Source of the DNA: Trichoplax adhaerens
Lineage: Eukaryota; Animalia; Placozoa
Direction: 5' to 3'
NCBI RefSeq assembly: GCF_000150275.1
Contig: NW_002060952.1
Coordinates: 1,734,313-1,798,312, forward strand
DNA length: 64,000 nucleotides
Below the pieces are notes generated by a model. That model was not told where the DNA came from, made no database searches, and saw only the letters and a program-made list of their open reading frames with translations. The translations under genes were made by a program, and so were the position numbers. Shown here one piece after another: positions 1 through 64,000 of this stretch (position 1 is its first letter; each line of letters begins with the position of its first letter).

Positions 1-220
1 GAAATGGTAGGGCAGGACTTTAGTCATACTTTTGAAATCAACTTTAGGCTAGCGAAAACATGAAGCTTACTTACCGGTTTTAAATGGTGCGTTAAGGTAA
101 GGCACTATCTCTCGTAAAATACCTTATATTGGGGTATAATTAAGAAATAGAAATAGGTCAGATGTTACTTGAAGATCTTCGATGGAAATATCATGCAAAT
201 GCATTAATTGAATAGCTTTG

Positions 221-3200
221 CTAACCATTGTTTTGGCAAAGAAATGGTAATTCATCGCTACAGTTATGCTCTGCTAAAACCCATCTATCATGATAGAAAG
301 AATAAGAAAGAGCAACACAAGATGGGATAGTAGAATTACTTAAAGTGTTCGGCGCCAAACTTGTCAGTACTTCAGGAGAGATGTAGGAATTCGGAGTGCT
401 TATCCAAGAATAAAAGCTACGATGACCGCTGAAAGTAGCCTTTTTCATACCAATCCAATAAGATGGTGAATAATTTTTATCCAATAAAAAGTCTACAGTC
501 ATCATATAATCTGTATTCCTCCGTAATTCCAGAAGCGTAGCATTATTCATTCCTTGGCAAAATCTCTCACCATTATCAAAATTCATGTACTGTTTAATTC
601 TTAGGCCGCACGCTTCTTGGAATGGCAGCCAATCATTTTGGCAAAAGTCTAAGCTCAGCATAAAAATAGAATTGAATGTTTTAGTTATTATAGTGTAATT
701 ATTTTTTGCCCTCGAATCAAAGCCCTGATGATGTTATATTAACTAAAAATAAATCAGATCTGTAGTGAATAAGACGTAATACATTTCCATCGATATTAAC
801 AATTTCGGATCATATATATGTTAAATAAGTACCAATTTAGGGAGTGTATGGCTGTATTACCAGTTGATTCTATATTAATACACTGGCATCATATTATTAG
901 ACATCAAATACAATTGTTATAATCCACGATCTAAGATCACATATTATTATGACAAACTAAACGTGATACAGCCTGGTAGCACCATAAAGTTGACTATGTA
1001 ATTAAAAAATTGCTATTTAATGGGCAGTTTGCAAAATGACCGATTTCGTATACGGTCATGTTCTTATATATTACTGGGAACTGGAAAGCATTACAAAATT
1101 GATTCTACAATAAATGTCCTGTACCAAGTGGGCAGGAAATTAATTGCAGCACTAACTGAATTCATTTATACTCGTATCATTTATGATCATGAATAAATTG
1201 ATGGCAAATTATTTATGTAACATGGATTCATTTTTTTGGTTCTTTTTGAATTTTTTAAAATGTATGATGTGACAGTGTATGTTACACATTATCTAACTAC
1301 ATTACATTTATTCAGCTTAGGAATTTATGTTGTAATTAGAGAAAAGAAGCTAATTTATTAGTGAAATAATAATTTGCGTTATTCATGTAAAAATCCTTAA
1401 ATATTTTAACAACACAGCGGCATATTAAGAATGTTCTTCTTAGAACTTTTTATCATACAGCGAGTCACAAATGGGAAATTATTGAAATAACATACCGTAT
1501 ATATGGTTTCTAGCAGGTTAATATAGTGTGGCAACCTTTGATTTTACAGAACTAGTGTTACTATTTAGATAACTTTCAATACCTCTAATATAGGGAATTT
1601 TGATGGCCAATGCGATCATTAATTATAAATTAAAATCCACTAATGCCACTATATCACCGTAAAGATCGTATTTATAACCATGGTATTTACTTTGATCAAA
1701 CCATTATCTAGATTCAATATTTTCATATTTATCAGATGATACAACTTAGCGATAATCTGATAGTCTCAACAATCGATAGTAACATATTAAATGCTACCGC
1801 CATGTCGTTAACGATTTTGTTACATATGGGATACAATATTGATAAAAATAATTGGCTAAATTCAGTATTTACAAACTATTTTGAACAGATGAGGTAGATA
1901 TGCGCGAATGATCAGTTAAATATTAGACCATAACATGATAAGAACCAAATACCATGTTGCTACTATTCATAAATAATCTCGATAGTAAAATTTTATTTTA
2001 ATCAGTTTAAAAGTTATCTTAATTCCCAAAGCTTCAGAATTTATTCTAAAAAATCTTGGAATGCATACGTACAATCTATGATTAAATGATTATGCATTCT
2101 ATCGCCGTATATCATCCTAAATTTACGACTTTAATAAAATCATTAGCTTAATTATCTGTACAGTTCTACAATGTGAAAGTTATTGGTCGATATTTTACAT
2201 CAAAGTAATGCATCTTTCTGCTTAATTGTTTACCAATATGTGGCCCAAAATTTCGCTTTATTATACGATCAAATAATTAACTTACTCCTGATATACGAGT
2301 GTACGTGTATTTTAAACCTACTGGAGTCTTTAGGACAGCCTTATTTCTACTGTGAGCTGAATTGCTGTAGCTAGAATATAATTACTATTTAAGTAAACAG
2401 TCCTTTTATGTTAAATCTATAAAATATTACTTGATCACACGACATTTCATTTGGCTATTCAAGTAAATAATCCTGATCTGTCCATAGAATATATGGCTAC
2501 AATAAAGCTTGCTTCTAGCCCTATTATAGCCAGTAACTAGAACAAATTTGATTTCGTTTAAGCAAAGTAATCCTGATATATTCAAAATATAGACTAGGAT
2601 ATGAAAGTGGTAGTTATTGTAACCCTTCCCATATTCCTAAAGAGATAATTTATCTTGTGATTCGCAATTTACTTACAGAAATCTAAGTCATTTTTTAATT
2701 TTTTTAATTACTACAAAGCACCTTACAGATATCAGCAAATTGTCGAATTAATCAAGAATAATCTTAATTAATATCAGTTATAATTAATAGCTCCCGTCTG
2801 GATTATAGAAATAGTTTCTCGCTCAATAGCTGAGGAGACTATTACGGTAATAAATATCTTAAACTGGCAAATAGACAGCCTTTGCAATTAATTCTTTGAA
2901 TTCTTATCAATACTGATTGAACACTAACAAGCCTCTCTCTGGTTTATGCCAATTTTACTCAACTTATTTCTTACAGTGATTTATAAATAGCATTTATTAA
3001 CCTGAAGAAATAAAATACTCGTATTGCCACCCTTTTCTTGATGATTAATTACTACTTGTTTCGATATAAGCTCATTAACCTATAGTAATATAATGCAGTT
3101 CAAGCTTTACTCACTTCAAAATTTAAATTTAAAAATAAGATATAAGTATGGAGCTGTTGTTTATAATCCAAATAGTAATCGAATTTTAGAGATTGTACAA

Positions 3201-3837
3201 CAGCAATGAAAGGTAATGAATTGAAATTTGGTTAAAAATGTTTACGATGCGGTCCCAGTAATCTCAATCAGCGACGACGATCTTAAAAAAGTTACCAACT
3301 CAAATTTAGCTTATTCTCTATTAGTTGTCACTGTTTTAGTATCATTCAATTTTAGTTAAAAAGTACAATGAATGCTTCTATTTCAAGCCAATTAAGGTAT
3401 ATGAACAAAATGATGAGAGAATGGTGAAAATAACATATTGCTTATACTTACGGAAACATTGATGGTGGGCTTGGTTGCAAGAATTTCCAGCAGAGTCTTG
3501 AGATATCCCATAACTACTACTTAAGTACTATTTAATATGGATAAGAAATAAGATATTACATGACAAAATATTGTAAGGGATTCGATATGGTAAACCTGAC
3601 AATTATAAAAGATTTCGATCGATACTTGATGAATATTTGCTAAATTTCTTTCATTGTAAAACTGTAAGTTATAACTTTAATTTGACTATCTCACATTGAT
3701 CTACCAGTGAATTCGATATAACATACTGACTCTCTATATTTATTCTATCAGCATTGTAAAGGATCGCGGTCACTCACGTAAGATGTTGAAATGAGTAGAG
3801 TTAGTAATATCGAACTTGTAGTGGTTAATTTCGGCAT
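221..3837 (-). CDS. Secreted C-type lectin domain protein (multi-exon, probably continues off the left edge)
   Basis: Exon 3837-3778 (MPKLTTTSSILLTLLISTSY, donor GTGAGT) joins exon 3527-3452 (YLSSSYGISQDSAGNSCNQAHHQCF, donor GTAAGT) to give a signal peptide. The CTLD exon starts after TTAG at 648 and contains FCQNDWLPF..C, YWIGM, CVAL..W..C..LPFLCQ. A GTTAG donor at ~225 overlaps the ORF-track stop, and small phase-1 exons are plausible near 104-75 and 19-1. Extra exons between 3452 and 648 cannot be excluded. Confidence 0.75.
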
Positions 3838-5094
3838 GGTACGATAACTAAAAGTAGTTCTAGATAAAATATATTAAATAGCAGCGGTTGATTTATGAGT
3901 CAAAGTCCGAACTGAATTCGCATGCGATGATCGCAATAAGACGAAACTTGCATTCTTTCACCACTTATAAACTTAATTGGTTCCAATTACTTCCTTTAAA
4001 GAGCCATCGGAATGAAGAAAATGATCGGTGATCTATTTTTGAATATTAATTTGAATGTATTGATATCTTATAATCAAATAGTCGATTCAATTAAAGATAA
4101 TTACAAATTCATTTTCATGATCAACTATTCTATTTAGTAATAGCATGTCTTTATTTATGATTATTACTATCAATCGAAAAAGGCGATCGATTTTTTAATA
4201 GATTAATATCGATGATATCGCACCTTGATGATAAACTATGAAATAAATCAATTTTATTTACCCTAATTGATTCGATTTTAAGCAGGTGTCTAATAAGTTG
4301 TTTTCAATCTTTTTTATCGCATTGTTTACATTGTCGTGGAGAAAATCTTTTCATCCATTTTAAGTTCTTTTTTCTTTAGCCAAAAATGTGAAGAAATATC
4401 GTTATACAGTACATGGATAGTATGATATACGTTTGCAATATTTCAATCATACTATCAAATAAGTTTTGCAGCAGTATTTAATTTATTGCATAAGAGCGAT
4501 TCCAGACAGGTCAGATTATTTCTTCATGTTTGTATCCTATCCATGTGGAATTATTAAGAGAGATTGCATGCATGCAAGGGATTAAAATTTTGATCGAAAT
4601 TGGATTGTTAAAAACTCTTACACTCTTTATCCATCATATAACCAATTCGTATCAGAAAATTTTAGCAGTCTTCATTTTTATTAACGACCGAATCAAAAAT
4701 ATCGCCTTGCATTCATAATTATAATAATTATTATTCCCATTTCTTTCTAACAGGCCAAATTAATCACGATAATCCGTTGATACCTAGCAACGAATCATAA
4801 TGCCCATAATATCCGGAATGATCCTTTAGCCTAACTGCATGATACGGTGTATTTTAGGGCATTGGTCGTATAGGGTTGCGTGCTACTGTATTACTTATAT
4901 TGATCAATTTACTCGTCAATGATCGATGGAATGATTTTTCATTCATTCCTTTTATTAGTTTATTAGAGTGTTTATGATTTATCTAGTTTCGAGGAATCCT
5001 TTTCCAGCGGAAAGTTAGGAAGCGAGTTTATTATATGATAATTATCCACCCGCTTGTGATACCTTGCCAATACTTTTTATAATTAGAGCATGTT

Positions 5095-5309
5095 TGTTAC
5101 GGCACAGCATCTTACTCGTTATGGATCATTAAAAACTAAATCACGCAATTACTAGCCCCTGCTGCAACATCGCCTATAAATACAGGTGCATCATGAGCAA
5201 TGCCAGTAGAAGGACGTCGATGAAATAAAGAGCTTGTAGTATTTATAGTAAGCTGTAGAATCAGAAGGTATTTCAATGTGTGAAGGTGCACGAGCACAAC
5301 GATGTAACA
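5095..5309 (+). mobile_element. Solo-LTR-like element (215 bp)
   Basis: Ends are TGTTAC...GTAACA (perfect 6-bp terminal inverted repeat). TATAAATA at 5175 and AATAAA at 5224 are in LTR order. No TSD or PBS is visible. Confidence 0.4.
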
Positions 5310-5606
5310 AGTCTAGCTCTGACAAATCCTAGAATTGTCATACCAGGGACTACTCTATTTCTATTCTTATAGTTTTCATGCTTGATCGTTAACTTAATAT
5401 GGTATATTGCTGTCCCTAACTTCGATAGAAACATGCGTCCAAAATCCTATCTCGTTAAGACTGAGTCAAAATTTCAATTAAAGACGTATTTGCTACAAAA
5501 ACTATGAAAAAAGAAGTAGAGTCGTCAACGTCTACGTAACATCTACACTGCATACTAGATCGATCCAGCGTTTGTTAACAGCTACGAATACGTGGCTGAA
5601 ATTGTT

Positions 5607-6020
5607 TGTTACTGTGAGATTGATAGATCAAGAATCTTCCAAACTTTAGAAAATTAAGATTTATTGAACAAAACCTCGTTTACAAAGATACAACGTAATC
5701 GATTAGCTGAGGACCTCTAACGAGAAAGAACTCTCTTACTATACTAAACTACTCGTTTATATACTTTTCCGCGTTTACAGTCTTAACACCTTTACTTACT
5801 ACACACTTCAGTATTAGCATCTCAAATACAGGATAGTTTACAGCTTTTATGTGAAGCTCTAGTGTGAGCACTGTAGCGCTCCTCTTCAAAAGGATTCCAG
5901 TTTACTAAGCTAGCTATATTGAATACTTAAGCCTCTAACGAGAATATCTATCCTATGTTGAACACAACACCTACGGTAGACATTACTAAATATATCATCA
6001 ACTTAGAATATAATATTACA
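5607..6020 (-). mobile_element. Second solo-LTR-like element (~414 bp)
   Basis: On the minus strand it reads TGTAAT...GTATATAAA (5764-5756)...AATAAA (5665-5660)...CAGTAACA. CCTCTAACGAGAA occurs twice internally (~5714, ~5932). No TSD. Confidence 0.3.
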
Positions 6021-6275
6021 CTGCCTTAAAGTTACTAAAGCTCTACTTAGAAGTAGTAAATTTAGATCAAGAATGTTATTCAAATGAATACGACTGATTT
6101 GGAAAACAGACACGGAAGATCGTTGCTGAGACGCTCCTTTTCGACATTTTTGGCCTTATCTGGTATGAAAAGTCCGTCCATCCGATGTACGATGCTCACC
6201 ACCAGTCACTAGCAGCTCAGTAATGTTCTCCAAAATCTTAGGTAGCAGACAGAAAGACGCTGGAAAAATGGAATT

Positions 6276-6410
6276 ACTGTACAGTACAGTACTGTACAAT
6301 TCATACTGTGCCGTACAGTTAAAGCAGTAGTCCATGGTACGATACCGTCGATAGGGTTACAATCCTGTACTAGGACAGTAGGACTATATGGGGCTATACT
6401 GAGTGTGTAG
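6276..6410. promoter_or_regulatory. TACAG/CTGTA-rich array upstream of LAMTOR3
   Basis: tactgtacagtacagtactgtaca plus further scattered units, 100-240 bp upstream of the ATG at 6515. Confidence 0.55.
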
Positions 6411-6514
6411 CAAGTAGAATCCAAGTTGGCCACCATTATCAAAGCCAAGGTTTCATCAAACTCCATCCAAATATTTAAATTGTCGCAGCTCAACTTTCAA
6501 GTTATTCTTCCATC

Positions 6515-8618
6515 ATGGCTGAGGTAATTATAGATCAATACTGTTCAAAATAGACAGTTAAAATTAGTAATCAGTGTTATTGGATAGACGATACTCCATA
6601 AGCCTTTCGAAACTTCATGGAGACTAGAAGAAATAGTTTGTAGCATTTTACTTTCGTAATTCATGAAAGCAAGGAGAATATCTCTCGAGATACTTCACCT
6701 AGTGGCAGTGGCAGTCTATTTCGGTCAAACCTTAAACGAATCATTCACCCTCTTCCATGATAGATACTACTGCAGTATACCGCCGTTGCAATGGCTATGA
6801 CACATGTGTTGTACATTGTACTCGTATAGTAACTATAGTCCATTAGTACAGTCTCCAGTTGGCGATTGACGATGATGAAATTCGATAAGGTTGCACAAGT
6901 CTTCATCTTCAAACTAAAAATAAAAACTATAGTGCAAGATTCATTTTAAACTCTTGAAAACAAATTTTTATAGGCCCTAGAATTAAAATACATAACGGTA
7001 GGCTATTCGATCATGAGTCGTAGTGCTGCCTGTCATGGATTTCTTCCTTAATTGTCATTCCTCAACTCTTGTCTACCTTTTCTACTATACACTAACTATA
7101 AAATAGACATCAATTCTTTTTAACAATCGATAGATTACACCTTCGATCGAGTAAACCCCTAGGTAATTCTGCTTTACTATTAGATGAATAAATAGATTCA
7201 TCTCAATCACACGGTAGCCACTAGATGAGTTGTACCTTATCCCTGATGGTGGTCATAGTCACTACCATGAATATGGAGCTGGCAACACAGTCGATGTATG
7301 ATAAACTCACAACAGTCTACATGTACAATGTAGTAGCTGATCGACATTATTCTTCAATGAAAGTAATAAATATCCCCTAATGATATGCTTTTTCTATTTA
7401 TACCAGCAACTCCAATCTGATTTGTTGAAATTGATTTCTAGGTAAGTTGATCATGGCGACGAGCAAACGTAGCACTATATGTAAATCTTCTTGAAACTTT
7501 TGCTGTACGTCAGTTATCGTATCTTAATGTTGCAATAGTAGTCATAGGTACAATGCATGATCTCTAAATTTTCAATATGAACCTTTCCAAGTTTTAGATA
7601 AGGGTAGTACATAAAGATTTAGTGTAGATATTAAAAATGCTAATAATCGCAGTCTAATCAAGTCTATAGAAAGGAAAAAACTTATCGCATTTCAGTACCA
7701 CCCTGTTGTGAATTCGGAAGGAATTAATATTTAATGAATTATATATTTTATGCTCTATTATATAGAATTGAAGGCTTATATAGCGTGGCCGTTAGCGATA
7801 AAGATGGTGTACCTATAGTTTATGGTAATAAGTTTTGAAATTAATACTAGATTATTATGCAGTTGGTTTGGCAGTATCGAAATACCACTAGCGTACAATA
7901 TATATAGTCATAAAATCAGTTTGACAATAAAAAAGATCTTGTACAGTACTTGAATCACGATCTTGGCTAAATGAATTAAAATTTTACATAATCTCACTTT
8001 ATGATCATATGGGTTCGTAGTTACATCGCAGAATATACCTGAAGTTGATGTCAAAGGCATTTTACCTGCCATAAACGGTATCATCGATCAGGTAGGATGA
8101 TTGACTATTCATTTGACTAAAATAAGTTCTTGGCTATAATCTAACCGTCAATACAAGTGTATAGAATGAGTTATGAAGATATATTAATCCTTAAACAGTC
8201 ATTCCTTGACTATTTCAACCCTATTCGAATGTCGTATAGGCTAGTAAACTTAGCATAACTGAAAGCAAGAGCTTGGTTGCTCAGTACAAGTCTTATCAGG
8301 TAATTTTCATTGTATGACATTACTAAAGTACCAATATATGATCATTTATCAATCGTAATTTACATACAATAGGTTATACTAATAAATCGATCTCCAGTGT
8401 ATATATCATTTGTAACAGCAAGGAAAGTAAATACGGGTAGGAAATGGTTATTACATTCAATCGATAGCTTAGTTTCTTTTATCTACAATTAGAAGTTCCT
8501 TAATATTTAATCCATAATTATTACCTCGATTAATTTTTATTCTGCTTTAGGATTAATCTTAACATTGGATGACGATGTTATGGATATCCTTGGTGACATC
8601 AAATCAGTCATTCGGTAA
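6515..8618 (+). CDS. LAMTOR3: Ragulator complex protein LAMTOR3 (MP1), 7 exons, 121 aa
   Basis: Exons 6515-6523, 7407-7441, 7766-7824, 8021-8091, 8240-8299, 8373-8436 and 8551-8618 are all GT-AG and in frame. They give MAEQLQSDLLKLISRIEGLYSVAVSDKDGVPIVY...DQASKLSITESKSLVAQYKSYQVILINRSPVYISFVTARKVNTGLILTL..., matching the LAMTOR3 motifs EGL..I.VSDRDGVP, DQ.SKL and NTGLI. Missed by the ORF track. Confidence 0.93.
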
Positions 8619-10194
8619 CTTTCACTACAAATATGTGTGTTTATCATTTTTTTGTGGTTAAAATCTTGAAGCCGATTGAACAAAATTTCAAAAATAATTA
8701 CGTTTACAAAACGCATAAAATTTTGAATATTTAATACTACTTTCGACAAAAATACCCCATTTACTTAGTATATTTTATTATCTATAATTATATATACACT
8801 ATATTTAGTAAACTGTGTTAAAAATCTGTAATTGACATTTAATATTAGAGTACTATTATCAGCTAATAACTAAATAATATCTGTAAATTAAGACTTCATG
8901 GCTTAAATTTTACAATCTACCTTTGGAATTTCTTTCGAAAATTTTTATAATTTTGAATTATTTCATCAGTATTATAGCTACTCTTTTTGAATGTATTTCT
9001 TGTATTCATATTCATCAAATTTGACAGCTTCACATGTGCACAAAAGATCTGTGCTCAATGTTTTCGTTTATAATAGTAGTAATATAGTATCGTCAATCGT
9101 ACTATTTTAAAATGTGAGTATTGTAACGTCGGGTTTTAAGTATAATAAAGAAATGAAACATGATAAAAATCCTTCGAGAAGATAGCTCACTTCATTAATT
9201 ACTACGTAATATTATCTCAGTTATCATTTGAAAGTATACTAGTGTAATTACTCATACTATCTATTTGTGGTGTAGTTAATTAATTAAAGAGTACTTGCAA
9301 TTTTTTGTATAACTGCATAATCAATGTTGCAGCTCTTACATTAGGTAATAATATACTTAGATATTTCCAGTAGGAAATCTAATAACTTACGATTAAATAA
9401 ATATAGTCGAAAAAGCCTGCTAGCAAAATTTTTTATTTATACAACTCGTACAGTAAGTATAATTCGTTAAACTGAAAGTACTTGTCAATGTGACTGTTTG
9501 ACTGCTGCACTGTAACCCAGTCTCATTCCTAATAATAAACCTACTATAAATTTGTTACCCTGCTAATGCTGAATATTCAAGAAAGGTAGCTGATCTCAAA
9601 TCATTTTTAAAATTTAGTACCATCAATGATAACTGATAGGTCTATTTTCAATAGGTCAGTAGTGCTATATTAATCAGTATATAACGAAAGGAAAGGATTT
9701 AGGAAAAACTACTCCTATTTTTCATTTACACTTACGATATACAAGATAATTATGATTAATAAATACCGTAAATAGTTATTTTCAAGCATGCTATATTGTA
9801 TCAACGGGCTTTTTTGAACTCTATCATTGGACATGATAGCGTTATAATTCAGTGAAATAGAGTCTATTTCCTTTTAGAGGTCGATACCAGTGACTACTGT
9901 ATTAGTCACAATACAACAGTTAAAACATAATTAGAAATTCGTCTATGATTTATCATTATGATTAGATGCATACGACATAATTATAAGAAGTAACTTTCGT
10001 ATAAAACAAACATACACAATACAATAATGACTAGATGTGCCTAATACAATCAATAACAGAGATATAAAATCTACGTTTTAACCTTCAATGCGATCAGACT
10101 AATTACATACTGTATATTATCCATAGAAAGTACAAAATTTTTAAACGTGTATTAATCCCTAGTAGATAAGGTGCGTCCTTTTATTAACATGTAA

Positions 10195-22740
<12,546 letters not shown>

Positions 22741-23149
22741 TCGCTCAATACCTTCTCGCCACTAGCCACCCGCTATCTAATCCGAAGTCAGTTTATTATT
22801 ATTATTATCCACTGATAACGATGCCGCTGAGTGAAGTCAATGGTCGTATGAATGGAATTGGATGAATTCAGTCTATTCGAGTCAGCTTTCAACGTCAAAT
22901 GTTCTATCCCACGTTCCAATGGTAATTATCCCTTTTGCTCCTTCCTCCTAACCATCCAATGGATATAGTGATGCACAAGACCTTGTGTAACGGATAATTG
23001 CACACTTTCCACGTGTGCTGGATTCAAAGTCGGGAACTTTTCAAGAGTCCACTTTTCAATCGTCCGTCTTCGCGCATTTTTCGAGAATAATAGCGATCTA
23101 TATTAAGAAGTAGGAAACAGGCCCACCAGTCTGAGTCAATGCTCACCAG

Positions 23150-23380
23150 CTACGGACGTATAGTACGTACGGTACGTTTGTATTGTACTGTACTGGACTG
23201 AATCGGTATAAAAGGCTAAAGGCAATACAATAGGTACAGTAGTACAGTTCAGATAGTCATAAATTAGCCTACAGTATAACGCCTGACTAGACTACAGTAC
23301 GACTGAGCTACTGTACGAATAGAGTTGTTTATTGAAGTTCTCCATAATGGCGATGATGGTGTATACTGTACTGTACATAC
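23150..23380. promoter_or_regulatory. TACAG/CTGTA-rich array upstream of CAD
   Basis: gtacgtacggtac, tgtactgtactg, tacagtagtacag, tactgtactgtac. Confidence 0.5.
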
Positions 23381-24310
23381 TAAATTGGTCTAATTTAGTC
23401 GTGACATTACGTTTTCATATCATTTCAATCGTCGTCGATTTTTTATGAGACACCCTGTATATTACATATATATATACTGTATTTTGATACTGCCAATTAA
23501 TGAATGAATTCTGCTTTTCAGTAGGGATTGCTAGGGAATGATGAAGGATTATAACACATCCTTTTTGTTATGTAGTCAGTGGCATACTGTACGTATAGGT
23601 TAGAATCCCTTTTCTGAACAACGCTACAGTATAAGATGCGATTGAAGTCGTGCTGTGTCCTATTTTGGTTCCTGATGACTGATCAGTGGTGACAGTACAA
23701 CAATATTTGATCATAACAAGGTTAAGTAGAGTGACTCATATGTGTACAGGATTCCTCCACACTTTAGCAAAGATGGCTTATGCCAACTTGAACACCATAG
23801 CAATTCACACTTTAAAATAAGTAACTTGATTATTAATTATTAATAATGCTAGAAAGTCTCACCTATTCTAAACTTTGACTGGCACAGTAATCATCATTAT
23901 TCATTTTATGATTGTCCGTGCATTATATTCAGTTACTGTAGACCATTTTCTCGCCATCAACGTGTATGATACCGTTTCCTTTATACTCTCGACTTCGACC
24001 AACACCAACGATGACTGATAGATAGAAGGTGATTGCGATTAGACTAACAGTGAATAAATAAATTTGAAAAAATTTTTATCACCAGCCGAGGTGCAAACGA
24101 GTTCATTGTACCTTGTACAGTAACGGGAAGGCTTCTACTGTCCTGTACGAATAATATGTTAATGTACATATACAGTACAGTATATAGACGCGTACAGCGT
24201 TAGATCGCATTGATTGCTTTAATAACGACTATAACTGTAATATACTGTATAGCATTATGGAAATGAGTTGATTAAATCACGCTCAATGAGTAAATCACAA
24301 TCCAATGAGC

Positions 24311-24516
24311 CCAATTCCATGTGCCTTTCTGCTGATAGACTCTCTCTTCAAACTAATAGAATTTATCACGCTGGCAAATTTGGCACCCACCCTGTTAACA
24401 CTTAAAGAGGCCGATATTTCAAATGATCCCAGTTCCATGTGCCTTTTAACTGATTTACTCTATCTTCAAACTAATAGAATTTATCACACTGGCAAATTTG
24501 GCACCTTCCCTGTTTA
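24311..24516. repeat. Diverged tandem duplication, period ~119 bp
   Basis: ttccatgtgccttt..ctga..actct.tcttcaaactaatagaatttatcac.ctggcaaatttggcacc...cctgtt occurs at ~24311 and ~24430. Confidence 0.85.
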
Positions 24517-24578
24517 AAATATCGACCACCACAAGTGTTAATAGGGCATGTTTAACTTGTGGCAGTCGATATTTTAAA
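24513..24578. repeat. Inverted repeat / hairpin
   Basis: TTTAAAATATCGAC pairs with GTCGATATTTTAAA (14 bp perfect). After a 2-nt mismatch, CCACAAGT pairs with ACTTGTGG around an 18-nt loop. Confidence 0.85.
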
Positions 24579-24949
24579 TGAGCTCTTGAAATTCTCAAGG
24601 CTGGCACTTTCACATTTTCAATGCGTAATTCCAGTAGCTAGGTATGACGTATATCACCAATATACTGTACTGTACGTATGTATACACTGGTGCTAGACTG
24701 CAAGTGGTGGTTGATCAAGTGTGATATTCTCTTTCAAAGGAATAACCGCTACTGCATGCAACCGTAACTCATTACTATCTAATTCATTAATTTAGATTTA
24801 TTTATTTATTTGCAATTAGAGTAAATTGATGCAGAGGCAATAAGCGACAGGAATTGCATATCTTACTTTCCTGGCTTGAACTACAGTAGGTAGATTACGT
24901 ACACCGTCAGTATGGAGTGGGTATGGTGGTTTCAGCGCTTAATACTCGC

Positions 24950-25080
24950 ACAGTATGCACATTGTACAGTCAGTACTGCTCTACTGTACTCGCACCATAC
25001 TCGTACAGTACTAGACACTGTCCACAGTGTCCACCTGCCGATGGTTTGTACTGTAGTGCACAGTGGGTAATACTGTAGTT
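24950..25080. promoter_or_regulatory. TACAG/CTGTA-rich array upstream of CCDC25
   Basis: tgtacagtcagtactg, tactgtact, gtacagtact, gtactgtag, ending ~100 bp before the ATG at 25181. Confidence 0.55.
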
Positions 25081-25180
25081 CATGCTGTGTTATTAATCGA
25101 CCATCGTTTCCAAAACGTGTCTAGTTCTACTATAGCTGTAGTTTGTAGTTGGTAATTAGAACATTGCAGAATCACACGTA

Positions 25181-28100
25181 ATGGTGTTCTACTATCAAAG
25201 CACAGGTGAGAGATATTGCATTGCGAGAGAGCGCACTTCAAATAAACGTTTAGCGCCATCTTCCATTATAATTATTAGAGCATCTCGTTGTCTTGCAGAT
25301 TGATTGAAAGGACACCATGCAATTGACCTATAATTAGAATATTAAAACATACATTCCAATTGCTCTTAATGCCCTTACTATTACAGTACAGGCTCAACCA
25401 GGTGATCATAGTGACATACTGTACAGTAGATTAACAATGATATTTTATAACGTTAAAATATCCCTTTCTAGTAACATCATTGAAGTAGTGATTCCCATGG
25501 TAGAAGTAAGGTTTACAGTTTGCAAGAACTCTATTGATCATCAGGTTGATCGCTATTGGTTGATTCTGTGATAGTACCATACAGAAATTGAGCAACTTCA
25601 AAATGGACCCTTTTAATATTAGCAATGTTCTATGTACACTTAATAATACTGACTATATTAGTAGAAAAATCGACGTGAAAATGATCCATTCGCACAGGAA
25701 GATGATCGTACTGTAGGCCCTGGATGCCGCATTAAAGTAAAAATTAATTTTGGAAGTACTGAAATTATAACTAAGATACTATAACTTCTCATGTTATACA
25801 CTCAACATCATCAATTAACAGTGCACGCCTTTAATCTACTGTATTGAAAATTGTAATATTGAAAAGGAAATAGTTAATAATTATAGGCATATCTACTGTC
25901 ACGAAAGATTGGAGTTTACACAATAATTTATCAATTATAATCGTTCGTTTTTAATAATGTACTAACTATATATTAATAACAACTGTGATGATTAGCAATA
26001 GATCCATCGTGTACCATTTACGTTGGAAGAGATAAATATGAAAGTAAGTTTGATGCTCACCAATCCTCTGATTTTAATGAACTAAATGGTAGTCTAGCAC
26101 ATCCATGTCATAGAGCAATGATTTCTTTATGTTGTTCGTATACTTTACGTAACCTTATTGAAAGAGTTCTGTATTACGTGTATACTTATGAATTTTGAGC
26201 TTATAGCATGTATAGTAAACAGCTTATATATAATGATTAATACTGAAACTCTCATACGTGTTTTAGGCTTCTTTTACATCATTGTAATGTTGCTGTTTCT
26301 AACAAGAATGCAACATTGCTAGCGACCAGCTACAGTGTTTACAGTAGTTGTAACATCGCAAAACGTCAGCAGCCTCATCTAGTACAGTTTATGTCATTCA
26401 AAAAGTTATTCATAATATTTTATATGCTTACTGTATTAGCTCTTTTCTTCAAGCATAGCTTGAAAACCCTATCACACAATTGATATTGCAGCTAATTAGA
26501 CTTGTTATCACAGTGTGCGATAATAACCTCCCTTACTATTATACGTTGCTTTTCAAACTATAGATGAAGAATTATTAAAGTATGCTTTTGCGGAAGATGT
26601 ATGGTAGGGGTTTGGCTTAATTAATCTTTTAATTATCGCATAATATCTATTGACTTTTAATGCATGTAATTATGCAATAAAAAGTTTTACTAGGACTTAA
26701 TTTGAATTATTGCATCTGGTGAAGTTATAGAATCGATTTCTGTATACGACTCTGATTAGGTTTCACGTTGATAAATTGTCTTCTGCACATGTATACTTGA
26801 GGATGCCTAAAGTAAGTACAACACTTTCTGCTAAAGTATAATAAAGTAAATGATTTTTACTATATTAGAAGACATATGTAGATAGATAAGATGTTACAAA
26901 GCGATTGCATGTATCAAAACCCCAATTTTAACTTATCCGTTCTTTATTATTAAATACTTGTATATTAGGAGAAAATTTAAACCAATACACTAGAGATTTT
27001 TGTATTGTTGTAGTCAATACTTTATTTATTTAATGCTGCCAGAATATTTTATAACCCAAAGACAATCCTATTCGTTCTACAGTTAGTTTTTTATTCACTA
27101 CGCTCATGCAGCTGTATTATACTACGCCACATAACGCCAATTTATCTATACACACCACTGCTGTACTTTGTAACATTTACTGAAATATAGTAAATTACCA
27201 ACTCTAAGTAGCTCACTTGGTCAATGACTTAATGTAGGACATGTCAATCGATTCAATTCCAACCGCTTTGTTACATGACTGTGCACAGTTGGTCAAAGCA
27301 AACAGTATACAAGGTAATATTGGCAAGGTTACGTTTGCGCTACGATCTTACAATTTACTGCAAATCCAGAGATCTTCAAACAAGATATGTTTATGCGTTT
27401 TAATGTTGGCTTTTGTAGGTTGCAAACTAAACAATGTCAAAGTGGTTTACACACCAGCAAGTAACATTAAAAAAACCGCCGATATGGAAGTTGGCCAAGT
27501 CGGGTTCCATAAAAGTAAAGAGGTATGGGTCTTTATTTGAAGGGTTAATCATCGCTGTTACTGTTTGATTACTTGATACAGTATCCATAATTTATAAATG
27601 TAAATAAGGAAAAAACCATACTAATGAGATACGCGTATATATGTATTATAATCATACACTGACACTTGAAAGATAAAATAACTTGTCTTTACGCATAAAC
27701 TGCTTTCACAAGGCTCTCACAGTCTTGATTGATTACCCAGGTTCGACTAACTACCGTGGATAAAAAAGATAATGCAATTATAAATAGATTAAATAAAACA
27801 AAATTGGAAAAATACCCTGATTTAGCCGGCGAACTTCTACAGCGAGAGAAGGAGGAACGTGAGGAAAGGAAGCAATTACTAAAGGAGCAGGTTTGTGACT
27901 TTTAATGACATTTTCGTGTGTGTTCATGTGGCAAATATGCTATACTATGATTTCATAATAAAAATTAACGAATTTCGCTCTAGAGCAAAATACAAAAAGA
28001 AGAAATACTAAAGAGACAGCAGGAACAAGAAATAAGGTAATTGTCCTTGCTTGTCGTTCAATTGAATGTACAGCTTGAAAATGGTCGGCATGCCTTACCT

Positions 28101-28431
28101 CTATGATTTTATGTGCCAGAGTATTCTAATCGTATGTCAGGCCCTATCTAATCAATGTTGTACTCTGCCGTCTTTGCATAAGTCTGTATTTATTTAGCTG
28201 ATTCCGATATAATATTTCAATCGCTTAGATCGTATAGTAGCTTGATGAAAACGGAAAATATGACAACTAATGCCGTAAGTTGAAATAAACTATACGTAAA
28301 TTATATCATCGATAGCCAATATTCTAATATAGTATGTGTATTGCGCTACTAAGTTATCGGATCCGCCTTCGCTAAGCAATTTCATTCAAATTATATTTCA
28401 GGAGGCAGAAGATGACGACGATTTTATGTAA
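25181..28431 (+). CDS. CCDC25: Coiled-coil domain-containing protein 25 (NFACT-R/DUF814 domain), 10 exons
   Basis: Spliced product: [102 protein letters not shown]..-..[14 protein letters not shown]..-..[12 protein letters not shown]..-EAEDDDDFM*. These are CCDC25 signature motifs, and all introns are GT-AG. Confidence 0.96.
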
Positions 28432-29662
28432 TCGAGATATCACCTATCTCCATATTTAACTCTACGCTAAAACAATTTGAAAGAGCTGACGAGAAATAGT
28501 AGTAAATTTACGTAATTACTAACGTTGCGGAGGTCAGATACCGTCCTGCAGTGTCTTAACCGGACAAAGAAAACATACTTGATAAAATAATTTTAATATC
28601 GATCCATTTATTACTGGAAGCAGCAAAATTTCGACTCAATACAAAGATTACGTAAATAGTACTACTGTAAGTTTAATTTAATCATAACATAAAAATGTAC
28701 ATGTCCACACGTATTCATAGCATAATCGTAATACTGGAAGTCATAAAAGGGCAAAGTGTAATTTTAATACATAAAATAAAGCTTGAAAGACAAAAATTAA
28801 TCCGAATAAAGTTCATACATTAATTTGTACAAAACATTGTTATAGTTATAGTTTCACATTGACCCAATCTTATTAGTTGGATTTCACGTACAAACGATAT
28901 ACGGTGCAAGTTATGATATACGTAATAATTCAACAATGTTTTACTTACAGTTAGCATATAAATTAATTTTAGTGATTACGAGGAAGCACAACAACTTTAG
29001 TTGCAACGTTTCTAAAACATTGCTACTTGGATGACATGTCCTATACAGTACTTGTAAACTTTTAGTTTCTACAATTCAAATGGAGTTTAATATATATGAA
29101 ACGTAAGCTAACTTTGTCAGTATCTTTCAATGAGTACAATAGTTGTACGGTACATCAGACAGCCTTTCTTTTGCAGGCCCTAAATGATAAGCGCGTCGCT
29201 AATGGGATACGATCCATTCCTTTAATTCGTGAACGAGTTTTGTGATTGCTTATCACTCTGCATGCAATGAACATTAGTACTTTAAAATATGGACAACAAA
29301 TGATAATTTCAACTTCAAAGGCAATGAAACCAGATCATTTAAAAGGCTACAAAGGGGGCCTTTTACTGCATGACTAAAAGCACTTGCGCCACTAAATGGA
29401 AGTGGAAGTAAATACCATCAACTAAAAACAGCCCTACCAAGCCTAAGTCTACATTAATCTACAGTATGATATGCTTATGTACAAATGGGTGCTATCAAAC
29501 ACTTAAAAATGCATACTTCTACTGTACTGTACCCAGGGTTTTAATGACTACGATAAAAAGTATCAAAGGTACTATTTATACAAAATGTCTCGAAGCGTAG
29601 GATCAATAAACCGCCACAGACATATATTAGTTAAACGGGGCCATAGACATCAACAGTCTTAA

Positions 29663-31533
29663 TCACCGCTTCCTTTTAATCCCTGGTGACGAGGGTTGAG
29701 GAGTAGAAGCCTTAGCTCTCTTTCGTGCTGGTGAACTATCTATAAAGAAATAAGACAACGTTTACTGCTCATCTAATATGTGTTAAGCTGTGACATATAT
29801 TTTTCTAAAGAAATGAAACGAACTTTTTCTACTTAAGCCTATTGTTGTATAGGAAATTACTTTCTAGCTAATATGAGTGGGCAGACAATGATAATAAGCT
29901 TATACACTTACCGTCATCGACAATAGGAAGAGCACTCTCTGAGATGTAATCTTCCGGGAGTGAAAAGTCAACTTCTTCAGTTGGCATGGAATAAATCTCC
30001 ATTTCATCCTAAACAATTGCATATCAAAAGTACTTATAATAAAGTTTATATACACTCTGCTCTATAAGAGCCATACTTAGTATAACGAACACGTTCTACG
30101 GAGTACAGATATCGTAACAGTCATGGTAATTTTATGCTAATGACGTTGCTACCGCAGGAGATATTATTACAAGTACATTGCTACTCGATATTAATTAAAG
30201 TATAATGTTAAGTAATAAGACCAAAGCTCTAGCAATATTTACAGTTGTAAGCTTGTTACTACTTATAAGATCGATAGTAATTATCCTTGTCAATAAATGT
30301 TCCACTTTTCAATATCTTGCAAACGATCACGATTTCTATGCAGTACCAAACGGAAAATAATTGTATCATAAGTTCATACTTACCAATGCTGCAAGATCAT
30401 ACAGAGTATTCAAATGATCCCATACAGACTTCACAGATAAGTTTTCTCCTGTTAATTCTTGAAGGCGTTGATGAATAAAAGCCATTTGAAAATGTTTATG
30501 AACTCCTACAAAGTGGTATTATTTATTTACAGTTTAGTAATGTAGCTCCTTGGATTAATTGTAATGCAGGTCTGCCCAGACATAACCAGATATTGAAAAT
30601 AATAATAATAATATAATAGCACCATTTAGAAGATTTTAAGAATGAAGTCCTGCTCGCAATCATTTGTAAACAAGGCCATACTGCCCATGTAGCAGTACAC
30701 AATCAGTGTAATCTATGGTGGAATTTTCACCGAATAGTAAGTCTTACAAATACCGTTAGAAGATAGAATTTAAAGTAAAAGCCTTCACTTGGGTCAGACA
30801 CTTGCACATTAAGTTTTGTATTTTGAAGGCACCTTTTACACTATACGCGGGCTGTATCATGAATATAATTTACTATAGATTCATTCTAAATTGAGATGTG
30901 TTGAACATACAGTCTGATGCAGACTACATCGAAGTATATCACGTACTTGCCATAAATTAAGACTAGAAAGAGGTCAAAGTTAACGATGACGATAATACTG
31001 TAAGGACTCTGCAGTGCTCTTATTTAGAGCTCGAGGAAATTATGTCTTAGATTTTATTGTACTGTACTATACTAATGGCAATGTCTATTGAAGGTATAGC
31101 AACTCATGGGGGTGGAAATACTGCACACAAGCCCAAGTCCTAGAGAAAGTGACTGCATACTATCTATGATCATTTGAATATCGACACTAAATTATGGTTA
31201 ACAGCAGCATTCCGGCGAGCCTTGGAACAGTGAAGTGCATTAGACAGTAATGGAAACGTTCAGCCTCTACGTTCAGGGAAACATTCATCAATTTACTGTC
31301 CCGTACAGTATCCTCAGCGTGTTGTACAGTACAATAACTGTACATGCCAATTTCGGAAGTTCAAAGGCCTTGCCTTTTTTTTAACTTGTTAATATACGAT
31401 AATGCCATTGCATTAGCTTTCGAATGTTGGAAATTCGAGCTCTAAAAACTCGCTTACCTACTGGCTTGTGTCCTTTCATTGCTCTAAAGAGTTTAACTTC
31501 CATATCTGCTGTCCACGTTGCCTCGGTGGCCAT
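29663..31533 (-). CDS. MRGBP: MRG/MORF4L-binding protein (Eaf7, NuA4/TIP60 subunit), 4 exons, 123 aa
   Basis: Exons 31533-31458, 30505-30384, 30008-29912 and 29739-29663 give MATEATWTADMEVKLFRAMKGHKPVGVHKHFQM...VWDHLNTLYDLAALDEME...FSLPED...KRKR*, matching the Eaf7 motif W...E..LF.AM.GHKPVG...HF.M and WDHL..YD. Missed by the ORF track. Confidence 0.93.
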
Positions 31534-31651
31534 GGTTGAACCAGCCAGCAATCACCGAGCAAATTTGTGCGTTGAGCCCACAACTTGTCAAGAGAGAATT
31601 TCTCTCCGACTGTCCAAGTCGCTGAGCAAACTATACGTGAACGGTACATGA

Positions 31652-32276
31652 ATGTACTGTAATACGAGAAAACTTTCTTTGCTGAATTTGCTAGAGTTAC
31701 AGTACTGTGTTATGCTGTACATTGTACTGTACACTGTACTGTACAGTCGGAAGAGTTGGCATTTAGTTGTACTGTACTGTACGTATGGTACAGACGTACA
31801 GACTACAGATTTTGCAGCACAATTGTACAGTACTGTAATGTACGAGTTACAGTACAGTACAGTACAAATACAGTACAGTACAGTACAGTACAGTGTACAG
31901 TACTGTACAGTACTGTACAGTACAGTACTGTACTGTACTGTACAAGTCCCTGGTTACAGTACAGTACTGTACTGTACTAGTGTACTGTACGAGTGTACGT
32001 ATGGTACAGACGTACAGACTACAGATTTTGCAGTACAGTACATTGTACAGTGTACACTGTATACTGTACAGTTGTACTGTACGAGTTAAAAATATTAACA
32101 GTCGGTAAAGCGTGGTACAGTATACTGTACAGTACTGTACTTTACACTGTACATAGTGTACTGTACATGCAGGATACTAGCAACAGAATTTATATAGAAT
32201 TGTACCTACTGTCTGCGTACAGTGTACAAATAATCTAATACAAGGAATATTGTACTGTAACTGTACTGTACAGTAC
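31652..32276. repeat. Large (TACAG/CTGTA)n array in the MRGBP / NUUM-like divergent promoter
   Basis: ~620 bp built almost entirely of TACAG and CTGTA units with strand switches at AGTACT/TGTACA palindromes. It contains an internal direct repeat gtacgtatggtacagacgtacagactacagattttgcag at ~31779 and ~31995. Confidence 0.9.
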
Positions 32277-32369
32277 GGCCGTATGGACAACGCGGTGTTG
32301 CCACAATTTCATTCTTGCTCCATCTTGTTTTGGAAAGGAAAAGAGTAGAGCTACGTTTTGTTCAATAAA

Positions 32370-33712
32370 ATGGTTCGTATCGTATTCTTAATGTAGGATG
32401 GATCAATTTAGGGATAGCTATAAGCACAGTATACGTATAGCATTAAATCCATTCTCAATGCTAGACCGTGAAATATTGTATCATCATCAAATCAAATAAT
32501 CTTTTTTGAACATATTCTCAGAAACTGCTAAAACGCGTATTTCAATTAATTTAAATTATAGGGGGGTGGCGGAAAAAGATTCCCTTACCCACAGTACGTC
32601 TGGTCACCAGCTGGTGGATGGTGGTGCAATCCTCGTAATTGGAAGCGTAATACTGCTCTTGCTACTGTAGCTGTTATTGGTATCTGTATGCCTGCGTTCT
32701 ATTTGTCGGCATCCCGTGAAGTAAGGACTGCAGTAATCGATGTTTAACTTAACATTAACATAGGGTTACGCTAGATCAGGACCTTTTTGCAGCTTAGTTT
32801 GATCTCATTTAAAGTAGTATTAGCAAGAAGTATTTTATTGTTTAGACTCTTAAATTATAACTATTGGGTTCAAGTTGAATAGACAGACCAATGATAGCTT
32901 TATACCGTATCCTGTGCTAATGGGATTGATCCTAGCCTAAATTATGTCTATCAAATTCGTCAATTATATTATATAATATTGATAGAATGTAATCTATGCG
33001 AGTAACAATTTCCTGAACAAGCGCAAACGTTGGAATATCAACCTTATTCATGACTTTTAATCCTTGACTTATTTACTTCATCCCAGCTACTGTAGTTATT
33101 CCAGTAATGTGACCACATACAACTGATGCCAGCACCGTACTATATCCCATGTATCACATGCAAACGTATAGTTTTAAGGTCCCAACTTTTAAATAAAAAT
33201 TGCGCCCCTCTTAATATTTATTTCTACCACAATTTCCTACTTACATCAGCAATATCTGCATGTTATACGCGTATACAGTATTTGCCTTGCGATTCTACGT
33301 TTCCAGCATAAATGTTTACGATGCACTTACGGTACTGAATGCAATTGAATGATGATTAGATATGTGATAGAAAAGGTACTTTTTTAACCGTATCGAAGAA
33401 TCCTGATTCATCATTTCTGGTGTGCATTATCAATAAGTACAGTGACGATATTGTATTCTTTGAAGTATTGAATGATATGTTTTTTACACCTTCAGCGAAT
33501 GGTACAACAACCTTACAGGCACGTTTTGTCCCAGAAATTTGCAAGGCATGCTAAGGTAACAAATATTTGTTGTATGTCATAGACTATACATAAGGGAGCT
33601 CAATAAAATTTTTGCATTAACGTCTTAACTTTTTTATGGTTTTATTGCCTATTTTTACCATCAGGAAGACGATCCGAGCTTGCCAGATTCTCACAGAGTA
33701 TTCAAATGGTAA
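32370..33712 (+). CDS. Small single-TM protein resembling fungal/protist complex I accessory subunit NUUM, 4 exons, 89 aa
   Basis: Exons 32370-32372 (ATG only, context aaaaATG|gt), 32562-32720, 33496-33555 and 33665-33712 are all phase 0 and GT-AG. They give MGGGGKRFPYPQYVWSPAGGWWCNPRNWKRNTALATVAVIGICMPAFYLSASRERMVQQPYRHVLSQKFARHAKEDDPSLPDSHRVFKW*. The motif PYP..VWSPAGGW..P.NW..NTA + TM helix + S..RE is recognised from fungal/oomycete proteins. The gene model is well supported; the NUUM name comes from recall. Confidence 0.85.
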
Positions 33713-34198
33713 CTATTTTACGTTATGATTTTAAATGGCTACCTTGTTCGCTATAACAGCTGCCTACTTTCAAATTTGGAAAAGATTTCATCCTGCAATA
33801 TCAAGAAGTTTTATTTTACATTTGCTTATACGTACTGTTAAATATAATGTGGTGAAATTTGCTGTGAAGTTCATGGGAGACCTTCAACGGTTCTTGAAAC
33901 TTATTTCAAATTCGTCTTTGAAATTATGGCAATAGATTATATTCTTAAGTAACTTTTATTTCGTAACCTGATGGTTACACTTCATATGTACAATACATTT
34001 TATATATACGTATATATTTACAATAAATGGCTTTACACAAGGTCGCTGTCAATTCTCATTCATGTAAGTCACACACCTTACAAACGTAGTACAGCTCAGA
34101 ATAGCTCAACACACAGACCACTGCAAGTACATAGGCTGTAAGCAACCAAAGATATATTCAAGATACGCATATATACAGTATCAATTTGCTGGCAAAAT

Positions 34199-37100
34199 CT
34201 ATTTATTTGAAAGACTTTCAATATTTAACATCACTTGTAAAAGTTGACTCTTTTTGGATTTAATATCTTCATCTAATCGTTGGAGTTCGGCTTCAATATC
34301 TGATGTACTCATTTCCGCTATATTGTTGTGTTTTCTTCGGTGCCTACTCTTATGGTGATGGCGGTGTTTTCTACGTTTTTTTTTATTTCTTCCACGTTCT
34401 ATAAAAGAATACAATTGCAAATCAGTTAGTCTTTTTTAACTCTATTAAATGCACCAACTAAATGTATATTACTGTGATTGCAGCCAACCTTTTGAAGCCG
34501 ATGGTGAGGAAACTCGTTGATCGAAACTGTTATTGCCTACAGTTTCTAATTGAGCTCTTCGATCGACGCTATGCCTTCCTGCCGATATCATTTGGCTACC
34601 AGAGTCGATAGATCTAGTAGTTTGATTTCTGAAATAAATAGGAAATGTATCAAGAAGTTTAGTGTAACAATTTTTCCTTTCATAGACTAATAACTATCGT
34701 ATCTATTTACATATTGCACTGTACTACAATATAGTCCTATATAACAACTGAGTTGGTCCCAAGATTTACAAAGTTACCAGGCATAGCGGATATAAAAATT
34801 TAGCGGCAGGTAAAAGGCAGTTGTAACTATAACCACGAACTATTTATAATTTTAATAGTCCGTGCTAGAACTCATGCCTCGCATAACTAAATGATTATTA
34901 ATCAGTCGATCCCTCGCTCGTTATACTTTGCGTGTATCACGAACTATTTATAATTTTAACAGTCCGTACTAGAACTCATGCCTCGCATAACTAAATGAGT
35001 AATAACCAGTCGATCCCTCGCTCGTTATACTTTGCGTGTACCAACTGTGTTACGTATACCTTTTACTAATTTATAAGTTATCACTGACTCACTACACGCT
35101 AAGCATATTTATTACTTCCATATCTATCCCATAGACCAGTCGCCAGATTTTCTAGAATGATGCGCATTATTTTTAAATAATATGAATTACATATCAGGTA
35201 CGATCTCAATAAAATGTATTATACAAGTTATTAAGACTGTAGTATATGCAAAGGCTAAAATTGAGCTATCAGCAGTGGAAAGGGAAATTCTATTTTATCA
35301 ACTAAGAGAGGCAGGATATTACGTTCGCGAAGGTTAAAACTATAAGGAAACATCTCGATTCTAGAAGTTCCAGCCAAAACTCTCACCTATCTACAGATAT
35401 TGTACTAGATTATTTAGACCGTATTATGCTCATTATAGTACTAAACATAATTTACTGACAGAAAGCACAATATTACAACAATGTCGCAGCGGCAATATTA
35501 AATTTAGAGGTTCATTGGTAAACCACAAACCAAGTGCTAGCAGTTAACATGACAGTCATGAATCTTGAATTCTTGATAGAACTAAGTAAACATCGGTAAG
35601 TAGCAGAACTGCTAGTAATGAGCCTTGCATGATATCACTTGTCACTACAGTCATCTTATCGTTTATGCACTAATATGTTAATATACTGTGCAGCACTATG
35701 AACTAGGTATCTACAAGTCTATGACAGTACAGTGGTACTCACCAGCATTATGCAGTGTTGAATAATGTATCACATCACAGCTTATTGATATGCAAGTATT
35801 TCTAACTTCCTATCCTCAGTCTACGCGTATAAACTAGCATTGTCTATTTAACATAGTGGCACAACAAAATGTCTAATAATGTACAGTATTTTTGTTTAAC
35901 AAAAGTTGAAATTTAGAAGTATCTAACTATCGCAATCATAAAGTCCTTAGTGAGTACAGTATACTGTATGTGTCACGTCTGTAGCTCTTGGATAACAGTA
36001 ATTCATTCGCAGGAACTGGTGCAATATTTTAATAATTTCGTGGAGTGCAGTGTAGCAAATACACATACTGTACAAGTGTACAGTAGTATTCTTTAAAATA
36101 CAGCCGAAAAAAGTACTAATTCAATCACAGGCTAGTCATTTACTAATTGTAAGCGTGAATAGCATCAGATAATAATTTATATCTACGCTTTGCAACTCTC
36201 TGAACAGTTAATACGGCGTCATGATTCATTCGTAGTAGAAGCTAGAAATTACAGAATATAGTATAATTTCTAGAAGTGCATGGTCAGTTAATAAAGCAAC
36301 TACGTGACTCATCAACGCGACGTTTACTGAAAATGCATCACGTGTATTGCAAGTACGAACCTTGTATGATCTTCACTGGAGCTATTACTGGCTTGATCCG
36401 ACGATGTTTCGCTATGATTGATTATTGGTGAATCATCTAATTCTGTACGACTCAAAGCAGCCATCTGTAGCCTTTGCGAAGATTGCTCTTGATTATCTTC
36501 AGTATGACTTTCGCTTTCCTCTCGCCTTGGATTTTCTAATGGTACAGTATAATCCACAGCACCGAAAGCTTAGAGAGTCGAATGTGTGTACTGTACTGTA
36601 GTACAGTAGACATTAGGGTATGTGCACAGTGTACAGTACCCTGTGAAAAGTATATACTGTAAGCAGAGCCGAAAAATACTGTACTGTACTATACGCTCGT
36701 ACTATGTAAAAACTTTAAATACTGAATGCCAACTACAAATGAACTGGCTGCAACTCCGAGAATTTGTAATTGATTTACGTTTATTTTCTTTTCAGACTCA
36801 GAAAAAGGGAAAAAATATTACTAAAACTAACGTCAAATTATAGACTTCTACAGTAGTCTGCATGCATGTGCTCAGTCAGAGTACAGTAAAGTACACTGTA
36901 CGTATGATACTGCACTTCGTCCGGTACAACTTTTACTGTCCAACGTGCAGTGACAGTATGTACGCAAAACACCACTGTAAGGTGGTAATGTACTGTACTG
37001 TACATTGTACAATAGGCAAGTAAATGGCTCACTTATTAATGGTTAAGAAGAAACAGTAGGGTAGCAGCAACGCATAAAATAAATAAATAGAATATTATAC

Positions 37101-40100
37101 GTATATCATATAAATCTGAACTGTGTCGCAAACACTACTGTACATAGTTCATTTAATAATTATAATTAGCAAGAAACAGTAGGTTGTCAGCAGCACAAAA
37201 TATTATACGCGTATTCGTATACGAGTATACGTACACGAATAAATCTCAACTGTGTAGAAGTCTACATTACTCAGACAGAAAATCCTTAGTACTATACTAG
37301 CTTAACGTTCTGTCGATTCGCCAACAGAAATAACATAGTTCATAATATAATGATTACAGCTCTTCAGCTCTACTGCAAGATAGGCAAATATAGCGCCGAT
37401 AATGATGTATATAATTAATTAATTATAAATAAATGGAGAGGAGAATGGATAGAGATCATAATTATAGAAGTTGAATAGCTTATAGTTAATAACATATATA
37501 TCGTATATATATAGTCATAAATTATACAAACAGTACAGTACTTACCATAATTTTCAGGGGCAACGTAATCATACCGCGCAATCTTATCATACGTGAACAT
37601 ATCATACGGCGACCTTGCAAAATTCACAAATTCGTGTAAAAAATGATTCGTTTTCTCATATAGGAAATGTGATAACTGTTCACGAAATTCATCTGATAGT
37701 ATATCGACTCTAAAATTGAAAATTAAAACAAAAAACTTAAGTATAGCAGGGAGTATACTTTCCGTAGTATGCAAGCCACACGACAGCGAATGGATAAATT
37801 CTCTATGCATAAATCAATATCATTTTTTAATTCGTTACAGTAGTACGCAAACGTATTTATCGCATGCTATAACAGACACCCCACAAATTCCAGCATAGTA
37901 TACTTGTATAGTATACTATAATCAAACGCTCTCATTTCTGGTACGTGTCCATACTCAAAGTATCCACATTGAGTATGCAACTTACTTATATATAATAGAT
38001 AAAATTAGCTGTCGAATAAAGGCAGCATCCCCACTATTCCCAAGGACGACGTTTAATTCGCGACTAATCCAAGGAATAAGGCGGTGAGTGCAAGCAGGAT
38101 TCCTTCTAAAGAATTCAGGTGCTATGAAAAAGAAAATTTATTGCAATTATAGCAAATGCATCGATAATTTATTCCTGAAATCACTTAGATACGCAAGGCA
38201 GAAAGCATTCGTAATTTACAACAAAAGCAATAATTACTCGACGTAAAATTTACTTACAAATATCTCTATATTTGGTTTTACCATTACTAGCCACTCCCTT
38301 TACCCATAAGGACGCGGCATAAATTGCCCTAGGTAAGTTCCGATCGATTTACAATTGTTCAATATGGTATTCTGTATGCATGGCAAAAATTAAGAGCAAA
38401 TGCATCAAATCTATACTTTCTTCTCTCCAATGATCTTAGATAAATTGGTTTCCTTCTCGTTGACGTAGAACCCCACTGAGAGTATCTAGAGGAGGAAGCA
38501 TTGCCATTGACACCTGAAGTGCGGCTGGAACTAGATTGTTGGTGTCGCACGGGCCGACCTGATGTCATAGTGGTCCTATAGCGAAATCTGTTAACAAGAT
38601 ATAGTGTTATAACTTTACGAATTATGTTAACAAGATATAGTATTATAACTTTACGAATTATATATATATTACTTTGTTGCAAATATTATTTATAATAATT
38701 CGCGTAGTTCAATAAGACTTTAATATTACAACAGTTTGTTATTTGCTACTTTTGCACTAAATCGTAATATTCTAAATCCTCAAAGTATAAATTGGTACGT
38801 CAGTCTAAGAGCAACTAGACACTTTTGATACCGCCAAACAGCTGCATAAATATAAGATCAAAATTTCTGGAAGACCATTTTATGCAAATAAAGTAACATT
38901 CACTCAATAAGAAATACAGTAGTATAATCTGATTAGAGATAATGTTAGATTGACTTGAAGAATCTTGGCATATTTAAAGTTAGTAGCTAACAACAATAAA
39001 TTTACTCTCAGCTTGTTTAAATGATGATTGCGTCCTGGTTAATTAGAATTTAATTAATCCAATTTATCAGGTGATAGTGAAAAGTGAATATACTAGTTAG
39101 TCATAAAGGTGTATCGGCTGAGAAGGTTGTAAATCTAATATAGATATTGGATTACGCTTAGTCCGGATATTAACCTGTTGTCTAAACGGAAAGCTCCATC
39201 GTCAATGACCTCTTCTTTCTTTTTATCCGATTGCGAGAGTTGATACTATTAATAATTAAAACAAGCGAATTTTTAAATCTGCTTAAATATCAATTGCTAC
39301 AATTTGCACTACAATCACGCAACAGAATTATATTATATCTAACTTAACATGATATTTTCCGTAATCAATACGTATTTAAATATTGACAGCGTTAAAAGTT
39401 AAAAATCGCACTTAAGAGAGTAATGCTAATGTTATTTCCGTAATGTGAAACACATTGCAAGTTTGCAATATCAAATAACACTTTTGACTTTGTAACAATT
39501 CCAAGCAAATTAGGACCATGTTTATCTGATCTACTTTACGGCTACTGTAGATTTCAAATTATAAAAATTTAACTCTAAATCCAACTTCCTACTAAGCGTT
39601 ACTATACAGTCAAACAATTACCAAATGTATATATACTACGAGCAAGTACTACGATGTATTTCAACAACAGTCTAAGGCTATTAGCAGGCATACCATTTGA
39701 TAATCTTTGTCCGACTTTACCGTATGGATGATAGTCGTAAACTCCGATTTGCACAGAGGACACGTTTGTACAACTTCAGACCATTGTAAGATACAATAAA
39801 AGCAGAAAGTATCTATTTCCTAATTAAGGTGTTAAATAACATACTAAATAACTGAGCAATAATACTACTTTTAATGATACATACGTAGATTTATGTTCAA
39901 GCTTATTCCCCCCAAATATGATTACTCGACGGAAGCCAGGCAGCAGATAGTTATTGGAGAAACTTAAACTTTCTAATCTCTAGCCGACTGTGATATTGCC
40001 ACTAATCTGCTTATAGTAGCTGAATCATTTGCTTATGTGAATATCAACATATACATATCACATGAATACAATTTTGTTACCAGTGTATACTACTTGGTAA

Positions 40101-40774
40101 ACATTACGCACTAAAAATTCGAAGAAAACAAGCGGATGGTCAATGAATGGAAAGCGAATTGATTTTGCTATTATCGAAATGTACCCGGATGCCTTGAATG
40201 AGTATGCTGCAAGTTGCTGATGTAAAGATTCGAAGCAGACTGACAGATTATTCTATACTGAAAGTTATATAATACTAGTGTCAGCTTTCAAAGTTTAACC
40301 TACACCACTATTTTATTTCTCATGATAACTCATTAGATACTGTACCAATATCACTTCATTGATTAAAAATGTAAGTCACTTAAAGTGTAAAATCTGTACC
40401 TCAGTCATTGCAGATGCTAATTGTTTTACACTAGATTTATATTAATCGGGATGCATATACGGACACTGTATGTGTTGACTTTGATCTACAATGTCGATAT
40501 TCCATATCATAATTATCTCCAGTCTCTCAAAAAATGCGGAAATCTCAAGCAAGAATCGATGAATTTGTAATACCTACTGTAAACTTGCAATCTGGTACAG
40601 ACTGTTATGATCAAGGACGTATTGCTAGTTCGCTACATTAAGGATACGAAAACATTTCTCCAAGTAGGATTTATTTTCAAATGGGCATAAGCATATAGGG
40701 CAAGTAGGATCATCTTCGTTTTCCTTTGGGACTTCTACTTCCGAGCGAGTTGCGCTCGCTTCTGCCTCGGACAT
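34199..40774 (-). CDS. TOPORS: E3 ubiquitin/SUMO ligase Topors (C3HC4 RING), ~10 exons
   Basis: RING: CPICLCPFENKSYLEKCF|HTFCFYCILQWSEVVQTCPLCK. Topors motifs RFRYRTTMT, YRDISPEFFRRNPACTHRLIPWISREL and TNHFLHEFVNFARSPYDM..YD..ARYD. A Lys/Arg/His-rich tail and terminal coiled coil end at the stop at 34199. Confidence 0.95.
34834..35040. repeat. Tandem duplication, 2 x 104 bp, in a TOPORS intron
   Basis: cacgaactatttataatttt...ttatactttgcgtgta at 34834 and 34938 with few mismatches. Confidence 0.9.
36585..37010. repeat. Intronic TACAG/CTGTA-rich cluster in TOPORS
   Basis: gtactgtactgtagtacagta, tactgtactgtact, gtacagtaaagtacactgtac, tgtactgtactgtacattgtaca. Confidence 0.7.
38590..38661. repeat. 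Tandem duplication, 2 x 36 bp, at a TOPORS 3' splice site
   Basis: gttaacaagatatagt(g/a)ttataactttacgaattat occurs twice. Confidence 0.85.
39813..40647 (-). other. U12-type (minor spliceosome) GT-AG intron, TOPORS intron 1
   Basis: 5' splice site GTATCCTTA (consensus RTATCCTTT). Branch site ACCTTAAT (consensus TCCTTRAY) lies ~10 nt before the 3' AG, with no polypyrimidine tract. Splicing restores the RING frame. Confidence 0.88.
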
Positions 40775-40887
40775 TTTGATGATGCTAAAGCTAAACTAAA
40801 CTTCTGCTAAATCGAAGTACTAAAGTGCAATTTCGAGCGAAAATAAACTCCAATTGCATGTTACAACTGCTGCACTTTACCAAGTCC

Positions 40888-40955
40888 ATACAATGTACAA
40901 TTGTACATGTACACTTGTACAGTACCTACAGTACAGTACTGCACGGTATACTGAA
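40888..40955. promoter_or_regulatory. TACAG/TGTACA array upstream of TOPORS
   Basis: tgtacaattgtacatgtacacttgtacagtacctacagtacagtactg, ~115 bp upstream of the ATG at 40774. Confidence 0.6.
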
Positions 40956-42233
40956 TGAGTCTATACCGAAATACTCCGGTAAGACGGATTAGCAGACGGA
41001 CTGCTTACATATGAAGGCAGCGAAGCCGGGGGACCTGCAGGTACTTTTATATGGAGCACTTAATACTTTACCAGGTAAAGTATTTAGTGGTCCTTGACTG
41101 TTAGAAGATTTAAAGTATAATTAACATACAGCCCTGACTATCTTAGCTAGTTAAAAGAATGATCGATCCTATGCAAGTTTTCTCATTCCCGATCACTTGA
41201 TCAAGTAGCCACGTACAGAATATCTTCAATATTCGTGTATTCAAATACAGAATTATAAATAACAGTCTATAGCGCTAATTAATATATGAGCCATTCTTCG
41301 TAATAACAAGTAGTTTTTTTAATTAAGCATTTAAAGTAGTATAAATTGCTATTATAAAATCCAGATTTATATCGCACCTCCTTGGGCAATATAAATACAA
41401 ACGATTTCCATGTAGTCAATACGGTATCTACAAGTAAAATGTCGAATCTTGGATCTTTATTATACAGTGCTTCGGTAAAAGTCATAACGATACAGCTCTT
41501 TATTACAGATTTTGCTTTACCATTTACATTCATTAAAATTACCTGTCAAAGATATGATTATTATTGGTATATTTATAGATTTCCCTCGCTGATTTGTTGT
41601 GCATGGTTAGGTCAAGCAGTCATACTGTCACATCAAATCGATATTTAGGCTCGAATATCCTATCCTTCTATTAGCCTAAATTAATGACTACAACGTTCAA
41701 ATACGCTCAACTGCTTAGCAGACTTCTATATACATACGGACGTTAATCTTACAGTATTAAGATCAGTACCTAGAGTTTACACTATAGCAGTACATAAGAC
41801 AATCGTTCGTTCGTGATCTTCTCTCCTTCAATAACGGATAATATGGCCCATTGTACAGAGTTGTGTTCCCTTGAGTCAGAAGGCCTAAAAAATTTTATGA
41901 CGGTCAGGAATATCTTCATATGAAGCATATAAAGAATTGTGTAATTGGCATCCAAGGAGACCTGAGAAAGGTTGATCCGATTTTGATCGCATTAATTGTT
42001 TGATATACTTGTACTTGGAATAGTTCTATTTCCAGCTAATATCACGAAAACCCAAGCTGCTACCGCAACCGCTAACAAAACCTAATCGATTATGAAGCAA
42101 ATTGAACGATGTCAACGCAAAAGTAATTTCTTATCCTCTCTCGTAAATTTATAATAATAACTCGCAAGCGCGAACGCATACTACTACAGTATTTCTGATA
42201 ATACAGTACAAGTCTATGCGTATCAATGCGTAC

Positions 42234-42923
42234 AAGTTTTTATTGACTACCGCAGATGCTTCATGTAAAGATTCACTTCACTGCATATATCAATCCATGT
42301 TCTGTTGATAATATCATGCTAAGACTCAAGTAATTGCATACTGTATTTACGCGTTTTAACAATGTGTAATAGAATAGAATGAAGATTTAACATTTCATAG
42401 AGCATAAACAGTGTCAAATCGCTTGTTTCACAATGTATGTTCTATGAAATGTTAAATCTTCATACCATTCATTTCATCGATAGTTTACTTATAATATTTA
42501 TAATGTAATACGCTGTCCTATCCATCTCTGATCAATCGATACATCCAATAAAAAGGTTTAGCAAGAAGTTATAAAGTTTTTATTGACTACTACAGATGCT
42601 TCATGTAAAGATTCACTTCACTGCATATATCAATTCATATTCTGTTGATAATATCATGTTAAGACTCAAGTAATTGCATACTGTATTTACGCGTATTATT
42701 AACAATGTGTGATAAAATAGAATGAAGATTTAACATTTCATAGAGCATAAACAGTGTCAAATCGCTTGTTTCACAATGTACTGTATGTTCCATGAAATGT
42801 TAAATCTTCATACCATCCATTTCATCGATAGTTTACTTACAATATTTATAATGTAATACGCTGTCCTATCCATCTCTGATCAATCGATATATCCAATAAC
42901 AAGGTTTAGCAAGAAATTATAAA
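42234..42923. repeat. Recent tandem duplication, 2 x ~340-350 bp
   Basis: aagtttttattgactac..cagatgcttcatgtaaag...aaggtttagcaagaa.ttataaa at 42234 and 42574, highly similar with small indels. Confidence 0.92.
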
Positions 42924-43019
42924 ATTGTCATCCTCAAGCTTAGCTAGTCAAAGTAACGATGGAAACGGATGTTGCTGACTGATGTTGCTAACTTCTAAAA
43001 CGAGCAGTTTATTAATATT

Positions 43020-43125
43020 GTATAGTACACAGGTAATGTACTGGATAGTATGCGCCACTATGACCGGACTACAGTACAGTGTACAGTGTACAGTGTACAA
43101 TCAACCACATGCTCTACGGTACTGA
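43020..43125. promoter_or_regulatory. TACAG array upstream of DIMT1
   Basis: actacagtacagtgtacagtgtacagtgtaca, ~240-300 bp upstream of the ATG at 43363. Confidence 0.55.
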
Positions 43126-43362
43126 GAATGAAGCAGCTAAGCCTGTCTGCAGACTGGAAATGATTGCAGAGGTGCAGCGCAGATCCATCTAGGAAGTAAT
43201 CCCTAGCAGAAGTGCAAACTATCTGTGAATTCTTACAAGTAGCTGGACACGATTGTGGTGATTACAATTTTACCCTTTGAATCCAACAGAAAATATCGGT
43301 GGTTGCACAGTTAATAGGAGAATTATTCACTTTATCGGAACCCGAATTAATACGAAATCAGC

Positions 43363-46182
<2,820 letters not shown>

Positions 46183-49100
46183 AAGATGAAATAACATCTG
46201 TACACTTATTATGTACTTATCTATCGTTTTCTACTAAGCTAGAAGATGAAAAGATTATATAATGTCAAAAATATTTAAACGTATTTTGTATATAAGACAT
46301 ACATAAGTATCTATTATTTTCACATTTGCCATGTCATCATGATGACTTTTAATAGCCGTACGCATATACGTATCGATGTAATGATGAAATATTGCGATCA
46401 TGAATACTTTGTTGTGTACCACTGTAGATTTAATTATTATTAAATGTTATGACTTCTCATAGCAAATGGAAGGTCTGACTTAAATTGTAGTAACCTAGAC
46501 TGTTATAGAATAGGGTAACAACACTTGGAATTATCTTTAAGTCGACTCCCCGCCTAGAGGTGCTTTGCCAACGTAGCAATTAGTGATTTATCCAAGGCCA
46601 GTAGCTAATATTGTAACGCAAGTATGTGTATATTGTTCCGAAGTACCAAAATTTATTTATACCGCTCGACTTATAAGTAATTATTATATCGATAAATATT
46701 AGTAAATGCACGGCTACGTTAACTATATCTAACCCAGATATAATATGTCTGTTGATTTTTACTAAGCGAGTATCCTTCTTTCCATGCTCCTTGTCGAAAT
46801 ATTGTAGAGATTTACCCGTAAATTATTAAGAGAAGCATGATTACTAAAATTGTTAATTTTTTTCATCATTTTATGGTAATATTGATATCAACTGCGTAGT
46901 TGATTCGAATTGATCAACGTAGACCATCAATCTAACTTCTTACATGAATATAATAATTTATTTAATATAAAATCACATTAAGCGTTGTTGACTTAGCAAC
47001 GACCAAATATAAGCACCACCTATATACATTGTTGATGCTTTTTCGAAGCATTAATTAGTAGAACATTTTAATAACTGTTTTTACAGCTTAGCATTTGGCA
47101 GAGCAATCGCATACGTATATTTAGAAACTTAAAGCATTATGGAAGATCCATTGTTTGGGTAAATATTGGTAGTATTCTCTAAATGTCAGGCAATTACTTC
47201 AATAATTGCAAGTTACATATGTATTGATTATTTGAATCAGTCTATTATTATTATATTAATCATCAAAGAAATATCCAGCTACATTTTTAGTAAATGGCTA
47301 AAGAAGCTATGCAATAGCAAACAATCAAGAATTCAAAATTACAACGATACGTCTACGTAGTAAATTATCAAGATATATACTGTTATGTCTAGTTGCTGTA
47401 TTTATAGAGTATAATCCGTAAAGCAAATTAATTTTCAGTTTTACAGCTACAACATATCAATTTCTATTCGTAAACATCTTTTAAAAATTTTGAAGTAAAA
47501 CTAACACAAGTCAGTATACTCGTATCTCTTAATCATTGGGTATGAAAGAGTTGGGTCAAGAATCCGTTAATATCATTAACTATCAATGATATACTGATAA
47601 TAATATTTTACTTATTTACCGTATGGCCTTATAGTTTATTTTTCTTCCAAGTTGCCCCCGTAGATAGTTATAATATGAGGTTAATATCTTTATTTTATAA
47701 TGACAGTAGCAGTAGACTCATTGTCGGATTATCGTTGACTTGAAATAGCTAAAACTAGAAACGTAAAGGAAATAGCATTGCCAATAACAACAACAAATAC
47801 ATCAACAAGCATCAAAAACAATAGCACGTTCTTTACAAGGGCTCCTAATGCCATATCAACAAAACAATAAGGATCATAATTCTACCAAAAGGGAGTTATT
47901 GTATTTTATTATCATAGTTCGTTAAAATTGCAAGGCATTATAATGAATTCTATTTTAGCAATCAAGAGGCGAATTTGCAACATGTTCGTTTTTTATTATT
48001 TCATCACTAAGGTCTCTAAGAAAAATAAAAAGAAAAATAATAATGTTCCTAGAATTGAAACCTATTATTCTGTATCATGTTGTCAAATGGTTATGCAATA
48101 CTGTTTCCTTGTTGCCATCATCACAACCATTCAATTAGCTGCAATGTAAGCAGTAACTTTCTATTTTAATCTATCTATTTTTTTGCGCTAACAACAAGTT
48201 GAAGAAAGCTAGAAAGTTAATAGTCGTATTTTCATTACTACGTATATTTCAATTTTCTGGTTAACCTAATAGCACAAATTTCACTGTAGCGTAGAATATA
48301 TTATTAATGAATATATATTTAAGCGTGATGAATACACATCATATGCTATATTACATTCTAGAGATTACCTAGCCTCCGTGACTTATCAATAGTTTTTTTC
48401 CACTTGGTTAAAATCAAAAATTATTTTCGACAAGGCTTTAACTAATCACTGATTCAGCAGCGAAAGATAGATAAAATAACTACAGAAGGAGCTAGATTTA
48501 TTTATAAACTCTCATTACTATGAAATGATCATATTTACAATAATGCAATGCATCGTCAATGTTACTTGCCGGCCATACAATTTCATTCTATGAATGACTG
48601 TGCGACTGAAATTTTTTGTGTCTCTATCGTACATATACATAAAGAACAATAAATAATAGGTAAATACTCCACTATTTGACGTCAAAAATATTCAAATATA
48701 GCTAGAGGCACTATATGCTTCGCCAAAGTATGTTTCTTTTATTCTATACTTGTCATAATTGAATCATGACCTATTTAATGTTATATCTGATAGTATGCCA
48801 TACGCAATGGAATGCCATCACTTGCTTATTATCACAATATAATCTTTATTATCTTTTGATCGCTCATTATAAAGTACGTGTGCCAGGCTTGCATATATAC
48901 ATTTGAATATATGAAATGTACATGTTATCCGATGGACAGAAATAAGTATTTTAAATTTCTGTAATGCAACCATCATACCCATTAATTATATGGGTAACAC
49001 GGAATGTATCATAAATCGGAGTAGATAAAGTTTACCTTAAAAATTTTCTTCAGTGACACTTTTTTCATTTTCTTCAGCTGAAAAATATTAATAATATTTA

Positions 49101-52100
49101 CTGTATTATTTCTACGGAACTCATTTTTTATCAATTTCAGACCTTATAGATAGTCTCTTTATGTTACTATTATAAAATGAAATATTTTATCTCTCTAGCA
49201 TTCGATCAATTTCAATGTACTACATACTTAACAATATACTTCTTACCTCAGCCAATCTGGCCACGTCGCAAGTAATTTTATGCTAGTTACTTCAATTAAG
49301 CCTTTATTTAGATTATAAAAGCGGCTAGATAAAGTAATTAAATTTGAGTAATTTTTTATCTGATAATGACTAAACTTTAGAAATTATTCAATTTTATGCG
49401 CCCGTATTCTGCTTTTAGGGTCAGGGAGAAGGAATAGCTATGCCAAATTTCAGCGATACTGACTTTAAATCATACTCGAAATTAGTAAAGCTTGCAAGCG
49501 TTTTGATCCCTCTTACCTTACTAAACGCTAGTCTAGGAGCACGATAAAACTACAACAGCGCTCCATTCTTGATATGCCATTTATATACAGATATTGATCG
49601 ATTAGAAAATCTTCATTAAGAAATAAAACAAAAACTAAATTCGCAATCTTAATAAGTGTTTTAAATCATATGTAAATATCTTACTTTGAATAAGTATCAA
49701 TAAATTTTTCCATTTTCTAATAAACTTATTATACCCTCACTCTAGATGTTGCCTTAAACTCTTAACGAAATGATTAAAGAGGAATAAATCGGCTAGCCTT
49801 ATAGACATAAATTTTAAGCAAATCTGTTAAAAACAGATTTTGCAGCTAACGAAACTAACATAGTGCCTTAACGATTCTACAATAAAGCCGACGTTCTTAT
49901 TCCTGAACTTAGTTTTTTTCTGAAAAGCTGTAAGAGGGGAAATTATTCGTATGGCCTAATATTAACTATTTATAAGCATCTTATTATTGCACCTTCTCCA
50001 TTTGTAATGCTATTAATTTCATCAGTCTATTTTATTTTGCAAAATAAGTCGTTAAAATATCAGAAGCAATCAAAACTTTCAAACTTTTTTATCTACTAAT
50101 AAGTAAAGTATTCCTTGTATTGCTTACTAGATAAATGGTTGGGATCACTGTATATCTTGAATATATTCAGCCCACCTTTCACTTGATATTATCTACGAGA
50201 GAAATTATAACAGCGATTGAAGAAAATAGTTTATTATGTAAGTCAACACGAATAATCAATCTATCCTTAAATACTCTGAATATAAATAGCATACACCTAA
50301 CTTTGCACGGTTAATAATTTTTTAATTTTATATCGGACTTGTTAAGGCCTGTGTTTACATAGTAGATTACGGAAATAGCTTTCGTTGTCATTCTTTGGAA
50401 CTACCGCTTAGCTCTTAAATAAATTTCGTATAAGAATCAGCAATTAAAAAGCAATATAATCGATTGAAACCACGACATGATGAAAAATATTTCATCATTT
50501 ATTAATTAATTATTATCGTGATATTTTCGAGTTATCAACATACTTTCGAGGCGTTGGTTAATTAAAAGCTCATTTAATAATTCATTCAAGATAAAATTTA
50601 TCGGTATTATTTTTAACGCATGTCACATCATATAATATTTCACGGGTAAAATTTATTCGTAGGACTTATTGTCACACTATGATCATCTATAATCGACTAA
50701 TTATCAATTTCAACATGACAGGTAGGGTGCCATATAGTTAAGTTATCGTTATAGTGATGATCTAACTCAATTAACGGAAGATGTAACTAATTCTACTACG
50801 AATAAATAGCCGTTGCCCGCCAAATTATTTGCTATATCGCCAGAACTTTATTCTGACCTACGACTAAGCTCGAGACTAATATTAATATTTTACTTTCGTT
50901 CTGAAGCTTCTAGCGCATTAACAAGTTTGTCAACAAGCATCCTACCACAGTAATTTAAGTACAATAAATCCAATGCAATATTTTTGGCAACATTCGAGCA
51001 TTCTAATACTAGCATTCCAGTCTCTCTTTATAGAAGTCAATTAGCATAAGAATGCTGTCATGCAGACAATCGTCTTCAGTTGGAATAATAAATAATTAAA
51101 CGATTAACATCCAGCTATTTAGCATTTATGATGATTATAATTTAAAATTTAAACGATGAATGACAACAATGACTATTGCGAAACAATACAAATTAACAAT
51201 TGTCCCATCAAATCGATACAACAATCTTCTTATTTCATCTTCTATTCCACTTCTACACAACTATCGTATTGATAAAATATCAATCTTAATTTAGTGATAT
51301 TAGCATCGTTTTTTATGCGAAGTAGACAAGACAAAATGATGACTTAACCAATTTGCTCTATCTAAGGCTAATTTTTACAGTTAACAGATCAAAATAACTC
51401 TAGACATCGTAAGGAATCAGGTAAAGAAATAGTAACACAGCGAGTGAACAGCATTAATCATGTTTACAGTATGTCATCTTAATTTAAGTAACTGTATTAC
51501 TTTTGATAAATTAAAAATCATCTCTTTTATTAGTTTACTAGAGATATAAGTAGAAAAGGTCATCATTTAACCTGTATAACCTAATCAAAAATAGTAATGT
51601 AAGCAATCATCTAACGCTGTTACTTCGTCATGTCTATTTCCTTGTTGTGAACGGATGGTTGTAATGATCATTGTAAACTTGATATATACAATTACGATCT
51701 TTTAGTCATCATCGATTGATTTTAAAGGATAGCTTTAAAAATTGATTGTAGCACAGTTTTCTATCAGAAATTATTGTTTCGCCATAAAAGAAACAGCGTA
51801 CAACCTGATAATTTCTCAGCAAAAACTTGTTCATTTATACGACTAATCGATTTTTTATTCAAAAAGCGTAATCAGATAAAACAGTTGTAATTTTATGAGC
51901 GAAACGATTTAATGGTATTTTAGATATCGTAAATATTTTTGTTAAAAATAAAATCAGTAATCTCATCCTACGCATTATATTCGATATACAGTACTGCTAA
52001 TATTATATATATATATACAGAAGTAAACATTATATTATCTTTGTTTTACCCACACATTAAGATGTAACATGCAGTAGTATCCTATTTGCATCCAATGCCT

Positions 52101-55100
52101 TCCTTGAATTTTACGCTAGTAAACAACATCAATTTGACATTAAATAGTTTCTATTTGTCATAGCTAAGCTACTCCTCCAAGTATCGTTTTTAATACCCTC
52201 TCTGACGGCGGTTTACTCGTTTAGTGGATCAAGACATAAAAGCAGAAGCTCCATATAGCTGTTTCTAATACCATTTTATCCAATTTTCAGCTATGCTAGC
52301 CCTATCTTTCACTAGTCATTAGTGCAAGAAGAATCAGTTTACTTTGTCTTATACGCTTCACGAAAGTATCGTCAACAGATCATTATGTAAGCATTAAAAT
52401 CTCCTAGTTACAAAATTAATTGCTCGCTCATGATCAGTTACTTTATCATGCATAGTTATCATCAACATGAAAGTTCTCACTTAATATAATTTCTTGAAAA
52501 CGCATAACTATCTAATGAGAATTTTGTATTAGTAAATTTATCGCTAGCTACTTAGATGAAAGATAAAAGCAATTTAACTGCAATTATACAATTATCACTT
52601 GACTATTTTAATAAAGATAAATATAATAACATAATAATTTAACAATAGGCCCTCCAGTGCATTGTATGCTAGCAAGATAAAATAACGCTCTAGATAAATA
52701 ACTCTTTGACGTAGATAATATATTGAAGTATAGATTAGATCGATATACTGTATTGTCGTAGAAAATCGAGATTTGAAATTGTACTGGAAGGATAATCTTT
52801 TCTTTATATCAAAATAATTCGATAATTTCTTTCACGTAAGTGACACTATTTCCTGCATCCTCATCGCTTAATTTTACTAGATCAGCATTGATAGATTTAT
52901 TCTAATCATATAAAAAATGGCTAATTGAAAATTAAAATATAGGCTATCAAAAATAGATTAGTTTATAATTTATAATAACCTTTGGTGTATATCGTTATCT
53001 CATCAATAATCAATGTTTAATTATAAGCAGACAGTTCTACAGTCAAGCATTATTTCTACTGGTAGCAATTATTTCAACATTATCATACGTTGCTCCTCCT
53101 TTACAAAAATTGTCGGACTGTTAAGATCAAATTAAGTAATTGACTATTTAGGTTATCTTTCAACTCGGCTATTGAAGTAAGCCTCAATTTAATATCGATA
53201 ACATTAGTTTATGATACAAAAAGTTCGCCTAGAGTTATACAGTAGGACAAAGCAAGAATTACGTACATCCTCAATTTGCGTATTAACTTTAAATTTGATC
53301 CAATCCATAGCTGCCAATATTTGTTTACGAATTATTCCTTCACTATTCTCGATCGTGTCTAGGATAAAATTTAGGCTGTGTGAACTTGTTTAACTTATTT
53401 AGTGTGAGTTATTGCCTTAAATTTTAAATAATGAAATTAAATAATTTTTATCACCTTTCTAATGATTCTTACCTACTTTTTAGGTAGACTTGATTGGCCG
53501 TTAATCGAATGTAATTATTACTTATTGGACTGATAATTAATATAAAAATTAAAAGTTTGAACATAAGATCGAACACTAGGCTTTCTTTACCCAATCGTTC
53601 AAATCTTCAACTTGTAAGTAAAGTTCCATAGATTATAATCGATGATTGCCGAAGTACCTGCTTTATCATCCTGTTTTTATTTCAAACTTTTTTCTTTTTT
53701 AAAATACGCAATCAAGAGTGTATTTTAGTTACATGCCATTTTAAATGTTTTACAAAACTAAATCCTTTCCTGGCTAGTACTTAAGGCTTAATATATGGAT
53801 TAAAAATATTTATCAGAAAGGCTTCTAGAATATTCCTATAGATTCGATTATATCAAAATAAAGTGATCATTCAGTAACGTCGCCGACAGTAATCTTTGAA
53901 AATTTTTTTATAATCATATAACAGCCCATACCTATAGTGACCATATTTTTCAGACAAATCATAAATAAATTCCTTACCAATACATACTTTAATAGTACAA
54001 CTTTGGCATCCAAATACGCTATATATCAATACTAACTCTGTCAAAGTTTAACTAGTATAAAATCTTAATTACGAATATTTCTTGGTAAAGATCCAATTTT
54101 AATCATTTATCATCGAGATTGAAATATAAATTTTTAAATCAACGTCTACTGTGATATTATTCAATTCAAGGCAACTAATTAATCTAGCATAGAAAGCGTC
54201 GAATTTAGTAAACTACTCTAATGGTCCATTATAGCTAGAAGCTAGAACTATCTATTTCTAATCTATATAACTGAAACTAGTTCGACGTTATTGATCATGC
54301 TCCATTATTAAAAACTAAAGCAAACCTTTACTAGCTACATAAAGATAGCAAATAAATAAATTTACAAGAGAGATTTCTTTTAAGACAAGAGTGCTGAAGC
54401 CTGCAGCTGTATATCTAATTATAGCCTTCTGTACGTTATATAATATTATCGTGAAATAGATAGGAAGTAATAGTTAATCATTATATCCTTTGTAACAGCG
54501 CTATTTACTAACTTGCTTATCTCCTCGTTAAGATATTTAGAGTCAAGCTTTATTTTTTAACTGGAATGATTTATCTTTCCTTAGAGAATTGCTGATTATG
54601 GAGATTAGTATTATACGAAATTTACCCCTAACAAACGAAATAATAATGATTACAAATAGATAAAGCTAACTTTTAGCTTTTTAGTTTAAGAGATCGATCA
54701 TTTTATAGCTTCCTTTCGATCCAATACTTCTCATTAACAATAGAATATGCCCTTATATCTTGAGAAGTAAATTAGTGGAGTAGAAAATTGATAATGACCC
54801 TTAAAATGAGTAGAATTGATGTCCTCTAATATTTAATTAAATTACGGTCAATGGATTTGTGAGGCGAAAATGAGATTGATGAACTGTTGTTTACGTTTAA
54901 GTTGATATTTCATGATTTCTTATTATGAACAGTTATGCCCCTTTGCTGATATCTTATGAATGCATTCCAAATTTACATAAAGTAATTACAATAATTGCAG
55001 AGTGTTGTTTTATGCCATTTACTAACTTAATTATAGCTTGTAAAAGAAGCTCTATATTAAACTTTTTCATCAAGTTTTAGCCATACCTTTCCTAGTGATT

Positions 55101-58100
55101 ATAGCAAGGAGAATTTCATTCATAAGCATGATACTGTATTTACTCTATTGTATATCTATCTTGTTCTTCAACTAATTAATATATATCTTTATGAGCACCC
55201 AGACTAGCTATAATGCCAGAATAATAACTAGTTCCAGTCTGCATAATCGATAGCAAGATTTATTGAAAATCAGGTAAACCTTAATTCTATTTGACACCTT
55301 AGCCAAATTCAATTCTATAAATCAAATGTAACTCGCATGTAATGTACATTGCAAAGCTTAGCCGGGCAAGTGAATTCACAAGATCACTTGTATCTACATG
55401 GATTAATGATTTTATATAAGAACGTCTTTGCCTATTATTTTTTCGGCTAGATAACTAAAACATGAATTTGCTAATGGTATGCAGCATTAATCATGCAATT
55501 TTTTCAGCATAGCAATTAGGTTTAACATGACCATAGATACTGCATTTCCATAATTACGTTAATATGCGCATTATTTATACTTGCAGTAGTGTATTCAGGA
55601 GCTATGGGCTAACATAGTAGCCCAGTGGGAGAGTTACTCTCTGTGCCAGTGGATAATGAGGAGACTGTCTATATTTTAAGTCGCACTATGAACGGAAAAC
55701 TATCAGCATACAATATATCTGGTTTTAGACGCATTCTACATTCTTTGAGTTGTCATGATCAGTTTATACCAGTCAACCTGATAAAGAGCATGGTTGTTTA
55801 TCATTAATTTTAACGAGATCATACTGTAGCATATTCAATGTTACTGAACTAATTTTAAAAATGGACTACCAAAGATTCTGACTACTTATTCTACGTCAGA
55901 ACCACTTATAAGTATAAAAGCACATACAATATCGTCAATGATGGTTAATAGTAGTAACAACCTTTTCATTCTGTTGGCGTGCGATCAAGTAAATTTCTGA
56001 TTTAGTTTCATCACTAAAATCTTATGCTTGAACAAATATTCAGTAAAATCATCATTAATTCCACTAGCATCCATTAATACGAGTATTGTGATCTCAAATA
56101 ATATCTGCTACGAAATTAAATTACTGTAAGTATGAATTTATTACATTGATTGTTATAGTTTGTCATTAGGACCACCAGCCAACTCGTATACAGTAATGTT
56201 CATAGACAGAAATATCAATGATTCTTCTCCTTACGTTAGAAATAATTATCATTTTTGCGATATGTTATGTTTAGGTTAAGTAGTTGATGTATGACCAGCG
56301 AGATAAAACCACGGCCTATTTTGGTGGTAATAGAGCCATTATTATGATTCTATACACGTATGTCAATTCATTAGTAGTACAAATTAACAGTAGTTTTTTT
56401 ATTTGGACTTATAGTGATGTACCATCATTGTCTGCTGATGTGACTGCTGTTATATAATTTGCATGAGAATATTTAAAAACTGTTTAAATTTAATGTACAC
56501 AACAAAAAGCAAGGTTGGTATTCTATCATCTACGCATAAGAAATTAGATAGTAAACAATACATTGTCTCTACCGCAAGACTCTAGCATAAGAAAGCTTAT
56601 GGCAGTCATAGAATACTAATCTCGATAACTAGTTTAATATTGAAGAATACCAAAATACCTCCCAGGGTAGTTTTAGCATGTACTTACACATTTCTTAGGA
56701 CACTACTCTAACTATTTCAATTTGTCTTTCGGTTTTTCTAATTGTTACGGTTATTGAACTGTTCATAGAACTTACGGAGAGGATGTAGATTTTACTAGAC
56801 GGTGTAACTTAAATTTAATTAAGCTTTCGGTTATAAAACTATTCTTTTCAGGGTCTAGCAGTACTTATTTTCATCTATTATACCTAAAGCGATCTCGATG
56901 CTTCATCATTCTGACAAGTTGATCGCTACTCTATCTTCTTCTCAACAACTTACATGGTAGTTTTAAAAGTAAAGCTGAAATGGTAATTTATTAAACTCTA
57001 TTAGCATTTATTTGGCTTAAATCATAAAATAAATAGTCTTTACAATACTGAATTATGTTCCCAACAAGCTAACACGGTGGCTTCGAAAATGGGGACTAAA
57101 AATCGCTATTTCGCTTTTCTTTCCACCTTTACTTAAATTAAAAGTATTAGGGTATATAAACATGAAAGAGTCATAGCATACTATTGCTGCTTGTGGATGA
57201 TTTCATTTGTGTTATCCTTTAGTTTCCTTAAGCTTCGTACCCAAGCATACAATAATTTTTTGCCGCTATTTTTTTTAAATTCAATAGAACCTAGTCTCTT
57301 CCTCTGAAACGAAGATCACAATATTTACAGTCAAGCTTTCAAAGCGTAGTCAGCTAAACTTCCTATCTAATAAGTTTAAATTGAACTAATAAAATCGATA
57401 GAAGCAGATTAATGAGCTCACTTCTGTCATAAAATTTGTTAGGACTATGCAAATAAGATTAAGGCAGATCCGAAATATTTAGAATGTCCACTTTGATATT
57501 AACTAACATTTTCAGATATGATTAGCCATCCGTTTTATTCTTCTCCGATCAGCCTCAACAACTGTATAAAATGCCGTCGCCTATTTGCATAAATGCATAG
57601 CTTAGGTAGTCACCAATTTGAGCATAACAGCAATATTAGGAATAGCATGAATATTGACCACTTTACGCCCAAACTATACTAAAATAATGAAGTAGTCAAA
57701 TTATTCTTGGTTGTATTTCTAAAGGACATACTTATGGTCTTCAATTTACCGATAATAATTTTGTTTACTGCAGTACATTATCATGCATACGAGCTTTCAG
57801 GCAAGCAAAAGTTTTATAACCTTAAAAGAAGAGTCAAAGCTGAACATTCCATTCATTAAAGTTAAGCACATCGCTACTTTTCATCTTACAACGTTAAACT
57901 TTTCCAACTATCTGATTATATTCGTTCCGCAACGATTTCGTTGCTATGACAATTTGAGATTGAACTGATAGATAATCATTTGATTGGCTTAACTAGTAGT
58001 GGAAAGAGCTAGGTTTTCATTAGATTGACATAGAATAGCAAGAAAATTAATTCATTGCAGGATAATTTAGGTTCAGTTCAAGAATTGTTACTAATTATGC

Positions 58101-58897
58101 GAAAATAATCCGTCACCACGGGCCGATAAGAATATTAAGATAGAGAGTATTGCCGATAAGAAGAGTTTCTGATTCTAACAAATAAAACCTACCTATGATT
58201 CTGATTCTTAATTATGATTAGTACTCTATTTAAACACTTTTTAATTAAATGTATTGAATTCATTATAGGGCCAATAAATTGATCACTTGCACGTTAAAAG
58301 AGAATTACTGTACTCTATCCGAGTTACTAAGAATCTTGAGTTACTAGGCCAACGAAAAGTTCGTGATTAGTGAATATTGGAGTCATTCCAGTACGGATTT
58401 ATTTAAATTAAACAGTTCTATAATAGAAGTGAATTCTCTTTGTCATATCTTGGCTGCTCTAAATATTTTATTTTCCGATTATTATTGAAAGTAAATAATT
58501 CTATCGTCTTAATTTTTTATTGTTAAATATCAATAAGTCGCATGTGTCCCTGGTTAGATTTTCCTTTTATTCTATCTTTGTTCAGTTTAAGTTAATTTGT
58601 AAAGTTTAGATCAAAGAATATTTTCGTGGACATTTTACTTATAGATAGATTAGTATAAACTCTACCCGGTAGATTTGGTGTCAAGTTTAATGAAGGGTTA
58701 CTTAAGTAATTTTTAAAAGCACAACCAGTAGTATTATATTATGACGATGAGCAGAAACTAAGATATCAAGCTGTATAAACTTAAGCTATCATAATACTTT
58801 CCATGTAGATCTTCTCTTTAGGTCCCAAAATATCCACTTAGACTCTAAAATTTTACTTGCGAATGAATAAAACAAATGGTGACATGCGGTTTCCTTA

Positions 58898-59605
58898 CGT
58901 ATGGAATCTAACAAAAAAATTTTATAACCATAGGGAATAGTCCAGGGCATTATAAAATTTTTGTGTCCAACTTAAATATATCGCTAGCAAGATAGGATCA
59001 GGGGGATATAAATACAGGAAATATTGTTTATATTATAGGGTCCTTATGTGAAAATAATTTGCAGTTGACAGTACTGGTGGAAAATATCATCTTCCGTATG
59101 GAATCTACAAATGATTTTGTAGCTATAGGGAATAGTCCAAGATATTGTAAAAATTATGTGTCCAGTTTTAATTTATGGATCGCAAGATAGGACGCTGACA
59201 GATCTGAATATAAGAAAAATTGATTACATTATATGGTCCTTATGTAATAATGCCATAAAGAATAGTCCAAGTTATTGCGTTGTTATATGCACCCTGAGTG
59301 CATTAGGATATTAGTTACTAGAGGAGTGGAAACGTTCGCAAAGAAGAAAATTTATGGCATACGTATAAAAGTTTCGTGTTCAATTCTAATTTATTGATAG
59401 CAACATAGGACGCTGACAGATATAAATACAGGAAGTATTGTTTATATTATATGATTCTGATATGACAATGCTATTGCACTTATTCCAGGATATTATCAAT
59501 GGTTTTACATCCAGTTTTAATTTATCCATAGCAATATAGCACACAGAAAGATATCAATGTCGGAAATATTGATTACATTACAGGATCCTTACGCAATAAT
59601 GATTT
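58898..59605. repeat. Old diverged tandem array, ~4 copies of a ~120-200 bp unit
   Basis: Recurring blocks cgtatggaatcta (58898, 59095), atagggaatagtcca, gcaagatagga/gcaacatagga, gatataaatacaggaa and ttgattacatta..g.tcctta. Confidence 0.8.
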
Positions 59606-60920
59606 GTAATATACAATAATCGTTGCAAATATCATCGCTACTAAATTTGATAGTGATTCACGTCTATAAACGTCCATATGAGGTATTTCTATTTTGATCT
59701 ATCCGGTTCAGTAGTTAATGTACTTCAATTGATTTCTTGATCATCTAATATTATCACGGCCTCATACTTTACCCTCGCTGAGGTGTCCAATTGAATTAGA
59801 ATGATATCAACTATGGCAGGGGTATATCATTCCTAGAATGCGGGTTATAAATCGATATCGAAATGATTTATAATTAATAATTACTATTATTATTACTGAC
59901 TTTATTTCTGGGAATTGATGGTAGAATACATCAAGCCGATTGACGTTAGTAGTATCTCTTATAATTCTATCCCTAACCAATTATTAATACTTTGGTTTCC
60001 ACGTCGATATGATTGTATTATAGGGCAAAAATGTCAGTCATCCTCGATCAATATTCGTAAGCCCTGTATCCGCTAATTATTTGTTATATTGACATCCATC
60101 CGTCCAATCGACCATAATGATATTGACGATATTAGTCACAAATCGATTGTAATTATAGGAGAAGCCCTGTAAAAATTAATTTCATACGCTATAAAGCAAC
60201 TTGATATCAATTTCTATCATCCAATAGTGAGCTATTAACAGTAACGCTTGTTCGTTATACTCTTTACAAGGAATTAATAGCATCAAATTCGATTTATGTC
60301 AAATTGACGGCATTAAAGAGTACACTAAACAAAAAATCAAGTTTTATTTTAAACCTTGATTATGACCAAGAATTATTAGTGGTTATGGCTTTGTTTTAAA
60401 GTCGAGAACAAAGCGCCAGCCATCACCAGAGTATTGATATCAATAAAAATCATCAATGTAGTTATGATGAATTGGATGATTTGTTGGCTAATATTTTATG
60501 CATATTATGTATTGAATTGATAGCAATATTCTTTATTTAACGAGAGTTTGAAAATTTGTTTATTTACTTCAAACAATAGTTAAGGGATGAATTTATAACG
60601 TCAATTGGACTGTTGATGCCTACATTTTCTTCTTTTTTCATTTTATGATTGCCGTTTTTCAAGTTCTATGTCTTAGCGAGCAGATTAAATTCAATGTTCC
60701 GCTTTCAACGCTTTACCTAATACTACTACTTCCAATTGGATAGTCATTATCACTATCGATCTTTATGTCGATCCTAGTCTACTAAAAGAGAAAAAAGAAA
60801 GTGATCCTGTTTCATTATTTAACTGAATCTACTAAATCAAGTCAAGAAATCTTTGGAGTCGTTCAATTTATATCGACGACGATAATATTGTTACTAAAAA
60901 AAGAAATTAGTTTCATCACT

Positions 60921-60962
60921 ATGGCCAAGTACTTTGCTTGTTTTGCTATCATCATTTTGACG
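60921..60962 (+). CDS. Probable first coding exon (signal peptide) of a secreted or membrane protein
   Basis: cactATG-AKYFACFAIIILT followed by a perfect GTAAGT donor in phase 0; basic n-region plus hydrophobic h-region. No downstream exon was identified with confidence in the window. Confidence 0.5.
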
Positions 60963-63900
60963 GTAAGTCAAGTTAATGTCTTTTCAATTGGATAATATTT
61001 CCTTCTAGCTTGATGAGTAAAAAATAGAAATAAATGGATAGCATTAAGTAATGAATAAAGATTGCAGGAAGATGATTGTTATCACTTACGCTGATTAATT
61101 AAGATCATGCTTCAAGAAATAGTCATACAATTTTCAAAATTGGATCGGATGATCGATCTTGTTTTAGTTAAACTTTAATCCAAATTTTTATCTTGATTGA
61201 AAGAATTGAGATTATTATTTTGACTTGTTTTAAGTCCAAATCGTCTTTAAAATCAAGAAATTGTTCAAGGTTGGACATTTTTTGTACGGGATTGAACTGA
61301 TTTAAATTTATGCCAATTCCGATATTCTGATTGATTGATTACGCGAATCTCAACGTCGATCATGATTTATTATCTATCGCATAGGCGAGTAATATCTAGC
61401 GAATTCGTTTTATTCCTTTTAATACTCCTTCTTTATTCAAATCAAAATCCCTAGACAATTTGTTTGGGTTAGTTGTTAAAGACTTTTTTGCGTGATTGAT
61501 TTTAATTTATCAGCGTTATTTTAACAATCATCTTTCTATCGAGTAAGCCACAGCTAAAGTAAATATCGTTATAGTAGGCCATAGAAGATAGCTGTCGATT
61601 ACTTTATCGATCAAAGATGATTTTACTATTCAAGCTTTTATTTCCAACAAAATATAAATTTTTATACGACAACCGTAACTCTTTTTTCATGCAGTGTGTC
61701 AATCTCGCTATAGATCTATTGGAAAAATGATTTCAAAGTCGTGATGAGCGTTGGACCGATATTTTCAACCAGATTGATGAATTAGAATATTCTTCTTTAT
61801 TCCTGTCTTGTGAACAAAATTTCTGTTTAATTTATCAGTTTTAAATTAAGCTTGTTAAATCAGAAAGCTATCAGTAAGATAGAAAGGAACCATTGTTGTT
61901 ATTCTTTTCCATTCAACTTAACACTAGTCGTAGATCACTTGCAAAATCTGATCCATCATATTCATTGCTACAAATGCAGAACAAAATGTTAAAAAAATCT
62001 TGCTCCCTTTCCTAAATGATCTATCATTTAATGACGAAATGATTTGTGAAATAGGAATGATCCTAATTTCCAGCATCACAACCCCTTTTGTTTATAATTA
62101 TTTACTAGAACTAAACGATAGTCTATACTTAGGATTAAAAAATAATATATTACTGAGATACAAGCATTACCCTATTTATCATCATCAAAGCCGTAAAATT
62201 AGAATTTGCTGAGATGTTGACATTTTCTAAACTGTAGCACTTTTAATTATGGACCAATGTATGCATCTATAGAGCGATTGTTCTTCAATGATTCGCAATT
62301 AAGTTAACTTTAAGTCATCGGATGGCCTTCCATTCATTTTATTCGCTACTTCTGTAAGGCTAAGGTTCGTGAATGAACGGAATCCTTTGAGTCAATTCGA
62401 TGCGTAAACTCTTTATGGCAACGGCTCTAGTAACCCGATCCATAACGGCACTACTTTATTTTAACATGTCAATCCTTAATTTGATGTAGTTGTAGCAATG
62501 TTCCATTGCAGCACATACCACTCATTAAAGTTGAAAGATCATACAAATAGCATAGTACTAATTAAGTTCCCTTCCTTCAATCCTTTCCCTTTGGATAATT
62601 GAAATACCTTGGCTCGTACTCGTCGAAAATATATGCAAAACATATTAATGATAAAGTTTAGATTATTTCATATTGTGTTATCGATAATATCATCAACGAT
62701 TTTTATTGTTACCAATATAGTTTTTATCCAGTACAACAATATACGCATCAATTTTGTGGCATTTTTATAGTCTTGGTTTGATTAGTAATTCCGTTTGAGC
62801 AAATAATTTGACAAGAGGGTACGACTTAATATTTCTAAATCACGGTTTGCTTTAAATCGAGTTTGGGATTTCTTCGATAGTGTAAAAGTAGCGATTAACT
62901 TCAGTTAAGAAAATGATCCGTTTAAACATACCACTGCCAGATATCTATTACATCCTAATTTCTGAATCTGCAATTTATCCAATATTAGGAACAATCCGTC
63001 TAAAATCTCAATAGCATATTCTAGATCGATTCTTAATCGTCTTCCTATGACTCTGCATTAGTATAATTATAATTTGGAAGTTGTTTAAGTTATCCCATAT
63101 TTGCGTGTAGATGAATTTTAGATGGTTGCTAATACAGACTGTATCGGCTGTAGATATGCTCGTAATTGAAATGATTTTCAATTTGAAGATGGAACGATAC
63201 TAAATTCGAAGTACAGCTATTCCTTTTTCGTTATTATTTGTAATTTAACTAAAATTGAAAAAAAGCCGCTACGAGCCTTTGAAATTGTCCTTGCTTCTAT
63301 GCAATCAATCTCAATATCAAGTCGCCAAATTATTGATCTTACAGTGGCATATCGTTACTTTCCCTTGATCTTATCCTACACCTGAAATCGAGGTGAAAGT
63401 TGATTCTTGTATTGCACCCATCATTTATAATCAATCAATTTCGAGATAAAGTTGGCAAATTATAATTAATTATAGACCTTATTTACGGACTATATTAGAA
63501 GAAGCCTTTTTTCTTGTAGTCTGTGCCTTATCTTACTCTTCAAATTGAGGCGAAAGATGATTCTTTACGCTTGAAAGTTATATCAAAACTAGGATAGAAC
63601 ATTGAAATTATGCTTTTATCGATTCTGTTGAACAAACATTCGGTCCTCTATTTGAGCGAATATAGGATAGTATTTTATTACCGCTGCTTCTTCCCAATCT
63701 AAATCCAATTCGGATTGTCAGTTGGATATTGCTACCGTAAAAATAACATCATGGGCCAAATATGATCAAATTGGATATTGTCTTGAAGAAGCTACTTGTG
63801 ATCATTATAATCGACTGCTGTTTAACATGCTGTCGCGAGTTTTGAAATCATTTTTACACATAGTGATAGTGTGATCAACTTACGCTAATAACAATACAAA

Positions 63901-64000
63901 GCACTTAAATTATCCACTCTATTCTATTTTAAGTTACAAATGATTGAGTTGATCACCAATAAAGTATTTGTTAGTCATCACAGATTGATAACAGCACTAG

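What the first reader, a model, noticed from the sequence alone, without database searches (positions are those of the whole stretch)
32370..33712. Hidden fungal/protist-type complex I subunit (NUUM-like) in an animal genome
Seen: a clean 4-exon, 89-aa gene absent from the ORF track, with an ATG-only first exon and one TM helix. Recall: the motif MGGG..FPYP..VWSPAGGW..P.NW..NTA belongs to a small family I know from fungi and protists (Yarrowia/Pichia NUUM), not from bilaterians. I recall structural work placing NUUM at the NDUFB6/B17 position. Inference: early-branching animals kept the ancestral eukaryotic form of this subunit, which diverged strongly in bilaterians. The host-like introns and promoter argue against contamination.
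Basis: partly seen in the sequence, partly recalled or inferred. Interest (0 to 1): 0.8.

Follow-up and report, generated by a model that had tools for sequence, protein, structure and literature searches.

The report
Placozoan keeps ancient complex I subunit
This is a real, spliced gene for a small membrane protein of the family that sits in respiratory complex I of fungi, plants and protists; it is also present in sponges, corals, jellyfish and choanoflagellates, so these animals likely keep the old form of a subunit whose site in bilaterians is probably held by NDUFB6, a protein with no detectable likeness to it.

Summary
The four-exon, 89-residue gene is real. All three introns are spliced out in transcript contigs, and an unnamed model from Trichoplax sp. 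H2 is 87/89 identical, so the window is probably Trichoplax and the gene is unnamed rather than undiscovered. It belongs to the NUUM family: its solved relatives are complex I chains of Chaetomium (E 8e-16), plants, Yarrowia, algae, Pichia and Euglena. Orthologues, all unnamed, occur in corals, an anemone, jellyfish, sponges, choanoflagellates and an ichthyosporean. None of the 40 organism-named rows among the best 120 of 499 hits is bilaterian. This narrows the printed statement that NUUM was lost early in animal evolution (PMC7050145). Whether non-bilaterians also carry ordinary NDUFB6 stayed untested, and Cardol 2011, which may already list them, could not be read. New member of a known family.

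The parts
32298..32369 (+). 5' untranslated part of exon 1 (furthest 5' contig end seen; true start not known)
   Evidence: X7 contig starts at 32298, X8 at 32304, X19 at 32337 and splice to exon 2
32370..32372 (+). coding part of exon 1: the ATG alone
   Evidence: sequence; joint in X7, X8, X19
32373..32561 (+). intron 1, 189 nt, GT-AG, phase 0
   Evidence: skipped in 3 of 8 runs
32562..32720 (+). exon 2, 53 codons: Gly-rich start, the WSPxGGW and NWxxNT motifs, the transmembrane helix, the conserved Glu
32721..33495 (+). intron 2, 775 nt, GT-AG, phase 0
   Evidence: skipped in 6 of 8 runs
33496..33555 (+). exon 3, 20 codons: start of the C-terminal coil
   Evidence: 52% identical to the Acropora orthologue; RNA contigs
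33556..33664 (+). intron 3, 109 nt, GT-AG, phase 0
   Evidence: skipped in 6 of 8 runs
33665..33712 (+). coding part of exon 4, 15 codons and TAA, with the DDP motif
   Evidence: 56% identical to the Acropora orthologue
33713..34031 (+). likely 3' untranslated region, AATAAA at 34022
   Evidence: only AATAAA/ATTAAA between 33700 and 34400; X19 contig ends at 34031; other contigs run on into the convergent neighbour

Best explanation
The window holds an intact, spliced gene for an 89-residue single-helix protein of the NUUM family, which is likely built into the membrane arm of this animal's mitochondrial complex I as a structural subunit, probably at the site that NDUFB6 holds in bilaterians. 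Shown: gene structure, splicing, family membership, and orthologues in choanoflagellates, sponges, a placozoan and cnidarians. Inferred from solved relatives: it is a complex I subunit, imported without a cleavable presequence (Pichia NUUM loses only its Met). Inferred from the NDUFB6 naming and the description of mammalian NDUFB6: N-terminus in the matrix, helix against ND5 lining the lipid pocket between ND4 and ND5, C-terminal coil in the intermembrane space against ND5, NDUFB10 and NDUFB7, with a role in joining the distal membrane modules during assembly and none in catalysis. Inferred history: inherited vertically from early eukaryotes and kept in non-bilaterian animals; in the bilaterian stem it was either remodelled beyond recognition into NDUFB6 (about 55% within this reading) or replaced by it (about 35%), or the two are separate subunits (about 10%).
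For: Nine of the ten solved chains returned for the Trichoplax H2 protein have E 5e-4 or better and all ten are complex I chains (complex names for the plant chains); profiles of the family return the same ten. A predicted model of the Acropora orthologue (pLDDT 82.5, one long helix 27-52) retrieves only such chains in Foldseek (4 of 4 rows, E 8.5e-3 to 3.8e-2) and as the top four of 48,161 in VIA (Z 5.1 to 3.4). Highest identities are to corals (59-64%), against 40-51% for ten fungi. Gene-caller read-through peptides imply introns at the same places in a choanoflagellate (introns 1, 2), an octocoral (1, 3) and basidiomycetes (1). NUUM was found in purified Pichia and Yarrowia complex I (PMC2953923, passages). 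NDUFB6 role and 'structurally conserved across eukaryotes' from PMC8762328 (passages).
Against: No protein-level evidence from any animal that it is in complex I. The fold scores are low (Z 5.1 is within the range of chance helical matches). The NDUFB6 site is known here only from chain names; Parey 2019 states that NUUM has no mammalian equivalent and lists none, and algal chains are named KFYI. No homology to bilaterian NDUFB6 was detected. Trees of 85-88 columns do not resolve the animal sequences as a clade. The bilaterian absence rests on the best 120 of 499 hits, two thirds of them without an organism name.
Confidence: 0.85

Rival explanations
1. NUUM and bilaterian NDUFB6 are unrelated: an animal-born protein took over the site in the bilaterian stem and NUUM was lost (replacement, not divergence). 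This shares the best explanation's function and differs only in history.
For: hhalign Prob 0.8%, E 0.07, and the matched pieces lie on opposite sides of the helix; 17 of 40 block-shuffled controls score as high; an animal-plus-choanoflagellate profile does no better, colinear score beaten by 82 of 100 shuffles; neither profile finds the other family in the PDB up to E 10; 0 of 68 family members hit PF09782. NUUM itself is slow: 59-64% between placozoan and corals.
Against: The tests are weak for this kind of protein: a protostome NDUFB6 profile finds mammalian NDUFB6 only at about E 1e-6 and a protostome model finds it at E 0.74, so NDUFB6 changes fast; Drosophila and mammalian NDUFB6 differ visibly in structure (PMC9977279, passage). 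Both are single-helix proteins said to share a site.
Confidence: 0.3
2. Non-bilaterian animals carry both a NUUM gene and an ordinary NDUFB6 gene, so the two are separate subunits and NUUM was simply lost in bilaterians.
For: PMC7050145 lists NUUM and NDUFB6 as separate subunits and gives NDUFB6's range as Holozoa (passages); Parey 2019 gives NUUM no mammalian equivalent.
Against: All 22 organism-named rows among the best 120 of 395 hits to an NDUFB6 profile are protostomes, but not even vertebrates reach that list, so it says little. Four depositions name the NUUM-type chain NDUFB6.
Confidence: 0.1
3. The protein is the distant orthologue of animal NDUFC1 (KFYI), as Cardol 2011 proposed for NUUM.
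For: Algal chains 9f5x_Z and 7ar9_c are deposited as KFYI; the proposal is cited in PMC7050145.
Against: The same paper says it was disputed; PMC8762328 says NDUFC1 analogues are absent from Yarrowia and plant complex I; no Pfam hit and no animal NDUFC1 chain in any PDB search.
Confidence: 0.03
4. The gene is a contaminant or a recent transfer from a fungus, alga or protist.
For: Trees do not recover the animals as one clade; one test rejected it (p-AU 3e-5), and placing Trichoplax with fungi was not rejected (p-AU 0.17).
Against: The rejection counted unnamed rows and a jellyfish row (named later) as non-animal; with named rows only, one animal clade is not rejected (p-AU 0.22). The gene lies among intron-rich genes at uniform GC, is spliced in runs of five studies, exists in a second Trichoplax assembly and is closest to corals.
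Confidence: 0.02

Closest known systems
NUUM of Yarrowia lipolytica (6rfq_i) and Pichia pastoris (9iho_i); Chaetomium 'NDUFB6' (7zm7_i)
   Same: Same length class, Gly-rich start, WSPxGGW and NWxxNT motifs, one helix, C-terminal coil; E 8e-16 to 3e-7.
   Different: In an animal; the C-terminus ends in the DDP motif shared with cnidarians, sponges, choanoflagellates and stramenopiles and absent from the fungal rows. Not shown in the complex.
Plant and algal subunit named NDUB6 (8e73_C1), 'transmembrane protein' (7aqw_c) or KFYI (7ar9_c, 9f5x_Z); Euglena NDUFB6 (8iuf_B6); Tetrahymena NDUB6 (7tgh_B6)
   Same: Same family by profile (E 4e-25 to 7e-5) and the best fold matches.
   Different: Named inconsistently; some carry N-terminal extensions.
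Bilaterian NDUFB6/B17 (Pfam PF09782)
   Same: Single-helix accessory subunit said to occupy the same site (chain names; PMC8762328).
   Different: 128-220 residues with a conserved matrix-side block that this protein lacks; no detectable sequence, profile or fold link.
Unnamed orthologues RDD37933.1 (Trichoplax sp. H2), XP_032230070.1 (Nematostella), KAK2570001.1 (Acropora), A0A1X7UGN9 (Amphimedon)
   Same: Same gene: 87/89, 52%, 61% and 55% identical.
   Different: All labelled hypothetical or uncharacterized; no Pfam family covers them.

Membership tests
NUUM-type complex I subunit | significant sequence match to solved NUUM-type chains | tested here: met
   exon 2 alone E 7.5e-15 to Chaetomium chain, 8.6e-10 to Yarrowia NUUM; full H2 protein E 7.7e-16
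NUUM-type complex I subunit | N-terminal WSPxGGW and NWxxNT motifs, conserved Glu after the helix | tested here: met
   invariant or near-invariant columns; present in the window protein
NUUM-type complex I subunit | one transmembrane helix, about 75-125 residues, no cleavable presequence | tested here: met
   89 residues, hydrophobic segment 33-51; helix 27-52 in the Acropora model; aligns from residue 3 to residue 2 of the Chaetomium chain
NUUM-type complex I subunit | fold like the solved chains | tested here: inconclusive
   top rows are all family chains but scores are low: E 8.5e-3, Z 5.1, rmsd 4.2 over 76 residues; model is of the Acropora orthologue
NUUM-type complex I subunit | physically present in complex I | not testable with these tools
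   shown for Pichia and Yarrowia, not for any animal
Bilaterian NDUFB6/B17 (PF09782) | match to PF09782 | tested here: not met
   no Pfam hit for the window exon, the H2 protein or, for this family, any of 68 relatives; positive control 7 of 7
Bilaterian NDUFB6/B17 (PF09782) | matrix-side helix with the invariant Arg, Asp-Gln-x-Leu, Glu-Pro block | tested here: not met
   block invariant in 35 protostome rows, absent from the window protein and
Bilaterian NDUFB6/B17 (PF09782) | remote homology by profile or fold | tested here: inconclusive
   none detected, but controls show low power
Bilaterian NDUFB6/B17 (PF09782) | same site at the ND4/ND5 interface | not testable with these tools
   no superposition of assembled complexes available; sources disagree
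NDUFC1/KFYI | match to animal NDUFC1 by Pfam or solved chains | tested here: not met
   no profile-profile test against NDUFC1 was run

The most novel reading that the evidence does not exclude
Animals have two kinds of complex I. Sponges, placozoans and cnidarians keep the old eukaryotic membrane arm with NUUM, and the bilaterian stem swapped it for an unrelated protein, NDUFB6, at the same site, as part of the remodelling that also shortened ND2 and removed NUXM. 'NDUFB6' in fungi, plants and protists would then be a misnomer and mammalian NDUFB6 a bilaterian invention.
Probability: 0.3. Interest if true: 0.7.

Novelty: new member of a known kind. Interest (0 to 1): 0.42.

Why it matters
It names a conserved, unannotated gene family in all sampled non-bilaterian animal groups except ctenophores (not seen) and moves the loss or transformation of NUUM from 'early in metazoan evolution' to, probably, the bilaterian stem. 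It gives the disputed question of what NUUM corresponds to in mammals (NDUFB6, NDUFC1 or nothing) a sharp test: sequences on both sides of one branch of the animal tree, and tractable animals (Nematostella, Trichoplax) whose complex I has not been examined in the papers seen. It is not a new kind of system, and retention of an ancestral subunit in these lineages is in line with the full-length ND2 outside bilaterians (PMC9977279).

Tried and rejected
No genome was held for the window, so a second NDUFB6-type gene in this animal could not be sought. Pfam gave nothing for the family. The ESM Atlas placed the coral proteins near unnamed fungal and plant clusters (0.94-0.96) and, among named ones, near clusters with 11-17% NDUF_B4; PF09782 was not among the rows shown; treated as leads only. 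An apparent shared N-terminal Gly-Gly-x-Lys motif between protostome NDUFB6 and animal NUUM, noticed after the fact, ranked only ninth among window pairs and was dropped. The best-scoring pair (a Trp...Gly-Gly-Trp stretch) lies before the helix in one family and after it in the other and does not beat shuffles. The NDUFB6 model did not list NUUM-type chains in 13 Foldseek matches or the 50 VIA rows shown, nor the NUUM model any bilaterian NDUFB6; absence there is not evidence. The first tree's rejection of an animal clade was confounded by unnamed rows; the second left out the 16 rows without an organism name; neither resolves the base. The NDUFB6 homologue list was cut at 120 of 395 and never reached vertebrates. 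No complex prediction was sent, as no partner sequence from this animal was in hand. Literature searches that found nothing on animals: NDUFB6 + complex I + Trichoplax, NDUFB6 + Nematostella, non-bilaterian + accessory subunits + NDUFB, NDUFB6 + NDUFC1 + plant complex I; some searches gave only the papers cited or unrelated listings. Cardol 2011, Ligas 2019 and Grba and Hirst 2020 are not held. Earlier scan notes: nothing relevant.

Full report
Observation. The sequence holds the gene as described: plus-strand exons 32370-32372 (ATG only), 32562-32720, 33496-33555 and 33665-33712, three phase-0 GT-AG introns of 189, 775 and 109 nt, 89 codons, and one hydrophobic segment at residues 33-51. Eight of 22 listed runs were laid on the region. 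Intron 1 is skipped in 3 of 8 (two studies), introns 2 and 3 in 6 of 8 each (five studies); X6 and X17 show no joint. One contig of X19 covers all four exons without mismatch and ends at 34031, nine bases after the start of the only AATAAA in the region. These are assembled contigs, only X7 and X8 are on record as RNA, and low-depth contigs also cover intron 2, so expression level and strand are not shown. The C-terminal part of the Acropora orthologue picks out exons 3 and 4 from the whole window.

Source. The window's exon-2 peptide clusters with RDD37933.1, a hypothetical protein of Trichoplax sp. H2, which has the same 89 residues with two substitutions. The window is therefore probably a Trichoplax genome (inference), and the gene model is already in GenBank without a name. 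GC is even across the window and neighbours are intron-rich genes.

Family. Exon 2 alone and the full H2 protein match complex I chains from Chaetomium (7zm7_i, named NDUFB6, E 8e-16), Vigna (NDUB6), Arabidopsis, Yarrowia and Pichia (NUUM), two algal chains (KFYI), Euglena (NDUFB6, E 5e-4) and, only by profile, Tetrahymena (NDUB6, E 7e-5). No bilaterian chain appears up to E 10. Pfam has no model for the family. A model of the Acropora orthologue (pLDDT 82.5) retrieves the same chains first, with low scores. The family is large: 790 representatives at 50% identity.

Range. An animal-weighted profile found 499 proteins, of which 120 were listed; 40 of these carry an organism name, seven are animals (Acropora, Stylophora, Nematostella, Paramuricea, Rhopilema, Amphimedon, Ephydatia) and none is bilaterian. 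Cluster look-ups add Montipora, Porites, Pocillopora, Oculina, Sanderia, four more choanoflagellates beside Monosiga, and Chromosphaera. All are unnamed proteins. No ctenophore was seen. Since the profile leaned to animals and bilaterians fill the databases, a conserved bilaterian copy would be expected near the top; a diverged one could hide among the 379 unlisted or 80 unnamed rows. Identity to the placozoan protein is 59-64% for five stony corals, 52-61% for the other four animals, 49-57% for stramenopiles and 40-51% for ten fungi. Trees do not resolve the base: an animal clade was rejected when unnamed rows were counted against it and not rejected with 29 named rows (p-AU 0.22), where grouping with fungi was not rejected either. 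Read-through peptides suggest old intron positions: of 276 family proteins (redundant, including near-copies) 62 have Gln where the start Met would be and 78 break off at a Val after the conserved Glu, as splice sites read in frame would give; named cases are Monosiga, Paramuricea, Porites and two basidiomycetes. This is inference from peptides, not from DNA.

Relation to bilaterian NDUFB6. A short recalled motif fetched 38 metagenome loci; 32 looked like NDUFB6 by eye and 7 of 7 tested matched PF09782. From these came 395 homologues, the best 120 all PF09782 and all 22 organism-named rows protostomes. Profile comparison of 57 NUUM-type with 35 protostome sequences gave Prob 0.8%, no better than shuffles (17 of 40); a profile of 19 animal, holozoan and animal-like rows did no better (82 of 100 shuffles as high). 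The fold of a protostome model did not list NUUM-type chains. These negatives are weak, because the same protostome profile and model find mammalian NDUFB6 only at about E 1e-6 and E 0.74.

Mechanism. By family it is likely a non-catalytic subunit of the distal membrane arm. NUUM was identified in purified Pichia and Yarrowia complex I, mature after loss of Met only, with one predicted helix (PMC2953923, passages). If the NDUFB6 naming holds, the description of mammalian NDUFB6 applies in outline: matrix N-terminus, tilted helix bounding the lipid pocket between ND4 and ND5, intermembrane-space coil on ND5, NDUFB10 and NDUFB7, needed to join the distal modules (PMC8762328, passages). These steps are inferred, and the matrix helix of mammalian NDUFB6 has no counterpart here.

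What is in print. [quoted passage not shown] PMC6905873 (passages, supplement hits) says NUUM has no mammalian equivalent. [quoted passage not shown] PMC9699679 (passages, supplement row) names the Chaetomium chain NDUFB6 by adopting human names for all but NUXM. PMC9977279 and PMC10036122 (passages) note the bilaterian ND2 truncation, the loss of NUXM and a different NDUFB6 structure in Drosophila. PMC12699882, PMC8290278, PMC9873571, PMC10884005 and PMC11950790 were searched by term and added little; one scanned supplement each of PMC7050145 and PMC10884005 could not be read. No paper found mentions NUUM in a non-bilaterian animal, but Cardol 2011, a database survey that may list them, and Ligas 2019 were not held, and the wording 'lost early in metazoan evolution' may itself reflect such knowledge.

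Verdict. A real gene, securely a member of a known pan-eukaryotic family, unnamed in animal databases. Its value is the clean boundary it suggests at the base of bilaterians and the test this gives for the origin of NDUFB6. Interest 0.42; the replacement reading (probability 0.3) would deserve 0.7.

Noticed in passing
window 31384-31533, minus strand: A gene starts head to head about 840 bases upstream; its first exon looks like MRGBP/Eaf7 (recalled; Pfam gave no hit).
   Followed up: partly
window 31715-32270: Degenerate array of a 5-base unit (GTACA, 29 copies at 31825-31977) between the two divergent genes; similar repeats occur elsewhere in the genome, as loose contig ends show.
   Followed up: partly
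window 34199-39819, minus strand: Convergent multi-exon gene with a RING-like exon near 39661-39819 and a basic tail, resembling Topors (recalled, not confirmed); one of its introns (34399-34488) is spliced in two runs, and contigs run continuously from the NUUM 3' end into it, so the 3' ends may overlap.
   Followed up: partly
window about 11200-20700, minus strand: Many-exon gene with carbamoyl-phosphate synthetase-like and dihydroorotase-like exons, probably CAD (recalled; Amidohydro_1 hit at 13604-13870).
   Followed up: partly
window 27238-27537 plus; 224-733 minus: An NFACT-R_1 exon (CCDC25-like, recalled) and a single-exon C-type lectin domain.
   Followed up: no
window 34834-35040: Two tandem copies of a 104-base unit, 95% alike.
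   Followed up: no
P0415: A 388-residue unnamed protein clusters with a 56-residue coral-like exon-2 fragment; fusion or assembly artefact.
   Followed up: no
PMC8762328; PDB 8e73_C1, 7ar9_c, 9f5x_Z: Naming is inconsistent in print: the review equates NUUM with NDUFB5 in one sentence, and one protein family is deposited as NDUFB6, KFYI, NUUM or 'transmembrane protein'; it has no Pfam model.
   Followed up: partly
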